57,162 nucleotides of DNA, taken from contig CAZLVJ010000001.1 of NCBI GenBank assembly GCA_964562935.1, forward strand, positions 33,859-91,020, in the 5' to 3' direction. Made by a program: the position numbers and the translations under genes. The DNA comes from an uncultured Nitrososphaerota archaeon (lineage in GTDB: Archaea > Thermoproteota > Methanomethylicia > Nezhaarchaeales > WYZ-LMO8). The number at the start of each line of letters is the position of its first letter. Within the stretch, counting starts at the first letter, position 1. The notes under the pieces were generated by a model. The model saw only the letters and a list, made by a program, of their open reading frames with translations, was not told the origin of the DNA and did not search any database. This document shows, one piece after another, positions 1-57,162 of this stretch.

Positions 1-117
1 AATTGGGCTGTTAGGCTTAATCCGTAAATCAATTCTCTGCGCACTAAGCTTTACTGAGAGCCCTCCCATATATCCTAGTGCGATGGAAGATCCCTCGAAC
101 TTATCACGTGAACTGCC

Positions 118-1314
118 ATGCTCCGTCCCGATGATCGTGTGAAGCTGGCGGAGGAGATAATGATCGATTTCGCTCGCTCAACGGGCTTGACCTCGAATGC
201 GCCACAAGATCGTTATTTGTGGACGGACGCCTTCGCCGTCTTCAATTACGTCTACCTCTATACTCACACCAAGAAGTCGGTGTTTAGAGAGCTAGCCGTT
301 CTATTGGTCGACGCGGTCCATCGATTATTGGGCAAGCACCGAGGAGACGACGGCCGGAGCGGATGGATCAGCGGGCTTAGCGAAGAAGAGGCGCGAGAGC
401 ACCCCACCATCGGTGGCCTTAGGATAGGGAAGCGCTTACCCGAGCGCCGACCCGACGAGCCCTACGACCCCATCCTCGAATGGGAAAGGGATGGGCAATA
501 CTACCACTACCTCACTAAATGGATGCTAGCGCTATGTAGGGTCTTCCAAGCGACGGGGGACGTCAAGTACTTGAAGTGGAGCTTGGAATTAGCTAAGGTT
601 GCTCACAAGGCGTTTGTTTACCTATCGCCAATCGATGGACGAAAGCACATATATTGGAAGATGAGCATAGACTTGACGCGTCCGCTGGTCTTCGGCGAGG
701 GGCAACACGACGCCCTCGATGGGCTTTCGACTTACTTGGAGCTCCATTTAACTGCGAAGAAGGGTTCTTCTGCCCTGCCCTCCTTAGAGAGCGAGATCTA
801 CGACTTGTACGAGATGTGTAAGGACAACGATTGGAGTTGCTGGGTGACTGAGGACCCCTTGGGCATAGGGGAGCTCCTCTGCGTAGCGTATCGGCTGGCG
901 CGAGCTCACATTGACGCTCTTGACACCTCAACGATAATAAGTGCGGCACTAGAGGCGGCGCACGCAAGCCTGCGAGCTCTCTTCCCCAAGAACATAATCT
1001 ACGCGCCTGCGAGCTCCAGGCTGGCCTTTAGAGAGCTCGGCCTCGTCATAGGATTGCACGCCGCCAAAGGGTTAGAAAGGCTGGCCCAAGAAATGTCGGT
1101 ACTCAATCAAGTGGTACAGCGCATACTAAGGTTCAGAGCACTTGCTGACAGGATCTTAGAATTTTGGCTTAAGAAAGAAAACAGAGAAACTCTCGCATGG
1201 CTTGGGCATTGCGACATAAACATGGTCATGTTGGCTACTAGCTTAATTCCCGATGGTTACTTAGGACCCCTTAGGGCAAGACCCTCGCCAGCCAACGAGA
1301 TTCCTAGCCTTTAG
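118..1314 (+). CDS. conserved hypothetical protein (398 aa), family not recognised
   Basis: Long ATG ORF with balanced protein-like composition. The overlapping antisense ORF 593..967 is an Arg/Ser/Pro-rich shadow. No diagnostic motif identified. Confidence 0.6.
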   Translation: MLRPDDRVKLAEEIMIDFARSTGLTSNAPQDRYLWTDAFAVFNYVYLYTHTKKSVFRELAVLLVDAVHRLLGKHRGDDGRSGWISGLSEEEAREHPTIGGLRIGKRLPERRPDEPYDPILEWERDGQYYHYLTKWMLALCRVFQATGDVKYLKWSLELAKVAHKAFVYLSPIDGRKHIYWKMSIDLTRPLVFGEGQHDALDGLSTYLELHLTAKKGSSALPSLESEIYDLYEMCKDNDWSCWVTEDPLGIGELLCVAYRLARAHIDALDTSTIISAALEAAHASLRALFPKNIIYAPASSRLAFRELGLVIGLHAAKGLERLAQEMSVLNQVVQRILRFRALADRILEFWLKKENRETLAWLGHCDINMVMLATSLIPDGYLGPLRARPSPANEIPSL

Positions 1315-1497
1315 ATTAAAGAAAGTTAAAGTTTATATTTAACCCCCTTTCTTACCAAAGCTCTTGGGCTCGTAAAGTGATGCCGCACACGACGGATGCC
1401 GTGGTGCTGAACTTAGTGATAGCGTTGGCTTTGTTGTGCGTATTTAAAGCGATTTCCGCCCTTGCCCAGAGGTAGACATAAATTATTAACGCCTTCA

Positions 1498-2094
1498 CTA
1501 ACCAGCGATCATTCTATTGCCGTACACATCTCGATATACTATGTCAGATAACTTCTTCCTTGGCGGGGCTTGAGGCGTCTCGTCTGGATAGCCCACTGGT
1601 ATTAAGGCTACGAGCTCCACGTCGGGGGGCAACTTGAGGATCTTCGACGCCTTCTCGAAATCGAAAGCTCCGACAATCACTGTCCCGAGCCCTAGAGCAT
1701 GGGCTTCTAGTACGAGGTTTTGGACTGCAAGCGCTACGTCGAACATGAGCCAGTCACCTTTACTCGTGACAGCGGAGCCCCTGTAGAAGCCGGAGACGCC
1801 TTTTCTTCCGAGGGCCGCTATGACCACGGGCGCGTTGGCGACGACGTTTTTAGCGGGGTTCCTAGGTGGCACGAGGGTCTCTGAAAGCTCCGCCTTAATC
1901 TCGGGGTCCTTCACGACTATGAACTCCCAGCACTGGGTGTTCGCCCAAGAGGGGGCCCAGCGAGCAGCTTCAAGCAACTTCATCAAGACTTCGTCCGGTA
2001 CTGGGTCGGGCTTAAGCTTCCTAACGCTTCTCCTACTCTTTATCAAGTCAATGATGTCCATAAGTATCTCCTTCACTTCCTTCGACGTGGACAA
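1498..2094 (-). CDS. nitroreductase family protein
   Basis: N-terminal RRSVRKL...LLEAARWAPSWANTQCWEFIVV is the typical nitroreductase/NAD(P)H-flavin oxidoreductase signature. 198 aa is the normal size. Confidence 0.85.
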   Translation of the reverse strand: MSTSKEVKEILMDIIDLIKSRRSVRKLKPDPVPDEVLMKLLEAARWAPSWANTQCWEFIVVKDPEIKAELSETLVPPRNPAKNVVANAPVVIAALGRKGVSGFYRGSAVTSKGDWLMFDVALAVQNLVLEAHALGLGTVIVGAFDFEKASKILKLPPDVELVALIPVGYPDETPQAPPRKKLSDIVYRDVYGNRMIAG

Positions 2095-2200
2095 AATAAG
2101 CTTTTTTATTTCCTAGGATCATAGATTTTTAGACGCTCGTCTCACATAAATTGACGAAAGTCTTTTACCACGTGTCTCACAAAAGTGTTCTCGAAGAGGT

Positions 2201-2710
2201 ATGGTCGTAGAGAGTAGGGAGGAAATCGTTGAAGAGGCCGTGATCCATGTTGCTAGGCTTATGGCTTTAAGCGCGATAACAGCGCCTAAGGCTAGAGGCG
2301 TAGACAACGTCGTCGTGAGGATTCTAAAGGACAGAGCCGAAATAGAGAAGCTCGCCGAGGCGATGGAGAAAATGGCAGAGCAAATGGGCGACTTCTTCAA
2401 GAGAGATGCCGACAACATAAGGCGTTCTACGGCCGTAACGCTGATAGGCTGTAAAATAAAGAACATAGGCATAAAGAACCCCCCTGAGTATCGATACGAC
2501 CTCAACTTTGTGTTGAATATACTGAACTTGGGCATAGCCGTGGGTTCAGCAGTGAAGACTGCCTCACTTCACAACGTAGACAACAGGGTGATGTTTAGCG
2601 CGGGCTTCGCCGCTCAAACGTTGAAGTTGTTGGACGCCGACGTAGTGCTAGCTATTCCGCTTAGTGCAACGTCAAAAAGCATATACTTCGACAGGCCAGC
2701 GGTAAAGTGA
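2201..2710 (+). CDS. DUF2148-like (ferredoxin-domain associated) protein
   Basis: 169-aa ORF. The N-terminus (EEAV..VARLMALSAITAPKARGVDN) resembles the DUF2148 family as I remember it. Divergent to the nitroreductase gene. Confidence 0.55.
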   Translation: MVVESREEIVEEAVIHVARLMALSAITAPKARGVDNVVVRILKDRAEIEKLAEAMEKMAEQMGDFFKRDADNIRRSTAVTLIGCKIKNIGIKNPPEYRYDLNFVLNILNLGIAVGSAVKTASLHNVDNRVMFSAGFAAQTLKLLDADVVLAIPLSATSKSIYFDRPAVK

Positions 2711-2934
2711 GTGGTTGGCACTCCACACTATGGGCGTACAACCTCGCACCCTATTAATTAACCCCTATTTTCCTTAGAGGACCGATTGGTGAGCTGGTGT
2801 TTGTTGCTCCTTCCCTCATTTATCATGTTGTAGCACGTCTTCGACCAAGGTCTTAAATAAACTCAATAAATTAGTTTAGTGGATCATAACGTTACCGCGA
2901 AAGAGTTAAGGTCTCGCAAACAAAATGTAATATT

Positions 2935-3552
2935 ATGGCAGTAGTATACCCTTCCGTAGATTGGTTAAACGAGCTTCTAAGGGTCGTCAATAGTGATGCG
3001 ACGTATAAGAAAGTCGCAGCAAATTGGGAAGGCGACTTTTTGTGCGTCGTCGAGATGGATCAAGAAGCCTTAAAGGACTTCCAGAAGCCTAAAATTTTGC
3101 GTGGCCTCATATCGTTGTTTGCAGCGATACCCAAAGATAAGAGAGTGGCCTTTAAGGGGACCCCTACGGAGAAATTTGTCCAGAAGCTCGGGATAGCTCT
3201 GGACCAAGACATCGATCTTTCAAAGCTAGACTATGAGGAAATGGCGAGAAAGGTCGCAGAGATAAAGCTCGACGAGATAAAGGGTGCGTCGACATACATA
3301 TGGCTTGACTTCTGGCACGGAGAGCTGAGAAACGCCAAGCCAGTTGCACCAGGAGAAGTCCTAAGCCCTAGGTTCACTTTAACGGGGCCCTATGCGGCCT
3401 TCAAAGAGGTGGTGTCTGGTAAGGTAGACACAACAACGCAAATAGTGAGAGGTAAGCTAAAGCTGAGAGGCGACCTTGGATACATGATGCGAAATGCCGC
3501 TGCTGTTACTAGGTTCGGCCAGCTGATGTCTTCCATACCGATAGAAACGTGA
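2935..3552 (+). CDS. SCP2 sterol-carrier-like domain protein
   Basis: C-terminal GKLKLRGDLGYMMRNAAAVTRFGQLM resembles the SCP2 fold C-terminus. Lies 8 nt upstream of the Fe-ADH gene. Confidence 0.5.
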   Translation: MAVVYPSVDWLNELLRVVNSDATYKKVAANWEGDFLCVVEMDQEALKDFQKPKILRGLISLFAAIPKDKRVAFKGTPTEKFVQKLGIALDQDIDLSKLDYEEMARKVAEIKLDEIKGASTYIWLDFWHGELRNAKPVAPGEVLSPRFTLTGPYAAFKEVVSGKVDTTTQIVRGKLKLRGDLGYMMRNAAAVTRFGQLMSSIPIET

Positions 3553-3559
3553 TAAAAAT

Positions 3560-4702
3560 ATGTGGACCTTCGTCTCTCCACGAGTTATAGTTTTTGGCGA
3601 CGACGCCTTAACGTTCCTAGAAGGTGAGAAGGCAAGTAAAGTCCTGATAGTCACTGACGGGACTATCATAAAGCTGGGTTTCGTTGATGTAGTCAAGAAT
3701 AACATTAAGGCCGAGAGAATAGAGGTCTTCAGTGAGGTAGAGCCGGAACCCAGCATAGAAACGGTGCTTAAGTGTAGCGAGGTGGCGAGAGAGCTTCAGC
3801 CCGATTTGATAGTGGCGGTGGGCGGGGGAAGCGTCATGGACGTTGCCAAGGCCGCAAGAGTGCTAATGGAGGTCGACGTGGACCCCGTAGCGATAACGCC
3901 CTTCACGAACCTTTCAGAGTACGGTTACAAGAAGAAGGCGAAGCTGATAGCGATTCCGACAACTAGTGGGACGGGAGCGGATGCCACTTGGGCCATAGTC
4001 CTTACGGACAAGAAAGAGAGCAGAAAACTGACGCCAGCAAACAAAGAGCTTGTTCCAGACGTAACGATCCTCGATTACAGTCTCGTAACCAACATGCCCA
4101 AGAAGCTCGTATCGGGCACGGGCTTTGACGCGCTCACGCACGCCATTGAGGGCTACGTCTCGATTTGGAGAAACGACTTCAGCGACGCGCTGTGCGAAAA
4201 GGCCGTTGAGATGATACTGAGGAACCTCGAGAAGTCGTACAACGGCGATGTTGAGGCAAGGGCGAAAATGCACATAGCGGCGACGATGGCTGGCTTGGGC
4301 TTCGGGAACTCTCAGGTGGGACTGGCCCACTCGCTAGGTCACTCTTTTGGAGGAGTATTCAGGCTCCATCACGGACTTTGCGTGGGCGTATTCCTGCCGT
4401 ATGTAATGCAGTTCTACTTAAAGAGTGACGCCAAGGCTAGGATGGACTTTTTAGCGAGGAAGGTCGGGCTGGCCGATGCCGAAGACCTCATAGAGAAAAT
4501 AATGGCCCTGATGAAGAGCGTTGAAATGCCCACGAGGCTCTCGGAGATAATCACGAAGAAGGATTTCGACGAAAACTTAGAGAGGCTCATAATGAACACG
4601 ATGAACGACCCTAGCCTCGGGATGAGTCCAAGAGTACCTGACGTTGAGCAGACAAAAGCTATCTACCAATACGCCTTCGAAGGAAAGAGGATAGACTTCT
4701 AA
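3560..4702 (+). CDS. iron-containing alcohol dehydrogenase
   Basis: GGGSVMDVAKA nucleotide-binding motif and the metal-binding His cluster LAHSLGHSFGGVFRLHHG. 380 aa. Confidence 0.9.
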   Translation: MWTFVSPRVIVFGDDALTFLEGEKASKVLIVTDGTIIKLGFVDVVKNNIKAERIEVFSEVEPEPSIETVLKCSEVARELQPDLIVAVGGGSVMDVAKAARVLMEVDVDPVAITPFTNLSEYGYKKKAKLIAIPTTSGTGADATWAIVLTDKKESRKLTPANKELVPDVTILDYSLVTNMPKKLVSGTGFDALTHAIEGYVSIWRNDFSDALCEKAVEMILRNLEKSYNGDVEARAKMHIAATMAGLGFGNSQVGLAHSLGHSFGGVFRLHHGLCVGVFLPYVMQFYLKSDAKARMDFLARKVGLADAEDLIEKIMALMKSVEMPTRLSEIITKKDFDENLERLIMNTMNDPSLGMSPRVPDVEQTKAIYQYAFEGKRIDF

Positions 4703-4718
4703 GGGAGGAGCGACAAAG

Positions 4719-6512
4719 TTGTTTGGGTATTGCGGAAGGATCTTGAGGGTCAACCTCTCTAACAAGACCACTTCTGTGATGCCTTTGGATGAGAGAGACG
4801 CTAAGCTGTTCGTCGGAGGCTCGGGAATAGGTATTAAGTTGCATTACCAGCTTAGGACTTACGAAAAGGACCCCCTCTCTTCTGAGAACTTGCTCGTCGT
4901 GATGACGGGGCCGCTGACTGCAACGGCCGTGCCGGGGACGAGCAAGCTGATCTTCTGCGCCCGTAGCCCCCTGACGAGGATATGGGGCGAGTCGGCATCG
5001 GGAGGGGACTTGCCTGTCTACTTGAAATATTGCGGTTGGGACGGTATCGTTATTGAAGGTAAGAGCGAGAAGCCCGTTTACTTAAAAGTGGATGAGAATG
5101 GCGCAGAGATAAGGGATGCAAGTGGCATCTGGGGCAAGGGCTGCTACGAGGCCCAAGAGGTAATGGCCAAGGAGGTGGGCGAGAAGAGGGTCGGTACTGC
5201 CGTCATTGGGCCAGCGGGGGAGAACTTGGTTAAGTTTGCGAACATCCAAGTGGACAACTCGAGGCACGCTGGGAGGACGGGGATGGGTGCCGTGATGGGG
5301 TCCAAGAAGCTGAAGGGAATTACAGTGTGCTACGATCCAAGTCACAGATTCGAGATTAAGCTGGCCGACAACGAGAAGTTCAAGGAGCTGGCCTCCCAAT
5401 TTGTTGAGACAATAAACAACGACTTCGTTTGTAACATGCTTAGAGACCTCGGCACCTCGGGCTATGTTGAGAGCGCTGAGGTCTTCGGGGACCTGCCAGT
5501 GAAGTACTTCTCGAAAGGGACCTTCGAGAACGCAACCAAGATATCGGGCGCGACCATGGCTAGCACTATCTTGAGACGCAACGACGGTTGCCTGGGTTGC
5601 ATCGTCAGATGTGGTAGAGTGGTCGAGCACAAAGGAAGAGAAATTCACGGCCCTGAGTACGAGACCGTGGCCTCCTTCGGCTCGCTACAGCTAAACGACG
5701 ACTTGGAGTCGATAGTCGAGATAAACTACCTTTGTAATGATCTTGGAATGGACACCATCTCTGCTGGGGTAACAATAGCGTTCGCCATGTGGATGACGGA
5801 GAGGGGCATTGGCAACTTCAACGTCAAGTGGGGAGACCAGGAGAGGGTGAAGGAGCTTGTAAGGGACATGGCCTTCAGAAGAGGCATCGGTAACGAGCTT
5901 GCTGAGGGTACACGCTTTTTAGAAGAAAAGTATGGCGTTAAGGGTTGGGGGGCGCACGTCAAGGGCCTCGAGATACCAATGCACGACCCGAGAGCTTTTG
6001 CCTCTCTTGCATGTGCGTACGCCGTGCACCCGAGGGGCGCCTGTCACCTGACGCACCAGATGTACCTCTACGAGATGGGCAAGGTCCTCGAGGAGTACGG
6101 GGCAATGTCGACCGACAGGTTGTCGAGCGAAGGCAAGGGCGTGCTCTTCGCGAAGGTCCAAGACTTTACTGAGCTCTTCAACGACGTAACCATGTGCGCC
6201 TTCATGCCAATAACGCCCACCATGCTAGCCGAGATGTTGAAATACGCGACGGGACTCGAGTTCGACGTCTTCAGCTTAGCGAAGACGGGCGAGAGGATAA
6301 TTACGCTCAAAAGGCTGTACGACCTCAAGTGCGGCATCAAGCCCGAAGAGGACGACGCGCTTCCGCCCGTAGTATTGCAACCAGTGGAAGGCGGAAGCGC
6401 TGGCAACGTGCCAGATGTAAAGAGGCAAGTCCAAGAGTACTACGAGTTCAGAAAGTGGCCCAACGGCATTCCAAGTCCTGAAAGATTAAGAGAGCTCAAG
6501 CTGGTGCTCTAA
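4719..6512 (+). CDS. aor: tungsten-type aldehyde:ferredoxin oxidoreductase (AOR family)
   Basis: N-terminal GRILRVNLS, EYETVASFGS and the Cys cluster DGCLGCIVRCGR are typical of the AOR family. TTG start with GGGAGGAG located 8 nt upstream. Confidence 0.9.
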   Translation: MFGYCGRILRVNLSNKTTSVMPLDERDAKLFVGGSGIGIKLHYQLRTYEKDPLSSENLLVVMTGPLTATAVPGTSKLIFCARSPLTRIWGESASGGDLPVYLKYCGWDGIVIEGKSEKPVYLKVDENGAEIRDASGIWGKGCYEAQEVMAKEVGEKRVGTAVIGPAGENLVKFANIQVDNSRHAGRTGMGAVMGSKKLKGITVCYDPSHRFEIKLADNEKFKELASQFVETINNDFVCNMLRDLGTSGYVESAEVFGDLPVKYFSKGTFENATKISGATMASTILRRNDGCLGCIVRCGRVVEHKGREIHGPEYETVASFGSLQLNDDLESIVEINYLCNDLGMDTISAGVTIAFAMWMTERGIGNFNVKWGDQERVKELVRDMAFRRGIGNELAEGTRFLEEKYGVKGWGAHVKGLEIPMHDPRAFASLACAYAVHPRGACHLTHQMYLYEMGKVLEEYGAMSTDRLSSEGKGVLFAKVQDFTELFNDVTMCAFMPITPTMLAEMLKYATGLEFDVFSLAKTGERIITLKRLYDLKCGIKPEEDDALPPVVLQPVEGGSAGNVPDVKRQVQEYYEFRKWPNGIPSPERLRELKLVL

Positions 6513-6654
6513 AAAAGCCTTAACCACTCTCTTTCTTTTCGACGAGGAAATCACGAGGTCTGCAGGGTTTTATAATTTGACCAGCAACTTTTTAGGAAGT
6601 CTTTAAGATGCACCCCCCTCAAAGACTCCAGAGGCCTGAGGGCTCTGTGAAACC

Positions 6655-8034
6655 ATGAAGACAGCGATCGAGCTCATCGACGCGATCAAAAGCGGTGAAA
6701 TAAAGGCCACTGAGTTAGTGGAGATGTGCCTCGAGAGGATAAAACTGCTTAACCCGAAGATAAATGCCTTCGTAACCCTAAACCCGAAGGCGATCGAGGA
6801 AGCCAAGGAGTCTCAGAGCAAGCCGCTTGCGGGCTTACCGATAGCTGTGAAGGACAATACTCTTACGAAAGGTCTAAGAACTACGTTCGGATCTAAGCTA
6901 TTTGAAAACTTCGTCCCAAACGAAGACTCAGTAGTTGTCGAGAGGTTGAGGAAAGCAGGGGCCGTCATTATAGGCAAGACAAACATGCCAGAGTTCGGTT
7001 TGATAGCCTATACAGACAACGTGCTTTTCGGCCCGACCAGAAATCCTTGGGATTTAAAGAGGACTGTTGGAGGGTCTAGTGGCGGAAGTGCTGCTGCCGT
7101 CGCTGCCGGGATGGTTCCAGTTGCTACGGGAAATGACGCTGGCGGTAGCATAAGGATTCCAGCTAGCTTCTGCGGGATTTATGGGTTTAAGCCTACCTTC
7201 GGTAGGGTGCCTCTATATCCGTCTATTCCGATCTTCACCGGCCTAGCGTGCGAAGGCCTCTTGACAAAGAGCGTGGAGGACGCGGCCCTCCTGCTAGACT
7301 TCGTGAAAGGGAGAGACGAAAGGGACATGTACTCCTTGCCCGATGATGGAAGGAGCTACCTCAAAGAACTCGAAAGCCCCATAGATGACGTGAAAATGGC
7401 CTTCTCCCTCGATCTCGGTTATGCGACAGTGGATCCAGAAGTCGAAGAGGTGGTGAGAAGGGCCGCATTTAAGCTCGAAAAGTTCGGAGTAGTCGAAGAG
7501 GTAAAAGTGAGCCTTCCATGCTTAGAGAACGAGTTAAGAGTGAAGGCTACTTTAGAGTTCATCACCTTCATTTCCGAAAAGCTTGAAGAGTGGAAGAAGG
7601 TCGCATATCCGCCTTACTTAGGCCTTTTGCGCTTCGCCGAAGGCTTAACTTATAGGGACTACGTAAGGATTGAGATGAAGAAACAAGAACTTTGGAGGGT
7701 CGTAAAGAGAATCTTCGATGAGTACGACTTCTTGATAACGCCTACTACGGCTGTAAAACCTTTTGAGATTGGCAAGATAGCCCCCAAGGAGATAGCGGGA
7801 AGGCCGGCGACGCCCCTAGCTTGGACGCCCTTCACATACCCCTTTAATTTCACGGGACAGCCCGTAGCCTCGGTTCCGGCAGGGTTCAGCAAAGAGGGCT
7901 TGCCAATCGGCATGCAAATCGTGGGCAGGAAGTTCGATGACGTGGGGGTTTTGAAGTTATCGAAGGCCTTTCAAGACGTCAGCCCTTGGGTTAGAGAACT
8001 TGATGAACTCTCTGAGAGGCTTCTTAGAGAGTAG
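6655..8034 (+). CDS. amidase (amidase-signature family, GatA-like)
   Basis: [14 protein letters not shown] amidase signature and the KDN motif ([10 protein letters not shown]). 459 aa. Confidence 0.9.
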
Positions 8035-8206
8035 GCCTCGGTCCTATCATTAATTTAGTTGACAAGCTAAAATACAAGTCTGGCACGTTAAGCTAAGCCT
8101 TAAATCTTAACCTACATTTGCGAACGTCTAGCGCGAACTTTGCACGAGAAGCTTAAAACCGTATGACGCAGGTACTTACTTTTCAGAAAAATCGAGGAGG
8201 ATAACT

Positions 8207-9253
8207 TTGAGCCTCAACTTTCGTAAAGAGGTTAGGAAGGCTCGCCTCCTTAATCCGATGCGTGGTTTCGAGTTAGAGGAACAAGTCCTAGAGCGCAGAT
8301 ACGACCCCTTGACTAACCTCTCGACGTTTGTAGTCAAGGGGAGGCTCAAGTATATCGAGAAGTTCTTCAACACCGACAAGCAGTTGCTTGAGAGGCTCGC
8401 CGAGGCCACAAAGCCTAGCTGTCCATTCTGTCCCGAGAGGATCGAGCACGCCACACCCAAGTTCCCAAAAGAGGTAGCCAACAATGGTAGAATAAAAATC
8501 GGAAGGTGCATAGCATTTCCGGGCCTCCATGCGCACTCCGACTTCAACGCAGTCGTGGTCTTGGGACCTAAACACCTAGCTTATCCTAGAGAGCTGGGGA
8601 TGGAGACGCTGGCAGAAGGGCTCGAGGCAGGCCTTGAAGCGTTAAAAGCAGCCTATAGAGCCAACCCTGAGCTTGCCTACGGCACCATAATAATGAATTA
8701 CTTACCGCCGGCGGGCTCGAGCATCATACACCCCCACATGCAGGCCTTGGCCTCTAACGCGCCGTTCAATTATCAGCGCCTCCTCTTGGTCAAGAGCTAC
8801 GAGTACTACACTCAAACGTCAAAGAATTACTGGGTCCAACTCGTCGAGCACGAAAAGAACGCCCGAGAACGCTTCATATACGAAAGCGACTACCTGGCCT
8901 GGACAGCCCCCTTCGCCCCCTTGAGGTTTTTCGAGGTTTGGGGCATCTTCAAGGAGCCCCTTACGCCCGCGGAGCTAGGACCTCAGCACTTAGCTGAGCT
9001 GGCCGATGGGTTATCGAGGATCTTGGCCTACTACGAGGACCGAGGTATCTTGTGCGTAAACCTCGCCCTAATACTTCCGCGATTTGGGACCTCGCAAGAG
9101 CATTTCAACCCACATATTAGAGTTTGCGCTAGATTCGGTCTGATACAACCGTTCTTAAGCGACTTTTGGGCTTTGGCTACGCTACTACACGAGAGCGAGG
9201 TCGTTGAATCACCAGAAGATTATGCCATCGAGCTGAGGAAGTACTTTGGCTAA
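8207..9253 (+). CDS. galactose-1-phosphate uridylyltransferase-like (GalT / HIT branch) nucleotidyltransferase
   Basis: CPFCPE zinc motif and the HPHMQ active-site His-x-His-x-Gln. TTG start preceded by GAGGAGGA. Confidence 0.7.
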   Translation: MSLNFRKEVRKARLLNPMRGFELEEQVLERRYDPLTNLSTFVVKGRLKYIEKFFNTDKQLLERLAEATKPSCPFCPERIEHATPKFPKEVANNGRIKIGRCIAFPGLHAHSDFNAVVVLGPKHLAYPRELGMETLAEGLEAGLEALKAAYRANPELAYGTIIMNYLPPAGSSIIHPHMQALASNAPFNYQRLLLVKSYEYYTQTSKNYWVQLVEHEKNARERFIYESDYLAWTAPFAPLRFFEVWGIFKEPLTPAELGPQHLAELADGLSRILAYYEDRGILCVNLALILPRFGTSQEHFNPHIRVCARFGLIQPFLSDFWALATLLHESEVVESPEDYAIELRKYFG

Positions 9254-9380
9254 CCCCTTTGGCGCGAGCCATTAAAATCGAAGGTAAGAAAGATCTGCGA
9301 GGTCGTAGTTCTGTCGAGCCCCTTGCGCTTTTTACTAATGACCTTAACGAAGCAATGCTCATGTTTTAAAAAGCTATTGG

Positions 9381-10319
9381 ATGGGGCTTAGCGACGACCT
9401 TCTCTGTAAAGATAATTACTTGGTCCTTGACTGGGGATTAAGGGTCATGCTCGGAGAGGTCTTAGCGTTAGCGGCTTCGCTTTGTTGGGCCATAGGAGCC
9501 AACCTCTATAGGAGTAGCGCGAGGTCTATTTCTCCAACAACCTTAAACTTAGTTCGTAGCATGAGCGCAGCCCTCGTGCTCTTCACCTCTGTCGAAGTCC
9601 TCGGAAAATCGAGGTACTTCTTGCTTCTCAACTTGAATTCGACGACGTACTTAACCGTTGCCTCTCTCATAGGGTGGGCCTTAGGGGACACGTTGTACTT
9701 CGCTGGCTTGAAGTGGATAGGAGTCTCGCGAACTGTACCGCTAGCCTACTCCTACCCTCTTTTCATCCTTCCCTTTAGCGCCCTCCTCCTCAATGAGAGA
9801 GTGACCATAAACATAGTCCTCGGATCCTTTGTGATTGTAGTTGCTATATGGTTAATCTGTGGATCAATGAGAGAGGTCCTCTACGCTACCTCTTGGAGAT
9901 CCAAGCTCGGGGTGCTGGCCCCAATTGGCGCAGCTTTCTGTTGGGCGGTGGCGGTGCTAATGCTCAAGAGGATGACCGCGATCTTTGACCATATATTCTT
10001 AGCTTTCTTCAAGATGCTGGCTGTAATTCCCTTCATGACATGTTATGTGGCGTTTTCGTCTAAAGGCCTCTCTCAACTTCGCCTTCTCGACGCAAGAGCA
10101 CTCGTCATGGCATTAGCTGGAGGGGCCATAGCAGTCGGGCTCGGCGACATGATATATTTCATTGGACTGAGCCTTGCGCAAGCTAATATCGTTGCCTCTC
10201 TTGGTGCCTCGACTCCGATATTCGCGACACTTATAGCGTTTAAAAAAGAGAGACCTAGCTTAAGAACAGTGATAGGGGTCTCTCTCGTAGCGATCGGATT
10301 CGTCCTATTGACTTATTGA
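9381..10319 (+). CDS. DMT superfamily (EamA-like) transporter
   Basis: About 10 predicted TM helices in two repeats, with LCWAIG / FCWAVA motifs. The true start may be the internal Met at 9447. Confidence 0.7.
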   Translation: MGLSDDLLCKDNYLVLDWGLRVMLGEVLALAASLCWAIGANLYRSSARSISPTTLNLVRSMSAALVLFTSVEVLGKSRYFLLLNLNSTTYLTVASLIGWALGDTLYFAGLKWIGVSRTVPLAYSYPLFILPFSALLLNERVTINIVLGSFVIVVAIWLICGSMREVLYATSWRSKLGVLAPIGAAFCWAVAVLMLKRMTAIFDHIFLAFFKMLAVIPFMTCYVAFSSKGLSQLRLLDARALVMALAGGAIAVGLGDMIYFIGLSLAQANIVASLGASTPIFATLIAFKKERPSLRTVIGVSLVAIGFVLLTY

Positions 10320-10399
10320 AGTCTTCACAATATGTTACGATGAGCTCTCGACCCCTTGCATGTACAAGAGGGGAAAAAGCACGATCCTTATTTAAGGCT

Positions 10400-10963
10400 C
10401 TAGAGACCGAGGACGTCACTTATTTCACTTAAAGACCTAAGAGATAGCTCGAGAAATTCGTCAAGAGATAGGCCTATCTGCTCACAGAACATAATCCTGT
10501 TTCTATTGACGTTCCGGGCGAAGTCTTTTTGCTTGAACTTTTTCTTTAGGGTATCAACGCTAACCTCTGCCAACCTTTTGTTGGGCATGACGAGGGCTGT
10601 AGCTATCACGAGACCTGAGACGGCGTCGGCCGCGATCAATGCTTTCTCTAAATCGCTCTCAGGGGGCACTCCCGTGTCTTCGAAGTTATGCGCTTTAATG
10701 GCCCTGATGACCTCAGAGGGTACTTTACCTCTCAGTATCTTCTCCGCCTCGAGGCCATGCTTGTTTGGCTCGTCTTTAGTCTTCTCGTAGTCGATGTCAT
10801 GGAGTAGACCCGTGACCTCCCACAATTCCTCGTCCTTGCCGAGGCGTCGTGCTAAGGCCCTCATTATTGCTGCGACGGCCATCATATGGAGGATGATTTT
10901 ATTGTTTGATACGTTCTCCCTTATCTCCTGAAGGGCTTCCTCCCTCTTCATTATACTTTGCAA
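10400..10963 (-). CDS. HD-domain (HDIG-type) phosphohydrolase
   Basis: H...HDIDYE metal-binding motif (LLHDIDYEKT). 187 aa. Confidence 0.75.
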   Translation of the reverse strand: MQSIMKREEALQEIRENVSNNKIILHMMAVAAIMRALARRLGKDEELWEVTGLLHDIDYEKTKDEPNKHGLEAEKILRGKVPSEVIRAIKAHNFEDTGVPPESDLEKALIAADAVSGLVIATALVMPNKRLAEVSVDTLKKKFKQKDFARNVNRNRIMFCEQIGLSLDEFLELSLRSLSEISDVLGL

Positions 10964-11084
10964 CGACCTCCTCTCCTAAGGAGATAATCTTTTTCTACTT
11001 GAAGACATCATTCTAAGGGAACCCTAAAGACTAGATGGGTCTTTTACTCTAGGATCCACAATGCTCAAAGTCTATACCCTCTTT

Positions 11085-11870
11085 TCACTTCAAAGCTAGT
11101 AGAGCCGCGCCAAGAGCTCCTACGATTATAGGCTCCTTCGGAACCCAAATTTCACAACCAAGCCTACGCTCCAGAGCCTTTACAAAGCCTACGCTCTTCG
11201 CAACTCCCCCACTAGCAACTACATCTCTTGTTATTCCTACGATCTTCGCCAAACCAGCAACTCTCGACGCGAAAGCCTCTATCAGCCCAGCTATTATTTC
11301 CTCTTTGGGGACCCCCTGAGAGATCAAGGATATTACCTCTGTTTGAGCGAAGACGGTGCAAGTGTTAGTTATGCTAGCCCTTCTCTCTGTCTTGAGATAT
11401 ATCTCCCCGAACTCCTCTATACCGACGTCTAACACTTTAGACATAACTTCTAAAAACCTTCCAGTGCCAGCTGCGCACTTATCGTTCATTTCGAAGCCGA
11501 TCACGCGGCCTTCATCGTCGAGCTTTATGGCTTTAGCGTCTTGTCCTCCAACATCTATTACCCCTTTGCAGTTAGGGAAGAGGTATTTGGCGCCTCTGGC
11601 GTGACAAGTTATCTCGGAAGCGATGCTCCCTCCAACTTCTAATTGAACAATTTTGCCGCCGTACCCAGTCCCAACTATAGCCCTTACATCCTCTTTTGCG
11701 ATCCCTCCCATTTTTAGTGTCCTCTCAAAGATTTCACGAACGCACTTCCTCATATCGGGCTTCGTAGGTATTACGTCATGTACAACTACTTCTACCTGTC
11801 CGTCTTCTCTGATTCTTGCCAAGACGGCTTTTGTATACGCTGATCCAACGTCTATGCCAATACCATACAT
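11085..11870 (-). CDS. 2-hydroxyacyl-CoA dehydratase / benzoyl-CoA reductase activator ATPase (BcrAD_BadFG / HgdC-like)
   Basis: ASKHA N-terminus GIGIDVGSAYTKAV, and NDKCAAGTGRFLE with the cluster-bridging Cys. 261 aa. Confidence 0.85.
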   Translation of the reverse strand: MYGIGIDVGSAYTKAVLARIREDGQVEVVVHDVIPTKPDMRKCVREIFERTLKMGGIAKEDVRAIVGTGYGGKIVQLEVGGSIASEITCHARGAKYLFPNCKGVIDVGGQDAKAIKLDDEGRVIGFEMNDKCAAGTGRFLEVMSKVLDVGIEEFGEIYLKTERRASITNTCTVFAQTEVISLISQGVPKEEIIAGLIEAFASRVAGLAKIVGITRDVVASGGVAKSVGFVKALERRLGCEIWVPKEPIIVGALGAALLALK

Positions 11871-11892
11871 TTTTCAGAGGCACCTGAGCCCA

Positions 11893-13167
11893 TCATAGTA
11901 GCGATTCAATAAAAGCGTTTATCTTCGTTATAGCTCTCTCTAAAGGCATACCTCTTGGATCACATTGAGGGGCCTCGACAATTACGCTCGGTATTCCAAG
12001 TCCTTCCCAAAGCGTTTCCTTAAATCTTCGTAGGCCATACGAAAAAAGCCTACAACCAGTATTCTCAAACAGTATCGCACCGTCTAAGTCAGCCCTCTTT
12101 GCTCGACGAAGTACGGACTCTATCCATACATCGGCATCACAGTTCCACAGTGACATGCTACGCCTAACCAAGCTCTCCAAAGGCTTTGAAGACTCTATCA
12201 AGCAGAAAGTGTCTTCGACGTACAAATTTAGTGGGAAGACAACCCCCCTCTCCTCGTAATACTTGTAAAGCTCGCTATACCATGGAATTATCCCTTGAGA
12301 TAGAAGCCTTAATTTCTCCTCTTCGGCTACGCCCTCCCCCCTCTTGACCCTCTTCTTAATAATTTCCAAAGCCTCTTGAGTAAACTCTAGCGCGTAATCG
12401 GCTGCAGTAATGTAGAAGCCTATTAGTGGAAAGCCTCTGTAGTCCATTTGGCTCATGGGGGTCGGCTTGGAGATCATCAAATCCGCTATCTCGATTAAGT
12501 TCCTCGAAGTCTTCTCCGCTACCTCAAATACCCTTTTCATGCGTTCCTCGTCCAACTTCTCTCCCGTCAGCCCTTCTAGAAAGTGCATAAAATCCCACAG
12601 CTGGGTGACTACGAAATCGTAATCTTCTTTGCTGATCTTCTCGGGCTTTTTAGCTGGAAACTCTATTTTTCCAATTTTGTCTTCGGTCCAGAAGGGAGCA
12701 TCTATGATGAACCTCTTTAAGTTGCTGTAGAGGTTCGCGAAAACCTCTGACATCGCGTGGTGCCCACTATAACAAGCCATACGAGAGTCAAGCACGAAAT
12801 CGGGCTTCATGCCGCAGTGGCCGCCAAGAGGGGCTATTTCGCTATTCAAGATAGAGCCAATAGAGCACTTCAGATAGTCGCAGGTAAACTCACCGTAATG
12901 GTATTCGATGGCTACATCTATGAGCTTATCACTTGCCCCTTTACTCGCACAATAAGCCGAATACTGTTCCGGGAATACGTTCACAACGTCGAAGACGTAG
13001 GCGAGCTCTGTTGGAGAACAAGCCCAAAACCACCCTACTGGCTTTCCTCTACTTTTAAGTTCCATTAGTCGGGATAAGTGCCTTTGAAACATTTCTCTGA
13101 AAAGCTTGCGCACCTCCTCTAAGGGCCTCCAAGATTGGACCTTTAACTCCTTAGGCACTTCTCTCAC
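11893..13167 (-). CDS. 2-hydroxyacyl-CoA dehydratase family subunit (HgdB/BcrB-like)
   Basis: 424-aa ORF directly upstream of the activase, with the Cys-containing pattern typical of the HGD-D family. Overlaps the preceding subunit gene by 17 nt. Confidence 0.7.
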   Translation of the reverse strand: MREVPKELKVQSWRPLEEVRKLFREMFQRHLSRLMELKSRGKPVGWFWACSPTELAYVFDVVNVFPEQYSAYCASKGASDKLIDVAIEYHYGEFTCDYLKCSIGSILNSEIAPLGGHCGMKPDFVLDSRMACYSGHHAMSEVFANLYSNLKRFIIDAPFWTEDKIGKIEFPAKKPEKISKEDYDFVVTQLWDFMHFLEGLTGEKLDEERMKRVFEVAEKTSRNLIEIADLMISKPTPMSQMDYRGFPLIGFYITAADYALEFTQEALEIIKKRVKRGEGVAEEEKLRLLSQGIIPWYSELYKYYEERGVVFPLNLYVEDTFCLIESSKPLESLVRRSMSLWNCDADVWIESVLRRAKRADLDGAILFENTGCRLFSYGLRRFKETLWEGLGIPSVIVEAPQCDPRGMPLERAITKINAFIESLL

Positions 13168-14356
13168 GCACCATCTCTACGAAGGCCCTCATCCTAGTCA
13201 CGTAGTGCTCCCTCGGAAGCGGGTAGTCTAGATCCAATCTGACCGAGGGAATGTTGAGCTTTCTCAGGCCGTCCCTCAAGTGAGGGTAGGCAAACCCCAT
13301 GACTTCACATCCTCTGTCGACTAAGAACACCACTCCATCGGCCTCGAACTCTTCCACCAATGAGCGTATGTACTCCACCCTCTCGTCTACAGCCCTTGAG
13401 AGCTGCTTTGACATTAACAAGTTCGGCACTTTAAATAAGTAATGTTCTGCCAAGGCGTCGTAAGGATCTCTGTCCTCATCGACTTCATTCCAAAAGTAAG
13501 TCGTCCCTGTGTTTAAGTCATCAGAAACTATTTTTGCTCCGCAGTCCTCTATTATCTGCAAGATGTCGAGATCGATAACTTCAGTCCCAGATACGTGCAC
13601 TTTGACTTTTTTATCAGCATCACCCTCTTGCCTACGTTGGGCCCTCAGCTCACTGATCTCCTCTAGGACCTTCTTAACGACCTTTGAATGCTCTTCCTTG
13701 GGCATTGTCATGCTTAAGATTACAACCTTTAAGACGTCAGCTCCAGTCAAGGGAAAATCTTCCCTCTTCCTAGCCTCGTAAAGCATCTTGAGCAATCGGC
13801 GATTCTCGTTGTATATTTTAATGGCCCTCCTCAAATCGTCGTCAGATATAGCTAACCCCAAGAACTCCTCTATCCTGTTTTTGAGGTTTAAAACCTCTTT
13901 TACGAAATACTCTTTGCTTAGCTCACTCTTTAAGACTGGAACCTGCAAGAGGTATGAGAACTTAGGCTTTAGGACGTGCTTTAACAAGTAGAATAGTGCT
14001 ATGCAGGTGTCTTCCAACTTCGAGGCAATGAGGCCGTCAAGCCAATTGTACTCGCCGCTCAGGGCCACTTCTAGGCACCTTCTTGAAAAACTACAGCTCC
14101 AAGATGGTAAGTAGGTGTACGCCTTCTCAATTAATTGCGCCTTTCCAAAGAGCCTAAAGGGAAGCACGCCAGCTGCGTATAGGACCTCTTCTGGTATGTT
14201 CCACGAGACTAAACCGAAAACCTTCCCACCCCTTTCGTGGACCTCCTTGGCGGTCTTTGCAACTTCTCCACTGAACTCCTTCTCGATATAGTCGATTAGA
14301 TCCTTTACTTGCACGCCCACCTTCACGGTCACTCTCCTAGCAATTGACGAGAGCAA
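13151..14356 (-). CDS. 2-hydroxyacyl-CoA dehydratase family subunit (HgdA/BcrC-like)
   Basis: Maximal ORF from TTG 14356. GTG 14326 is more likely the real start: AGGAGA lies 6 nt upstream, and 14356 sits only 9 nt from the predicted TATA box. Confidence 0.7.
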   Translation of the reverse strand: MLSSIARRVTVKVGVQVKDLIDYIEKEFSGEVAKTAKEVHERGGKVFGLVSWNIPEEVLYAAGVLPFRLFGKAQLIEKAYTYLPSWSCSFSRRCLEVALSGEYNWLDGLIASKLEDTCIALFYLLKHVLKPKFSYLLQVPVLKSELSKEYFVKEVLNLKNRIEEFLGLAISDDDLRRAIKIYNENRRLLKMLYEARKREDFPLTGADVLKVVILSMTMPKEEHSKVVKKVLEEISELRAQRRQEGDADKKVKVHVSGTEVIDLDILQIIEDCGAKIVSDDLNTGTTYFWNEVDEDRDPYDALAEHYLFKVPNLLMSKQLSRAVDERVEYIRSLVEEFEADGVVFLVDRGCEVMGFAYPHLRDGLRKLNIPSVRLDLDYPLPREHYVTRMRAFVEMVRERSA

Positions 14357-14364
14357 TTGACGAG
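14339..14364. repeat. perfect tandem duplication of a 13-mer (AGCAATTGACGAG x2), each unit containing the palindrome CAATTG
   Basis: 14339-14351 equals 14352-14364 exactly. Located between the TATA box and the SD/start of the dehydratase operon. Confidence 0.9.
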
Positions 14365-14378
14365 TTATATAATTTTCG
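14365..14378 (-). promoter_or_regulatory. BRE/TATA promoter candidate for the dehydratase operon
   Basis: The minus strand reads cgAAAA-TTATATAA. This is a purine-rich BRE followed by a consensus-like archaeal TATA, about 35-45 nt upstream of the GTG 14326/14332 start candidates. Confidence 0.5.
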
Positions 14379-14660
14379 ATGAACTACATTTGCCTCGACC
14401 TCTCTACTAGCGCAACCCCAAGGCAAGAAGCTACTAGAGAGCCTTAGGGGTAACCTTATTGCCGTCGAAGACGAGAAAAAATACATCTCCTTTGTCGTAA
14501 CTCATCTGCATGATACAGAGACGTCTTATCATCACCCAGATGAGCGTTACAGCATAGTATTATGGAGAGAAACTTTAACACTCATGTCGTTGAGGCTATG
14601 TATTTTGTTAATTTATGAGGCTACGTCATCCCCTCTTATCGTTGTTATCTTAGGCTTGTT

Positions 14661-15791
14661 TTACTTGCCCTTTATGTACTTCAAGACCTCGACCATGCAC
14701 TTAAAGGATTCACCGATTTTCGTAGCGTCGCCGAAATACGTGAGATTCCATAACACTATGTGTTGTAGGCCAGCTTTACCATACTCCTCTATCTTCTTGA
14801 TCACTTCATCAGGCGTTCCATGAAGGAAGAAATGCTCGCATACTTCCTCTGGGACCTTCTCCAATGCTCGCATTATTTCTTCACGTGTATACCTTGCTGG
14901 AACGTATTGTGTTACTGGATTGAAGCCCTTGCCAAAGGGGTGCTCGAAACCACACTTCTCGTAAAGCCATGAAGGTGCCGTAAGGGTCCAAGCTCTTATG
15001 AGAGGTGCTTTAAAGAGCTTATGACATTCTTCATGCTCTCTATCTATTATTACGTACACATAAAGCCCTGGAGTTATCTCGTTCGGATTTCTGCCCGCAC
15101 GCTTTGCTGAGTCCTTCACGACTTTCAGCATTTCTCTGTACTCCTCGACGGGGAGGCAAGCTGGCAACCAGCCGTCGGCCAGCCTACCTGTTATCTCTAG
15201 AGTCCTCTTGCCGTGAGCACCTACCCATATCGGCGGATACCTTCCCTCTTGATAAGGCTCTAGGTCGAAGACTGCGTCCCTTAACTTCCAAAACTTCCCA
15301 TCAAAGCTCACCTTCTTTCCTTTAGAGCTCCATAGCATTCTTATGATCTTTATGGCCTCTTCGAGCCTCGAGGCTGGCTTATCGTAGGGTATTCCGTAAG
15401 GCTCTACGTTTTCGAGCTCACCAGCCCCTATCCCAAGGATCACTCGTCCTTTTGATATGTGGTCTAGTGTTAAGATCTCTTGAGCGAGGGTCGGAGGGTG
15501 CCTTCTAAAGCATTCAGTGACGCTCGTTCCAAGGAGCACCTTTGAAGTGTGTACGGCCACGGCCGCCATCGTCGCTAGGGGGTCCAGGAACACGTGAGGC
15601 GACCTCATCCTAATTACTAGAGGGGTCATGTCTGGAGTCCATATGGACTCAGGTATCCACCCCATGAGGTGGTCGGGCCACCAGATGGAGTCGTACCCCA
15701 GCTCCTCGGCTCTCTTAGCGTTCTTCACGACATCATCAAAGGGGGGTATGGTTGTTCCCGGCACCCCCACCTTAATCTCGTGAATGTCCAA
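14661..15791 (-). CDS. LLM-class (luciferase-like, F420/flavin-dependent) oxidoreductase
   Basis: Family-typical N-terminus (EELGYDSIWWPDHL) and length of 376 aa. TTG start with GGAGGGA 7 nt upstream. Confidence 0.8.
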   Translation of the reverse strand: MDIHEIKVGVPGTTIPPFDDVVKNAKRAEELGYDSIWWPDHLMGWIPESIWTPDMTPLVIRMRSPHVFLDPLATMAAVAVHTSKVLLGTSVTECFRRHPPTLAQEILTLDHISKGRVILGIGAGELENVEPYGIPYDKPASRLEEAIKIIRMLWSSKGKKVSFDGKFWKLRDAVFDLEPYQEGRYPPIWVGAHGKRTLEITGRLADGWLPACLPVEEYREMLKVVKDSAKRAGRNPNEITPGLYVYVIIDREHEECHKLFKAPLIRAWTLTAPSWLYEKCGFEHPFGKGFNPVTQYVPARYTREEIMRALEKVPEEVCEHFFLHGTPDEVIKKIEEYGKAGLQHIVLWNLTYFGDATKIGESFKCMVEVLKYIKGK

Positions 15792-15906
15792 AAAATTCCC
15801 TCCGTTGCGCTATTTAGAGTGCCCTTAAACGTTAATAAGAGATTCGGAGGCTGAATGAGCTACTCGATAACCATCTGCAACCACATTAGAGGCGTCCGGG
15901 CTCAGC

Positions 15907-16158
15907 TTATAAAATGGCCAGCTTGAGTTCTTCTCGTTCTTCAGAGGCTTCCTCGCTCAACTCCGCTACTCGCTTGTCATAAAGTGTGAGACGAAAATAA
16001 GGGTTTCTGATATTGTTGAACACGACGTAGTCCCTCTTTTCGTGCCATCCTGCGAGAGCCGTAAAATGGAGCCTTGGATGAAGAGTGTAACGAGCAAAGT
16101 CGTTTCTAAGATTCTTCGTTGAGTTGCAGACCCATAACCTAGGGCATTTTTTGGCCAC
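15907..16158 (-). CDS. hypothetical small protein (83 aa)
   Basis: GTG start with GAGG about 11 nt upstream. Composition is more protein-like than the overlapping 15966..16289 ORF. No family recognised. Confidence 0.3.
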   Translation of the reverse strand: MAKKCPRLWVCNSTKNLRNDFARYTLHPRLHFTALAGWHEKRDYVVFNNIRNPYFRLTLYDKRVAELSEEASEEREELKLAIL

Positions 16159-16491
16159 GAGCCTTTAACCTCGTGTACTGATAAATGTTGGGTCACGTCG
16201 TAAGGTTGTGAGTGCTTAGTGATGCTTCGACGAGCGCTGAGGCCTCGCCGAAATGAGGGGCTTATAAGCTCCACTCTGCGCCTTAACATTGGGTGAGAGC
16301 ACGTCGATTGATGAGCTTAAAAGCCTGTTGATTAGGGCGTTGAGAGAAGATAGACGTTTCGCCGAGGAACTAGCCGAAATACTCTTTAACCATATGGCCG
16401 ATAGGATAGCCGACATGATATCTGAGCGATTAGAGAAAGGATGCTGACGCGAGGGACCTCGAGGGCACTAAGCGGAGGAACGATGGAGCGA

Positions 16492-17481
16492 CTAACCCGC
16501 AGTCTTGACGACGACCTTAACTTCCTCAGGCTCGATGGCGAGCTCGAAGGCCTTTTTGGCGCTGTCAAGACCTTTTAAAACTCTTGTAACGATGGGATTG
16601 ACGGCACCTGACTTGAGCAGTTCTATAGCTTTTTCAAAGTCCCTATGGGATCCGCATCTACTGCAGACTACTCTGACCTCCTTCACCACTGCGCTAGTCA
16701 TGTCGGCAACGAAGGGTGATCCCGGCGTGGACTTCAGGTAGACCAGGCCGCGCGGCCTGGCGAGTTTAATCGCTATGTCAAGTCCCTCCGAAGAACCGGT
16801 AGCTTCGAAGACCGCGTGGAAGCCCAGCCCCAACGAGGTCCTTCTCTTAAGGTACTCCTCGGCGCTTTCTAACTCGACTATGTCAACGTCCAAGCTTTCG
16901 ACGTATCCCCTCTTCCTGCTTTCCCTCCTGATCACGGCCACCGGCTTGAAGCCCATGAACTTCAGGAGCTGGAGGGTCAATAACGCCAAGTTTCCGGAGC
17001 CCAAGACAGCCACCGAAGCAGTGGGCGAGAGAGGGAACTGATCGAGGGCATTTATGACTGCGGCCAAGGGCTCGACAGCTACGGCAACCATAGGGTCTAG
17101 GTCTACTATGTGAATTGCGTTCAGCGGTGCTACAAAGTACTCGGCCATCCCGCCGTCGAAGTCAATACCGAGAGTTCTCTTGTAGGGACAGTGGATGTAG
17201 AGCCCCTCCCTGCAGACCTCGCATTGCCAGCACGAGAAGTTAATCTCCGGCACGACCAATTTGCCTTGTAAGCTTAGCGGTTTGACGACCTCCCCTACGA
17301 CCTCGTGGCCCGGTACGAGAGGCCTTTTGAAGAGCTTGTAGGTGCCCGTGTAGAAGGCCTTGTCGGTACCACAGATACCGACGGCGACGGTCTTTATAAT
17401 TGCCCAGTTCTCGGGCACGCTGGGCTCCTTAATTTCTTCGACGCGTAGTTCTTGAGGGCCGTAAAGTAGAGCAGCCTTCAA
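16492..17481 (-). CDS. zinc-dependent alcohol/threonine/sorbitol dehydrogenase (MDR family)
   Basis: GICGTDK catalytic-zinc motif, structural-zinc Cys cluster CWQCEVCREGLYIHC, and Rossmann GSGNLALL. Confidence 0.85.
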   Translation of the reverse strand: MKAALLYGPQELRVEEIKEPSVPENWAIIKTVAVGICGTDKAFYTGTYKLFKRPLVPGHEVVGEVVKPLSLQGKLVVPEINFSCWQCEVCREGLYIHCPYKRTLGIDFDGGMAEYFVAPLNAIHIVDLDPMVAVAVEPLAAVINALDQFPLSPTASVAVLGSGNLALLTLQLLKFMGFKPVAVIRRESRKRGYVESLDVDIVELESAEEYLKRRTSLGLGFHAVFEATGSSEGLDIAIKLARPRGLVYLKSTPGSPFVADMTSAVVKEVRVVCSRCGSHRDFEKAIELLKSGAVNPIVTRVLKGLDSAKKAFELAIEPEEVKVVVKTAG

Positions 17482-17627
17482 GCCTGCCCACCATGGGTTG
17501 AGCTCGAAGCCTCGCTTACTAACTTATCTCCACAAATGCCTTTTCGACGGATTTCGCCTCACTCTTCACCTTGAAGAGGAGTGATGGAGCAAAGCTATTT
17601 TGTCCGCTTTAGGCTTAACCCACGTGA

Positions 17628-17681
17628 GTTGATGAGATGGCAAAATGAGCTGAGCTGTGATGATCCCGACCACTGCTGATC
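17628..17681 (+). ncRNA. box C/D sRNA candidate
   Basis: UGAUGA (17630-35), 14 nt, CUGA (17650-53), 4 nt, UGAUGA (17658-63), 12 nt, CUGA (17676-79), in an intergenic gap. No clear terminal stem. Confidence 0.45.
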
Positions 17682-17813
17682 AGCGCCTCGTTATACTTTC
17701 TCTAAAACGACTTCCACGCCCCTCAATATGTAGAGGGGGTCGCCCTCACGCGCTCTTTCCCGATCTTTAGAGCATTTAATGCGATCTTAGCGATGCTCTT
17801 AACATCACCCATA

Positions 17814-18686
17814 CTACGGTTTTCGCCTACTCCGAAACCTCTTTAAGAGTGTTTGGAAGGCCAAAGCCATTGAAAACACGCATAGGCCGACTACGTAGAA
17901 GCATGTCAACCTAACGTAAGGGACGTAACCCCCCGTCGTCATATGAACCCCCAATAGCAATGTTATTGAGATCACGCAAGCGAGCACTCTCGCAAGGATC
18001 GAGGGCTTGACGGTCCCCACAAACTTTAAGGTGGACAAGACGGTTAGAGCTGCTAGGCTCAGTCCCAGGAGGGCCGCTGAAGAACCGAGCTCGGCCCCAA
18101 GCACAATGACGTTGTAGGCTGACAGCACCACAGCGGCTCCTATGTTTACGCGATAACCGACGAAGGACCCCCTCTTAGAGTGGTACCTTAGGGCTAAGTA
18201 AGACGCGCAACCCACCGCGCATCCTATAAGGGCTCCAAGTACCACGTCAACTACATGGTGTACCCTCAGAAAAACTCGGCTCGAGGAGATCCCTGCTACC
18301 ATGATCGCCGATATAATCACTATGACCGTGTCCCTCATCATGAGCGAGAAGCTCGACCAGAAAGACGACGATATCTGTGCGTGTCCACTTGGAAAGCTGG
18401 GCCCCGAGACGTCTATGAGAGGGTCTGGCGGCCTCGGCAAGTTAAAGGTGTACTTCAGTGCTATGTTGAGCGACCCGGAGAGCAGCACGGCTGTTATTAG
18501 CGTGAGGCCCAGTCGAAGCTGGGGCAAGAAATAGTACAGCACGACCGCCACGACCATGTAGAACTCCTCATCTCCAAGCCTACTCCACACAATCCACAGG
18601 TCGACGTCGTTAGTAATCAACGAGGCTATTAGCAGTGCCGCCAGAAGCAATAGCACAACAGTCGCAACCATCTTGGAAGGGCCCAA
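17814..18686 (-). CDS. PAP2-family membrane phosphatase
   Basis: All three PAP2 motifs are present: KYTFNLPRP, PSGHAQ and SRVFLRVHHVVD. Multiple TM helices. Confidence 0.8.
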   Translation of the reverse strand: MGPSKMVATVVLLLLAALLIASLITNDVDLWIVWSRLGDEEFYMVVAVVLYYFLPQLRLGLTLITAVLLSGSLNIALKYTFNLPRPPDPLIDVSGPSFPSGHAQISSSFWSSFSLMMRDTVIVIISAIMVAGISSSRVFLRVHHVVDVVLGALIGCAVGCASYLALRYHSKRGSFVGYRVNIGAAVVLSAYNVIVLGAELGSSAALLGLSLAALTVLSTLKFVGTVKPSILARVLACVISITLLLGVHMTTGGYVPYVRLTCFYVVGLCVFSMALAFQTLLKRFRSRRKP

Positions 18687-18873
18687 GTCCGATCACTGCT
18701 TAGTGAGAGGACAAGACGAAGGCATTTTAAGCATTTCCTATGGCTCAACTGATTAGCTGAAGCAGCAAGCTCGTGCCTTTCGCCAAGGCTCGTCAGCTCA
18801 TCTTAGGCCTCAGGGAGAAAGGCTTTTCGCATCGATTACGCAAATCGGGGCAAGCCCACAGCGGGGTGAGGTC

Positions 18874-19785
18874 ATGGAGTCTAAGTTCGTTGGATGCATG
18901 CTAGGTTGCGCTTTAGGCGACGCCTTAGGCTCAAGGTGCGAGGGGCTCTCCATAGATGACATTACGTCAGCGAACGCGGAGTTCGCTGGTAAGTGGACCG
19001 ATGATACCCACATGATGATTGGCGTTGCCGAGTCGCTTATCGAATGTAGGGGCTTTAACGGAGAGCACATGGCTTGGACCTTCATACGCAACTGGCAAAG
19101 GGAACCGTGGAGGGGCTACGGGCCCGGCCCGCCTAGGGTCTTCAGGATGATATTGTCTGGAGTTCCATGGTTCGAAGCCGCTAAGAGGCTCTACGGTGGC
19201 TCAGGCTCATTGGGCAATGGTGGAGCCATGAGGATCGCGCCCATAGCGCTACTCTATTACGATGACCATGAAAAATTGAGAGAGATGGCGCGCAAGTCCG
19301 CTATGCTTACTCACGCCCACGAGCTAGGCATGGAGGGGGCGGCCGTGCAAGCTTACGCAATAGCCTTAGCTCTAAGAGCCAGCAAATCCTTCAATCCTAG
19401 GGATTACCTCGAAGAGGTGGCGAGCTTCACTAAGAGCGACGTCTATCGAAATAAGCTAAAGAAAGCCATCGAGTTACTCGACGAAAGCGACAGAAAGGCC
19501 GTGGTAAGAGAGCTTGGCAACGGAGTAGAAGCCCCGAACTCTGTCCCCACGGCAATATACTGCTTCGCTAAGAATTACTACAGCTACGTAAAGACCGTGC
19601 TTTATGCGGTGACCCTCGGAGGGGACACTGACACCATAGCCGCCATGGCCGGAGCAATTGCTGGGGTCTATCATGGCGAGGAAGGACTACCACGGGAGTG
19701 GGTTGAAAGGCTCGAAAAGGCAGAATACATCAAGAAGCTGGCCAGAGACTTGTGGGCCCTCAAGAGATCGCTAAAAGCCTCCTGA
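18874..19785 (+). CDS. ADP-ribosylglycohydrolase family protein
   Basis: N-terminal GCALGDALG, the central GNGGAMR motif and C-terminal GGDTDTIAAMAGAIAG. Confidence 0.85.
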   Translation: MESKFVGCMLGCALGDALGSRCEGLSIDDITSANAEFAGKWTDDTHMMIGVAESLIECRGFNGEHMAWTFIRNWQREPWRGYGPGPPRVFRMILSGVPWFEAAKRLYGGSGSLGNGGAMRIAPIALLYYDDHEKLREMARKSAMLTHAHELGMEGAAVQAYAIALALRASKSFNPRDYLEEVASFTKSDVYRNKLKKAIELLDESDRKAVVRELGNGVEAPNSVPTAIYCFAKNYYSYVKTVLYAVTLGGDTDTIAAMAGAIAGVYHGEEGLPREWVERLEKAEYIKKLARDLWALKRSLKAS

Positions 19786-20542
19786 AAGCCCTTGCGCTTT
19801 CATCAACACTCATCTTAAAGAAGAGCCCCACGCTTAGAGCTCCGCGATCCATCCCCACTTTCGGCAGCCTCTGTGGATCAACACCCCTTCTTCATAGCTA
19901 ATGAAACGAACCCGTCAAGTTTCAGGGGCGCAGAGCTCCGATGCTTAGCTCCGCCTCTTTTAATCCTTGAGCTTACCCCTATCCCACGGCCTATGACTAA
20001 GAATTTCCCCCAGAGAAGCGAGGCCCTTAGGTGACACCGTTAACCCCTCAGGAGGCATATCATGCATTTGTCTAGCACGGAATCCTAGGCTTATGAGCAA
20101 CTACAGCGAATAAGACCCCTTGCAGAATACGAGCCCCTTAAAAGATGGTGGGCTACATGGACGAAGCCTCTCTTGTAAACCTTAGTAGCGCTTGGAACCC
20201 TCAGCGCTCTTGAGTGGAGCGTTTCCCGACCCCTTACGCGTACAACTAGTCCACGGCAAACAAGAAGTTTGCTTCGATTAGTTGCGAAGAGCATCGAGGA
20301 CGATGGCCTTCTTTGATTTACTTGGCAAAAAGTACTGCTTGCATCGCAACATTTACATTAGAATCAGCCCGAAAAGCCCTTTGACAGGTCCATTAGAGGG
20401 CCCAATAAGGCACGTCGTCCTACACCTTAGTTCATCAAATGCCGCCGACTAGGCTTGATCTTCTCCATGAAAGGACTTGACCGTCGCCTTTAACAAAGCT
20501 TAGGTTGTAATAAATAGGAGAGAGCCTCTCAAACAAGCAGAG

Positions 20543-21400
20543 GTGCTTAAGAAATTGGGCAAAACATGCGTGATCGACGCTTTCAAGCATCGCGAGCCTC
20601 ACGTCATAGCTTGCTATGTATTGCAGTACGAAAAGCCCGTGCTTATAGATCCTGGACCTCAAAGCGGGGTACATGACGTCGTAGAGGAGTTAAAGAGGTT
20701 AAAGGTCGAACCAGAAGTGATAGCACTCACTCATGTGCACTTGGACCACGCGGGCGGGGCTGCTACACTAGCTAAGTACCTCTCAGCGAAGGTAGTAGTC
20801 CATCCAAGAGGGGCAAAACATGTAGTCAATCCGACGAGGCTTTGGGAAGCATCAAGAGGAGTCCTGAGGGAGCTGGCTGACGTCTTCGGCAAGCCTGATT
20901 CTCTAGAAGAGGATAGAGTCATGATTACAGAGGATTGTCAGGAGCTTGACTTAGGTGAAGACGAGCTCGTGGTCCTCCACGCGCCAGGACATGCCCCTCA
21001 CATGCAAGTTTACTACTTGAAAGATGCCAAAGTGCTATTTCCAGCAGATGCCGTAGGGATAGGCTTTGACGGACATTTAATTCCCTCGACACCGCCGCCA
21101 TTTGATTACGACAAGGCGCTAAGAACTCTCGAGAGGTTAAGAAAGCTCAAAGCAGAGTCCGTAGCACTCACCCACTTCGGCTTGACCGACAAGGAGGCCA
21201 TAGAGAGAGCGAAGGACAAGATAAAAGAATGGTACGAAATGGCGGCATCCTGTCGCGACGTCGATGAGCTGATTGAAAGGTTATTGAGAAGCGACGAGGA
21301 CGTGAATGCCCTATATAAGAGGTACCCCGAGGGCTCAGTGCTCATAAACTTCTTTAGAGCCTCGGTCCAGGGCATTTTTAAATGCGTGAAGGGAGTTTGA
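20543..21400 (+). CDS. MBL-fold metallo-hydrolase
   Basis: THVHLDHAGG (HxHxDH) motif plus a downstream His (HAPGHAPH). GTG start. Confidence 0.85.
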   Translation: MLKKLGKTCVIDAFKHREPHVIACYVLQYEKPVLIDPGPQSGVHDVVEELKRLKVEPEVIALTHVHLDHAGGAATLAKYLSAKVVVHPRGAKHVVNPTRLWEASRGVLRELADVFGKPDSLEEDRVMITEDCQELDLGEDELVVLHAPGHAPHMQVYYLKDAKVLFPADAVGIGFDGHLIPSTPPPFDYDKALRTLERLRKLKAESVALTHFGLTDKEAIERAKDKIKEWYEMAASCRDVDELIERLLRSDEDVNALYKRYPEGSVLINFFRASVQGIFKCVKGV

Positions 21401-21546
21401 GCTTCTGAGCGCTTACTCACTGGTGCGTATGCTCTCCCAAGGATAAACCAATTTGTCTTAAAGCTGATTTTTTTTACGCAGCAATTCATTACTAGCACAG
21501 GTACGTTCGATATCGACTGACCGGGATTGAATCGAGGTAGGAGATC

Positions 21547-22671
21547 GTGGTTACGTCGGAGGTAGAGAGGCTCAAGGAATTGTCATTTGAGATAGGGCCT
21601 ATTAGACCTCCATCTGAAGGCGGCAGCTCCTCGCTCCTCATAAGGGTTTCTAGGAATTGTCCTTGGAGCATGTGCAAGTTCTGCTACGGCACTCCATACA
21701 ATAGGGAGAAGTTCCAGCTAAGGACCGTGGAAGAAGTCAAGAAGGACATAGATAGCGCTAAGGAGATTAGCGAGCTATTGAAGGCCTTGGCGAAAAAGTC
21801 CGGAGGGTTGTACTGGCTCTCGAAGATTATAAACCCTGAGTTCTTATACGGTAAGGACCTCTCAGAGCTCGATAAGGAGGAGCTCAAGAATTTCGAGAGC
21901 ATAGTGAATGTGTACAATTGGCTTCGTGCTGGGGCGAGGACCGCCTTCCTCCAAGACGCCGATAGCATGATACTCCCGACTAGCAAGTTGATCGAGGTAG
22001 TGTCCTACCTCAAGCAAGCCTTTCCGAGCTTGGAGAGGATCACTTGCTACGCAAGGGCGAAAAGCCTTGTGAGAAAGACGCTAGAGGAGTTGAAAGAGTT
22101 GCGCAAAGCTGGTTTGTCGAGACTCCACGTGGGCTTGGAATCGGGGGACGACTATGTACTGAAATACGTTAACAAAGGGGTGACGAGCCAAGAGCTCATA
22201 TCGGCTGGCAAAAAGGCCAAGGAGGCTGGCTTCGAGCTGTCGCTCTACTGGATGCCCGGGCTTGGCGGGAAGTCCATGACGAGGCAACACGCCGTGAATA
22301 CCGCCAAGGTCCTAAACGAGATAAACCCTGACTTCGTTAGGACGAGGAGGTTCGTCCCCCGCAAGGGAACTCCGCTCTACGAGGAGTGGAAGAGAGGAGC
22401 TTTCGAGTTGCTATCGCCTCACGAGGAGCTTAGGGAAATAAGGATGATGGTAGAACGCTTGGAGATATCGGGAAGGCTCTGCTTTGACCACTTCATTAAC
22501 CCGGCTTACAAGACCGTTTTGGGCATCGTTTGGCTCTTCAAACAGGACTATGATGGATATAAAATGCCGGAAGAAAGGGTCAAGGTTCTAGAGATAATAG
22601 ATAGTGGATTGAAGATTGACGAATCGTTGTACGTGAGGGTGGAGGAGTTGAGCGAGTTATCAGCAATTTAA
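21547..22671 (+). CDS. radical SAM protein with CX4CX2C cluster motif
   Basis: IRVSRNCPWSMCKFCYG early in the protein, then a TIM-barrel-like pattern (RLHVGLESGDD). GTG start with AGGAGA upstream. Confidence 0.75.
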   Translation: MVTSEVERLKELSFEIGPIRPPSEGGSSSLLIRVSRNCPWSMCKFCYGTPYNREKFQLRTVEEVKKDIDSAKEISELLKALAKKSGGLYWLSKIINPEFLYGKDLSELDKEELKNFESIVNVYNWLRAGARTAFLQDADSMILPTSKLIEVVSYLKQAFPSLERITCYARAKSLVRKTLEELKELRKAGLSRLHVGLESGDDYVLKYVNKGVTSQELISAGKKAKEAGFELSLYWMPGLGGKSMTRQHAVNTAKVLNEINPDFVRTRRFVPRKGTPLYEEWKRGAFELLSPHEELREIRMMVERLEISGRLCFDHFINPAYKTVLGIVWLFKQDYDGYKMPEERVKVLEIIDSGLKIDESLYVRVEELSELSAI

Positions 22672-22910
22672 GAGGCGTAATGTTCATCCTCTCGACAAGC
22701 CCTCAAAAAGCCTTCTGCAAGCCATTAAGGGGAAAGTCGTCAATAACCGCGCGCAGTTTGTTAACGGGCTTAAGGCTTGAGACGCGTGGAAATAACGTTA
22801 AGATTTTTAAGGGTCTTCGGTACCAAGAGAACTCGCCACACATACCCCCTCAAGTGAAGCCTGAGGAATGTCCTTGACCCATCAGATGATGACGTCATCG
22901 GGGGATTTGT

Positions 22911-23636
22911 ATGGTCGACGAAAAACCCTCAGTCTTAGTGATAATAGGATCTCCGAGGAAGTACGGGTCCTCAACACGATTAGCGCACGTCGCACTAAAA
23001 GGAGTGGAAGACGCTGGCGGCAGAGCTGAAATGATACATCTCTACGACTACGACATCAAGCCCTGCGTTGGCTGTGCATCAGACAACGTTAAGTATTGCA
23101 GGTTTCCTTGTGTTGTCGATGACGATGACTTCAACGAGATAGGCGAGAAGATCATTGGGTCCGATGGCATCATACTAGTAACGCCCGTGTACTGGTACGC
23201 CCCTTCAGGCTTACTGAAGAACTTTATCGATAGACTCACGAGCATGGAGAACATGGTCTTTCACGGGGGTAGGAGCTTGCTCGAAGGAAAAGCCGTCGGC
23301 TTCATAGCAACGGGCCTCGACGCTGGCACTTCAATGACCATCGCCTACTTGATGTTCGTATTAAATAGCATGGGGGCAGTGATAGCTCCATGGGGCATGG
23401 CCTACAGCCACATGGAGGATGTGACAAAGGACGAAAAGGCTCTGCGTGATGCATACAACGTTGGCTACCTCGTAGTTGAGACAATAAAGGCCTTAAAGAG
23501 TTACGACAAACATATAGGCTATGACGAGGACGTCAACGTCGAAGAGCTTGTGAAAATAGCTGACCACGTCGTCAACAACGACGACAAAATGAGGAGGCTT
23601 GAGGAGTTAGCGAAATTGGTCGCCCTAAAAACTTAG
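22911..23636 (+). CDS. flavodoxin-like NAD(P)H-dependent FMN reductase / iron-sulfur flavoprotein-like
   Basis: VIIGSPRKYGSST N-terminus, Cys cluster CVGCASDNVKYCRFPC, and VTPVYWYAPSGLLKNFIDR. Confidence 0.75.
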   Translation: MVDEKPSVLVIIGSPRKYGSSTRLAHVALKGVEDAGGRAEMIHLYDYDIKPCVGCASDNVKYCRFPCVVDDDDFNEIGEKIIGSDGIILVTPVYWYAPSGLLKNFIDRLTSMENMVFHGGRSLLEGKAVGFIATGLDAGTSMTIAYLMFVLNSMGAVIAPWGMAYSHMEDVTKDEKALRDAYNVGYLVVETIKALKSYDKHIGYDEDVNVEELVKIADHVVNNDDKMRRLEELAKLVALKT

Positions 23637-23707
23637 CCCATGAGTGTTGTTCATTTCAACAAAGGGTCCGTGGAAGGAGGCCATAGAAGCATGAAGATGA
23701 GGCTTAC

Positions 23708-23755
23708 AAGTAGTTACTTGGACCTTGGTTGTTATCAAAGTCCAAGTAACTACTT
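23708..23755. repeat. perfect 16-bp inverted repeat (hairpin) with 16-nt loop
   Basis: AAGTAGTTACTTGGAC (23708-23723) is the exact reverse complement of 23740-23755. Lies 72 nt downstream of the flavoprotein stop. Confidence 0.9.
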
Positions 23756-24190
23756 TGAGGTTAAATAAACCCTCTTTAAACCCTCTCTATTGACGTGAAG
23801 AGTCAAGGTTTTGCGTCGATCATTTAAACTTAATAGCGACAACTACGGCGTGTAAGGTGCAGAGAGCAAGAGGCTTTCTCCCAATGGCTTCCCGACGATC
23901 TCGAACTTATAAGCTCTAAACAAAACTGGATCCTTCTAGCTTCACACTTCTTTTCTTTAAACGCGAATCCGAGACCTCTTTGTCCCCCCTTGACCTCCTA
24001 AATCCAAGATGCAAAGGGATCACTAGAAGGCCTCATATTTATTAAACGCTATACGAGCTTTAAGAGGCTCTTTGCCGCCTTTCCCAGCATTATCCAGTAA
24101 AGTCTCTTGACGTTGTTTACTAAGCACATGACGTTGCACGCCGAAGTTGGGCACGTCCAGTTACTTGAAGGTCCCTCGGAAGGAGGTTGG

Positions 24191-24902
24191 CTACTCCCCT
24201 AAGAGCTTCTTCTTTGCCCTCTCAAATTCCTCACTCGTTATCACTCCTTCGTCTAAGAGCCTCTTGAGCTTAATAATCTCCTCGGCTATTGACGCCCTTG
24301 GAGTAGGGGACGTGTAAGGTACTGCCTTCTCAGCCATTTTTTCTACGGCGCTTGCTATTTTCTGTTGCTGAAACACCTCTCTCCATGCGATTAGCTTATT
24401 CACCACTACTTCCCTTACATTTTCTGGGAAGCGCACGTCCAAGAACGAGTTGTGTGCACCTGTGATGAGTGTGGGTGCGGCGCCGCCAGCACCAACACCT
24501 CGCCGTCTAGCACCTACCCCGACGTAGCCCACCTCTAGCCCAGTAGTGGTCACGAACACCACACTGCCGCACTTAAACGCTTTTGCTATAATCCCTGCCT
24601 CACGTGTACGTCCTGTATTTTGTCGAAGGTTATCTCTCTTTGATAAGTTCCGAAGATCCAAGACCTGGTTATGAGCACGCTGTTCTCCTTGACGTGGTAA
24701 GTGTGGGCCCACTTCCAATTAAGTAAAATGCTATGAAAACCCACGCTATTAGCGTGTAGGCCGCCAAGAGGACTAAAAGGACGTCGGGAGCCCAAAATAG
24801 GAGCAACGTCAAGATGAACGCTATCACGAAATAAATTATTGCAGCCTTAACGATGGTTTTCCTTATATAGGGTTTGCCAGACCAAAGAACGTTGCTTGAC
24901 AC
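24191..24902 (-). pseudogene. bPH_2 (DUF304/YdbT-like) membrane protein with C-terminal SHOCT domain, disrupted by two frameshifts
   Basis: One continuous homologous protein is spread over three frames. Part 1 is 24902..about 24720 (two TM helices). Part 2 is about 24720..24596 (HTYHVKENSVLITRSWIFGTYQREITFDKIQDVHVRQG). Part 3 is about 24595..24191, ending EEIIKLKRLLDEGVITSEEFERAKKKLL (SHOCT). Both switches occur at short homopolymer runs. Confidence 0.7.
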
Positions 24903-25664
24903 ATCCTTCGAAGACGTGAGGCCTCACCGCCTCGGTTACTCTATTCCTCCTTCCCATAGAGCAGTAGATATACGTAGCGGTACTCACCGCAAAAGGCCAA
25001 AGGTTTGGAAAGACATCGCAGTCCGTTTTATGTTATAACACCCTGTCTCGATTTTAGATCAGGCGCTTTTCAAGAGAGTTTCATTTTGGCAAATGATCCA
25101 ATATCACAGAGTTGGCAACATGCAGTACCTCCTTGTGATATTGAGTAATTCAAGAACTCACTTGACGCAACTTGTCGTTGAGCCTTATTGGCGTTCCTAG
25201 CGCTGTCTCATTAAGATCCCATATGTAATGATGGCTTGCTTTCGTCTTAAAGACTATGTGGCAATGATTAGGGCATGGAGGACAAAGACGTCAGGATTCT
25301 TAGTTCTCCTGACAATAATGTCACTATCGGAACTCGCCCTCGATGCAGCCAAAGAACTAGGTCCATCCTTGTCAACGAATTAAAGAATTGCCGTTAAGCT
25401 CTTTAAAGCAGAGCTCATAGCGATAGGGTTTCTCTCAACCCTTCATCGTGAGCAACTGTCGATCCGGCCCTGAAGCTACTATGTTAGGCCTGCTACGTAT
25501 CACACCACCTTTAGCGAGGCCCTCGCAAAGTCATCTCGGCCCTCAGGCTCTTTGCGATTCTACATGCCCTTACCGTCGTTCTTTAATGTGCAGGAAAACT
25601 TTTAGACGATTTCGTAACTATAATTATTCGAGATAATTTTGAAGGGCCACAAGGGTGAAACGTT

Positions 25665-25772
25665 ATGTCGAGGGTTAGTAAGAGAGAGGAGGAAGAAGAC
25701 GAGGTTTTGAAGGAGTGGAAGAAGAAAATTATGAAGGAGGCCAAGAGATTTGACGAATTAAAAAAGTCCTGA
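25665..25772 (+). CDS. possible 35-aa highly charged small protein
   Basis: ATG preceded by GGGTGA 7 nt upstream and by the TATA-like CTATAATTATT about 45 nt upstream. Translates to MSRVSKREEEEDEVLKEWKKKIMKEAKRFDELKKS. No homology recognised. Confidence 0.3.
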   Translation: MSRVSKREEEEDEVLKEWKKKIMKEAKRFDELKKS

Positions 25773-25959
25773 ATTTCTCATGGCACTATGTGCGATAAAT
25801 AGTCTACGACATTTTGCAACCTAACAACCTCGTTTGAAAGTCATTTTTAATGTCGCTCGTGAGAATCGCCTTCACCGAACTGGTCTCTACGAGGTACTCA
25901 AACGCCGCACGTCAAAACAACAAGTACAGTAAAACAACTGCTAAGTCTTGAAAGATTAT

Positions 25960-26295
25960 CTAAGACTCTGGTTCTACGACAACGGCCGTACCGTAAGCCA
26001 CTACTTCGGCCGCGCCACTCATTACAGCCGAGGTCGTGAATCTAACACCTATGACGGCGTTAGCGCCCAAGCCCTTGGCCTTCTCGACCATCCTCTTTAC
26101 TGCCTCATCCCTCGATTGGGCTAATAGCTCTGTGTACTCCTTGATCTCGCCGCCAACTATGTTCCTCAAGCCTGCTAAGATGTCGCGCCCGAGGTGCCTC
26201 GCTCTTACAACGCTCCCGCTCACCATCCCCAGTACCTTCTTGATCCTGTAACCAGGCAAGTACTCGGTAGTCGTCACTACGAAATCACTTTTCAT
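25960..26295 (-). CDS. YbjQ/UPF0145 family protein
   Basis: 111 aa. TTTEYLPGYRI..LG.V.G..VRAR....D...GLRNIVGGE...Y..L is the characteristic YbjQ pattern. Confidence 0.85.
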   Translation of the reverse strand: MKSDFVVTTTEYLPGYRIKKVLGMVSGSVVRARHLGRDILAGLRNIVGGEIKEYTELLAQSRDEAVKRMVEKAKGLGANAVIGVRFTTSAVMSGAAEVVAYGTAVVVEPES

Positions 26296-26352
26296 ACGCT
26301 TTCCACCTCTCCGTCTACATCGTCTGAGTTATAGATATCCTTTTCTATCAAT

Positions 26353-27009
26353 TCACTGAGGTCGCAATAGCCTGCACGTATAGGCGTAGACGGGCATCAC
26401 CATGGCGAGAACGATTAAGGCAAGCGACCCCTCTATAATCCACGGACCCTCCAATAGCATGGCGATGAAAGTCGCCGCCGTGTTCAGGAGGAAGTGGAGC
26501 AATATGGTCGTTGGGAGCAACAGTGCCAAGGGCCTCCCGATGACAGTAAGCGATATCATCAACGTCATGGCTAAGTGGAAGGCTGTAGCTATGTTCCTCT
26601 CCACAGCTCCTGGGACGAAAACGGTCCAGTCGTAGCCAGTCATGGCTGCTGCGAAGGGGACTTGAAGTGCGTAGATCATCAGCGCTTCCGTCAGGCCCCA
26701 CCCTAAACCGATAGAGGCCGAGGAGCGCAAGTTCTTTACAGTGTGAGTCCTGCTCCTCACGACGAAATATCTAGCCGTCTCCTCGAAAAGACCAGCCATC
26801 AGCGACGCGTAGAAGGTCCTCACGTAGATTTCGAGCCCTCGTGCGAGGATTAAAAGGGGCAATCTAGCCAGCAGAGCAACAAACCAGCCAGCTCCTCCGA
26901 GTAAAGCGTTTATCCAAAGGCTTGAGCTCCTTCTTGATATTGCTATTAGCGCGACGAGCCCTGGACCAAGTGCTAAAATTATGGGCAAGGCTAAGGCGGG
27001 ATCAGGCAA
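26353..27009 (-). CDS. polytopic membrane protein, YhfC/CPBP-like intramembrane protease family (tentative)
   Basis: About 7 TM helices. EETARY (EExxR-type) motif and conserved His residues in later helices (FHLAM, LHFLLN). Confidence 0.45.
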   Translation of the reverse strand: MPDPALALPIILALGPGLVALIAISRRSSSLWINALLGGAGWFVALLARLPLLILARGLEIYVRTFYASLMAGLFEETARYFVVRSRTHTVKNLRSSASIGLGWGLTEALMIYALQVPFAAAMTGYDWTVFVPGAVERNIATAFHLAMTLMISLTVIGRPLALLLPTTILLHFLLNTAATFIAMLLEGPWIIEGSLALIVLAMVMPVYAYTCRLLRPQ

Positions 27010-27106
27010 CCCTGCTACCTCTCAAACGCTGGTAGACCTTCTTTGATCTCTGATCTTTAGGAAATATTTTTTGCGACCTTAAACCTCCTTCTCTTGGGGC
27101 GAGTAA

Positions 27107-27643
27107 ATGGTCGAGAACAGGTACGTCTTGTACAGCTTAACTGCCGGGACCATCGCCGGAGCCTTCTCGTCGGTGACGACGACCTTAATGCTTGGCGGCG
27201 CGATCGAGGACCTCATGCGCGAGCTGGTGCATCAGCAACTGTTATGGAGCGGCATACCTCAAGAGAAAATCCCCGAGATAGTTGCCAAAGCCGTAGAGTC
27301 CTTGAAGTGGACTTACTGGCTCATACCCCTAGGACCCATAATAAACATGTTGTTCCTCGGCGCTTTGCTCGGCTTGCTCTTGGACTTCTTAGTCAAGAAG
27401 CTTAGGAGACAGTACGTTGCCTCACTGCTGACCGGAACTGCCTTCGTAGTGTTGTTTCAATTGTTGCCACTACTATTGTTGGAAGCGGTCTACGGCTCGT
27501 GGTTCACCGAGCTCTTAAACAAGTATGTGGGGATGCCTCTAATGATCGCACCATCTGTGCTGTACACCGCGTTGCTAACGATCTTCAGCTCCGTTAAAGG
27601 TCCGTGGACTAGATGGGGCGAGGCAAAGCCGAAGATGTATTAA
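27107..27643 (+). CDS. hypothetical membrane protein (178 aa)
   Basis: ATG ORF with 4-5 hydrophobic helices. The overlapping frame 27094..27405 is Arg-rich and implausible. Confidence 0.55.
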   Translation: MVENRYVLYSLTAGTIAGAFSSVTTTLMLGGAIEDLMRELVHQQLLWSGIPQEKIPEIVAKAVESLKWTYWLIPLGPIINMLFLGALLGLLLDFLVKKLRRQYVASLLTGTAFVVLFQLLPLLLLEAVYGSWFTELLNKYVGMPLMIAPSVLYTALLTIFSSVKGPWTRWGEAKPKMY

Positions 27644-27790
27644 CGATGTAACAGGAGAAGCTGAGTTCGACTAAGTGACTTAGGAACCCCTTGATCGCTG
27701 CGAGCTAGAGAAGCTTCAGGTAAAGACGTCGACAAGACCACGTAGCGGTCCCCTATAATTCTCCACACATCTAATCGAGCCCGCTTTAGC

Positions 27791-28120
27791 TTATTTATCA
27801 TTCGCGTTAGCATGAACGTTAATGCTCTGCCGAAATGCTAGATCCTTTGTGCGGCCTTCTATAGCGCTCCTCGAAGTCCTCTCTAAGCCCCGTTGCTCTG
27901 AGGCTAACCCCTTTTCTTCAATGCCTAGCTTGATAGCTTTCAATGCAAGTTTAGAGCTTAGCGACGTCGTGACATCAGCGCCTAGCCTCCAGGAGTTGAA
28001 TTTCACGTTCCCGCCACTTGCAACTTTGCAATCGATGCACTCGTTCCAGAAGCCGTTGCCATCATCTAAGAGACCTATCTGGATCATAATAATTCTCAAG
28101 AACTCCGAGAAGCCTGCCAT
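27791..28120 (-). CDS. hypothetical protein (109 aa), possibly a gene fragment
   Basis: Minus-strand composition is more protein-like than the antisense 27822..28148 ORF. No motif recognised. Confidence 0.3.
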   Translation of the reverse strand: MAGFSEFLRIIMIQIGLLDDGNGFWNECIDCKVASGGNVKFNSWRLGADVTTSLSSKLALKAIKLGIEEKGLASEQRGLERTSRSAIEGRTKDLAFRQSINVHANANDK

Positions 28121-28227
28121 CGCTTTAAGTAAAGACCTTGCCCTTTAGGGTGAAGCCGTCAGCATGCAAAGTCGAAGGAAACAGATGCCGTCTTAAATAT
28201 TGTCACGCAAAAATTGGGTGATAATAG

Positions 28228-28773
28228 TCATCGCGATTTCTCGTTGGTAAGGACCTCCTTAATTTTCATTAAGATGGACTTGTGGCGCTCTTCGTCTTCT
28301 GCTATTAATTCAAGCGTAGCTTTGTAAAGCTCTAGGCCCCTCTCACTCTTACGTGACGCTAGTTGCAGTATCCTTGAGTTTATTAACATCAAGTACTCCT
28401 CGCCGGCGAAGCCCTCGACGTCCTCCATACTCTCGATGACTGACAGCAACTCTTCAGGCCTTATCTTCTCTTTACGAAAAGCCATGACCGTCGCGCTTTC
28501 GACGATTTTTCTCCATACCTCGCCCATCTGCTCACGACATGCCTCCAAGTCTACTTTGGCCTTAGTGGATAAGCTCTTGGCTATTTCTCTTAAGACCTTT
28601 GAGTGCTTGAAGCTATCATAAGCTATGGAGAGTAGCAGGGGTTTGACCTCTTTTTCGACGGTTAAGAGAGCCATGCGGCGATAGGCTCTCGCAACTGCGT
28701 CTTCGAGGATGCTACAACAATGCGCGTATCTAGCGAAGTCGTCTACGGTAAGGGGGTTTGACAACGGTCCCAC
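28228..28773 (-). CDS. ferritin-like / rubrerythrin-like four-helix-bundle protein (tentative)
   Basis: All-helical 181-aa protein with spaced E/H pairs (ILEDAV..., FKHSKVL, LIAEDEERH). GTG start. Confidence 0.4.
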   Translation of the reverse strand: MGPLSNPLTVDDFARYAHCCSILEDAVARAYRRMALLTVEKEVKPLLLSIAYDSFKHSKVLREIAKSLSTKAKVDLEACREQMGEVWRKIVESATVMAFRKEKIRPEELLSVIESMEDVEGFAGEEYLMLINSRILQLASRKSERGLELYKATLELIAEDEERHKSILMKIKEVLTNEKSR

Positions 28774-29023
28774 CTCGATAGAAATAGTTACTTGGAGGCC
28801 TTAAACTCTGCCTCTTCTAGCAGAGCCTCATAAGCACGCAATCGATGACCCGCTAAGGGAAAAGGTACTCGTCTACCGTCGTAAGCCCAAGGGCCTGGAG
28901 AATAAAGACGCTGACAAGCAAAGAGAAGAGAACAGTGGTTAGCACGCACTTTTATGGTGTGACACCGTTTAATCCAAGACGAAGAGGATAAATATCGTCC
29001 AGCTTACCTGTGATTCGAGCTCC

Positions 29024-29860
29024 ATGTGTTTAGACGCCATCACGGTCATGTTAACGTCTATGTTTGCTGGCTTCTTAGGCTCGCTCATTGGCTTGGGCGG
29101 CGGCACGATAGTTATTCCCATTCTGACCCTTCTAGGCGTCCCTCTTAAGCAGGCTATAGCGAACAGCATGATAACCCTCATAGCGACTTCTAGCGGCTCC
29201 GCATCGGCCTACGTCAGAGAGAGGCTTACCAACGTCAAAGCAGCTATGTACTTAGAAATATTCACGGTGATAGGAGCGATAGTCGGCGCAACCATAGCGC
29301 TTCTAGTGCCGAGCAGGTACCTATACTTCTTCTTCGCAGCCTTCCTCTCCAGCTCTTTTTACGGGATTAGAAGAAAGATGCTAGTGAAGACTCCTAACCA
29401 CGACGCGGCCCAAGATAGGTTTTCTAAGTGGCTAGAACTCGAGGGCTCTTACTACGATGAAAGCTTAGGCAGGGTCGTCAATTATAAGATCGTAAAGGCA
29501 CATGTTGGGGGCCCGGCTATGATCGTTGCTGGACTGGCTGCCGGGATGCTTGGGATAGGAGCTGGCGCCTTTAAGGTAGCGATACATGAGCTCATACTCA
29601 AGATGCCGCCTAAGGCGTCTAGCGCCACGAGCAACTTCATCATAGGCATGACAGCGCTAGCAGGCTCAACGGTGTTCATAGCTTCGGGGCTAGTAAACGT
29701 AGTCCTAGCGGGCTCGATAGCAGTAGGAGCTACGGTGGGCTCAATGATGGGATCAAGGCTTCTTCCGAAGATAAGCGACAAGACCATTAGGATCCTATTC
29801 CTATCAGTCTTAATCTACTTGATTTTACAGATGGTATACAAGGGGGTCACATCTCCTTGA
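29024..29860 (+). CDS. TauE/SafE (DUF81) sulfite/anion exporter family membrane protein
   Basis: GFLGSLIGLGGGTIVIPILTLLGVP N-terminal motif, repeated in the C-terminal half (GMLGIGAGAF). Confidence 0.8.
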   Translation: MCLDAITVMLTSMFAGFLGSLIGLGGGTIVIPILTLLGVPLKQAIANSMITLIATSSGSASAYVRERLTNVKAAMYLEIFTVIGAIVGATIALLVPSRYLYFFFAAFLSSSFYGIRRKMLVKTPNHDAAQDRFSKWLELEGSYYDESLGRVVNYKIVKAHVGGPAMIVAGLAAGMLGIGAGAFKVAIHELILKMPPKASSATSNFIIGMTALAGSTVFIASGLVNVVLAGSIAVGATVGSMMGSRLLPKISDKTIRILFLSVLIYLILQMVYKGVTSP

Positions 29861-30231
29861 AGAGGCCAGCCTTAGAGAAAATCATAAGCTACATACTGAT
29901 AGTAGGGGTAATGACTTCGCTAATAATGGAAGCGGTAGGCCTTGTATTGTATGCGATGGACAAAGGGACGACCGAAATAGACTTAAGCGATCCCGAGGCT
30001 TACATAAGCTCTCAAGACTTCTTCGCATACGTCATCGGCGTGGTGACATTAACTCTCAGTGACTTCAACTACGCCAGCGTGATGGCTCTTGGCTTGGCGC
30101 TTCTCATGCTCACGCCGTACCTTAGAGTCGTGGCATCTGTGATATACTTTGCTTTTTCCCGCAACTACAAGTACGTAGTGATAACGCTCATCGTCCTCGC
30201 CATGCTTACGGTGAGCCTCATAACTCATTAG
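29857..30231 (+). CDS. DUF1634-like small membrane protein (usual partner of DUF81)
   Basis: 124 aa with 3-4 TM helices. Its start overlaps the TauE stop by 4 nt, the typical pairing. Confidence 0.6.
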   Translation: MKRPALEKIISYILIVGVMTSLIMEAVGLVLYAMDKGTTEIDLSDPEAYISSQDFFAYVIGVVTLTLSDFNYASVMALGLALLMLTPYLRVVASVIYFAFSRNYKYVVITLIVLAMLTVSLITH

Positions 30232-30402
30232 CGCGCTCGTTCTGTGAGGCCTCACGTTAACCATGAGGGCAAATCAGGGACTCTAGATACAATTCCCAAT
30301 GGCTTGCGCTATAGAGTTCGCTGACGTGCTATGGATGTGCTGTAAAAGTTTTTTAGTCTCTAAGCGTTAGAGGAGTGTCACGATTATTTGAGGTGCCAAG
30401 GG

Positions 30403-32607
30403 ATGGTGAAGTTCAAGCAGACTGAGGAGATCCTTAAGATCATGAGAAATCGTGAATTTGTCAGAAACATCGGTACCCTAGCTCATGTAGATCATGGTAA
30501 GACGACCCTCAGCGACAGTCTGTTGATGGCGGCCGGCATGATCTCTCCTAAAGTGGCTGGCAAGGCCTTAGCGCTCGATTATGTCGAGATAGAGCAGCTT
30601 AGGCAGATGACCGTTAAGGCTGCCAACGTGTCCCTATATCATGAGTGGGAAGGTAAGCCCTACGTCATTAACTTGGTCGACACCCCTGGCCACGTCGATT
30701 TTACAGGTCACGTGACTCGTAGCTTACGCGTTATGGACGGGGCCATTGTCGTGGTCGACGCCGTAGAGGGCGTCATGACCCAGACGGAGACTGTCGTCAG
30801 GCAAGCCATGGAGGAGCGCGTCAGGCCTCTCTTATACATCAACAAGGTCGACCGCTTGATTAAGGAGCTCAAGCTCAGCGCTAACGAGGTCCAGCAGAGG
30901 TTTGTGGGCATCATCAGAGACTTTAACGCTTTGATAGATCTATACGCCGATCCTGAGTTTAGGAATAACTGGAAGGTCGATCCAGCAAAGGGTCAAGTGG
31001 CTTTCGGCTCAGCCCTTCATAAGTGGGGTTTGACAATCCCCATCGCTCAGCAAAAGGGCGTAAGGTTCAGCTACATCGTCGACGCCTATGAGAGGGGTTA
31101 CTACGACAAGCTCGCTGAGGACTTCCCCCTCTACGCTGCCATCTTGGACATGGTTGTTGAGCACGTTCCCAACCCCGTGGAGGCCCAGAGATATCGACTT
31201 CCCAAGATTTGGAGGGGCGACCTCGACTCTCCCGTAGGTAAGGCAATGCTGAACTGTGACGACCAAGGTCCCCTGGTAGTATGCGTGAGCAAAGTCGTGG
31301 CCGACCCTCATGCTGGCTTAGTGGCGACAGGTCGTGTTTTTAGCGGAACGGTCGAAGAGGCTCGCGAGGTCTACTTGATGATGGCTAGAGCTACGGAGAG
31401 GATTACACAAGTCGGCCTCTACATGGGTCCTTATCGCGAGGTCTGCGAGAGCGTAACCGCTGGCAACATTGCCGCCATGCTCGGCTTGGAGCATGCTAGG
31501 GCTGGGGAGACGGTCATAGATCCCGCGCTGAAGGGTAGCATGATTCCATTCGAGAGGCTCCGCTACATTAGCGAGCCCGTCGTAACTATCGCCATCGAGC
31601 CCAAGAAGAGTAGCGACCTCCCGAAGCTCGTCGAGGCCCTCAGGAAGATGGCCATAGAGGATCCGACCCTCCACGTCAAGATAAACCAAGAGACGGGCGA
31701 GTACCTGATAGCTGGCATGGGCCAGCTCCATTTAGAGATAGCTCTTTGGGACCTCAAGCAGAGGACGGGGATTGAGGTCGTCACCTCCCCGCCCATAGTC
31801 GTTTATCGAGAAAGCATAAGGAAGAGCGTGGGTCCCTTCGAAGGCAAGTCTCCCAACAAGCACAACAGGGTCTACGTAGTCGTCGAGCCCCTGAACGAGG
31901 AGACTCTCCGCCTCTTGGAGATGGGCAAGATCTACGACGACCAGGACTGGCGCGAGCGTGCCAAGATCTTGAGGGAGGAAGCTGGCTGGGACGCCGACGA
32001 AGCTAGGGGTATATGGGCTATCGACGACTTCTTCAACATATTTGTCGACGCCACAAAAGGCGTCCAGTACTTAAGGGACGTCAAGGACACCCTGATCTCA
32101 GGGTTCAGATGGGCCTTGGCCGAAGGCCCCCTTTGCCATGAGCCTTGCCGTGGAGTCAAGGTTAAGCTGGTCGATGCCCTAATCCACGAAGACCCAGCCC
32201 ACCGCGGTCCGGCACAGCTCATGCCAGCCCTTCGAGACGCAACCTTCGCGGCCTTCTTGTCCGCTAGACCTACGCTTCTGGAGCCAGTCTTGAAGATCGA
32301 GGCCAAGTGCCCCGCCGACTACATATCTGGGCTGACTAGGGTATTGATGACTAGGCGCGGCAAGATCGCGAGCTTAGAGTCTCAGGAGCTACTAATGATT
32401 TTGAAAGGCGAGATCCCTGTCGCTGAGACCTTCGACCTAGCAAACGAAATTAGGAGCGCTACCGCTGGGCGTGCCTTTTGGGCCACAGAGTTCAAGGGTT
32501 GGCAACCCGTCCCAGAGTCCATGCTTCAGGACTTGATACTGAAGATACGTGAGAGGAAGGGCTTACCGAAGACTATTCCAAAGCCAGAGGACTTTATGCC
32601 CCTATAG
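30403..32607 (+). CDS. fusA: translation elongation factor aEF-2
   Basis: [18 protein letters not shown] and NKVDR G motifs, and the diphthamide loop HEDPAHRGPAQ. ATG 30403 has AGGTG 8 nt upstream, so the TTG 30388 extension is unlikely. Uninterrupted. Confidence 0.95.
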   Translation: MVKFKQTEEILKIMRNREFVRNIGTLAHVDHGKTTLSDSLLMAAGMISPKVAGKALALDYVEIEQLRQMTVKAANVSLYHEWEGKPYVINLVDTPGHVDFTGHVTRSLRVMDGAIVVVDAVEGVMTQTETVVRQAMEERVRPLLYINKVDRLIKELKLSANEVQQRFVGIIRDFNALIDLYADPEFRNNWKVDPAKGQVAFGSALHKWGLTIPIAQQKGVRFSYIVDAYERGYYDKLAEDFPLYAAILDMVVEHVPNPVEAQRYRLPKIWRGDLDSPVGKAMLNCDDQGPLVVCVSKVVADPHAGLVATGRVFSGTVEEAREVYLMMARATERITQVGLYMGPYREVCESVTAGNIAAMLGLEHARAGETVIDPALKGSMIPFERLRYISEPVVTIAIEPKKSSDLPKLVEALRKMAIEDPTLHVKINQETGEYLIAGMGQLHLEIALWDLKQRTGIEVVTSPPIVVYRESIRKSVGPFEGKSPNKHNRVYVVVEPLNEETLRLLEMGKIYDDQDWRERAKILREEAGWDADEARGIWAIDDFFNIFVDATKGVQYLRDVKDTLISGFRWALAEGPLCHEPCRGVKVKLVDALIHEDPAHRGPAQLMPALRDATFAAFLSARPTLLEPVLKIEAKCPADYISGLTRVLMTRRGKIASLESQELLMILKGEIPVAETFDLANEIRSATAGRAFWATEFKGWQPVPESMLQDLILKIRERKGLPKTIPKPEDFMPL

Positions 32608-32686
32608 CCCAATGACCGTTCAATTAAGGCTTGGGAGGCCTATTGTCGCACAGACTAATAGACTACCCGGCTCTCGCTAAGCAAGG

Positions 32687-33616
32687 TTGATCGCCTCCTC
32701 ACTTTCTGACAAATTCTCCTCACTCATTTCGTCAAATGGTGTGTTGCCTATGGATTGCACGACGGTGCTCGTGAACGGCCTTCTAACCTACGACTCTGGC
32801 AAGACCTATGTCGCTACGGCTTTGGCCAAAGCGCTCATCGAGAGGGGGTTAAAGGTCTCAGTCTTCAAACCTCTTGCTGGCCACTCTGCTTGGTACCAAT
32901 TCAACACCTTGCTACACAGCTTAGAGCACGGAGTTTTGGTCGGCGAGGACGTGCTAAAGTACAAGGAGCTATTGAACTTGAGCCTAGACTTCGAGCTAGT
33001 GAACCCCGTAGACCTCCTTTTAGCCCCTTTAGACCCTAATTACTTTAAGAAAGTAGGAGACTATCTGGAAGCCCTTTGCAATCAGTTTGAGCAACTAATC
33101 ATGGCAAGGATTAGTGACTGCCGTAATAGAACCACGAGGTACTACGTCGTTGAGGGCAATGCCTCAAGAGTAGTTCCTGGGCTAAGGCCTTGGGTTGAGA
33201 GATTAATTGGAAGGTTTAAGCCCGAACCCATTACGGCAAAGCGTTTTTTCGCCGACATACTGAATTCACGTGACGCTATAGAGTCGCTGGACTACGCCTT
33301 CAACACCCTTAAGTCGAGGGCCGACGTTCTCGTGGTAGAGTCCTTTAATGATGCGGCGGTTCCCCTCATGAACCTCTTAAACGACGTCGACGTTGTGTTG
33401 ACCGTTACGCCCGGCTACCTCTTCAGGTTGGACCCCGAGGACTTTAAGAAAGTTGTGAAGTCGTTCTACTCGAAGCTCGGCGAAAGAGGCTTGACCTTGA
33501 GCTTGATCTTTGATAGCATCGACGTTAAATCGAAGATTTCCTTGCCGATCGCAAGCTCAGTAAATGAGCTTGCAACTTTTATTTCACGACATCTTGAGTC
33601 CTTGTTGAGCACCTGA
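32687..33616 (+). CDS. predicted P-loop NTPase (dethiobiotin-synthase/CobQ-like fold), function unknown
   Basis: YDSGKTYVATALAKALIERGLKVSVFKP resembles the BioD/CbiA-type P-loop. The start may be Met 32750. Confidence 0.5.
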   Translation: MIASSLSDKFSSLISSNGVLPMDCTTVLVNGLLTYDSGKTYVATALAKALIERGLKVSVFKPLAGHSAWYQFNTLLHSLEHGVLVGEDVLKYKELLNLSLDFELVNPVDLLLAPLDPNYFKKVGDYLEALCNQFEQLIMARISDCRNRTTRYYVVEGNASRVVPGLRPWVERLIGRFKPEPITAKRFFADILNSRDAIESLDYAFNTLKSRADVLVVESFNDAAVPLMNLLNDVDVVLTVTPGYLFRLDPEDFKKVVKSFYSKLGERGLTLSLIFDSIDVKSKISLPIASSVNELATFISRHLESLLST

Positions 33617-33899
33617 GCGCTAGCTAGGGCAGTTTCTGGCCTTAAGCCCTCAAGTCACAAAAGGCCTCGCAAGAACCAAAAGCCTATAAGAGCTCTTAAG
33701 AAGGGCGGACCCATTTTACTAGTTCAGAGAAGGTTGCTCGGTGACATAAAGCCTGAGACTAGCAGGGCCCAGGCGCTACTAGAGGATGCCGTGAACGGTA
33801 AAGGGGGACGCTAAGAGCAGGAGGTACTTTATCTAGGACATAGGACATGCACTTCGGACATTTACGCACTACGTAAAAAGACGTGACCAAATGACGACG

Positions 33900-34631
33900 T
33901 TAAAGGGGCAATACGTTAACTAGTGCGACTCCAAATACTAAAGTAGCAAGTAGCGAGTAAAGGTAAACGTCCTTCCTCTTATACATCGTAAGCTTAGCAT
34001 CCATAGTCGGTGGGCCGTAAATCGAGTAGGACTCTGCAAGGCCTCGTGATGTTAAAAATGATAGAAGAGTCAGTGGCACGGCTATTTTGTAGGGCTTCTT
34101 GCCTTTGTACTTCAACTTTATGGTCGTAGCTGCTTCTGAAAGGCAATAGAGCGTAGTGGGTATTTGCAACAGCATCATTGAGAGGGCCAAGGCTTGTCTA
34201 TCAAGGCTAAGCTTACTCATCAAGCTCCTCAACTCTCGCAACGATATTAACTGAAACGGTAATGAGAAACCTAAGAAGAGGACTACGAGCCTCAGGGCGC
34301 CTGGCACTATTTGGACTGGGTTTGGGGCCAGCCATCCGAATAGATAGCTCATGTAAAAGACTAAAGTACCAGTGATTGCGAAGACCACTATCAGCTTCAG
34401 CCCGGCTAAGACTCCTCGTATCCCTCTCATGTGTGATGCTAAGCAGAGCTCGAAGGAAAATATGAGAGTCAGTCTTACAATTTCAGTCAATATGTTTCGA
34501 GAGAGAAAGCGAGTAATCAACAGCAGAGCTATGATCGTAGAAGCTGCTAGGGTCCTAGCCAGTGTGCTATAATCCTCTAGCTTTTTAGAGTAAGTGAGCA
34601 TGTACGATAGTTCTCTAAGCACCCTCCACAC
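33900..34631 (-). CDS. ECF transporter transmembrane (T) component, CbiQ/EcfT-like
   Basis: 243 aa with about 5-6 TM helices. Last gene of a 3-gene cluster and overlaps the ATPase gene by 17 nt. Confidence 0.6.
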   Translation of the reverse strand: MWRVLRELSYMLTYSKKLEDYSTLARTLAASTIIALLLITRFLSRNILTEIVRLTLIFSFELCLASHMRGIRGVLAGLKLIVVFAITGTLVFYMSYLFGWLAPNPVQIVPGALRLVVLFLGFSLPFQLISLRELRSLMSKLSLDRQALALSMMLLQIPTTLYCLSEAATTIKLKYKGKKPYKIAVPLTLLSFLTSRGLAESYSIYGPPTMDAKLTMYKRKDVYLYSLLATLVFGVALVNVLPL

Positions 34632-36054
34632 CCACGAGCTCCCTATAGAGCTTGGAAGCGTAAGTTAGTGACGTGGTCCCAGTAGTGCCCATCTCCGTTA
34701 GCTTACCAGTCTCTAGCCTATAGAGCTTGGTCCAGTAAGGAACCTCTATGGCGTCGAGGTTGCTAGTCGCCACTACGACTGTGGTGTTGCTCTTGGCCAA
34801 CTGCTCCAGCAATTCAAGCCTGTCCTCGTACGTCAACCCCGAGAATGGCTCATCCAAGAGCAAGACGCCGATGTCTAACGTGGAGGCGAGCCCTACTGCT
34901 AACTTGACCATCTGGCCATAGCTCAAGTTAAAGGGGGATGACTCGGGATCTACGCCCAATCTCCTTACAACGTCCAGCCCTAGCCCCACCTTAGACTTCA
35001 TCCCCCTGACCTTGAACATCTCCATAACCTCCTTCTCGACCGTGCTCTCCGTGTAGAAGAGAGCAATGTTTTGGGGCACGTAGAGCGTACTGGCCCTCCG
35101 CAGGACTTGTCCTTTGTGGGGCTTTAAGTATCCGGCTAAGATTTTCAAGAGCGTCGTCTTGCCCTGACCATTGAGGCCATAAATTAGAACAGCATCTCCT
35201 CTGCGCAACTGCATGCTTACGCCCTTAAGTACGTAGTCCCCTCTAATATCGTACTTAAAGTACAAATTCCTAGCCTCTAGTAAAACGTCTTCACAATTAA
35301 CCCCTTTCTCTGAGCGAAAGCCATAAAGTAATCGGCAGGGGGGTGCCTCAAGCGCTAGTGATGCCTTATCGGTCACGTCTACGAGCCTGCCGCCCTTGAG
35401 CACATAGACTTTGTTGACGTACTTCAATAGCGGTATGAACCTGTGTTCAAAGATTATCGCGGCCCTCTTGAGTCTCCTCAGAGTCTCGAGTAGCCTCACG
35501 AAGTCTTTCACGCCTTGATCGTCAAGCCACATCAACGGCTCGTCAAAGATAAAGAGCATGGAATCAGAAATTAGTGCCTTCGCTACTAAAGCCCTCCTAG
35601 CTTCTCCACCAGAAATCTCAAAGAAGTACCTCTCAGTCAACCCTCTTATGCCAGTAGCATCCATGGCTTTGTTAAGTACGTCGCTGGCCAGTCGTTCGTT
35701 GCTGTGTACTTTTAGGGCATGGCTGTATAGATCATCGCCGACAAGCGGCTCGACGAAGTAGAGGTAGGGGTTTTGACCGATGAGTGCCACGCGACGAATT
35801 AGTGCTTCGTAATTCCCCTCGTTAACCTCCGTCCCGTTTAATATGATCCTCCCCTTTATGTCGCACTCGTAGATCGTCTTTGCCAGCCCGGTAATCGCTC
35901 TAGCCAGAGTTGTCTTGCCAGACCCCGTCTCTCCTATTATGAGGACTCGCTCCTCTCTATTCACTTGTAGGTCTACTCCCCTCAGGATCCAATCACTATT
36001 TGGGTACCTAACCCATAGGCCCACAACCTCGAGCACTAGCTTGCTTTCCCTCAT
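34615..36054 (-). CDS. ECF/ABC transporter ATPase, duplicated (two ABC domains fused)
   Basis: Two Walker A motifs (GETGSGKTTL, GLNGQGKTTL), two signatures (ISGGEARR, LSYGQMVK) and two Walker B motifs (LFIFDEP, VLLLDEP). Confidence 0.9.
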   Translation of the reverse strand: MRESKLVLEVVGLWVRYPNSDWILRGVDLQVNREERVLIIGETGSGKTTLARAITGLAKTIYECDIKGRIILNGTEVNEGNYEALIRRVALIGQNPYLYFVEPLVGDDLYSHALKVHSNERLASDVLNKAMDATGIRGLTERYFFEISGGEARRALVAKALISDSMLFIFDEPLMWLDDQGVKDFVRLLETLRRLKRAAIIFEHRFIPLLKYVNKVYVLKGGRLVDVTDKASLALEAPPCRLLYGFRSEKGVNCEDVLLEARNLYFKYDIRGDYVLKGVSMQLRRGDAVLIYGLNGQGKTTLLKILAGYLKPHKGQVLRRASTLYVPQNIALFYTESTVEKEVMEMFKVRGMKSKVGLGLDVVRRLGVDPESSPFNLSYGQMVKLAVGLASTLDIGVLLLDEPFSGLTYEDRLELLEQLAKSNTTVVVATSNLDAIEVPYWTKLYRLETGKLTEMGTTGTTSLTYASKLYRELVGVEGA

Positions 36055-36638
36055 TTCAAATACCCCGACCTCTTCAATATCGCGTAAACCGTGATTGAGG
36101 CGGAAGCCACTATTAGTGCTAACGTTAAGTTGAAGACGGCTATGTGGGGCATGTAAATAATGACGAATGCCTCAGCCTCTCTGAGGTCCTTTACCCAGCC
36201 GGCCCAAACCAACCAGTACGGCGTGACTATGTAGTTTGCAAGCGACATTACGACGACCCTAGAGAGGAGGGCCGCTGTAGTTGCTAGTGTGGTAGCGGCC
36301 CTTGCCGAAATTCTCTTTGAGGCCGCTCCATGTATTAATGTCAACGGGGCAAATGTCGAGGCCTCGCTCAAACACTTCATGGCCATGCCTATGGCATCGA
36401 AGCCAAGCGCGACTGAAGCTATGTAGTAGAGCGGTAGGAGGCCAAAGACATACTTGAGGGAGACGAAAGCCATTAGCGTTAGCGGAATACCAGAAACGTC
36501 GTACTTCAAGAATGGGGCTGGCGGATAAGGCAGTTCAAATACCTTAAGTACGACAGCTAATGCCGTGAGGCCAGAGAGGTAAGATACTGTCTTCAGGCTC
36601 ACTGCGTTTGGGGCCCTGTATACAGACGCCTTAGACAT
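36051..36638 (-). CDS. ECF-type substrate-capture (S) component-like membrane protein
   Basis: 195 aa with about 6 TM helices. First gene of the cluster, with a 4-nt overlap onto the ATPase gene. Confidence 0.5.
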   Translation of the reverse strand: MSKASVYRAPNAVSLKTVSYLSGLTALAVVLKVFELPYPPAPFLKYDVSGIPLTLMAFVSLKYVFGLLPLYYIASVALGFDAIGMAMKCLSEASTFAPLTLIHGAASKRISARAATTLATTAALLSRVVVMSLANYIVTPYWLVWAGWVKDLREAEAFVIIYMPHIAVFNLTLALIVASASITVYAILKRSGYLK

Positions 36639-36823
36639 GGTGTTTCACTTCGCGATTACGCATATCATGAAGTCACTAATTATTTAAGAGTTATTACTTA
36701 AAAAAGGGTAAATAATGTACTCTCTAAGATCGAGGTCACTGCTCTCCCACTAGCTATGGCTTGGCTTGCTGACTTGACGACAGTTTTTCCCCTTTCCCAC
36801 TCACGCTACGCTTAGGTGGTCCT

Positions 36824-37603
36824 GTGGAAGCCTTTACCGTAGAGATAATAACTGTGGGAAACGAACTCCTAAGTGGGCGAGTGGTAAACACTAATGCCTC
36901 TTGGATCGCTGACCGCGTCACCAGATTGGGAGGGCTGGTCAAGAGGATTACAACCGTGAGCGACGACGTCGGAGAGTGTGGTGCGGTCATAAGGGAGGCC
37001 TTAGCTCGTAGGCCCAAGTTAATAATTACGACAGGAGGTCTGGGTCCGACGTTCGACGACAGAACCCTCGAGAGCATAGCCATTGCCTTGGGCATTCCCC
37101 TAGAACTTAACGAAGAAGCGTTGCGCATGGTCAAAGAGAAGTATAGAGAAGACGTAACACCTTCTAGGCTCAAGATGGCTAAGCTCCCAAGAGGGGGTAA
37201 GCCCCTCTATAACCCCGTGGGAACGGCTCCTGGATGCCTGATAGAAGTCGACGACATGATCATCGTGGCTCTTCCGGGCGTGCCATCGGAGATGAAGGCC
37301 ATGTTTGAGGTGCACGTCGAGCCAATCATTTTGAGGCTTTCTCGTGTGGCATATGCTTCGAGACTTGTTAGAGTGGACATGATCGAAGAGTCTTCTCTGG
37401 CACCAATAATAGAGGAGGTCATAAAGAGGTGCAAGGCCGTGTACGTGAAATCGCATCCCAAGAGGGACGGAAAAACATACATAGAAGTTGAAGTGTCATC
37501 TAGAGCGCCGACGACGGGGGAGGCCGAAGAGAACGTCGCGGCGGCCTGTAAGTTGCTCAAAGAGCTGGTAGCGAGATCGAGCGCTAAGGCCCAGGAGCTC
37601 TAG
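36824..37603 (+). CDS. CinA-like / MoCF-biosynthesis (MoaB-MogA fold) domain protein
   Basis: VEIITVGNELLSGRVVNTNASWIADRVTRLGG and ITTGGLGPTFDD are the canonical CinA N-domain motifs. GTG start. Confidence 0.8.
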   Translation: MEAFTVEIITVGNELLSGRVVNTNASWIADRVTRLGGLVKRITTVSDDVGECGAVIREALARRPKLIITTGGLGPTFDDRTLESIAIALGIPLELNEEALRMVKEKYREDVTPSRLKMAKLPRGGKPLYNPVGTAPGCLIEVDDMIIVALPGVPSEMKAMFEVHVEPIILRLSRVAYASRLVRVDMIEESSLAPIIEEVIKRCKAVYVKSHPKRDGKTYIEVEVSSRAPTTGEAEENVAAACKLLKELVARSSAKAQEL

Positions 37604-37647
37604 GGGCCATGCTATTGCCAAATCTCTTGCTAATGCAGTGGGATCGA

Positions 37648-38769
37648 TCACGTGGTGAGGGACAACCTCGCAGCTAAGCCCGCTAACCTCCTCAAGGCTT
37701 CCCTCTTTTCCCTCCAGTTGACGCTAGACTTGTCGACCGCCTCCTCTAAGAAGCTTATGGCTTCGTCCATTCGTTTTACGTCGACTGGATGTGGCAGACC
37801 GTCCTTTCCGCCAAAGGCGAAGGAGTACTTAACCGGGTCTCTCCAGCTCAACTTTGCCCCAAATATCAGCTCTGCTATTAGCGCCAAGCTCCTTATGGTC
37901 AGGGGCCCCATGCCCTCTATTAACAGAAGCTCCTCGAAGCTCGAAGGGCTCAGCTGAAGGGCTTTCTCTAGCGCGAGCCAGTTGACGAATCGTGGGAGCT
38001 TGTAGACCTCTACGTCTATAACGTCTTGTCTCCGGAGCCAAGCATCCAGCGGCCCTCTTGTCTTAGCCATAGCGGCTTTTAGAAGCCTGCTGACCTTTTC
38101 GGGCCCCTCTTTGGCGACATCAACGCAAAGCCTTCTAGCCTCTGAGCTCTCTTTGTCGGTCAGGTTCAAGACATGGTTGTGAACCACGCTCCCCACGATT
38201 CCCTTGTGGGGCTCTTCGCTGAAGCTCTTGAGCTCGGTTGAGAGCCAGTGAAACCTCCTGGCGAACCTCTCTAAAGGTCTCATGCCTTGTTGTATCACGG
38301 CCCAAGAACCGTCTTCAGCTATAAAGAATGTGTGGTGGTAGAGCTGATAGCCAGCTTGTATGGCCGACGTATCTATCTTGGCCACAAGCCTGCTAATCCT
38401 GACAAAGCTCGAGGCCTCGTCCTCCATTCCATAGGACTTGCATACGTAGACTATCTCCTGAGGCGTGAGTCTCGAGGCCTTGCCCTTCCCTCCGCATGCC
38501 CTCACCCCCAACTCCTTTTCCCTCAGCGCCTCCTTGATCGCTGCGCATGTAACGGTCGTGGTGCCACTACTGTCCCAGTCATAGCCCAAGGCACACGCTA
38601 AGGCCTGAAACCACAGGGGGTCGGCGATCTTCTCTAAGAGCCCTAAGGGGCCGTACTCGTCGACGACGATAGCCAGCACGCACTTCGCTAGCTTGACCAT
38701 CCTCTCATAGAGCCATCTAGGCGCTTTGCCGTCATGTAACGGTAAATCGAAGGCCCTCCTGTATGTCAT
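37648..38769 (-). CDS. DUF763-family archaeal protein
   Basis: N-terminus DLPLHDGKAPRWLYERMVKLA and the YDWDSSGTTTV motif match my recollection of DUF763. Confidence 0.55.
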   Translation of the reverse strand: MTYRRAFDLPLHDGKAPRWLYERMVKLAKCVLAIVVDEYGPLGLLEKIADPLWFQALACALGYDWDSSGTTTVTCAAIKEALREKELGVRACGGKGKASRLTPQEIVYVCKSYGMEDEASSFVRISRLVAKIDTSAIQAGYQLYHHTFFIAEDGSWAVIQQGMRPLERFARRFHWLSTELKSFSEEPHKGIVGSVVHNHVLNLTDKESSEARRLCVDVAKEGPEKVSRLLKAAMAKTRGPLDAWLRRQDVIDVEVYKLPRFVNWLALEKALQLSPSSFEELLLIEGMGPLTIRSLALIAELIFGAKLSWRDPVKYSFAFGGKDGLPHPVDVKRMDEAISFLEEAVDKSSVNWREKREALRRLAGLAARLSLTT

Positions 38770-38892
38770 TGAAATTACTTTAACGAGCAGAGCTTTAAGC
38801 CTTTCAATCCATCCTCTTTAAATCTTATATAACTGACAAAGCCCATAGCTTTTCTGGGAGATGAGCCTGTTACGATTAGGAGTTAAGGAGTT

Positions 38893-39342
38893 ATGGAGGG
38901 AATTGATGAAATAGACCTAAAGATCCTCAGAATGTTGCAAGAAAACGCCAGAACACCCTTTTCAAAAATAGCTTCCAGCATCGGGGTTAGCGAAGCCACT
39001 GTTCACCTCAGGGTCCAGAAGCTCAAGAGGCTGGGAGTTATTAAGGGATTTAGAGCGACGATAGACCCGGCAAAGGTTGGGAAGGGGCTTACTGCTATAG
39101 TTCTGCTAAAGGCCGATCCCCTAAAGTTCAAAGAGGTTTTAAAGAGAGTGGCCTCAATAGACGACGTCTACGAGGTCTACGACGTCACGGGCGAGTACTA
39201 CGCCGTCTTGAAAATAAGGACTAGCACTAGGGAGAGCTTGGCCAAGATAATAGACAAGATAGGAGAGATCGAGGGAGTGACGTCGACCCAAACCATGGTG
39301 GTCCTGCGCACGATAAAGGAAGAGGATGTGATAAACTTCTAG
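38893..39342 (+). CDS. Lrp/AsnC family transcriptional regulator
   Basis: IDLKILRMLQENARTPFSKIASSIGVSEATVHLRVQKL (HTH) followed by an RAM/ACT-like C-domain. 149 aa. Confidence 0.9.
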   Translation: MEGIDEIDLKILRMLQENARTPFSKIASSIGVSEATVHLRVQKLKRLGVIKGFRATIDPAKVGKGLTAIVLLKADPLKFKEVLKRVASIDDVYEVYDVTGEYYAVLKIRTSTRESLAKIIDKIGEIEGVTSTQTMVVLRTIKEEDVINF

Positions 39343-40110
39343 TCAAAGCTGGAAAAAGCTCTTCGAGTTCGAGTACAACACCTCGTATGTTTCGTTTAAG
39401 TCTATCTTCTTGATCTCAGCTATCTTAGTGGCCGAGATCACCACGTTTGAGGGCTCGTTCCTCTTCCCCGGCTCGGGGCCTAGTACGGGGGCGTCGCTCT
39501 CGACCATCAAGTACTCTATGGGGATGGACTTCACAAGCTTGACCTTTTGCTGAGACCTCATTACTGAAGGAGGTATCGAGAACATGAAGCCCCTAGAAAC
39601 GCCTTTTAAGGCCCATCCGCTGCTTCCATCGAAGGCGTGCATCAGAACCCTATCATAGCCCTCTTTTGCTATGACCTCGATGGCATACTTCCCAGCACTC
39701 CTTGAGTGAACTATTAAAGGTAGCTTCAACTCCGAGGCTACGTTGATCCAGAACCTAAAGATCTCGACTTGTCTTTCTCGCTCTCCTCCTTTCACGTAAA
39801 AGAAGTCTAAGCCTACCTCTCCTATGGCCACAATTTTGTCGCGAAGCCTCTTTATTTCACGAGCGACCCCTTCCGCGTCGATCGCTGAGAGGTTCAACGG
39901 GTCAAACCCAGCTGACACCCTAACGCAACCATACTTCTTGGCTATACTCAACGCCTTCTCTAACTCTCGCATGTTTAGCGCAGAGGTGATGATGATTTCA
40001 ACACCGCTATTCAGAGCCCTTTCTACGACCTCGTCTCTGTCGCCGTCAAAGACCTCATCGTGTAAGTGACAATGGACGTCAATAAACCTTGGCCCTCCTC
40101 TCCTCGACAT
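39343..40110 (-). CDS. tatD: TatD-family metal-dependent hydrolase
   Basis: FIDVHCHL N-terminal motif, AIGEVGLDF, HSR, and MVESDAP near the C-terminus. Confidence 0.9.
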   Translation of the reverse strand: MSRRGGPRFIDVHCHLHDEVFDGDRDEVVERALNSGVEIIITSALNMRELEKALSIAKKYGCVRVSAGFDPLNLSAIDAEGVAREIKRLRDKIVAIGEVGLDFFYVKGGERERQVEIFRFWINVASELKLPLIVHSRSAGKYAIEVIAKEGYDRVLMHAFDGSSGWALKGVSRGFMFSIPPSVMRSQQKVKLVKSIPIEYLMVESDAPVLGPEPGKRNEPSNVVISATKIAEIKKIDLNETYEVLYSNSKSFFQL

Positions 40111-40747
40111 ACCTCCCTCTCCTCCTTATCTCTTGGACTTTCTTCAAGACCCTCTCTACTCTAGCGCCCACGACCTCTCTATAACCTCTCAAGAATTCTT
40201 CGAAGAACTCCTTTACCTTGTTGTAGTGAGTGCTCTCGAGGGCTCTCAGCATTAAGTGCACGTCTGTCCCTATGGCCTCTAATTCCCCAGTTCTTTCTGC
40301 TAGACCGAAGTCTACGAAGAACGGCTTCTCAGTCTCAGGGACGACTATGTTTGCGGGGGTTAAGTCTCCGTGGACTATGTGGTTGACATGCATCTTGCCG
40401 ACGTAAAAACCGACCAACCTAAAGAGAGAAGCAACGTCGTAGCCTCCTAAGGCTAGTTCCTTTAGGGTCGGCCCGGGCACATATTCCATTATTATGACTC
40501 CCTCCTCTGGGTCTACGTCGTATATAGCTGGGACTGGGACGCCGCACATCCTAGCGTGGAACATCATTGTGACCTCATGAGAGGTCCTAGCCTTCCGGAT
40601 GTAGTCGTCGAGTTCCTTGGCTCTATATGGCTTTGGAACCCTCTTCTTTAATATCGCTGGCAAGCCCAAGAAGTCTATTAAGTAGAGCTCTGCCTCAGCG
40701 CCCTTCTTTATCATCTGCCCCTTGAATCCAAGGTATATCGACTTCAT
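40079..40747 (-). CDS. bud32: Bud32 / Kae1-associated kinase (KEOPS subunit)
   Basis: IKKGAEAELY, HGDLTPANI and FVDFGLA atypical-kinase motifs. Maximal ORF shown. Met 40714 (MIKKGAEA) is an alternative start. Confidence 0.85.
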   Translation of the reverse strand: MKSIYLGFKGQMIKKGAEAELYLIDFLGLPAILKKRVPKPYRAKELDDYIRKARTSHEVTMMFHARMCGVPVPAIYDVDPEEGVIIMEYVPGPTLKELALGGYDVASLFRLVGFYVGKMHVNHIVHGDLTPANIVVPETEKPFFVDFGLAERTGELEAIGTDVHLMLRALESTHYNKVKEFFEEFLRGYREVVGARVERVLKKVQEIRRRGRYVEERRAKVY

Positions 40748-41711
40748 CGAGCCTCCACCTAGGCCTCACGTAACTCTTCTCTACCTCTATTGTAACCCCA
40801 TGCGTGTAGGCGAGTACGCCAGTCCAAGCTATCATGGCGCCGTTATCTCCAGCAAGATCTTTGGGCACAACTCCAAACTTAGCGCCATGCTCTCTTGCTA
40901 TCATCTCCAGCTTTCTCTGAAGCTCGTTGTTGACCGCCACCCCGCCAGTTAACACGAGCTCCTCCTTCTCAGTGTAGGCCAGAGCTCTCTCAACCACTTC
41001 AGCTAACATTGAGAATGCGTACTCTTGCAAGCTATAGCACAGGTCCTCAATCTTGTGGCCCTCTCTCAAGAGCCTAATGGCGGCGGTTAGAAGTCCCGAG
41101 TACGACACGTCTTGTCCTTTAACTATATAAGGTAACTTAAGCAACTTTTCCCCTCTTTTTGCAAGCTCTTCGACCCTAGGTCCGCCTGGGTGGGGCAAGC
41201 CAGCTTCTCTGGCAAACGTATCGAGTAGATTGCCAAGCGCTATGTCGAGCGTCTCTCCGAACACTCTGTACCTTCCATCCGAGTACGCTGCTATTATCGT
41301 GTTACCTCCTGAGACGAAGACTATCAGGGGATCCTTGAAACCTGTCGTGAGCTTAGCCACCTCTATGTGCGCGACGGCGTGGTTTACTGGGACTAGCGGC
41401 TTGTTATAAGCAACAGCCAGCGCTCTGGCTATGGTGGCGCCGACTCTGAGGCAAGGTCCCAGACCAGGCCCCAAGGAGACTGCTATGGCGTCTATGTGCT
41501 CCAAATCAAGCTTGGCCTCAGCCAGAGCCTTCCTAATGACCTTAGGGGCCACGTCGGAGTGATGCTGAGAGCTCTCCCTAGGATGTATACCTCCCTTAGT
41601 GGGGATGTACGTATCGTTGACATTCGCTAAAACGCTACCATCGGAGTCGACTATCCCACATCCAAAGGTGTGCGCCGTAGACTCTATGCCTAACACGACT
41701 ACCTTGCGCAA
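40695..41711 (-). CDS. kae1: Kae1, tRNA N6-adenosine threonylcarbamoyltransferase (KEOPS catalytic subunit)
   Basis: LGIESTAHTFG, GIHPRE..HH, SLGPGLGPCLRVG and the NHAVAHIE metal site. Confidence 0.95.
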   Translation of the reverse strand: MRKVVVLGIESTAHTFGCGIVDSDGSVLANVNDTYIPTKGGIHPRESSQHHSDVAPKVIRKALAEAKLDLEHIDAIAVSLGPGLGPCLRVGATIARALAVAYNKPLVPVNHAVAHIEVAKLTTGFKDPLIVFVSGGNTIIAAYSDGRYRVFGETLDIALGNLLDTFAREAGLPHPGGPRVEELAKRGEKLLKLPYIVKGQDVSYSGLLTAAIRLLREGHKIEDLCYSLQEYAFSMLAEVVERALAYTEKEELVLTGGVAVNNELQRKLEMIAREHGAKFGVVPKDLAGDNGAMIAWTGVLAYTHGVTIEVEKSYVRPRWRLDEVDIPWIQGADDKEGR

Positions 41712-41725
41712 CGATCATCCTCCAG

Positions 41726-42043
41726 TTACTTTTCGCTTTTCTCTCCTCCCCTTTTTCCGAAGTTCCTGGCCTTTATATACTGAGGCTCGACCTCCTGCAG
41801 CGCCTTCTCATCTCTATACACATGAACATGGGCTTCTGTAACGTTAGTCCCAGCGATAGTCTTTAAGCTCTTGATCACTATAAGGTTTTGAGGGGCGCTA
41901 AACATCGAAGACACGAGCTCCCTCACCTCACCTCTTGTAGGCGTTCTAGCGCCAGCGTGGTGTATCCGTAGGATTAGCTCCCTCCTATTTAGGACCTTGT
42001 TTTCTACGTCTCTCAACACTTTAACTTGGTATTGTAGCATCAT
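41726..42043 (-). CDS. rps24e: 30S ribosomal protein S24e
   Basis: N.LL.RRE....I.H.G..TP.R.EVRE pattern. 105 aa. Confidence 0.9.
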   Translation of the reverse strand: MMLQYQVKVLRDVENKVLNRRELILRIHHAGARTPTRGEVRELVSSMFSAPQNLIVIKSLKTIAGTNVTEAHVHVYRDEKALQEVEPQYIKARNFGKRGGEKSEK

Positions 42044-42581
42044 CGAGCTCTACCTCCATCATAGACATTAGCAGTTCTTTAGCCTTCTCCTTTTTATCTT
42101 TATCCACCTTTATCAGCACTACCCCAACACCTGGCTGACCGTAAGCTACTATCGCCCCTTCAGGCAAAGCAAGTATTGAGGGTATTACCAATAGGTCCTC
42201 TTCCCCCCTTACTACTACGAGCCCTCCTTCTTCAAGCGCTTTGCCTATCTCCTCTACCATCGTGGAAACTATGTGACCCGGAGGGTTTACCACTTCACAT
42301 ACCACTCTCATGCATTTTTTTAAATCGACCTGATAGGGCCCTCTCAGGGTCCTCATATCGATTATCGCTACTCTAGGCTTTAGCCCCCTCTTGAGAAACG
42401 TATAAGTAGTCACGTCCCCTACCGTTACAACCAGGTCAGCCCTCATGCCCTCTAATGTTTCTTCTAATTTCCCTGACTCTACCTCGTTGTTCGTGATCAC
42501 TAGACCCCAAGGCCTGCTAAGATCTCTCCTAAGCTCTTCACTGACTTTAAAAGCCTTGAGTCTCAAAGCCTTCACCTGCAT
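42021..42581 (-). CDS. DUF359 family, GTP-dependent dephospho-CoA kinase
   Basis: VTVGDVTT motif, 186 aa, and the conserved position between spt4 and rps24e. Confidence 0.75.
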   Translation of the reverse strand: MQVKALRLKAFKVSEELRRDLSRPWGLVITNNEVESGKLEETLEGMRADLVVTVGDVTTYTFLKRGLKPRVAIIDMRTLRGPYQVDLKKCMRVVCEVVNPPGHIVSTMVEEIGKALEEGGLVVVRGEEDLLVIPSILALPEGAIVAYGQPGVGVVLIKVDKDKKEKAKELLMSMMEVELDDATIPS

Positions 42582-42781
42582 TTAATGGCGTATCTACCAG
42601 GCTTTGTCAGGTTCAAGGTCTTGGCGATAACAGAGTTTTCGGGGTCGAAGACTATGACGATGCCGCTCCAGTCAGACGTGAACTCGCTCGATTTGCAGTT
42701 AGGACATATACTCGCTTGAGTTAGGAGAAGAGTTTTACACCTCAAGCAGCACTTGAATCGAGCCGAAGTCCTCTTGCTCAC
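42572..42781 (-). CDS. spt4: transcription elongation factor Spt4 (RpoE'')
   Basis: Zn ribbon CLRC...CPNC, then W.G.V.V.DPE.S.IA. The GTG 42781 start overlaps the rpoE' TGA stop (GTGA) and has AAGGAGAG just upstream. Confidence 0.85.
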   Translation of the reverse strand: MSKRTSARFKCCLRCKTLLLTQASICPNCKSSEFTSDWSGIVIVFDPENSVIAKTLNLTKPGRYAIKCR

Positions 42782-43356
42782 CTCTCCTTCACCTTGGCAG
42801 GAGCCTTCTCCTTTTTCAGATCTTCCGCGATCCACTCCAACTTCCCTAGAAACGGTTGCCTCATAGTCAAGCCGACCTTGACGTCGCTCAACCTCATTCC
42901 GGTCATGCTAACGGTCACGACCCTGGCTCTCACGCTATCACCCTTCGAGAGCTTTCTCCTAGTCTGCTTGCACAGGAGCTCGCTCTTCTTCTTGTCGTAG
43001 GATATGTAATCGTCTGCCACTTGAGATATGTGGACCAGTCCGTCTATTGGTCCTATTCTCACGAAGGCCCCAAAGTCCACCACTTCCACTACCTCTCCTT
43101 CCACTACCTCTCCCTCCGCGGGGGCGTAGACTAGGGCCTCGAACCTAACCTTGTGATAGCTCGCGCCGTCCCCGGGCACTATTTTACCTACGGGAGAGAC
43201 CTTCACTCCCAATATCGCGACTATTATCCCGAGACCCTTTATTACTACTCCCTCATACGTGGACCTCAGGCTGTCGAACGCGACGTCTTCGAGCTTCTCG
43301 TTAAATCTGCTGGGCGGGATCCTAACCTCGTCCGAAATAGTGGCCAAGTAATACAT
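42778..43356 (-). CDS. rpoE: DNA-directed RNA polymerase subunit E' (Rpo7)
   Basis: N-terminal Rpb7 fold (MYYLATISDEVRIPP) and a C-terminal S1 domain (GEVVEGEVVEVVDFGAFVRIGPIDGLVHISQ). Confidence 0.92.
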   Translation of the reverse strand: MYYLATISDEVRIPPSRFNEKLEDVAFDSLRSTYEGVVIKGLGIIVAILGVKVSPVGKIVPGDGASYHKVRFEALVYAPAEGEVVEGEVVEVVDFGAFVRIGPIDGLVHISQVADDYISYDKKKSELLCKQTRRKLSKGDSVRARVVTVSMTGMRLSDVKVGLTMRQPFLGKLEWIAEDLKKEKAPAKVKER

Positions 43357-43442
43357 GATTTTCCACCATGAGGTTAAATGCTGAGCGCCGTGTGAGTTTA
43401 GAGACCTTGTACCTTTTTGTATTAAACTTTTTGTAAAACAGG

Positions 43443-43862
43443 TTAAGGCTGGTAGCCTTCTAGCTCAAACCTGCCATCGCCCTTCATGTACACGACGCTT
43501 ACGCCGCCTTCTCTCAACCTTCGCCTTAACCTCCTATCGTTTGTCGCGACTACGTAGCCCTCTCTCCTAGAGATCTTGACTATAACGTCGTCGACTGCCC
43601 CCTCGCCATCCTCAACGACTTCAAACCCCCCTTTCTTCACGTACTCTAGGACAGCGCGAGCTATTCGAGCGGCCTTTCGTCTCTTGTCGGAGCTCGCCAT
43701 CCTCTCAAGCTCTCGAAGTTGCGCTCTCAGGATGACTGGCCTGACCTTGGTCTCAAGCAACCCTTCAACTCTCTCAACAACATTTATGGGCCTCTCAAAA
43801 ATAGCCATCAAGAAGTTTGTGTCGAAGAGCACCTTAGTTGCGATTTTGCCTCCACTCCTCAC
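43443..43862 (-). CDS. PIN-domain protein (Fcf1/COG1412-like)
   Basis: VLFDTNFLM and VATNDRRLRRRL motifs. The GTG start overlaps the aIF2-gamma TGA stop. Conserved position between eif2g and rpoE'. Confidence 0.8.
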   Translation of the reverse strand: MRSGGKIATKVLFDTNFLMAIFERPINVVERVEGLLETKVRPVILRAQLRELERMASSDKRRKAARIARAVLEYVKKGGFEVVEDGEGAVDDVIVKISRREGYVVATNDRRLRRRLREGGVSVVYMKGDGRFELEGYQP

Positions 43863-45148
43863 CTGATTATTCCGTACCCTATGAGCCTAAACCTGCCGGA
43901 TATCTGGCGACTTATCGCTACTCTAGTTCCTGGCTCTGCGCATACTGGCCTACGTAGCTTCACCGAGACTACGTCTTTAGAGGCCTTAGCGACTATCCCT
44001 AGAGTAGTGGCCGTGCCAACGTTTATCATCAAGGTCTCGTTGGCTCTTATGTTCTCGACCTTAACCATGTCTACTGTTCCCACAGCTCTTTCAAACAGCA
44101 CGACTTCTAGGTCAAGCTCCGAGAGCGTTGGAGGGAGCGTGCCGGGCTTGCCCACGACGCTACCAGCTAAGGCGTCTGCTTTCGTGAGTGAGGGGTCTAG
44201 AAGTGTACCAATGCCTATCAACCCTCCGGGTTTAGCCTCTTCTACGCTTACATCGCCAGCCTTTAGGCTCACTATTTGAGTGTACAACGGCTCGTACTCG
44301 ACCCTCCCGCCTCCTTTCTCTATCCTGACGCCGGGTCTTATCTCGACCTCGTCGCCCACCCTGGCAACACCTTGGATTATAGAGCCTCCTAAGACCCCAC
44401 CTCTTAGTTCTTCGGGCGGCGTCCCAGGCTTGTTGACGTCAAAGGACCTAGCTATCAGCGCTCTCAAAGGCTTTGACGGATCCCTTTTTGGTGTCGGGAT
44501 GGTCTTCTCTATGACCTCGACCAAGACATCAAGGTTTGCTCTATGGAGGGCAGAGATCGGAATTATTGGCGCATCCCTGTACATGGTTTCTCTCAAGAAC
44601 TCCCTTATCTGACGATAGTTCTCAATGACCTTATCTCTCGGAGCGACCTCTATCTTATTTTGTACCACCACCACGTTTCTGACCCCCATTATTTCGAGGG
44701 CCTTCAAGTGCTCTCGCGTCTGAGGCTGAGGACACGGAGCTGTAGCGTCGATCACCAATATGGCTCCGTCAAATAGCGTAGCCCCTGCGAGCATAGTTGC
44801 CATCAACATATCACGTTGCACGCCCGTTTATGGGCGTGCAATTTCGTGTCCGGGACAGTCCACGAACGAGTACTTCCTCAAGAACTCAAGCTTAGACCCG
44901 CAGTGCTTGCAAGTAGTCCCCGAGAGCGCGTAAGTTGTATAACATTGAGGAGGCGGGCATTTGGGGCACTTCAAGACCGTGGTGTCGGCGTAACCCAGCC
45001 TAAGTGTTATCCCCCTTCTCAATTCCTCGGAGTGCCTTGAAGCCCATACTCCCGAGAGGGCCCACGTCAAGGTCGTCTTGCCGTGGTCTACGTGACCCGT
45101 CGTGCCTATGTTCAGCTCAGCCTGCTTTTTCATCCACCCCTCAACCAT
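43859..45148 (-). CDS. eif2g: translation initiation factor aIF2 gamma subunit, interrupted by a 33-nt predicted intron (exons 45148..44843 and 44809..43859, 418 aa after splicing)
   Basis: [10 protein letters not shown], a 4-Cys zinc knuckle, DCPGHE then in-frame TAA, then [19 protein letters not shown]. The two track ORFs (44828..45148 and 43859..44821) are in the same frame. The start could also be Met 45133. Confidence 0.9.
44810..44842 (-). other. predicted 33-nt BHB/BHL-type mRNA intron in aIF2-gamma
   Basis: 4-bp helix CACG/CGUG, flanked by a 3-nt bulge AAA and AUA, plus a perfect 10-bp inner hairpin with loop AUAAAC containing the UAA stop. Excision restores PGHE-M-LMATML. Confidence 0.65.
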
Positions 45149-45494
45149 GTTTAATCGCCTTCTCCTCGTACTTTATGACCATGTTTATTTGAACTATATC
45201 GTCAGATATAGTGTTTCCCCGAACGAGCTTCCTCTTCCTCAAACCCCTCTTCTTGGGCCTAAAGCCGGGTCCTTGGCTCAATAACAGCCTCCGCTTAACG
45301 GGTCCTGGGAGGTCAGGCCTCATGGGTGCTCCACTTCTATCGCTCCCACCTCTAATCACTAACTTAACTCCTGGCATTCCAAGCAACGCGCCGTCCACTT
45401 CATCTCCTATCCTAAGCCCTATTAGGGCACTCGCTTGAGGCCCGCTGACGGTTACCTGCTTAGCCTTTCCGGTCGCTGGATCAGATATGACCAC
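45141..45494 (-). CDS. rps6e: 30S ribosomal protein S6e
   Basis: VISDP.TGKA.Q..V and GG.D..G.PMR motifs. GTG start, with no upstream in-frame start available. Confidence 0.9.
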
Positions 45495-45572
45495 TTTGAA
45501 TTCAGGCGTTCTTTTTCACCCCTTAGCGTGAACACACTTCACGAGTTAGCTAAAAACTTTGAGGTCTTTAAA

Positions 45573-47393
45573 TCAATACCTGCCAGCAATCCTCTTTATC
45601 TTAGTGATTTCATCGATGAGCTCCAGCTCCTCTCTTGACAACTGATCAGAGAACTTCTCCTTCAATACTCTCACATGTTCTAAGGGTACGTCAACGTACA
45701 GGTAATCGCCTTCGTCGACATGTCTACCAACAATTACGTCCCCCTTAATAGATATCGCGACGGCTTGCCCTGCCACGGCCTCACTTAAGCTCTTTTTCTG
45801 TTCTTGTATCTGCATTATCACCCCAACCCTTCTGCCCTTAGCGTTAATCAATGGATACCCGGGCCTTAGCCTCCCGGCCAATACTTCGACTCCGACTATC
45901 GCCGGGTCGCTCCTTCTGAATACGTAGCCCTTTAAGATACGGGCCTTCCCGGGCAAGATTAGGGAGGATAGCGTCTGCCTGCGATCCTCTTCCATTTTCT
46001 TCTTGACCCAAGCTAAGTAGTCCTCTATCAGCCTGTAAATGACATTGTTTTTAAACACCGGTATGTTCCTACTCTCTATCTCTTGCTCTGCGTCGGGGCT
46101 CGTACTAACGTTGAACGCTAAGATGACGCCGTGGTAGGGGTCCTTATCTCTCGTTATCGCGGCTTCGACGACGTCCCTCTTCGATATCTTTCCGACGTCA
46201 GCCAACCTCACTGGCACGCCTAGCTCCTGTAGCTTCGACACCAATGCCTCAAGGGATCCCAAGGTATCGGCTTTAACCACAACCCCTATGACGTCAGTCG
46301 TTATCCTGATCTTCGAGAGCTCCTCTGACACCCTCTTTACCGCTTCCTCGATTTCAGCTTGATCCCTCGCTGAGAAAAGAGGGCTACCAGCCACGGCGTC
46401 GTCGAGGCCATGGGCAACGACTCTTACGCCAGCGGCTGCGACGACCTCGTCCACGCTCTTGAACTTGTCCTCCGGGTCCCTCATCTCGTCCATGGGCTTG
46501 GGCATTAATATGCTCCTGATCTTGGTCACTATGGGACCTTTGAGCCCGCCGAGCACTATTGTGTCATCCTTTCTTAGTACGCCATCGTAAATTATCACGT
46601 CCACGACGTTGCCCAAGCCCGGGATCTCTCTGCACTCTAGCACCACGCCCTTAGCCGTCGCCTCCTCGACGTAGAGCCTCTTCAACATGTACCTCTGAGA
46701 CAGGCCGGCCAAGACGAGCAAGAGGTCTGGTACGCCCTCTCCCGTCTTAGCGCTTGTGGGTATTATGGCCACTGTTCTGGCGAAGTCTCTTATTCTGTCG
46801 TACCTGTCGGCTTGAAAGCCAAGCTCCTCAAACTTGGCCACGATGTTGTAGATGAGCTCGTCGAGCCTCCTCTGGACCTGAGGCGGCTGAGACTTTATTG
46901 TCTCAACGAACGGCTTGAACTCGTTCTCAACCCACCCAGGTATTTTGTCTATCTTGTTCGCGGCAACGACAAAGGGCGTTTTCCTAGCCTTTAAGATCTC
47001 CAAGCACTCGTAGGTTATCTCCTCAAAACCTTCGAGAACGTCTATGACCAAGATGGCCATGTCGGCTATCGAGCCGCCCCTCTTCCTCAAGTTCACGAAG
47101 GCCTCGTGTCCTGGAGTGTCTATGACCAAGAAGCCAGGTATCTTGATTTCAACCTTTATGCTCTTGAGTAGCGGACCGCAAATCCTCTCGAGAGCTGACC
47201 ACGGTAAGAAAGAAGCCCCAATGTGTTGGGTTTGCCACGTAGCGCCTGCTTGGCGCTACATCATGGCCCCAACCTCTTTAAACATAATCGCAGTGCCCCT
47301 GATCTTGTCCAGAAGAAGGGTCTTTCCTACATCTACGTGCCCTAGCACGCACAGAATGGGCGATCTGATTCTCTTGCTCTCACCACTGCTCAA
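45573..47393 (-). CDS. infB: translation initiation factor aIF5B (IF2 homologue), interrupted by a 30-nt predicted intron (exons 47393..47262 and 47231..45573, 596 aa after splicing)
   Basis: Exon 1 reads [26 protein letters not shown]...KEVGAM. Exon 2 reads TQHIGAS...[14 protein letters not shown], and onward. TTG 47393 has GAGGAGGTGA upstream. The track ORF 45573..47129 lacks the P-loop. Confidence 0.92.
47232..47261 (-). other. predicted 30-nt canonical bulge-helix-bulge mRNA intron in aIF5B
   Basis: hBHBh' structure: 6-bp outer helix, AAA bulge, 4-bp helix GCCA/UGGC, UGA bulge, 9-bp inner helix, 5-nt loop. Contains an in-frame UAG. Excision restores KEVGAMTQHIGA. Confidence 0.75.
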
Positions 47394-47473
47394 TTTACAA
47401 TCACCTCCTCTAATAAGTCAGCTTGATGAAAAAGCTAGGTAGGAGAATACTCTTTAACTTGTCGTTTCAAAGC

Positions 47474-47926
47474 TTAAAGCCACGCCTCGTCAGCCCGTGA
47501 GTAAGCACAAAGCTCCTTCTCCTCGAAGAAGATCTTTATCTCCCTCTCAGCGCTCTCCCTGCTATCCGACGCGTGGATTATGTTTTGTGTGATTGAGATC
47601 CCGAAGTCGCCTCTGATCGTTCCGGGGGGCGCCTCCTTTGGGTTTGTCGGGCCTATGACCCTCCTAACGACTTGAATAGCATCGTCGCCCTCTACGACCC
47701 CCACGACTACTGGGGCCGAAGTAATGTAATTGATCAGCTCCTCGTAGAAGTGCTTGCCCTTGTGCACCGAGTATAGCTCTTCTGCCTTCTCTCTCGAAAT
47801 CTTCAACATCTTCAAGCCCACTATCTTCAAGCCCTTCTTCTCAAGCCTCGATAACACCTCTCCTACGAGGCCTCTTACAACGGCTCCGGGCTTGACTATT
47901 ATCAACGTCCTCTCAACGACCATCAC
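47474..47926 (-). CDS. ndk: nucleoside diphosphate kinase
   Basis: [12 protein letters not shown], YxxHxGKxFY and the NIIHASDS active-site His. Confidence 0.95.
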
Positions 47927-48120
47927 TTGTACACCTTCCTAGTCTTCTTGCACCACTTTAGCTTAGCAGGATTTCTCCTCAGCTTCAACATGTTCTTCTT
48001 GCACTTGCTTGAACAGAAGTACAATATTGTCCCGTCGTTCTTGACGAACATAAGCCCGGTTCCGGGCGGGACCTCTTTCCCACAAAACGTGCATGAAATC
48101 GTCTTGAACATTTTGAGCAC
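47923..48120 (-). CDS. rpl24e: 50S ribosomal protein L24e
   Basis: [31 protein letters not shown] zinc-ribbon motif. Confidence 0.92.
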
Positions 48121-48236
48121 CGCCTTTAGTGAGTCGCCATGCCCATCTTATAACCCTTATCTCGTCTAGGACGAGGTCGAAGCGAGGGGAGAGGTTTATC
48201 AGTCAGCCTCTGAGGCCTAAGTAATAGGTGCACATC

Positions 48237-48458
48237 ATGAGCTCTGGCTCGACTCAAGACGCGACGCCTGCGGAAGTGGTCCAAATAATCGGCAGGACGG
48301 GGGTTACTGGAGAGGTAATCCAAGTCAGGTGCAGGATTCTTGAGGGGCCCGATAAGGGCAGGATTTTGACGAGGAACGTCAAAGGCCCTGTAAGAATTGG
48401 CGACATATTGATGCTTCGAGAAACAGAAAGAGAGGCGAGGAAGCTCACTCCGCGGTGA
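48237..48458 (+). CDS. rps28e: 30S ribosomal protein S28e (inverted relative to neighbours)
   Basis: [57 protein letters not shown] 48237 has AGGTG 6 nt upstream. Confidence 0.92.
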
Positions 48459-48479
48459 TTTAGAAAACTTACTAGTGAC

Positions 48480-48938
48480 TTATTTCTTCCTTTCTTTCTT
48501 GACCTCTTTCTTAGCTGGTGCCGCCTTCTCTTCCGCTACCACTACTGGCGTCGTGGGCAAGCCAGCCTTGGCCTTTATCTCATTGACCTTAGCCACTATC
48601 TCTTCTACGAGCTCCTTAGCCTGTCCTGCCTCAATTATGGTCGCCGAGGCAGCCTTAACCTCGATCCCAGCCGCCTGCCCTAATTTTTCTTTGCTCGGCA
48701 CGTAGACGTATGGTATTTTTCTCTCTTCGCATAGCAATGGCAAGTGCATCACCACTTCGGGAGGGTCAACGTCCTCAGCTATTAGCACAAGCTTCGCCAG
48801 CCCTCTCTCAACGGCCTTGGTCGTCTCATTAGTTCCCTTCTTTATCTTGCCAGTCTCTCTAGCAATCTTCAAGGCCTCGTAGGCTTTTTCAGCGAGCTCC
48901 GGCGGCACCTCAAACCTAACGTAGCTTGGCTTAGGCAT
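48480..48938 (-). CDS. rpl7ae: 50S ribosomal protein L7Ae with about 25-aa Lys/Ala/Pro-rich C-terminal extension
   Basis: [45 protein letters not shown]. The extra tail is [26 protein letters not shown]. Confidence 0.92.
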
Positions 48939-49004
48939 GCATCCCTCACCTCCTTCTTGTCATCAATTCATGGGTCGAACAAGTCTTTACCTGCTGGCAC
49001 CGCA

Positions 49005-49011
49005 TTATAAA
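49005..49011 (-). promoter_or_regulatory. TATA-box candidate for rpl7ae
   Basis: The minus strand reads AAAAG-TTTATAA (BRE-like plus consensus TATA) about 70 nt upstream of ATG 48938. Confidence 0.4.
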
Positions 49012-49036
49012 CTTTTTAACTAACCATTGCCTTTAA

Positions 49037-50788
49037 TCACTCATGGGCTAAGTAAAATACGAGCTTTCGCGCCTCCACTTCTTTGCGGTCGAGCCTTGCG
49101 AATCCTATGCGCACCAACTGGACTATGGATCCTTCCCCCAACTTTTCGAGGCCCTTCTCCCCAACCCCTAGGGCTTTGCTAGCATCTGGCATTACGACTT
49201 CGACCTTAACGTTATTATCGACTGGAACCCATTGTATTATCGGCGCTTTGAGGCGCAGGGCTTCTTCGACGCTCTCTCCTTTATAGAGCGCGTAAACCGC
49301 ATCGCTTTCGACTCTCTCTAATTGGATATTGAATAGAGACATCAATCGAACAAGAGGACTTCGCTTCAAGAGCTCAACGTCTCTCTTAGATACATAGACC
49401 CTAGCCTCGTTGCCTACTGATGTTACCTCTATCTCCCTAAACCCTCTTTCGGGGAAGTCTGGATGTAATTGAGGCCTAGCGACAGAAAATGCAGGAGCGC
49501 CTTTAATTATGAGCTTTAAGGGCTCAAGAACGCAAAAGTACCTATCAGCTCTCGGATCCAAGTACTTGCGGTTCACGGAGTATATGTTCTCCCAGCTCAA
49601 CGACGCTTCTGAGCTCTTTATTCCCACGTGGAGGATTATCTCCTTGAGAGTCTCCGGCAGTATGCCCCTCTTCCTAATGGCCATTATCGTGCCCAGGCGA
49701 GGGTCGTCCCACCATAGGAACTCTCCTTTTGCTATGCCCTTGCTTATTTGAGACTTGCTCAATATTATGCCCGTTAGTTTTAGCCGCCCGAAGTGAATGG
49801 TCTCTGGGAACTTCCATTCCATGTGGTCAAAGACATACCTCTGCTTGACCGTGTTGGTTATGTGTTCTTTAGCCCTCAGTATGTGGCTCACCTTGAGCTC
49901 GTGATCGTCGACGGCAGAGGCGAAGTTGTAGGTGGGCCATACGAAGTACTTGCTTCCGACTCTTGGATGAGGGTTCTTCTCAACATCTATCACCCTAAAG
50001 GCGACCCAATCCCTTACCGATACGTCGGGGTGATTTAGATCGGTCTTTATCCTAACGACGGCCTCCTTTTCCTCGTACTTCAGAGACAGCATGTCCTCGA
50101 ACCTCTCAAGGTGTTCTTCGGGGCTCAGCCCCCTACAGGGACAGGGCTTGCCTACGTCGCGGAGCGACTTAAACAGCTCTTGGTCACAGGTGCATACGTA
50201 TGCTCCGCCCCTTCTCAAGAGCTCTTTACAAACATCATAGTATACTTCGAGCCTATCGGACTGATAGATAACTTCGTCGGGCTTTATTCCCAACCACTCT
50301 ATGTCCTCTATTATCCACTTGTAAGCTTCTGGCAAAGGCCTCTTCGTCTTTGGGTCTGTATCATCGAACCTCAATATGAACCTCCCTTTGTACATTTTGG
50401 CGTACTCGTAGGACAATATGAGCGGCCTCAGACTGCCCAAGTGAAGTGGAGCATCTGGATTAGGAGCAAACCTTGTTACTATTACCTCGTACTTATCAGC
50501 GTTGGGTAGGGGAGGTAGAGCCTTCTCCTCCACCTCTCTCCTCTTTGCCATGGCTTCGGAGTACTTCTCCTCCACCTCTCTCCTAATGTCCTCCAAGCTC
50601 ATCCTATTTACTTCGCTTATCAATCCTTCGACTAATTTAGCGAGAGCCCTGGCTTGACCCCTCAGGTCAGGCCTCACGGCAATGACCTTGCCGAGTACAG
50701 GTCCTGGAGCTGCCTTCCCGCCGTGCTCGTAAGCGTTTATTAGAGCATATTTCCTTATCAGTTGAACCACGTCGTCTGAGAAGCTCAT
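49037..50788 (-). CDS. gltX: glutamyl-tRNA synthetase (archaeal type)
   Basis: RFAPNPDAPLHLGS (HIGH-type), RFDDTDP and the class I core. 583 aa. Confidence 0.92.
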   Translation of the reverse strand: MSFSDDVVQLIRKYALINAYEHGGKAAPGPVLGKVIAVRPDLRGQARALAKLVEGLISEVNRMSLEDIRREVEEKYSEAMAKRREVEEKALPPLPNADKYEVIVTRFAPNPDAPLHLGSLRPLILSYEYAKMYKGRFILRFDDTDPKTKRPLPEAYKWIIEDIEWLGIKPDEVIYQSDRLEVYYDVCKELLRRGGAYVCTCDQELFKSLRDVGKPCPCRGLSPEEHLERFEDMLSLKYEEKEAVVRIKTDLNHPDVSVRDWVAFRVIDVEKNPHPRVGSKYFVWPTYNFASAVDDHELKVSHILRAKEHITNTVKQRYVFDHMEWKFPETIHFGRLKLTGIILSKSQISKGIAKGEFLWWDDPRLGTIMAIRKRGILPETLKEIILHVGIKSSEASLSWENIYSVNRKYLDPRADRYFCVLEPLKLIIKGAPAFSVARPQLHPDFPERGFREIEVTSVGNEARVYVSKRDVELLKRSPLVRLMSLFNIQLERVESDAVYALYKGESVEEALRLKAPIIQWVPVDNNVKVEVVMPDASKALGVGEKGLEKLGEGSIVQLVRIGFARLDRKEVEARKLVFYLAHE

Positions 50789-51891
50789 ATGGCCCTCCTT
50801 CTTCTCAAGTATTCATTGACGTCTATGCCCCTCACTTTAAGCCACTCTTTAACCCTCCCTGTTATAATGACCTCAGTCCTCTTCAAGTCCTTCAAGTTTC
50901 GAGAAGCCGTTAAAAACATAGCTCCCCGTAATTGCTCTATTAAGACTCTTAGGTAGGCCCTCAAGGCCTCAATGCCGCGGCTCACGGCCCTTAAGGCTGG
51001 CAAGGCTATTCCGACGAGGTCGGCCCCTAGCGCTATGGCTTTGGCGCAATCGATCCCGCTTCTTATTCCTCCAGACGCTATCACGGGGACGTCGACCCCA
51101 CTTTTAACTTCAATAAGGCTTACGACGGTCGGTATGCCCCATTCGGCGAAGGCCTCGGCCACCTCGGCCCTAAAGCTATCCCCGTGCCTCCTAGCTCTCC
51201 ACGCCTCGACCTTGCACCAGCTCGTCCCTCCGGCTCCAGCCACGTCTATAGCCTTTACTAGGCCCTCCTCGACGAGTCTTATAGCATCCTCGCGCGAAAT
51301 GCCGCATCCAGTCTCTTTGACTATTACGGGGACTTCTACGGCCTCTGAGACCCTCCTAATGGCTTGCAACGCGCCTTTGAACTTAAGGTCTCCTCCCATT
51401 TGAGAGAACTCATGCGCTGGGTTTAAGTGTATGTTAAGCGCGTTTGCCTCGATCATCTGCACTATTTTGCGCACGTGGCCCACATCAAATTGGCTTACGA
51501 GCTGAGTTGCGCCAATATTGGCGATTATATAGGCCGTCGGCGCTCTTTTGCGCACTACCGCGAAGGTATCAACAAGGCCCTCGTTGAGTAACGCGGCCCT
51601 CTGACTACCTACGGCCATGGCCAAGCCCATTTCCTCGACCACTTGGGCTAGCGCGCTATTTATTTCCTTAGCCTTAGGGTGCCCTCCGGTCATTGCCGAA
51701 ATTAGTATCGGAGCCCTTAATTTGAAGCCGAAGAAGTCCGTCTCCAACTTAACCTCGTCGACGTCTATTTCTGGTAGGCATCTATGGACGAGCCACACGT
51801 CCTCAAACCCAGCAGTGTTATGGTGCATTTCGACGTCCTCTCTCAGGCATATCTCTATGTGCTCGAACTTCCGATTGCTTATGTCGCTCAA
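50785..51891 (-). CDS. fni: type 2 isopentenyl-diphosphate delta-isomerase (FMN-dependent)
   Basis: NRKFEHIEICL N-terminus, a TIM-barrel FMN motif and GGIRSG.D..KA.ALGA. Confidence 0.92.
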   Translation of the reverse strand: MSDISNRKFEHIEICLREDVEMHHNTAGFEDVWLVHRCLPEIDVDEVKLETDFFGFKLRAPILISAMTGGHPKAKEINSALAQVVEEMGLAMAVGSQRAALLNEGLVDTFAVVRKRAPTAYIIANIGATQLVSQFDVGHVRKIVQMIEANALNIHLNPAHEFSQMGGDLKFKGALQAIRRVSEAVEVPVIVKETGCGISREDAIRLVEEGLVKAIDVAGAGGTSWCKVEAWRARRHGDSFRAEVAEAFAEWGIPTVVSLIEVKSGVDVPVIASGGIRSGIDCAKAIALGADLVGIALPALRAVSRGIEALRAYLRVLIEQLRGAMFLTASRNLKDLKRTEVIITGRVKEWLKVRGIDVNEYLRRRRAI

Positions 51892-51896
51892 TCGAC

Positions 51897-52688
51897 TTAC
51901 GCCTCCTTTATCATGGTTCCTTTGAAGTCTAGTCCATCAAGCGCTTTAAGTAAATTTTTTCCACGCCAACTTACGAAGCAGACAACTTTTACGCCACCAC
52001 GAAAAGCGCTAAATGCTTCTTTTATTTTCTTGAGAAGTCCTCCTGTAGCGTCAGAGTCAGAAGCTGCGATCCCTATTCTCTTTAGAACGTCCTCGTTTAA
52101 GAACTTCACGAGCTTGGCGCCTGGTACCCTCTTAGGATCCTCGAGGTATATGCCGTTGACGTCAAGCACGTAGATGAGCTTGTCGGCTTTAAGCTTCAAG
52201 GCTAAGAACGAGGCTATTGCATCCCCGGACAAAATGCTCACGCCACGTCTACCTCTATCTAAGACAACGTCCCCGTATAAGACGGGGATGAAGCCTCTTC
52301 TTAACGCCTCTTCAACACCCTCAATAAAGTGTTCCTTGACGTCGCCTTCCTCTAGAATAAATGATGACGATGGCTCAACGGTGTAGGGCCTTCCCCCCAG
52401 TCTCACGAATTCCTTGACAACCTCTTCGTTAAGCTTCCTCATGGCCAACCTCGTGAGAGCAACGCCCACGTAACTTTCATCACTGATCAGTCCCCTGTTT
52501 AGCTTATACTTCATAGCTAATGGATGACCAAAAGACCCTCCGCCATGGACTACAACGACCTTGCCACCCCTCTCCACATGGTTGAGGACTTGAGAGCACA
52601 TGCTCTTCAAAGCCTTCCTTCTCACAGTGAATGGTCTGTCCTTCAAGGTGATGGCACTTCCTCCAAATTTCACAATCGACAAGGTCAT
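51897..52688 (-). CDS. ipk: isopentenyl phosphate kinase (amino-acid-kinase fold)
   Basis: IVKFGGSAIT and VVVHGGGSFGH motifs. Sits between fni and the MVK slot. Confidence 0.88.
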   Translation of the reverse strand: MTLSIVKFGGSAITLKDRPFTVRRKALKSMCSQVLNHVERGGKVVVVHGGGSFGHPLAMKYKLNRGLISDESYVGVALTRLAMRKLNEEVVKEFVRLGGRPYTVEPSSSFILEEGDVKEHFIEGVEEALRRGFIPVLYGDVVLDRGRRGVSILSGDAIASFLALKLKADKLIYVLDVNGIYLEDPKRVPGAKLVKFLNEDVLKRIGIAASDSDATGGLLKKIKEAFSAFRGGVKVVCFVSWRGKNLLKALDGLDFKGTMIKEA

Positions 52689-52694
52689 GTTTGC

Positions 52695-53537
52695 TCAGCC
52701 CATCAATGCGATAGCTTGAAAGCCCATAGAACTAGAGGCCCTCAGGCCCTCGTCTAGTGCGTTGCGATCCTCGCCAAAGAGAATGAAGCCCCTAAAGTCT
52801 TCATCGACTTTGCACGCTATTCCCTTCAAGCTAGAAAGCCTCTCATAGGCTTTGAGGGTCGAGAGCGGGAGCCCCGACAGTGCGACACACAGCCTGCTGT
52901 ATTTGACGAGGGCTTTGCGAAAGAGTTCAAAGTCGCCGTCAATGATTGAGCGCGCTACCATGATTATCGCTCTACCCAAGGCGTGAAAAGCTACATTGAA
53001 GACTTCCTCAAGCCCTTCGACCTCATAAATCCTAAATCTTAGAGGTGCTTTTATGCTTAGGCCTATTCTCCAGGGAAAATCTTTTCGGAGCTCAGCTAAG
53101 CCCTCACCTTCTCGATATGCCACGAGCCCCTCACTCCTCATGCTCTCTAAGACTGCCTTGATTCTCGTGCTAGAGGTGGCCAACTTTCTTGAAAGCTCGT
53201 AAGCCGAAAAGCCCTTTGGATCCATCTCCCTAAGTAGCGTCGAGAAGATTGCAATCAATGAATCCATGGGCGACAAGTTTTCAGAGCTTCGAATAAGGAC
53301 ATCGATCTTTAAAGAGTTTAAACGAGATGAAAAGACTTTCGAAAGCCTTTTCTCGAGATACTTGGCGAGAGGATTTGGCCATTCGACCTTTAATGACCCA
53401 GTACCTGGGCGGATCGACATCGAGAACCCTTTATCCTTCGCAACGTAGCACAACATGGGGTAATCGTACTTGACGAGGGACTGGCCGATTATACTCGTCG
53501 GGACTTTCACGAACAAGTTCTTGGACATCGAGGTCAC
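52695..53537 (-). CDS. divergent GHMP-kinase-like protein in the mevalonate-kinase position, catalytic motifs degenerate
   Basis: KVPTSIIGQSLVKYDYPML aligns by eye to the MVK motif K.P.K.ILFGEHAVVYG.PA. The motif II position reads RSSENLSPMDSLIA instead of P.G.GLGSSAA. The motif III position reads ACKVDEDFRGFILF instead of GAKLTGAGGGGC. Confidence 0.5.
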   Translation of the reverse strand: MTSMSKNLFVKVPTSIIGQSLVKYDYPMLCYVAKDKGFSMSIRPGTGSLKVEWPNPLAKYLEKRLSKVFSSRLNSLKIDVLIRSSENLSPMDSLIAIFSTLLREMDPKGFSAYELSRKLATSSTRIKAVLESMRSEGLVAYREGEGLAELRKDFPWRIGLSIKAPLRFRIYEVEGLEEVFNVAFHALGRAIIMVARSIIDGDFELFRKALVKYSRLCVALSGLPLSTLKAYERLSSLKGIACKVDEDFRGFILFGEDRNALDEGLRASSSMGFQAIALMG

Positions 53538-54385
53538 TTTTCGACCTTCACAGAGCCGTATCCAACTACCGAGTACTTATCGCCAGTGACGTCACCTGAG
53601 GTTGCGTACTTCAATATCGTTGCTTTCTTGGCCCCCAACTTCTTTACAGCATAAAGCATTGAAGCTACAGGGCCAGGGCCGCACATCGATACGGGCAGAG
53701 AGTCGACTAGCTTCAGCATCAAATCAGGGTCCAAGGCTTCTATGGCCTTCAACACTTTAACGTCCTTGTTACAAGCCCTATCGTGGGGCTCGTAATGGGT
53801 GAGGTCTGTTGAGGCTATTATCACGGCGTTTTCATACTCGACGGCCTTGGCTATGGCATTGCCCACCTCTACGCACACATCCCTCATCTGAAGCATCATG
53901 CATATGGGGACGAAGCTGAAGCGATCGCCATAGATGTATTGCAGTAGCGGTAGCTGGACTTCTATCGAGTGCTCCTGCAAATGGGCTAGCTCGTCAACTG
54001 CTACTATATCGCTATTTCTAACTATCCTCCTCGCTACTTCGCTGTTGATCTCAACGTTTCCGAGAGGCGTCCTCCAGTAACCGCTATCGACTATTGAGAC
54101 TCCAGACCCTAGGCCCGTGTGGTTTGGGCCTAGTATCACCACGACGTCGGGGATTCCATCTTTAGCGAGCTCGGCGTAGGAGTGCGCAGCTATCGGTCCT
54201 GAGTACACGTAGCCTGCGTGAGGACACACCAAGCCTATTATGTTCCTCTCGCCTTGTTCATTAATTGAGGGAATGGAGCCGGGGCCTAGTTCGTGCTTAA
54301 AACACCACTCTATTCTCTTCTTGAGCGTCTCGCTATCTCCTTCGTAGAATAAGCCCGCTACAGCTGGATACCTAATCTTTCTCAA
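53534..54385 (-). CDS. MEMO1 / AmmeMemoRadiSam system protein B family
   Basis: R.PAVAGLFY N-terminus, CPHAGY and GPNH motifs. 283 aa. Confidence 0.88.
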   Translation of the reverse strand: MRKIRYPAVAGLFYEGDSETLKKRIEWCFKHELGPGSIPSINEQGERNIIGLVCPHAGYVYSGPIAAHSYAELAKDGIPDVVVILGPNHTGLGSGVSIVDSGYWRTPLGNVEINSEVARRIVRNSDIVAVDELAHLQEHSIEVQLPLLQYIYGDRFSFVPICMMLQMRDVCVEVGNAIAKAVEYENAVIIASTDLTHYEPHDRACNKDVKVLKAIEALDPDLMLKLVDSLPVSMCGPGPVASMLYAVKKLGAKKATILKYATSGDVTGDKYSVVGYGSVKVEK

Positions 54386-54423
54386 ACCTACAACACCAGA
54401 AAAAGTAGCCGAGATACGACTCT

Positions 54424-55074
54424 TTAACTTTCCTCTGAAGAAGAGGCCTCTTCGATGGGTAGCCTGGCCTCGAACTCTGCTACGGGTACTGGTAGGTCAC
54501 CATCAGGCGGTATTACCCCTCTTTCTCTCAGAACTTGGCGGGTCAAGAGCCAGTAGACGAGCGCCAAGGACTTTCTGCCTTTGTTATTGACTGGTATTAT
54601 GAGGTCGACAAAGGCGGCGTCGTTGTCCGTATCGCAGAATGCTATTACTGGCACGCCTATTTCGGCGGCCTCATCTATAGCTTGCTCATCTGCCCTCGTG
54701 TCGGTGGCTATGAGGAGCTCAGGCTCCATGTAGAAGGGGAGCTTGGGGTTTGTGAAGGTGCCTGGAATGAACCGGCCTGGTATTGCGACAGCGCCCGTCA
54801 AGTTCGCGAACTTCTCGATACATCTAAAGCCGTACTGCCTCGACGAAACGGCCACAACCTTAGGGGGGTCATACCTAGCTATCATCTTCGCGGCTATTCT
54901 AATCCTTTCATCGGTTTTTGCCAGGTCTATGACGCAGAGACCGTCAGGCCTGATTTTGTAGATGAAGGGCCTGAGCGCTATAGTCTTTATGTGAGTACCT
55001 AGGTGGACTCCAGCCTTCAAGTACTCCTCCCTTGCTATTAACAGCTCCTTTTGTTGCAGAGCCACGCAATACAC
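54424..55074 (-). CDS. rps2: 30S ribosomal protein S2 (uS2)
   Basis: YLKAGVHLGT..., PGRFIPGTFTNP and a DTD..A..EA...GIPVIA-type motif. Confidence 0.92.
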   Translation of the reverse strand: MYCVALQQKELLIAREEYLKAGVHLGTHIKTIALRPFIYKIRPDGLCVIDLAKTDERIRIAAKMIARYDPPKVVAVSSRQYGFRCIEKFANLTGAVAIPGRFIPGTFTNPKLPFYMEPELLIATDTRADEQAIDEAAEIGVPVIAFCDTDNDAAFVDLIIPVNNKGRKSLALVYWLLTRQVLRERGVIPPDGDLPVPVAEFEARLPIEEASSSEES

Positions 55075-55075
55075 C

Positions 55076-56344
55076 TCAGCGAGTCAATTGTGGTGGAAGC
55101 TCAGCCATAGATTTAACGTTTTCTAACATCTCCTCAACTCTGATGAGCTCATTGTGCTTGACCATTCTCTCCCCGCCTAAAATCCCAGCTTTTATGACTG
55201 GGCATCTAAGTCCAACAGCGAGGTGGCTTATGAACGTGTCCTCGGTCTCCCCCGACCTGTGCGACATCACCGGCATAAGCCCGCCAGCCCTCGCAACTCT
55301 CAGAGCTCTATAGGCATCCGTGAGAGTTCCAACTTGGTTTGGCTTTATTATGATAGCATTTGCTGCCTTAAGCTCAAGTCCCGTCTTGATCCTGACCACG
55401 TTCGTGGTGAAGAGGTCGTCGCCGCATATGAGGGCTCTGTGGCCTATAGCCTTTACCAAAAGGCTAAAGCCCTCGAAGTCTTCTTCGTGTAGTGGGTCCT
55501 CGATGTACCTCAAATCGTACCTCTCGGCCACCTCGATTACATAATTTATTTGCTCCTCCCGAGTACGGCCCTTCCCTTCCCTCTTGAGGAAGTAGACCTT
55601 CCCTTCAGACATCCACATGCTTGAAGCGGCGAAGTCGACCCCCAGCACTATCCTACGCCCGACCTCGTCGCTCACGTTGTGGCATGCCTCACTCAAAGCT
55701 TGGAAAGCCTCTTCGTCTGAAATGTTTGCAGCCCAAGCGCCCTCATCACCTCTGCCTCCAGCAAATGACTTGTCGAGCTTGCTTAGTATCTTGCCGACCT
55801 CTCTGTGGACTTTAAAGCAAATCTCTATGGCCTCGCTGTAGCTCTTAGCCCCTACGGGAATTATTAGGAACTCTTGAATGTTCGGAGCCCTTTCTCCAGC
55901 GTGCTTTCCCCCGCCTACGACGTTGCCCAGAGGGAATGGCATTTCTGTTGCAAATGCTCCCCCTACGTATTGGAAAAGTGGTAGCCCTAGAGATGAGGCC
56001 GCCGCCTTCGCTACCGCTATGGATATAGCTAAAGCGGTGGCCCCTCCTAACTTCGAGAAGTTACCGGTCCCGTCGACTTCATGTAATAAGCTATCAATAG
56101 CGACTTGGTCAGTGGAGTCCATGCCTATGAGTTTTTCTGCTACGACTTCGTTCACAAGCCTAACTGCTTCGTCGACCCCCCCTTTAGGAAATGGCACGAC
56201 CTCGTGGGCGCCAGTGCTCGCACCAGCTGGAGCTGAGGCCCTGCCAAAGCCATCGATCGTCACGACTTCGACTTCTATCGTCGGCCCTCCACGACTATCG
56301 TATATCTTCCTAGCGTAAACGTCTTCGATAATGGTCTCAGCCAA
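55076..56344 (-). CDS. eno: enolase
   Basis: DSRGGPTIEVEV, SHRSGETED and the rest of the family pattern. The maximal ORF reaches 56395 but overlaps rpoN. TTG 56344 (GAGGAG upstream) or GTG 56359 is the more likely start. Confidence 0.92.
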   Translation of the reverse strand: MAETIIEDVYARKIYDSRGGPTIEVEVVTIDGFGRASAPAGASTGAHEVVPFPKGGVDEAVRLVNEVVAEKLIGMDSTDQVAIDSLLHEVDGTGNFSKLGGATALAISIAVAKAAASSLGLPLFQYVGGAFATEMPFPLGNVVGGGKHAGERAPNIQEFLIIPVGAKSYSEAIEICFKVHREVGKILSKLDKSFAGGRGDEGAWAANISDEEAFQALSEACHNVSDEVGRRIVLGVDFAASSMWMSEGKVYFLKREGKGRTREEQINYVIEVAERYDLRYIEDPLHEEDFEGFSLLVKAIGHRALICGDDLFTTNVVRIKTGLELKAANAIIIKPNQVGTLTDAYRALRVARAGGLMPVMSHRSGETEDTFISHLAVGLRCPVIKAGILGGERMVKHNELIRVEEMLENVKSMAELPPQLTR

Positions 56345-56360
56345 TAAGTATCTCCTCACG

Positions 56361-56567
56361 CTAAGCCGATATCCTCTTGAACATAAGTAGCTCATCTATC
56401 AAGTCTATGTGGCTCAATAGCATGCGCCTACAACAGTACCTCTTGACGTTCAGCTCATCAAGAGCCTTCTTGGGGTCTTCGCCCTCATTAACGCGTTTCT
56501 TGAACTCCTCGTAGAGGTGGCCTATCGGCTTACCGCACGTGAAGCATCTTACGGGTATTATGACCAT
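56361..56567 (-). CDS. rpoN: DNA-directed RNA polymerase subunit N (Rpo10)
   Basis: [15 protein letters not shown] and YCCRRML zinc-binding motifs. 68 aa. Confidence 0.95.
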
Positions 56568-56583
56568 AGGCGATCACTTCAAG

Positions 56584-56997
56584 TTATCTGTAGCTCTTCT
56601 GCCTCTTAGCCCTTGCCGACCTGCCCCGAGGCTTCTTGGGCTCTGCCTCTCGAGGATCTCCTACCAACATATGCCTGTCGTATTGAAGGAGTATTTGCTT
56701 GACCTCGGGCCTATCTTTGAAGAACTCGACAACTCCTCTAGCTATGGCTATCCTTGATGCAACAGCTTGGCCCATAAATCCCCCACCTTCGACGCTGACG
56801 TCTATGTCGACGAGGTTCCTCAAGTCTCCTATGAGTAGCAGAGGTTCCATGATCTTCCAGCGCGCTATTTCGGGCTCCAAAATCTCGAGGGGCTTGCCAT
56901 TGATGAAGACCCTCCCCTTCCCAGGCTTTACGACGGCCCTCGCTACTGCCGTCTTTCTCTTGCCGGTCGTTAAAACTATCTTCTGAGTAATGCTCAT
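56584..56997 (-). CDS. rps9: 30S ribosomal protein S9 (uS9)
   Basis: [22 protein letters not shown] and a C-terminal KKPRGR.AR...QKSYR. ATG 56997 overlaps the L13 stop (ATGA). GTG 57006 is an alternative start. Confidence 0.92.
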
Positions 56998-57162
56998 GAG
57001 CTCCACCCGACCTCCTTGGCAAGCTCGCCTATCGTTATGTATCTCCTAGCGAGCCGAGAGGCGTCGGCCTCGGGGAACCTTATCTTAGGCCTATTGGAGT
57101 ACTCTTCGGGGACGCCGATATAAACTCTCAAGTTCTTATATGCCATTCTGCCTTTCCATTGC
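56994..57162 (-). CDS. rpl13: 50S ribosomal protein L13 (uL13), 3' fragment (gene continues beyond the window)
   Basis: The frame reads ...[13 protein letters not shown]...[16 protein letters not shown]. Usual position upstream of rps9. Confidence 0.8.

Follow-up and report, generated by a model that had tools for sequence, protein, structure and literature searches.

Predicted BHB introns in the aIF5B and aIF2-gamma genes of an uncultured archaeon of Ca. Nezhaarchaeales

Introduction

The cbf5 pre-mRNA of Crenarchaeota (Aeropyrum, Sulfolobales, and Desulfurococcales) contains an intron (Watanabe 2002; Yoshinari 2006; Yokobori 2009, PMC2738675), and HVO_1309 of Haloferax volcanii carries a BHB intron in its 5' UTR (Schwarz 2020, PMC7714728; reviewed in PMC10485636). 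In the literature that we searched, these two were the only archaeal mRNAs for which processing by the tRNA splicing endonuclease was described, and nothing relevant was found on introns of Nezhaarchaeota or of aIF5B. A 2023 review considered that further such archaeal mRNAs probably remain to be found (PMC10485636). In this study, we analyzed a 57,162-nt stretch of DNA, hereafter the window, from an uncultured hot-spring archaeon of the lineage Ca. Nezhaarchaeales. Comparison with related sequences suggested that the aIF5B and aIF2-gamma genes in the window are two well-supported additions to the cbf5-type archaeal mRNA introns.

Results

On the minus strand of the window, aIF5B (47393..45573) was broken by a 30-nt insert at 47261..47232; the first ORF (47393..47256) ended at TAG, and the same frame reopened down to 45573. 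On the same strand, aIF2-gamma (45148..43859) was broken by a 33-nt insert at 44842..44810; its first ORF (45148..44828) ended at TAA, and the same frame reopened down to 43859. Re-reading of the ORFs thus confirmed the sequence-only reading, which had described two minus-strand genes split by an in-frame stop so that peptides of 45 aa (aIF5B) and 106 aa (aIF2-gamma) remain, and the 2.4-kb spacing that it gave for the two GTPase genes was also correct. Between them lies the ribosomal protein S6e gene (45141..45494, minus strand), which was assigned from synteny and Pfam labels in relatives. Because S6e and the start of aIF2-gamma share 8 nt, both GTPase genes belong to one co-directional cluster, in the order NDK-aIF5B-S6e-aIF2gamma-PIN-RpoE'-Spt4.

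Exon 1 of aIF5B (47262..47393, minus strand) starts with TTG at 47393, and its 44 codons include the P-loop GHVDVGKT and end with ...KEVGAM; exon 2 (45573..47231, minus strand) starts at the switch I threonine and consists of 552 codons and a stop. The intron predicted between them (47232..47261, minus strand; 30 nt, AUGUAGCGCCAAGCAGGCGCUACGUGGCAA) has an in-frame UAG as its second codon. Direct reading and the minimum-free-energy fold gave the layout GUUGGG-GCCA-(UG/A)-UGUAGCGCC-AAGCA-GGCGCUACG-UGGC-(AA/A)-CCCAAC, with bulges in parentheses and predicted cuts as slashes. This motif occupies 47225..47273 of the minus strand, and it is supported by the minimum-free-energy fold, pair counts, and a covariance model. 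It comprises a 6-bp exon-exon outer helix (47273-47268 with 47230-47225), a central helix of GCCA (47267-47264) with UGGC (47237-47234), a 5' bulge UGA (47263-47261), a 3' bulge AAA (47233-47231), and a 9-bp inner stem (47260-47252 with 47246-47238) that closes the loop at 47251-47247. Both bulges are flanked by helices, and the motif is a strict hBHBh'. Cleavage behind the second position of both bulges would give the junction ...EVGAM/TQHIGAS... and a predicted spliced protein of 596 aa; full-length aIF5B homologues (at most 67% identity) were 590-608 aa long, except where a few calls were truncated.

The aIF2-gamma gene was read in the same manner. Exon 1 (44843..45148, minus strand; ATG at 45148) has 102 codons with the G1 motif, the zinc knuckle, and the G3 motif, and ends with ...FVDCPGHE; exon 2 (43859..44809, minus strand) has 316 codons and a stop. 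The predicted intron (44810..44842, minus strand; 33 nt, AUUGCACGCCCAUAAACGGGCGUGCAACGUGAU) has an in-frame UAA in its hairpin loop. Its layout, again from direct reading and the minimum-free-energy fold, was CACG-(AA/A)-UUGCACGCCC-AUAAAC-GGGCGUGCAA-CGUG-(AU/A)-UG. Supported by the fold, a perfect-hairpin scan, and the alignment of relatives, the motif (44809..44848, minus strand) consists of a central helix of CACG (44848-44845) with CGUG (44815-44812), the bulges AAA on the 5' side (44844-44842) and AUA on the 3' side (44811-44809), and a 10-bp inner stem (44841-44832 with 44825-44816) with a loop at 44831-44826. Past the 3' bulge, the exon-exon helix had merely one or two weak pairs with a GA/AUA asymmetry, and we class the motif as a relaxed BHB because this helix is marginal. 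Because no convincing helix closes the 3' bulge, cleavage would require an endonuclease with broad specificity, either (alpha-beta)2 or epsilon2. The cut after bulge nucleotide 2 would give the junction ...DCPGHE/MLMATML... and a protein of 418 aa. Full-length aIF2-gamma proteins with 70-74% identity agreed at this junction with the predicted spliced product.

Folding of 66-nt windows gave z = -4.2 for aIF5B and -4.0 for aIF2-gamma, with none of 200 shuffles equally stable. A generic BHB scan of the window (inner stem of at least 6 bp) returned 511 matches against approximately 460 in shuffled sequence, and a BHB-plus-hairpin scan (inner stem of at least 7 bp, short loop) returned 19 against approximately 15; the bare BHB motif alone is not diagnostic. 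The two motifs are significant because their hairpins were the two GC-richest perfect hairpins (at least 8 bp) in the window, that of aIF2-gamma being also the longest, because they are located at interruptions of conserved genes, and because of the comparative support described below. The other matches inspected, at 28798-28828, 22714-22749, and 1315-1348, had no coding logic, and a relaxed-stem scan for BHBs whose removal joins two ORFs was dropped because false positives were overwhelming. No further split genes were found in the window by the perfect-hairpin scan or by a Pfam scan of approximately 50 ORFs; aIF5B and aIF2-gamma were the only two interrupted genes among approximately 55 window genes examined. 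The same Pfam scan gave no match to EndA, RtcB, or Cbf5. In ARAGORN searches of the window and of 20 related loci, tRNA genes were not detected, so that there were no tRNA introns of the same lineage for comparison, and Rfam gave nothing at the gathering threshold over the whole window, nor at E <= 1 around the two genes.

Introns at the identical site in aIF5B were present in 21 loci of the window's clade and four loci of a sister clade (17 distinct variants tabulated), with lengths of 29, 30, 31, or 33 nt in related Nezhaarchaeales contigs. The aIF2-gamma intron was present at the identical site in 20 loci (15 distinct flank-plus-intron sequences, 12 distinct introns), with lengths of 32, 33, or 35 nt. 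Many of these lengths are not divisible by three, so that the frame is restored only when the intron is excised exactly. Excision by the BHB rule opened the frame over 594-660 codons in aIF5B and 420-426 codons in aIF2-gamma in all loci not cut by a contig end, and the unspliced reading reached a stop within 6-33 codons. Every intron variant with a length that is a multiple of three had an in-frame stop, and the stop-less variants all shifted the frame, which does not fit a translated in-frame insertion or an intein. At the corresponding sites, PGTM-TQHIGAS and PGHE-MLMATM were found in intron-less relatives (L007-L009 and L030-L034), in exact agreement with the junctions predicted by the BHB rule.

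In the alignment of 16 aIF5B sequences, 98% of the cells were paired, compared with 28-39% in slid controls. Seven of the nine pairs of the inner stem had changed on both sides, and none of 500 shuffles attained the observed values. The central helix was 100% paired in all relatives for both genes, and the intron loop varied in sequence and length, as the BHB model predicts. For some aIF5B variants (L003 and L040), the minimum-free-energy fold favored a slightly shifted register. The aIF2-gamma stems were invariant among relatives and the loop and middle bulge nucleotides varied, the middle nucleotide of the 3' bulge being U, G, A, or C; as invariant stems give no covariation, this structure is backed by the conservation pattern and the frame logic.

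These patterns bear on translational recoding, by which ribosomes would bypass the insert in the manner of hopping on T4 gene 60, read through it, or shift frame, without splicing. Both inserts superficially resemble the T4 gene 60 bypass in having a stop codon and a stable hairpin directly after a potential take-off site, and a few aIF2-gamma variants have GAA or GAG at both ends. However, there were no matched take-off and landing codons (AUG versus GGCAA/ACC in aIF5B, and GAA versus GAU in the window aIF2-gamma), and the features conserved were precisely those of a BHB, with two 3-nt bulges, a 4-bp helix, and covarying stems of unrelated sequence. Inserts of 29-35 nt with stops at differing positions would moreover need a separate recoding event for each lineage. 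Recoding is very improbable as an explanation.

The values of dN were 0.01-0.12 on both sides of each intron, where dS was at least 0.8 or saturated; for exon 1 of aIF5B against relatives, dN was 0.012-0.038 where dS was at least 0.88 or saturated. Both exons of each gene are under strong purifying selection, with dN/dS of approximately 0.01-0.1. In-frame stops and frameshifts would be expected if the genes were pseudogenes or decaying duplicates whose functional counterparts reside at another locus, and annotation pipelines do truncate or drop both genes. Truncated gene calls had 495-549 aa for aIF5B and 313-322 aa for aIF2-gamma, the protein clusters with at least 80% identity to aIF5B and at least 83% to aIF2-gamma consisted entirely of truncated calls, and in GCA_026413605.1 aIF5B had no gene call at all; automatic annotation thus mis-calls both genes, as had been anticipated. 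However, the selection just described acts on both sides of the interruption, at saturated dS and in many genomes. Each gene had a single lesion at a constant site and with constant BHB geometry, and the conserved synteny was that of the single-copy orthologue. Moreover, a database of 5.8 billion proteins contained no full-length aIF5B above 67% identity and no full-length aIF2-gamma above 74%. A duplicate decaying beside an intact paralogue, a case named beforehand as refuting the proposal, is therefore hardly credible.

It is likewise very improbable that each gene encodes a split protein, with its two ORFs giving separate polypeptides that combine to form a working GTPase. Two ORFs per gene do exist, and gene callers find a TTG or GTG start for the downstream piece. 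However, the first 34 codons of aIF5B exon 2, which include the switch I threonine, lie upstream of that TTG and of any start that a gene caller could use, and they are under strong purifying selection (dN/dS approximately 0.01-0.1) although no start codon lies ahead of them. The break would also divide one Rossmann-like G domain, either within switch I or immediately behind the G3 motif, and the BHB geometry and the covariation would be left unexplained.

The two introns differed in distribution. In the sister clade (L042 and L044), the aIF5B intron was present and aIF2-gamma on the same contig was intron-less. In L040, a scaffold gap of Ns made the aIF2-gamma site unreadable; L041 ends before aIF2-gamma, and L045 is a different organism from L041. 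The most parsimonious history is a stepwise gain, in which the common ancestor of two Nezhaarchaeales clades acquired the aIF5B intron and the window's clade subsequently acquired that of aIF2-gamma. The covariance model of the aIF5B intron matched the window aIF5B with 73.3 bits, a score that is expected because the window sequence is in the model's alignment. In the window it hit only this intron and its own reverse strand; even with filters off and a cutoff of E <= 10, it missed the intron of aIF2-gamma. The two introns thus had no detectable homology, a point that the sequence-only reading had proposed to check.

Discussion

Excision of two BHB introns from the pre-mRNA by EndA and a ligase is by far the best explanation of both interruptions, and we consider it very probable, because of the BHB geometry, the match at the junctions, the variable lengths at a fixed site, the purifying selection, and the compensatory changes in aIF5B. 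The frame, the junctions, and the relatives likewise support the claim of the sequence-only reading that in both genes a short BHB intron would have to be removed from the RNA to obtain full-length protein. The tRNA/rRNA splicing endonuclease EndA would cut after nucleotide 2 of each 3-nt bulge, freeing an intron of 30 or 33 nt that is probably circularized, and an RtcB-type ligase would then rejoin the exons, as happens with crenarchaeal cbf5 pre-mRNA. EndA and RtcB are near-universal in archaea, and on this ground both are expected in these genomes. The aIF5B exons would be joined as ...GCC AUG/ACC CAA..., within switch I, and those of aIF2-gamma as ...CAC GAA/AUG UUG..., immediately behind the DxPGHE (G3) motif; transcripts left unspliced would give the 45-aa and 106-aa peptides at most. 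The introns probably persist because precise loss is rare, with the stems maintained by selection for splicing competence.

Splicing of both introns is most likely constitutive. The sequence-only reading had proposed a regulatory coupling or checkpoint, in which the introns would be a valve, kept for that function, tying both initiation GTPases, which act in start-codon selection and subunit joining, to EndA/RtcB activity or growth state. Initiation capacity gated by EndA/RtcB would form a feed-forward link from tRNA and rRNA maturation to initiation, with stops selected to silence the unspliced mRNA. Both introns are indeed in initiation GTPases of one cluster, these are the sole interrupted genes among those examined in the window, the stems are conserved at saturated synonymous divergence, and frame-keeping variants always have in-frame stops, by which unspliced mRNA would be silent and not leaky. 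However, such stops and conserved stems are equally expected of a constitutive intron that is not easily lost, and stem conservation in any intron needing excision is uninformative on regulation. The sister clade decouples the two introns, which have no detectable homology, and there is no sensor-like element, as the variable part of the intron is a loop of only 4-9 nt. A GC-rich hairpin followed by ACGUG, noted earlier as common to both, is present in both window introns, but it is not a conserved shared feature: aIF5B relatives have ACUUGG, GCAUGG, or ACCUGG, and ACGUG takes up a different structural position in each intron when the BHB is read in its strict register. The 5' strand of the central helix does lie in exon 1 in both genes, but this is the canonical BHB arrangement and not peculiar to them. 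The coupling was therefore not supported, and regulated splicing, including gating of initiation by EndA/RtcB, is unlikely.

The comparative evidence for both introns is unusually clean. Because aIF5B and aIF2-gamma are essential, universally conserved translation factors, splicing as predicted here would be obligatory for viability and not an oddity of accessory genes. Truncated or missing calls of the two genes in Nezhaarchaeales MAGs distort marker-gene sets, completeness estimates, and phylogenies. The history proposed above would illustrate how protein genes acquire BHB introns step by step, with turnover of the intron interior and preservation of the motif. The combination of a split ORF, a BHB, and intron length variation modulo 3 is a signature that can be scanned for across archaeal metagenomes.

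Among known systems, eukaryotic HAC1/XBP1 is the model behind the valve idea. It likewise involves spliceosome-independent mRNA splicing by an endonuclease and a ligase (tRNA ligase or RtcB), and its unspliced form gives no active protein. It differs in its endonuclease (IRE1), its stem-loop substrates, and its proven stress regulation, whereas splicing of aIF5B and aIF2-gamma is most likely constitutive. Archaeal tRNA/rRNA BHB introns and processing stems share the 3-4-3 geometry in which the upstream exon supplies the 5' strand of the central helix. Both introns described here are little beyond a hairpin, and their size is within the range of tRNA mini-introns. In contrast to tRNA and rRNA, the host is an mRNA and the motif is codon-constrained, with GCC AUG and ACC CAR in aIF5B and CAC GAR and AUG in aIF2-gamma. 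The HVO_1309 mRNA is also processed by the archaeal splicing endonuclease, and removal of its intron is apparently needed for efficient expression, but that intron is in a euryarchaeal 5' UTR and leaves the frame uninterrupted, whereas those of aIF5B and aIF2-gamma break the ORF inside the G domain. The cbf5 intron resembles them in being a short intron inside the CDS of a conserved information-processing gene with BHB or relaxed-BHB boundaries, in its patchy, clade-specific distribution implying gain and loss, and in being routinely mis-handled by annotation. Removal by the tRNA splicing endonuclease, demonstrated for cbf5, is predicted for aIF5B and aIF2-gamma. The present genes differ from cbf5 in coding for translational GTPases of Ca. 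Nezhaarchaeales, with two introns in one cluster, and the aIF5B motif is a strict hBHBh', whereas that of cbf5 is described as relaxed (PMC10485636).

Interrupted aIF5B and aIF2-gamma genes

On the minus strand of the window, the aIF5B gene started with a TTG codon at 47393, with the Shine-Dalgarno-like sequence GGAGGTGA located 10–17 nt upstream, and ended at 45573; its frame was broken by a TAG after 45 codons and was then open again. The aIF2-gamma gene, on the same strand, ran from an ATG at 45148 to 43859 and had a TAA after 106 codons, beyond which the same frame resumed. The ORF reading of the window confirmed the in-frame stops, the truncated products of 45 and 106 amino acids, and the 2.4-kb gene spacing described in the sequence-only reading. 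The cluster was operon-like: the S6e gene overlapped the start of aIF2-gamma by 8 nt, and the start of a PIN gene overlapped its stop by 4 nt. Among approximately 55 window genes examined by a perfect-hairpin scan and a Pfam scan, only aIF5B and aIF2-gamma were split.

Elsewhere in the window, a region of about 1.1 kb (24800–25950) had no ORF of at least 80 amino acids, a GC content of 0.41–0.47 against about 0.51 in its flanks, and no Rfam match at E ≤ 1. At 11085–14356, a BcrAD/BadFG-type activator ATPase gene adjoined two HGD-D (2-hydroxyacyl-CoA dehydratase-like) subunit genes, with genes for an aldehyde:ferredoxin oxidoreductase and a Fe-type alcohol dehydrogenase further upstream; this metabolic context is unrelated to the introns.

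Bulge-helix-bulge motifs and predicted splice products

Written as RNA, with a slash at each predicted cut, the aIF5B site was GUUGGG-GCCA-[UG/A]-UGUAGCGCC-AAGCA-GGCGCUACG-UGGC-[AA/A]-CCCAAC. It comprised an exon-exon helix of 6 bp, a Watson-Crick central helix of 4 bp, two 3-nt bulges on opposite strands, and an inner stem of 9 bp with a 5-nt loop, and is a strict hBHBh' motif, with helices beyond both bulges. The aIF2-gamma site, CACG-[AA/A]-UUGCACGCCC-AUAAAC-GGGCGUGCAA-CGUG-[AU/A]-UG..., had the same 3-4-3 core and an inner stem of 10 bp; because its 3' bulge was closed on the exon side by only one or two weak pairs, it was assigned to the relaxed BHB type. Unconstrained folding of 66-nt windows recovered the BHB at both sites, with −30.4 kcal/mol (z = −4.2) for aIF5B and −26.0 kcal/mol (z = −4.0) for aIF2-gamma, and none of 200 shuffled sequences folded as well in either case. 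In pre-tRNA BHB motifs, it is canonically the anticodon-side exon nucleotides that pair with the intron. The 5' strand of the central helix did lie in exon 1 in both genes, as the sequence-only reading had pointed out, and this is the canonical BHB arrangement rather than a peculiarity of these genes.

EndA, the archaeal splicing endonuclease, cuts each bulge 3' of its second nucleotide; for the relaxed aIF2-gamma motif, an enzyme of the (alpha-beta)2 or epsilon2 type is predicted. Application of the cleavage rule removed 30 nt from aIF5B (47261..47232), giving a predicted protein of 596 amino acids, and 33 nt from aIF2-gamma (44842..44810), giving one of 418 amino acids. The predicted aIF5B junction (...KEVGAM/) fell within switch I just before the conserved Thr-Gln-His, and that of aIF2-gamma (...FVDCPGHE/MLMATML...) directly behind the G3 motif. 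The intron-less relatives L007–L009 and L030–L034 matched the predicted junctions at both sites, with ...PGHE MLMATM... in aIF2-gamma, and full-length aIF2-gamma proteins at 70–74% identity also matched the junction. The P-loop in aIF5B exon 1 (47322–47345) was GHVDVGKT instead of the usual GHVDHGKT, and the switch I segment was GAMTQ instead of GGITQ; GHVDVGKT and GAM-TQ were common to the intron-bearing clades, including the sister-clade loci L040 and L041, and the intron-less L007–L009 had GTMTQ.

Taken alone, the combination of a central helix, a 3-nt bulge, and a hairpin was not rare, with 19 occurrences in the window versus about 15 in shuffled sequences, and looser versions were uninformative in the window scan. 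Of all perfect hairpins in the 57 kb with 8 bp or more, the two in the introns had the highest GC content, and that of aIF2-gamma was also the longest. Both fell exactly on an interrupted conserved gene, and aIF5B and aIF2-gamma were the only such genes. The evidence that decides in favor of both predicted introns is comparative, rather than the motif alone.

Conservation of the predicted introns among relatives

By protein searches, the window belongs to Candidatus Nezhaarchaeales; its own contig is Ga0209493_1000041. Scans of genome and metagenome contigs found the aIF5B intron at 21 loci (15 distinct sequences) and the aIF2-gamma intron at 20 loci (12 distinct introns, or 15 distinct sequences when the flanks are included), each always at the same site. 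Intron lengths at these loci were 29, 30, or 33 nt in aIF5B and 32, 33, or 35 nt in aIF2-gamma, so that the exons lie in different reading frames in many genomes. At every locus not ended by a contig edge, excision by the BHB rule gave an open frame of 594–660 codons for aIF5B and 420–426 codons for aIF2-gamma, and the unspliced reading reached a stop within 6–33 codons. Every intron variant with a length divisible by three, in both genes, contained an in-frame stop, and these stops had several independent origins, such as a UAG in the stem, a UAA in the loop, or a UAG or UAA to which the 3' strand of the central helix and the bulge both contribute. The only three stop-less variants, the aIF2-gamma introns of L005, L026, and L039, were 32 nt long and shifted the frame. 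Since every variant carries a stop or a frame shift, a full-length protein containing the insertion could never arise from unspliced mRNA, which suggests selection against making such a protein.

On either side of each intron, dN was 0.01–0.12 and dS was at least 0.8 or saturated, indicating strong purifying selection. Together with the presence of one site-specific lesion per gene, the conserved synteny, and the lack in the protein database of any intact copy that is closer, this makes it very improbable that the genes are pseudogenes or decaying duplicates. The selection extended to the 34 aIF5B codons that follow the intron and precede the earliest start codon usable by a gene caller. If the fragments were translated separately, conserved codons would be left without a start codon and the G domain would be severed inside switch I.

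At the sister-clade loci L040, L041, L042, and L044 (66–68% protein identity), the same site was occupied by aIF5B introns 30 or 31 nt long whose inner stems were unrelated (CCUGGCGGG/CCCGCCGGG, CCCGGCAGG/CCUGCCGGG, and CUCAGCG.../...CGCUGAG), and the minimum-free-energy fold of L041, L042, and L044 was a textbook BHB. When these four lineages were included in the aIF5B alignment, 98% of cells were paired and seven of the nine inner-stem pairs were changed on both sides; none of 500 shuffles reached the observed values, and slid controls paired only 28–39%. The aIF2-gamma stems were essentially invariant across relatives, the loop differed in sequence and length, and the 3' bulge had any of the four bases at its middle position. 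Translational bypass or read-through of the insertions does not fit, since take-off and landing codons mismatch and what has been conserved is characteristic of an endonuclease substrate rather than of a ribosome signal. Taken as sequence evidence, these results make it very probable that both genes need splicing.

Relationship between the two predicted introns

The two introns had been proposed to couple the regulation of both GTPases. L042 (ENA k141_310743) and L044 (GCA_026413605.1, JAOAKM010000001.1) each carried the aIF5B intron and an intact, intron-less aIF2-gamma on one contig. Neighbour-joining on aIF5B exon 2 made the two-intron clade the sister of L040, L041, L042, and L044 and left the intron-less L007–L009 outside both; the introns thus appear to have been gained stepwise and to be separable. 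In L040, a run of N representing a scaffold gap (2620–2728) lay exactly over the expected aIF2-gamma intron site. The arrangement of a hairpin followed by ACGUG was present in both window introns; it was not conserved in aIF5B relatives (ACUUGG, GCAUGG, and ACCUGG), and its structural register differed between the two. When the aIF5B motif was turned into a calibrated covariance model, the model scored 73 bits on its own training site, as expected by construction; run with filters off, it gave no meaningful E-value for the aIF2-gamma intron or other window sites, and homology of the two introns found no backing in this search. Separability in the sister clade, the unconserved ACGUG, and the missing model cross-match leave the proposed coupling unsupported. 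The sequence gives no indication of a sensor, the part that varies in each intron being no more than a loop of 4–9 nt. A regulatory role would be an addition beyond what the data show and is unlikely; the little probability we leave to it reflects that the only two split genes among the roughly 55 examined in the window are initiation GTPases of one operon-like cluster.

Annotation and comparison with known systems

Mis-annotation of both genes by automatic pipelines was correctly anticipated, as the proteins recorded at NCBI and JGI are truncated at the N terminus. All aIF5B clusters at 80–92% identity were truncated calls of 495–549 amino acids, with full-length proteins of 590–608 amino acids only at 67% identity or below, and all aIF2-gamma clusters at 83% identity or above were calls of 313–322 amino acids. 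In the NCBI annotation of GCA_026413605.1, there was no aIF5B gene call between NDK and S6e. The finding matters for archaeal RNA biology as well as for the annotation of MAGs.

In the literature searched, only two archaeal mRNAs were described as substrates of the splicing endonuclease, those of cbf5 in some Crenarchaeota (PMC2738675) and the HVO_1309 5' UTR in Haloferax (PMC7714728). Nothing there linked Nezhaarchaeota to introns, papers on aIF5B and introns reported no such intron, and none of the BHB-intron papers retrieved, by searches not specific to aIF2-gamma, named aIF2-gamma as a host. The mechanism that we propose from sequence is the same as that of cbf5; the novelty would lie in the host genes, in the lineage, and in the occurrence of two introns within a single cluster.

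Follow-up and report, generated by a model that had tools for sequence, protein, structure and literature searches.

In the 57-kb window analysed here (the whole stretch of 57,162 nucleotides, from an uncultured Nezhaarchaeales archaeon), the coding frame of the translation-initiation factor aIF2-gamma is broken on the minus strand, after the sequence DCPGHE, by a 33-nt insert (44842..44810) that in all likelihood is an archaeal endonuclease-type intron of the BHB family, in the relaxed HBh′ form. Judged from the sequence, the aIF2-gamma mRNA is very probably spliced. The insert would very probably constitute a new example of the rare introns found in archaeal protein-coding genes; a literature search returned no report of an intron in aIF2-gamma or in the neighbouring aIF5B gene, nor of such introns in Nezhaarchaeota/Methanomethylicia. 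To our knowledge, the only endonuclease-type intron recognised in a protein-coding sequence of Archaea was, for more than 20 years, that of cbf5. The archaeal mRNA introns named in the literature consulted are those of cbf5 and of a Haloferax 5′ UTR (PMC2738675; PMC10485636), and a 2023 review considers that further archaeal mRNA introns probably remain to be found (PMC10485636).

The ORF list gives two minus-strand ORFs here, 44828..45148 (106 aa) and 43859..44821, which share one frame, the RNA reading across the insert GGA CAC GAA / AUU GCA CGC CCA UAA ACG GGC GUG CAA CGU GAU / AUG UUG AUG GCA. Exon 1 (44843..45148, minus strand) encodes the G1 motif GHVDHGKT, a zinc ribbon and the G3/switch II motif DCPGHE, its last codon being the GAA of the Glu residue; exon 2 (43859..44809, minus strand) starts with AUG, the Met codon of MLMATML, and encodes the remainder of the G domain together with domains II and III, the stop codon included. 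The exon-2 product (P0011) has precomputed Pfam matches to GTP_EFTU, GTP_EFTU_D2 and eIF2_C, and the exon-1 ORF product matches GTP_EFTU in related loci. Excision of the predicted intron (44810..44842, minus strand; AUUGCACGCCCAUAAACGGGCGUGCAACGUGAU) would join 44843 to 44809 at the junction ...GGACACGAA/AUGUUGAUGG..., giving PGHE/MLMATML and a 418-aa ORF whose product, when aligned to P. abyssi aIF2-gamma (1kk0), is gapless at the junction (E = 8.6e-170). The first-pass annotation had arrived at the same 33-nt excision and the same 418-aa product by applying the cleavage rule that it used for aIF5B; the product does match the uninterrupted orthologues, and all the coordinates proposed for the split ORFs, the hairpin, the helix and the bulges proved correct on the minus strand.

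Gene callers and the public annotation nevertheless give two ORFs at this locus, a C-terminal piece of 313-322 aa being named 'IF-2 subunit gamma', and an AUG stands exactly at the junction; both points suit a true split gene, in which a 106-aa N fragment (G1-G3) and a C fragment of ~316 aa would reassemble non-covalently, the hairpin being intercistronic. We regard such a split as very unlikely. The break lies within the core of the G domain, where it immediately follows the catalytic His-Glu residues of switch II; the junction AUG is a conserved ancestral Met codon, also present in uninterrupted orthologues; and there is no properly spaced Shine-Dalgarno-like element, the only candidate, GUGAU, abutting the AUG and varying (GUGAA, GUGAG) between loci.

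The predicted fold of the insert involves the upstream exon and comprises (i) helix H, in which exonic CACG (44845..44848, minus strand; the CAC of His and the initial G of the Glu codon) pairs with intronic CGUG (44812..44815, minus strand), so that four Watson-Crick pairs, invariant in 14/14 distinct sequences, run across the exon-intron boundary; (ii) the inner helix h′ with its loop (44816..44841, minus strand), in which the 10-bp pairing of UUGCACGCCC (44841-44832) with GGGCGUGCAA (44825-44816) encloses the 6-nt loop AUAAAC (44826-44831) and its in-frame UAA (44830-44828); (iii) a 5′ bulge (44842..44844, minus strand), AAA here and A-R-A in relatives (alignment columns 39-41), with a predicted cut at 44843/44842; (iv) a 3′ 'bulge' (44809..44811, minus strand), AUA here and A-N-A in relatives (alignment columns 72-74), with a predicted cut at 44810/44809 and no outer helix to close it. 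Both helices are present in the ViennaRNA minimum-free-energy fold of 44790-44870 (-30.9 kcal/mol, z = -3.4). The stability of the central 4-bp helix H is predicted to be marginal: this helix figures in the minimum-free-energy structure of 9/14 variants at 37 C and 4/14 at 75 C, and in some variants a rival GACA/UGUU pairing competes with it.

Outer pairing is limited to A44849-U44808, in agreement with the earlier remark that the outer helix is nearly absent, and even this pair is not conserved, since L035 has a U at this position (U-U). Neither the pairing table nor RNAalifold, applied to the 14 distinct sequences, revealed an adjacent conserved outer helix. RNAalifold did return a distant outer pairing, YCC/GGR (columns 28-30 with 98-100), which we dropped as uninformative because Pro and Gly codons fix both of its sides. 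As the outer helix is missing, the motif would be a relaxed HBh′ rather than a strict BHB (hBHBh′). The HBh′ (disrupted bulge) and bulge-helix-loop (BHL) motifs have both been defined (PMC5829648), and of the initial label 'relaxed BHB/BHL' the word relaxed can be kept, a BHL in the strict sense being the less fitting description: the 5′ site is located in a true bulge, and the 3′ cut site falls in the unclosed single strand that follows H instead of in a hairpin loop. The combination of helix H, an enclosed 5′ bulge and inner helix h′ appears better described as a relaxed HBh′ than as a BHL.

The comparison with relatives that the first-pass annotation had suggested bears the intron reading out. 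An insert is kept at the identical codon boundary in 21-22 Nezhaarchaeales loci (L035, L081, L161-L179), 20 of which are independent because L179 apparently corresponds to the window's own contig; these 20 come from about 17 other samples/assemblies (JGI, ENA, NCBI, Logan), produced with varied pipelines. The remaining 157 archaeal loci examined are contiguous at the insert site, and the nearest uninterrupted orthologues (L001-L004) read PGHEMLMATML, identical to the predicted junction. Note that the close relatives were gathered mainly by exact-protein look-ups. A scan of the genome collection with the spliced protein and a scan of metagenomes with the C-terminal part returned mostly distant archaeal orthologues, L035 and L081, respectively, being the only close ones among the matches listed.

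Across the related loci, the insert measures 31, 32 or 33 nt, and wherever its length is 31 or 32 nt the two ORFs lie in different frames. Read-through is therefore impossible in most loci, which rules out a translated insertion, and a functional product could be obtained only by removal of the insert at the RNA level or in the form of two separate proteins. Excision at the sites given by the BHB rule restores HE/ML in 14/14 distinct variants and leaves each with an uninterrupted ORF of 420-453 codons. The loop contains a stop codon in 10/14 of them, so that the UAA reported for the loop holds true for the window but is not a universal feature. Such stops speak for the split gene; in the 4/14 variants without one, however, the N fragment would be extended out of frame by a tail varying from 9 to 29 aa.

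The pattern of variation within the insert points to a structural constraint. The alignment places the indels of all variants in the loop, and therefore the spacing of the two 3-nt stretches, 4 bp apart, never changes. The flanking third-codon (synonymous) sites differ pairwise by 45-48%, compared with 32% for the loop, 6% for the inner stem and 0% for the intronic CGUG. Moreover, 98.6% of the stem alignment cells are paired, as against 20-50% when the partners are slid, and the stem displays G-U wobbles, which are RNA-specific, as well as compensatory double changes at two pairs (U-A to C-G and C-G to U-A). The covariation is thin, since L171 alone supplies the two double changes, and the observed covariation score was reached by 25/500 shuffles. 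RNAalifold run on the relatives independently returns both helices, H and h′. Altogether, the helices are retained and the structure appears to be under selection. The invariance of CGUG is notable since this segment, complementary to exonic CACG, is to all appearances non-coding. A split gene would leave unexplained this invariant non-coding CGUG, its complementarity to CACG and a spacing of exactly 3 nt at either side, and its equivalent in aIF5B would be a 45-aa P-loop fragment.

The protein predicted from splicing would also be produced by translational bypassing of the T4 gene 60 type, in which the ribosome would take off at the Glu codon GAR, skip the 31-33-nt hairpin, land on the last triplet of the insert and resume at AUG. 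The aIF2-gamma insert resembles the gap of gene 60 in that both are short and untranslated, lie inside an essential gene and contain a stop codon as well as a hairpin, here a stable hairpin with the stop near the take-off site; in addition, the last triplet of the insert is GAA or GAG in 7/14 variants, that is, it belongs to the family of the take-off codon. Yet the landing triplet is GAU (Asp, not cognate for tRNA-Glu) in the window and in 6 other variants (7/14), so that the matched take-off and landing codons of gene 60 are absent in half of the aIF2-gamma variants, and they are absent entirely in aIF5B, where the take-off AUG never matches the landing CAA, UAG, UAA or CAG. The BHB is pseudo-symmetric, which accounts for the G-A-N similarity, and the stop is located four codons past the take-off codon instead of being adjacent to it. 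We know of no case of bypassing in Archaea, and we hold this explanation to be extremely unlikely.

Palindromic inserts are sometimes artefactual, and in formal terms the ORF is disrupted, as it would be in a pseudogene, an assembly artefact or a strain-specific lesion created by a recent disruptive insertion or by a palindrome made during sequencing. The comparative data effectively refute such origins, which retain next to no probability in our eyes. The insert occurs, with sequence variants, in about 17 independent samples treated by different pipelines, and its stems have changed less than synonymous sites have. The amino-acid identity of the exons to relatives is 87-94%, 37-56% of the identical codons differing synonymously, and both exons appear to be under strong purifying selection, and hence functional. 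The interrupted gene is embedded in the canonical order S6e-aIF2-gamma-PIN-RpoE-Spt4, which is also that of the loci of intact orthologues, and the search for an intact copy returned none exceeding 76% identity. Finally, the hairpin sequence occurs once in the 57-kb window, and a repeated or mobile element was discarded as an explanation.

The geometry of the motif alone is not rare. A strict scan (4-bp helix, 3-nt bulges, inner helix of at least 9 bp) gave 5 sites in the window for a shuffle mean of 2.65, that is, a chance level apart from two ORF-fusing sites. A looser scan gave 48 candidates (32-57 in shuffles), and excision fuses ORFs at only two of these, taking the open codons from 11/13 to 110/316 at the aIF2-gamma site and from 5/37 to 52/552 at the aIF5B site. 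Given a background density of ~2e-5 per position, an exact match falling on a frame-restoring site is very unlikely to arise by chance. Three hairpins of the minus strand whose inner helix reaches 9 bp or more (28798..28828, 22714..22749 and 1315..1348) fuse no ORFs and were taken as chance occurrences.

The aIF5B site corresponds to a predicted 30-nt intron (47232..47261, minus strand) located 2.4 kb upstream of that of aIF2-gamma. Its motif is a canonical hBHBh′, GUUGGG-GCCA-[UGA]-hairpin-UGGC-[AAA]-CCCAAC, with an outer helix of 6 bp. This intron is kept in Nezhaarchaeales and Methanomethylicia loci, with lengths of 27-33 nt and differing hairpin sequences, and its excision gives the same stretch of protein in every case; in Methanomethylicia, the hairpin has a wholly different sequence but the same geometry and the same spliced product.

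We propose that splicing of the aIF2-gamma mRNA proceeds as follows. In the S6e-aIF2-gamma transcript, as the sequence shows, the insert folds as a GC-rich hairpin of 9-10 bp (h′), and the pairing of exonic CACG with intronic CGUG forms helix H, leaving A-R-A and A-N-A unpaired on opposite strands. As in the known pathway, EndA would then cut after nucleotide 2 of each 3-nt stretch, the rule applied here being cleavage between bulge nucleotides 2 and 3 (PMC2738675), and an RtcB-type ligase would join the exons into ...CCC GGA CAC GAA/AUG UUG AUG..., from which the 418-aa aIF2-gamma would be translated. Translation of unspliced RNA would fall short of the full-length protein, either at the loop stop codon or through the frameshift. 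Since the 3′ site lies in an open strand, with no outer helix, an endonuclease of broad specificity would be needed; relaxed motifs are reported to require an (alpha-beta)2 EndA with a specific loop, or an epsilon2 enzyme (PMC5829648). The protein collection, which is built mostly from DNA assemblies, contains no junction-spanning protein of the spliced form with more than 70% identity. As to its origin, the intron was probably gained inside one Nezhaarchaeales clade and then retained by selection on the helices.

The closest parallel is the cbf5 pre-mRNA intron of Crenarchaeota, reportedly described by Watanabe in 2002. The cbf5 introns are found in Desulfurococcales and Sulfolobales and mostly display relaxed motifs (Yokobori 2009, PMC2738675). 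Like the aIF2-gamma insert, the cbf5 intron is short, lies inside a protein-coding sequence and has a BHB-like, usually relaxed motif; its cut sites are located between bulge nucleotides 2 and 3, a rule that also fits aIF2-gamma; it interrupts the gene at the codon of the catalytic Asp, as the aIF2-gamma insert does just after the His-Glu of switch II; and it is processed by the tRNA-splicing endonuclease, with no spliceosome, as proposed for aIF2-gamma. Both introns are restricted to certain clades, a distribution that implies gain and loss. The two systems differ in the host gene (a pseudouridine synthase for cbf5, a translation-initiation GTPase here), in the lineage (Crenarchaeota versus uncultured Nezhaarchaeales) and in the evidence, splicing of cbf5 being established by cDNA and in vitro cleavage whereas that of aIF2-gamma is deduced from sequence. 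Unlike cbf5, aIF2-gamma has a second intron-bearing gene, aIF5B, in the same operon region.

In Haloferax volcanii, HVO_1309 contains a BHB intron in its 5′ UTR (PMC7714728; PMC10485636). Its mRNA is, as proposed for that of aIF2-gamma, a substrate of the archaeal splicing endonuclease beyond tRNA and rRNA, but the HVO_1309 intron is canonical, sits in an untranslated leader and is handled by an alpha2-type enzyme, whereas that of aIF2-gamma is relaxed and interrupts the frame. The HBh′ introns of pre-tRNAs (PMC5829648) share with the aIF2-gamma intron a 4-bp H, an enclosed 3-nt bulge, h′ and a disrupted second bulge, and the size of the aIF2-gamma intron is similar to that of tRNA introns, which range from 11 to 175 nt (PMC2738675). 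In aIF2-gamma, however, there is no tRNA body to aid recognition, and the exonic strand of H is under coding constraint. Outside the Archaea, HAC1/XBP1 offer a similar picture of a small structured coding intron dealt with by a protein endonuclease and a tRNA-type ligase in place of a spliceosome, with an unspliced mRNA from which no functional protein can be made; the endonuclease is IRE1, the recognition motif consists of twin stem-loops and the splicing is regulated, whereas there is no sign of regulation in aIF2-gamma.

aIF2-gamma is essential and universally conserved, and the predicted introns in its gene and in the neighbouring aIF5B gene are conserved across many uncultured Thermoproteota; together, they would roughly double the known set of archaeal mRNA introns. 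They would indicate that a relaxed motif can persist outside tRNA under strong selection, offer a natural system to ask how splicing competes with coupled transcription and translation, and inform ideas about how unconventional mRNA splicing arose. As exemplified by the C-terminal piece annotated as 'IF-2 subunit gamma', such introns distort MAG gene calls, completeness estimates and alignments of marker proteins. A more speculative idea, which we consider rather unlikely, is that the introns of aIF2-gamma and aIF5B are not passive, their passage through EndA and RtcB serving as a checkpoint that ties initiation to the capacity for tRNA maturation, and that coding introns are perhaps common in Methanomethylicia/Nezhaarchaeia. 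If so, the checkpoint would be an archaeal counterpart of the regulated unconventional splicing of HAC1/XBP1, and the coding introns of Methanomethylicia/Nezhaarchaeia would be masked by the 'split' ORF calls of MAG annotation.

With regard to the rest of the window, a Pfam scan of about 58 ORFs revealed neither EndA nor RtcB in the 57 kb, nor any other interrupted gene. Scanning the window and 13 loci for tRNAs and Rfam families gave no matches, so that there are no local tRNA introns for comparison. The aEF2 gene carried by the window is intact.

The two aIF2-γ ORFs on the minus strand of the window, 44828..45148 (106 aa) and 43859..44821 (320 aa), lie in the same frame, as the first-pass annotation had stated, and are separated by a 33-nt insert, AUUGCACGCCCAUAAACGGGCGUGCAACGUGAU, located between a Glu codon GAA (44845–44843) and an AUG (44809–44807). 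The hairpin described for this insert is borne out in all its elements: a perfect 10-bp inverted repeat (44841–44832 with 44825–44816; inner helix h′), an in-frame UAA inside the 6-nt loop, a complementarity between the exonic CACG (44848–44845) and the intronic CGUG (44815–44812) forming the central 4-bp helix H, and unpaired AAA and AUA stretches flanking the CACG/CGUG helix. Both helices are present in the minimum-free-energy fold of region 44790–44870 (−30.9 kcal/mol, z = −3.4). The hairpin occurs only once in the window and is thus not a repeated element. Deleting 44842..44810 does yield the proposed 418-aa protein with the junction PGHE/MLMATML, and the spliced protein aligns without gaps with P. 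abyssi aIF2-γ (1kk0; E = 8.6e-170). The outer helix had rightly been called nearly absent, its sole pair being A44849–U44808, which is not conserved; because of this absence, the motif, labelled as a relaxed BHB/BHL, is indeed relaxed but falls into class HBh′ according to the definitions of PMC5829648.

The best named protein matches come from Candidatus Nezhaarchaeales or Nezhaarchaeota MAGs. At least 12 protein clusters, 83–91% identical to the C-terminal part of the window protein, are also only 313–322 aa long and so show the same split; among full-length aIF2-γ proteins, the nearest have only 72–74% identity. From about 17 samples (JGI, ENA, NCBI and Logan collections), we gathered 21 loci with an interrupted aIF2-γ gene (L035, L081 and L161–L179), of which 20 are independent, L179 being apparently the window's own contig (intron and flanks match). 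All share the gene order S6e – aIF2-γ – PIN/Fcf1 – RpoE′ – Spt4 – DUF359 – S24e – Kae1 – Bud32 – TatD, and an insert at this site is confined to them among the 179 archaeal loci examined. When the locus is compared among relatives, as the first-pass annotation had proposed, the insert lies at the identical codon boundary in every interrupted locus. Its length is 31, 32 or 33 nt; the downstream ORF changes frame in the 31- and 32-nt variants, which makes both read-through of the stop codon and a translated insertion impossible. Cutting according to the BHB rule (between bulge nucleotides 2 and 3) restores HE/ML and an intact ORF of 420–453 codons in 14 of the 14 distinct variants. The nearest uninterrupted orthologues read CAC GAR/AUG YUN AUG GC (PGHEMLMATML), so that the exon context is the same with or without the insert.

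The stems of the insert are under constraint: in A1, the alignment of distinct intron variants, pairwise difference is 45–48% at flanking third-codon positions and 32% in the loop, 6% in the inner stem and 0% in the intronic CGUG, and all length changes fall in the loop. Standard pairs fill 99% of the cells in the proposed structure, versus 20–50% when partners are slid by 1–3 columns, and RNAalifold recovers the same H and h′ helices without an input structure. Compensatory double changes occur at two pairs, both in L171 (U-A to C-G and C-G to U-A), and three sequences contain U-G wobbles, which make sense only at the RNA level on the minus strand. The covariation support is thin, as one sequence provides both double changes and the observed score is reached by 25 of 500 column shuffles; the argument for an intron therefore leans mainly on conservation, indel pattern and frame logic. 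Both exons are functional, exon 1 combining 87–94% amino-acid identity with 37–59% synonymous codon differences. With so many independent assemblies and with purifying selection acting on the gene, a pseudogene or an artefact is effectively excluded. Thermodynamically, the 4-bp helix is marginal: it enters the minimum-free-energy structure of 9/14 variants at 37 °C and 4/14 at 75 °C. Where exon 2 starts with AUGUUR, ViennaRNA prefers a register-shifted fold pairing GACA with UGUU (44849..44852 with 44805..44808; equivalents in L161, L164, L169, L172 and L173), which closes the 3′ AUA bulge and breaks the canonical central helix; this pairing is not conserved in AUGCUN variants. Separately, an in-frame stop (UAA, UAG or UGA) is kept at the fifth intron codon in 10 of the 14 variants, inside the otherwise most variable loop (A1 columns 52–57, window 44826..44831), which may be chance or the outcome of selection for ending the translation of unspliced RNA early.

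Sequence and comparison establish the helices H and h′ and two unpaired 3-nt stretches separated by 4 bp, and the rule-predicted cut sites coincide exactly with the coding junction. The insert is very probably an archaeal endonuclease-type intron. Following the established pathway (PMC2738675, PMC5829648, PMC10485636), EndA would cleave after the second nucleotide of each bulge, the exons would be joined by an RtcB-type ligase and the intron, possibly circular, would be released. Relaxed HBh′ motifs are cleaved only by (αβ)2 enzymes with the specific loop or by ε2 enzymes (PMC5829648). Most cbf5 introns also have relaxed motifs, and they lie at the catalytic Asp codon (PMC2738675); the intron of aIF2-γ follows the switch II catalytic His-Glu and that of aIF5B lies in switch I. 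A genuine split gene encoding two polypeptides is improbable: the Met codon AUG at the junction is ancestral, the break falls inside the G-domain core, the loop stop is missing in 4/14 variants, which would result in out-of-frame tails of 9–29 aa, and the invariant CGUG and the 3-nt spacing would be left unexplained. A search of a protein collection for junction-spanning peptides gave no match above 70% identity.

BHB-type geometry by itself is not rare: a strict scan of both strands of the window (4-bp helix, 3-nt bulges, inner helix ≥9 bp, loop ≤12 nt) returned 5 sites, whereas 20 shuffles gave 2.65 on average, and looser candidates numbered 48, versus 32–57 in shuffles. Only two of these 48, the aIF2-γ and aIF5B sites, fuse long ORFs after a BHB-rule cut, going from 11/13 to 110/316 and, at 47232..47261, from 5/37 to 52/552 open codons, respectively. 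Chance thus fails to account for the position of the insert, as opposed to its geometry. Three strict-geometry hairpins with an inner helix ≥9 bp (28798..28828, 22714..22749 and 1315..1348, all on the minus strand) fuse no ORFs, a count that falls inside the shuffle range.

The aIF5B gene, 2.4 kb upstream, carries a 30-nt insert (47232..47261, minus strand) between ...EVGAM and TQHIGAS in switch I, with a full hBHBh′ motif, GUUGGG-GCCA-[UGA]-9-bp hairpin-UGGC-[AAA]-CCCAAC. This predicted intron is more widespread than that of aIF2-γ, as it is found in Nezhaarchaeales loci (about 2540–2595 in L035/L161–L179) and also in the Methanomethylicia MAG loci L001 (about 2846–2880), L005 and L008, where aIF2-γ is uninterrupted. 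Its length varies from 27 to 33 nt and its inner hairpins show no sequence kinship (UGUAGCGCC, UCCAGCGGG, CCCCGC, CCGCU), while the geometry is constant and the spliced product always has the same 15-residue junction sequence. Translational bypass, in which the ribosome would skip the insert from a take-off codon to a landing triplet, is most improbable: the putative landing triplet in aIF2-γ is GAU in 7/14 variants, and that in aIF5B never matches the take-off codon. The aIF5B insert independently indicates that mRNAs of this lineage carry introns of the endonuclease type, and makes the relaxed motif of aIF2-γ credible.

For archaeal mRNA substrates, reviews up to 2023–2025 name cbf5 and the HVO_1309 leader only, and in our literature search no report connected introns with aIF2, aIF5B, Nezhaarchaeota or Methanomethylicia; the aIF2-γ intron would represent a further case of an already known type. 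In public MAG annotations, the C-terminal exon product is called 'translation initiation factor IF-2 subunit gamma' (clusters P0046, P0050, P0099 and other 313–322-aa clusters) and the N-terminal exon in L161–L179 is a separate small GTP_EFTU ORF of 106–114 aa, indicating that the intron goes unrecognised in databases. No further interrupted gene was found among the ~58 ORFs of the window. The aEF2 gene (30388..32607, plus strand, 739 aa) is intact with all EF-G domains; thus, not every translational GTPase of this genome contains an intron. In an unrelated metabolic context, a BcrAD/BadFG-type activator ATPase and two HGD-D (2-hydroxyacyl-CoA dehydratase-like) subunits (11088..14356, minus strand) adjoin a luciferase-like monooxygenase gene.

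Follow-up and report, generated by a model that had tools for sequence, protein, structure and literature searches.

Results

Interrupted reading frame of the aIF5B gene

On the minus strand of the window, by which we mean the whole 57,162-nucleotide stretch analyzed here, the gene for the initiation factor aIF5B starts at a TTG codon (47393-47391), and its reading frame is broken by an in-frame UAG within a 49-nt bulge-helix-bulge (BHB) motif. The first open reading frame (ORF) comprises 45 aa and is closed by this UAG (47258-47256); beyond it the frame stays open and runs on into a 518-aa ORF that begins at TTG 47129, with no ATG, GTG or TTG between the UAG and that codon. About 2.4 kb downstream of this insert, a second predicted intron of the same kind, missed by the initial annotation, was found in the aIF2-gamma gene. 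The features of both genes are listed below.

47401..47410, minus strand: Shine-Dalgarno-like GAGGAGGTGA located 5' of the aIF5B TTG start, from sequence reading
47262..47393, minus strand: aIF5B exon 1, from the TTG start through the P-loop GHVDVGKT to ...KEVGAM, 44 codons
47225..47273, minus strand: canonical hBHBh' motif of aIF5B, from folding and orthologue pairing
47232..47261, minus strand: predicted aIF5B mini-intron, 30 nt (ATGTAGCGCCAAGCAGGCGCTACGTGGCAA), containing the in-frame UAG
45573..47231, minus strand: aIF5B exon 2, from TQHIGAS... to the stop codon
44843..45148, minus strand: aIF2-gamma exon 1, from MVEGW... to ...DCPGHE, matching Pfam GTP_EFTU positions 4-80 of 188
44808..44849, minus strand: relaxed BHB (HBh') motif of aIF2-gamma, from folding and pairing among variants
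44810..44842, minus strand: predicted aIF2-gamma BHB mini-intron, 33 nt, with an in-frame UAA at 44830-44828
43859..44809, minus strand: aIF2-gamma exon 2, from MLMATML... to the stop codon, matching Pfam GTP_EFTU positions 85-187 of 188

Removal of 47261..47232 from the aIF5B frame gave a 596-aa protein with the junction KEVGAM|TQHIGAS, and the predicted spliced sequence at this point is GAGGTTGGGGCCATG|ACCCAACACATTGGGGC, the unspliced one being ...GCCATGATGTAGCGCC.... Exon 1 aligned with residues 11-53 of A. pernix aIF5B (5fg3), and the complete spliced product matched the same structure with E = 1e-216 and no gap at the junction (KEVGAMTQHIGAS vs KEAGGITQHIGAS).

Geometry and folding of the aIF5B motif

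The aIF5B motif has an outer helix of 6 bp (GUUGGG 47273-47268 with CCCAAC 47230-47225), a central helix of 4 bp (GCCA 47267-47264 with UGGC 47237-47234), two 3-nt bulges on opposite strands (UGA 47263-47261 and AAA 47233-47231) and an inner helix of 9 bp (47260-47252 with 47246-47238) closed by the loop AAGCA, so that both flanking helices and the exact 4-bp bulge spacing of a strict hBHBh' motif are present. The initial annotation had given these helices, bulges and loop along with the TTG and the UAG, the lack of a start codon before TTG 47129 and a frame-keeping excision of 30 nt, and every one of these readings was reproduced; the RNAfold calculation and the alignment to aIF5B orthologues that it had suggested likewise agreed with it, the junction remaining ungapped against solved structures. 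The 49-mer folded at -29 kcal/mol (z = -5.7), and none of 200 shuffled sequences was as stable. At 37 C the RNAfold optimum has a 5-bp central helix formed via U47263.G47238, the canonical 4-bp register lying +0.5 kcal/mol above it, and at 70 C the canonical register is the optimum. In the relatives L016 and L024 the canonical register was optimal at both temperatures, and L007 retained the 4-bp central helix and the 3-nt bulges at 37 and 70 C with one more inner pair.

The aIF5B motif was the top-scoring strict BHB of the window. Approximately 0.4 strict BHB motifs with at least 15 flanking pairs were expected per shuffled window (both strands) and one was observed; BHB geometry alone is not rare and would not convince. 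Significance comes from the exact position at the ORF break together with conservation, frame data and covariation, rather than from geometry. A window-wide search for BHB inserts whose excision mends a broken ORF placed the two GTPase sites in ranks 1 and 2, well ahead of all other candidates. Many weak ORF-restoring matches elsewhere in the window were located at gene boundaries and were rejected, as were two matches from scans of related loci, one joining the adjacent genes for isopentenyl phosphate kinase and an FMN-dependent dehydrogenase (L005, 1505-1529) and the other joining an unrelated gene to MCM (L010, 8574-8640).

Rfam at the gathering threshold gave no match in the window, and ARAGORN predicted tRNA genes neither in the window nor in 23 related loci. 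A self-splicing group I or group II intron, with its ribozyme core of several hundred nucleotides, was rejected in view of the insert length of only 30 nt and the lack of Rfam matches in the window. When the remaining large ORFs of the window were all annotated with Pfam, no other split genes emerged, and neither EndA nor RtcB was found among the large ORFs annotated there. No further copies of either hairpin occurred in the window, and five related loci had no extra copy either.

The insert in the aIF2-gamma gene

In aIF2-gamma the central helix pairs CACG (44848-44845) with CGUG (44815-44812), and the bulges AAA (44844-44842) and AUA (44811-44809) are separated by the same 4-bp spacing. The inner helix is 10 bp long (44841-44832 with 44825-44816), the outer helix is only about 1 bp, and the motif folded at -23.3 kcal/mol (z = -3.2). 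Removal of the insert gave a 418-aa aIF2-gamma with the restored junction GHE|MLMATM (predicted spliced sequence TGTCCCGGACACGAA|ATGTTGATGGCAACT), which matched P. abyssi aIF2-gamma (1kk0) with E = 9e-170 and an ungapped junction; exon 2 also matched Pfam GTP_EFTU_D2 and eIF2_C. Intron-less aIF2-gamma orthologues read GHE|MLMATM (GAG|ATG) at this very point.

Both predicted introns are located at G-domain switch motifs. The window has three genes for translational GTPases, and aEF2 is the one that lacks a predicted intron. In a sister lineage, the gene for proteasome alpha (PsmA) was found to carry a 26-nt BHB insert.

Conservation of the inserts among relatives

In Nezhaarchaeota and a sister lineage, 25 related loci had the aIF5B insert at the identical codon boundary. 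It was missing from all 13 aIF5B loci of more distant relatives with a readable junction; in the intron-less orthologues the sequence at the predicted junction is precisely ATG|ACC. The aIF2-gamma insert was present in 26 related loci. Each of the two maps as a single gain on the aIF5B tree.

Pairing in the aIF5B motif was kept in 94.7% of cells across nine orthologues, vs 30-39% in slid controls. In the inner helix both sides had changed in six of the nine pairs, and the observed covariation score was reached by none of 500 shuffles; in L007 this helix was wholly replaced at unchanged length. The intron helix varied at 11/25 positions vs 33/40 flanking synonymous sites (p = 0.002), and 11 different loop sequences were found. 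In aIF2-gamma, pairing was kept in 98.5% of cells across 13 variants, and the intron helix varied at only 5/27 positions vs 35/40 synonymous sites in the flanks (p = 2e-8), again with 11 different loop sequences. No covariation was detected in the aIF2-gamma helices among the 13 variants, because these helices are nearly invariant.

An alternative is that the genes are genuinely split, the N- and C-terminal parts being produced as separate polypeptides that then associate, an arrangement known from certain Nanoarchaeum genes. In its favour, two putative restart codons, GTG and ATG, occur right at the 3' end of the aIF2-gamma insert and share the frame of exon 2. However, aIF5B has no start for 43 codons past the stop, and a C-terminal protein made on its own would be missing switch I together with the residues downstream of it; neither putative restart is preceded by a Shine-Dalgarno sequence, and a split of the G-domain leaves the BHB geometry, the covariation and the exact match to the intron-less junctions unaccounted for. 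We consider split genes very improbable.

Pseudogenes, or artefacts of sequencing or assembly, are extremely unlikely. The sequences do come from metagenome-assembled genomes, and one relative (P0001/L039) has a lone in-frame TAA in its aIF5B gene, on a contig of low coverage (about 4x); this apparent second interruption, after ...KIPGW, was rejected as a candidate, as a single codon is replaced and no insert is found. Recurrence in 25 and 26 related loci from different projects speaks against an artefact, and the presence of the inserts in independent assemblies from several studies rules out the assembly artefact that the initial annotation had named as a refutation. A pseudogene is opposed by clear purifying selection on the coding sequence around the inserts (11/80 sites variable at codon positions 1 and 2 vs 33/40 at third positions). 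Furthermore, both genes are essential, and the window contains no second copy of either.

Length variants and reading frame

The insert length among relatives was 29, 30 or 33 nt in aIF5B and 32, 33 or 35 nt in aIF2-gamma, and every variant of both inserts carried an in-frame stop or a frameshift. The 29-nt aIF5B version occurred in L005 and L024 with differing loops, and in both lineages the exons were out of frame, so that only excision at the bonds predicted from the BHB gives a functional protein. Inserts of 32 or 35 nt in aIF2-gamma were found in at least nine distinct sequences, where the exons are again in different frames. These length variants prove translation of the insert impossible, and excision between bulge nucleotides 2 and 3 restored the frame in the 29-, 32- and 35-nt variants as well.

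Stop readthrough would not repair the 29-, 32- or 35-nt variants, and in the 30-nt form it would add 10 residues to switch I. Translational bypassing, in which the ribosome hops over a hairpin (known from T4 gene 60 and from byp elements of yeast mitochondria), deals with the insert differently: a stable hairpin and a stop one codon past the junction resemble the gene 60 take-off site, and some variants of aIF2-gamma have identical codons just ahead of the insert and at its very end (GAA/GAA, GAG/GAG). In this window, however, that codon pair is GAA/GAU; aIF5B has no matching landing codon, with AUG at take-off vs CAA, UAG or UAA as the last intron codon, and the conserved 3-nt bulges and 4-bp spacing are not required for a bypass. 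We regard bypassing or readthrough as highly unlikely.

Discussion

In this study, we concluded that the inserts in aIF5B and aIF2-gamma are very likely archaeal BHB introns within protein-coding mRNAs. What was observed directly is the structure with its conservation and covariation, the exact fit of the junctions and the reading-frame evidence. From the sequence evidence, both initiation genes of this uncultured hot-spring archaeon almost certainly need the insert to be cut from the mRNA. The initial annotation had read the aIF5B insert as a BHB intron, and all computational tests agree with this reading, the spliced RNA standing as its prediction; the relatives it had proposed to inspect supplied the shared insert, the intron-less junctions and the compensatory helix changes. 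Searching with the spliced N-terminus, we found no near-identical protein reading across the junction in 5.8 billion predicted proteins, a weak negative since these are mostly genomic.

We have proposed a model in which the enzymology and the existence of spliced RNA rest on analogy to the splicing of tRNA and cbf5. The gene would be transcribed with the insert included, and the RNA at the insert would fold into a 4-bp helix between two 3-nt bulges, stabilized by the inner hairpin and, in aIF5B, reinforced by the 6-bp helix built of exon codons. The tRNA-splicing endonuclease EndA would cleave each strand between bulge nucleotides 2 and 3, the exons would be joined by an RtcB-type ligase, and the 30- or 33-nt intron would probably be circularized. 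Full-length aIF5B (596 aa) and aIF2-gamma (418 aa) would be encoded by the spliced mRNA only, and translation of the unspliced mRNA would terminate at the intron stop codon or soon after the frameshift, so that no GTPase with a damaged switch region would be made. Transcription and translation are coupled in archaea, and against splicing it may be argued that a ribosome would, given this coupling, melt the exon part of the motif. The aIF2-gamma motif is also essentially without an outer helix and without covariation, which likewise counts against splicing, as does the lack of EndA and RtcB genes in the window. EndA cleavage at a BHB-like structure is documented for the cbf5 pre-mRNA intron (PMC2738675), and relaxed motifs are cleaved by the TACK-type (alpha-beta)2 EndA (PMC5829648).

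The inserts share several characters with the cbf5 introns of Crenarchaeota: they are short, interrupt conserved housekeeping genes for proteins in TACK archaea, are bounded by a BHB-like structure (with removal by EndA known for cbf5) and have a patchy spread over related lineages from gain and loss. A BHB intron in cbf5 pre-mRNA was reportedly described by Watanabe in 2002 and by Yoshinari in 2006. In comparison with the cbf5 system (Yokobori, 2009; PMC2738675), the hosts here are aIF5B, aIF2-gamma and, in a sister lineage, PsmA; the carriers belong to Nezhaarchaeota and related lineages, not to Desulfurococcales and Sulfolobales; aIF5B has the fully canonical hBHBh' form; and splicing, demonstrated experimentally for cbf5, is predicted for the present inserts. 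Archaeal tRNA introns at position 37/38 likewise have an outer helix continuous with the 4-bp helix, 3-nt bulges on opposite strands, a cut after bulge nucleotide 2 (predicted here) and a similar size range, whereas the exons here are codons with no tRNA-like domain (no ARAGORN or Rfam matches). Another mRNA substrate of EndA apart from cbf5 is HVO_1309 of Haloferax volcanii, in which the BHB intron lies in the 5'-UTR (PMC7714728); being in an untranslated leader, it leaves the reading frame uninterrupted, unlike the inserts described here.

A refinement compatible with the BHB-intron explanation is that the introns act as a switch, with the output of the initiation GTPases set by EndA/RtcB activity or by temperature-dependent folding, as an archaeal analogue of HAC1/XBP1. 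The unconventional splicing of HAC1/XBP1 mRNA is carried out by IRE1 and a tRNA ligase (RtcB) and serves as a regulated stress switch. It resembles the present case in being spliceosome-independent, with a short intron of a coding mRNA cut at paired stem-loops, joined by a tRNA ligase and altering the protein, whereas IRE1 cuts at 7-nt loops, and neither this endonuclease nor its motif is the one proposed here. The occurrence of introns in two translational GTPase genes of the window and not in aEF2, their position at switch motifs, the non-productive unspliced message of every variant and the strong purifying selection on the intron helices are consistent with regulation. However, no regulatory role is known for the cbf5 intron (PMC7714728), and the same kind of insert in the proteasome gene of a sister lineage fits better with opportunistic insertion into conserved genes. 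Regulated splicing appears unlikely.

To our knowledge, cbf5 had remained the sole reported archaeal case of a protein gene spliced in this way for more than twenty years. A paper from 2020 names it as the only archaeal protein gene with BHB splicing inside the coding sequence (PMC7714728), and the statement to this effect in the initial annotation agrees with the literature searched. We found no literature report of introns in aIF5B, aIF2-gamma, PsmA or Nezhaarchaeota in a search that left subscription journals mostly uncovered, so prior publication is possible. Our verdict is that the inserts are real and add new members to the class of archaeal BHB introns in pre-mRNA, with splicing as the predicted step.

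The addition of aIF5B, aIF2-gamma and the PsmA of a sister lineage to cbf5 raises the known host genes from one to four and extends the phenomenon to a new phylum-level group. EndA and RtcB would then act on mRNA more than has been assumed. Gene callers give such essential genes as truncated, "partial" or missing (e.g., P0080), which distorts functional annotation and may affect completeness estimates based on marker genes. A single gain of each intron on the tree allows clean dating, which is of use for research on the invasion of coding sequence by BHB introns and on the adaptation of exon codons that become one part of a recognition helix. Translation initiation capacity may be linked to tRNA-splicing activity. 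The three host genes turned up in very little sequence, and it is possible, though doubtful, that BHB mini-introns of 26-35 nt form an entire population in the conserved protein-coding genes of Nezhaarchaeota and neighbouring uncultured TACK lineages. In that case, endonuclease-dependent splicing of mRNA would be a routine step of gene expression in those lineages, and the production of core factors for translation and proteolysis would be coupled to the tRNA-splicing machinery.

An interrupted aIF5B frame and its predicted splice product

An aIF5B/IF2-type GTPase is encoded at 45573-47393 (minus strand), and its frame is interrupted by UAG (47258-47256) 45 codons past a TTG start preceded by GAGGAGGTGA. 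The frame stays open beyond the stop, with TTG 47129 as the first start codon thereafter. The initial annotation had folded the RNA around this stop into a motif of the bulge-helix-bulge (BHB) type, and its helices and bulges were borne out as follows:

47273-47268 with 47230-47225, minus strand: outer helix, 6 bp
47267-47264 with 47237-47234, minus strand: central helix, 4 bp
47263-47261 and 47233-47231, minus strand: two 3-nt bulges, either side of the 4-bp helix
Inside the central helix, minus strand: inner helix, 9 bp, loop AAGCA

Two 3-nt bulges with a 4-bp helix between them define the BHB (PMC6379350; PMC5829648), and this motif was the top-ranked BHB of the window. Folding of the 49-mer gave -29 kcal/mol (z = -5.7), and none of 200 shuffles was as stable. 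At 37 C RNAfold favours a register shifted by one U.G pair, in which the central helix has 5 bp; the canonical register costs just 0.5 kcal/mol more and becomes optimal at 70 C. At both temperatures the canonical register was optimal for two related loci (L016 and L024), and a third, L007, retained the 4-bp central helix and 3-nt bulges with one inner pair added. Strict BHBs of comparable quality occurred about 0.4 times per shuffled window versus one observed, and BHB geometry by itself is statistically not decisive.

The cut position inside each bulge follows the tRNA 37/38 geometry. A cut between nucleotides 2 and 3 of each bulge excises 47261..47232, exactly 30 nt as had been proposed, and yields a 596-aa aIF5B. 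This product aligned end to end and gapless with Aeropyrum pernix aIF5B (structure 5fg3, E = 1e-216), with the junction KEVGAM|TQHIGAS opposite KEAGGITQHIGAS. Annotated relatives start past the insert (e.g., the protein match P0080, "IF-2, partial"), and the spliced N-terminus had no close relative spanning the junction in a collection of 5.8 billion mostly genomic proteins. Separately translated fragments are implausible, as the 43 codons after the stop offer no restart and the break would fall inside the G domain.

The residues before the junction read E-V-G-A-M in intron-bearing lineages versus E-P-G-T-M or E-A-G-G-I/M in intron-less relatives. The V-G-A codons (GUUGGGGCC) pair with the T-Q-H codons to build the outer and central helices (47262-47273, 47225-47231), and therefore the coding sequence seems co-adapted to the RNA structure.

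Conservation of the aIF5B insert

Scanning GTDB species genomes and JGI metagenomes yielded 38 aIF5B loci, the closest being Candidatus Nezhaarchaeota/Nezhaarchaeales genomes that had been assembled out of hot-spring and hydrothermal metagenomes. The insert lies at the identical codon boundary in 25 of them (16 distinct sequences, the window's included); it is absent in 13 more distant loci, 12 of which read ...ATG|AC(C/T/A)... exactly at the predicted junction. Most inserts are 30 nt long, with 33 nt in L003 and L037 and 29 nt in L005 and L024. The 29-nt inserts have different loops (TCGA and TTAA), which excludes a sequencing error common to both. In these genomes the two exons are in different frames, and aIF5B would be restored only by excision at the BHB-predicted bonds. 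Every insert variant carries an in-frame stop, though not at a fixed position: some have UAG within the inner helix, others a UAG or UAA running across the central helix and the 3' bulge. Stop-codon readthrough cannot repair those variants that are not a whole number of codons long. Translational bypassing of the hairpin would have to operate in aIF5B without matching take-off and landing codons, and has no need of the conserved 3-4-3 geometry.

Across nine orthologues the BHB was paired in 94.7% of cells, versus 30–39% with slid partners. Double-sided changes affected six of the nine inner-helix pairs, and the observed covariation score was reached by none of 500 shuffles. The pair adjoining the central helix is U.G, U-A, A-U or C-G depending on lineage, and the L007 inner helix is wholly different (CCCGGCAGG/CCUGCCGGG) at unchanged length. 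Eleven different loops were present among the inserts. In the Nezhaarchaeota clade, variable sites made up 11/25 of intron helix and bulge positions versus 33/40 flanking third-codon positions (p = 0.002). An assembly artefact or a pseudogene is excluded, because the inserts turn up repeatedly in independent assemblies and purifying selection acts on the exons and the intron helices alike.

One aIF5B relative, L039 (an ENA contig of ~4x coverage, 80% identical over the N-terminal 144 aa), has a lone in-frame TAA (4427-4429) substituting one codon after ...KIPGW, with nothing inserted there, likely a sequencing error or recoded site and not an intron.

A second insert in aIF2-gamma

The aIF2-gamma gene, some 2.4 kb further downstream on that strand, is broken into 106- and 320-aa ORFs that match the two complementary parts of the GTP_EFTU profile (4-80 and 85-187 of its 188 positions).

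44808-44849, minus strand: relaxed BHB directly after DCPGHE; central helix CACG/CGUG, bulges AAA and AUA, 10-bp inner helix UUGCACGCCC/GGGCGUGCAA, outer helix nearly nil

The same cutting rule excises 44842..44810 (33 nt, with an in-frame UAA, 44830-44828, inside), giving a 418-aa protein with the junction GHE|MLMATML, gapless there against Pyrococcus abyssi aIF2-gamma (structure 1kk0, E = 9e-170). Twenty-six related loci retain the insert with a length of 32, 33 or 35 nt, the differences being confined to the loop, so that the exons are out of frame in at least nine distinct sequences. L007 and more distant relatives lack it, and the loci without it (L007/L027, L009, L010, L029-L031) read GHE|MLMATM. 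No covariation was found in the aIF2-gamma helices because they are almost invariant (variable sites 5/27 versus 35/40 synonymous, p = 2e-8).

Further cases, mechanism and evolution

We scanned the entire window for BHB-bounded inserts that, once excised, leave two long, otherwise interrupted open frames fused. aIF5B and aIF2-gamma took the top two places, in that order and far ahead of the rest; lower-ranked matches were gene-boundary noise, and Pfam annotation revealed no further split genes among all other large window ORFs. The third translational GTPase gene, aEF2 (30388-32607, plus strand), is intact at 739 aa; therefore, GTPase genes in the window do not carry such introns as a rule. 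A 28-nt BHB-like hairpin at 27377-27404 (plus strand; outer helix 3 bp, inner helix 6 bp), whose excision would fuse ORF 27094-27405 with the C-terminal portion of ORF 27107-27643, which overlaps it, is probably due to chance; neither ORF has a Pfam match.

Extending the scan to the flanks of related loci revealed a third case in the proteasome alpha-subunit gene (PsmA) of L008 (Thermoprotei MAG B12_G16, from a sister lineage; L028 is the same contig), which lacks the aIF5B insert. This 26-nt HBh' insert (12951-12976, plus strand) has the form UACG[AUA]-8 bp hairpin-CGUA[AAA], and its removal gives GYD|RAITIFSPDGRLYQVEYA, gapless against solved archaeal PsmA (6he5, E = 2e-78). Protein-gene BHB mini-introns therefore extend beyond the two GTPases and beyond Nezhaarchaeota. 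In all three genes the predicted junctions are identical to the ones in orthologues that have no intron, which validates the tRNA 37/38 cut rule.

What was established directly comprises the structures and how they are conserved, the exactness of the junctions, and the impossibility of translating through many variants. From established knowledge, we infer that the tRNA-splicing endonuclease EndA would cleave at both bulges and RtcB would ligate the exons of aIF5B and aIF2-gamma mRNA. Pfam annotation located no EndA or RtcB gene among the window ORFs, and neither the window nor the related loci examined contain tRNA genes. The (alpha-beta)2 EndA of TACK archaea has broad specificity (PMC5829648), with which the relaxed aIF2-gamma and PsmA motifs are compatible, and this type has been tied to cbf5 pre-mRNA splicing (Yoshinari 2006). 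Splicing might be regulated instead of constitutive.

The view that cbf5 is the only precedent agrees with the full-text literature searched, which reported no introns in aIF5B, aIF2-gamma, PsmA or Nezhaarchaeota. A 2020 study gave cbf5 as the only reported BHB intron besides those of tRNA, rRNA and its own 5'-UTR intron (PMC7714728), and the cbf5 work is still the sole such work cited in a 2025 paper. As the mechanism class is already known, the new cases belong to it; that they add several BHB introns, unexpected and directly testable, is well supported.

In a neighbour-joining aIF5B tree, the aIF5B intron characterises a single clade made up of Nezhaarchaeota and L007, and the aIF2-gamma intron is restricted to the Nezhaarchaeota subclade; a single gain would suffice to explain each. 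Both lie in a conserved information-processing cluster:

40079-48938, minus strand: L7Ae, L24e, NDK, aIF5B, S6e, aIF2-gamma, PIN-domain protein, Rpo7, DUF359, S24e, Kae1, Bud32

If this cluster is co-transcribed, one polycistronic precursor would carry both introns.
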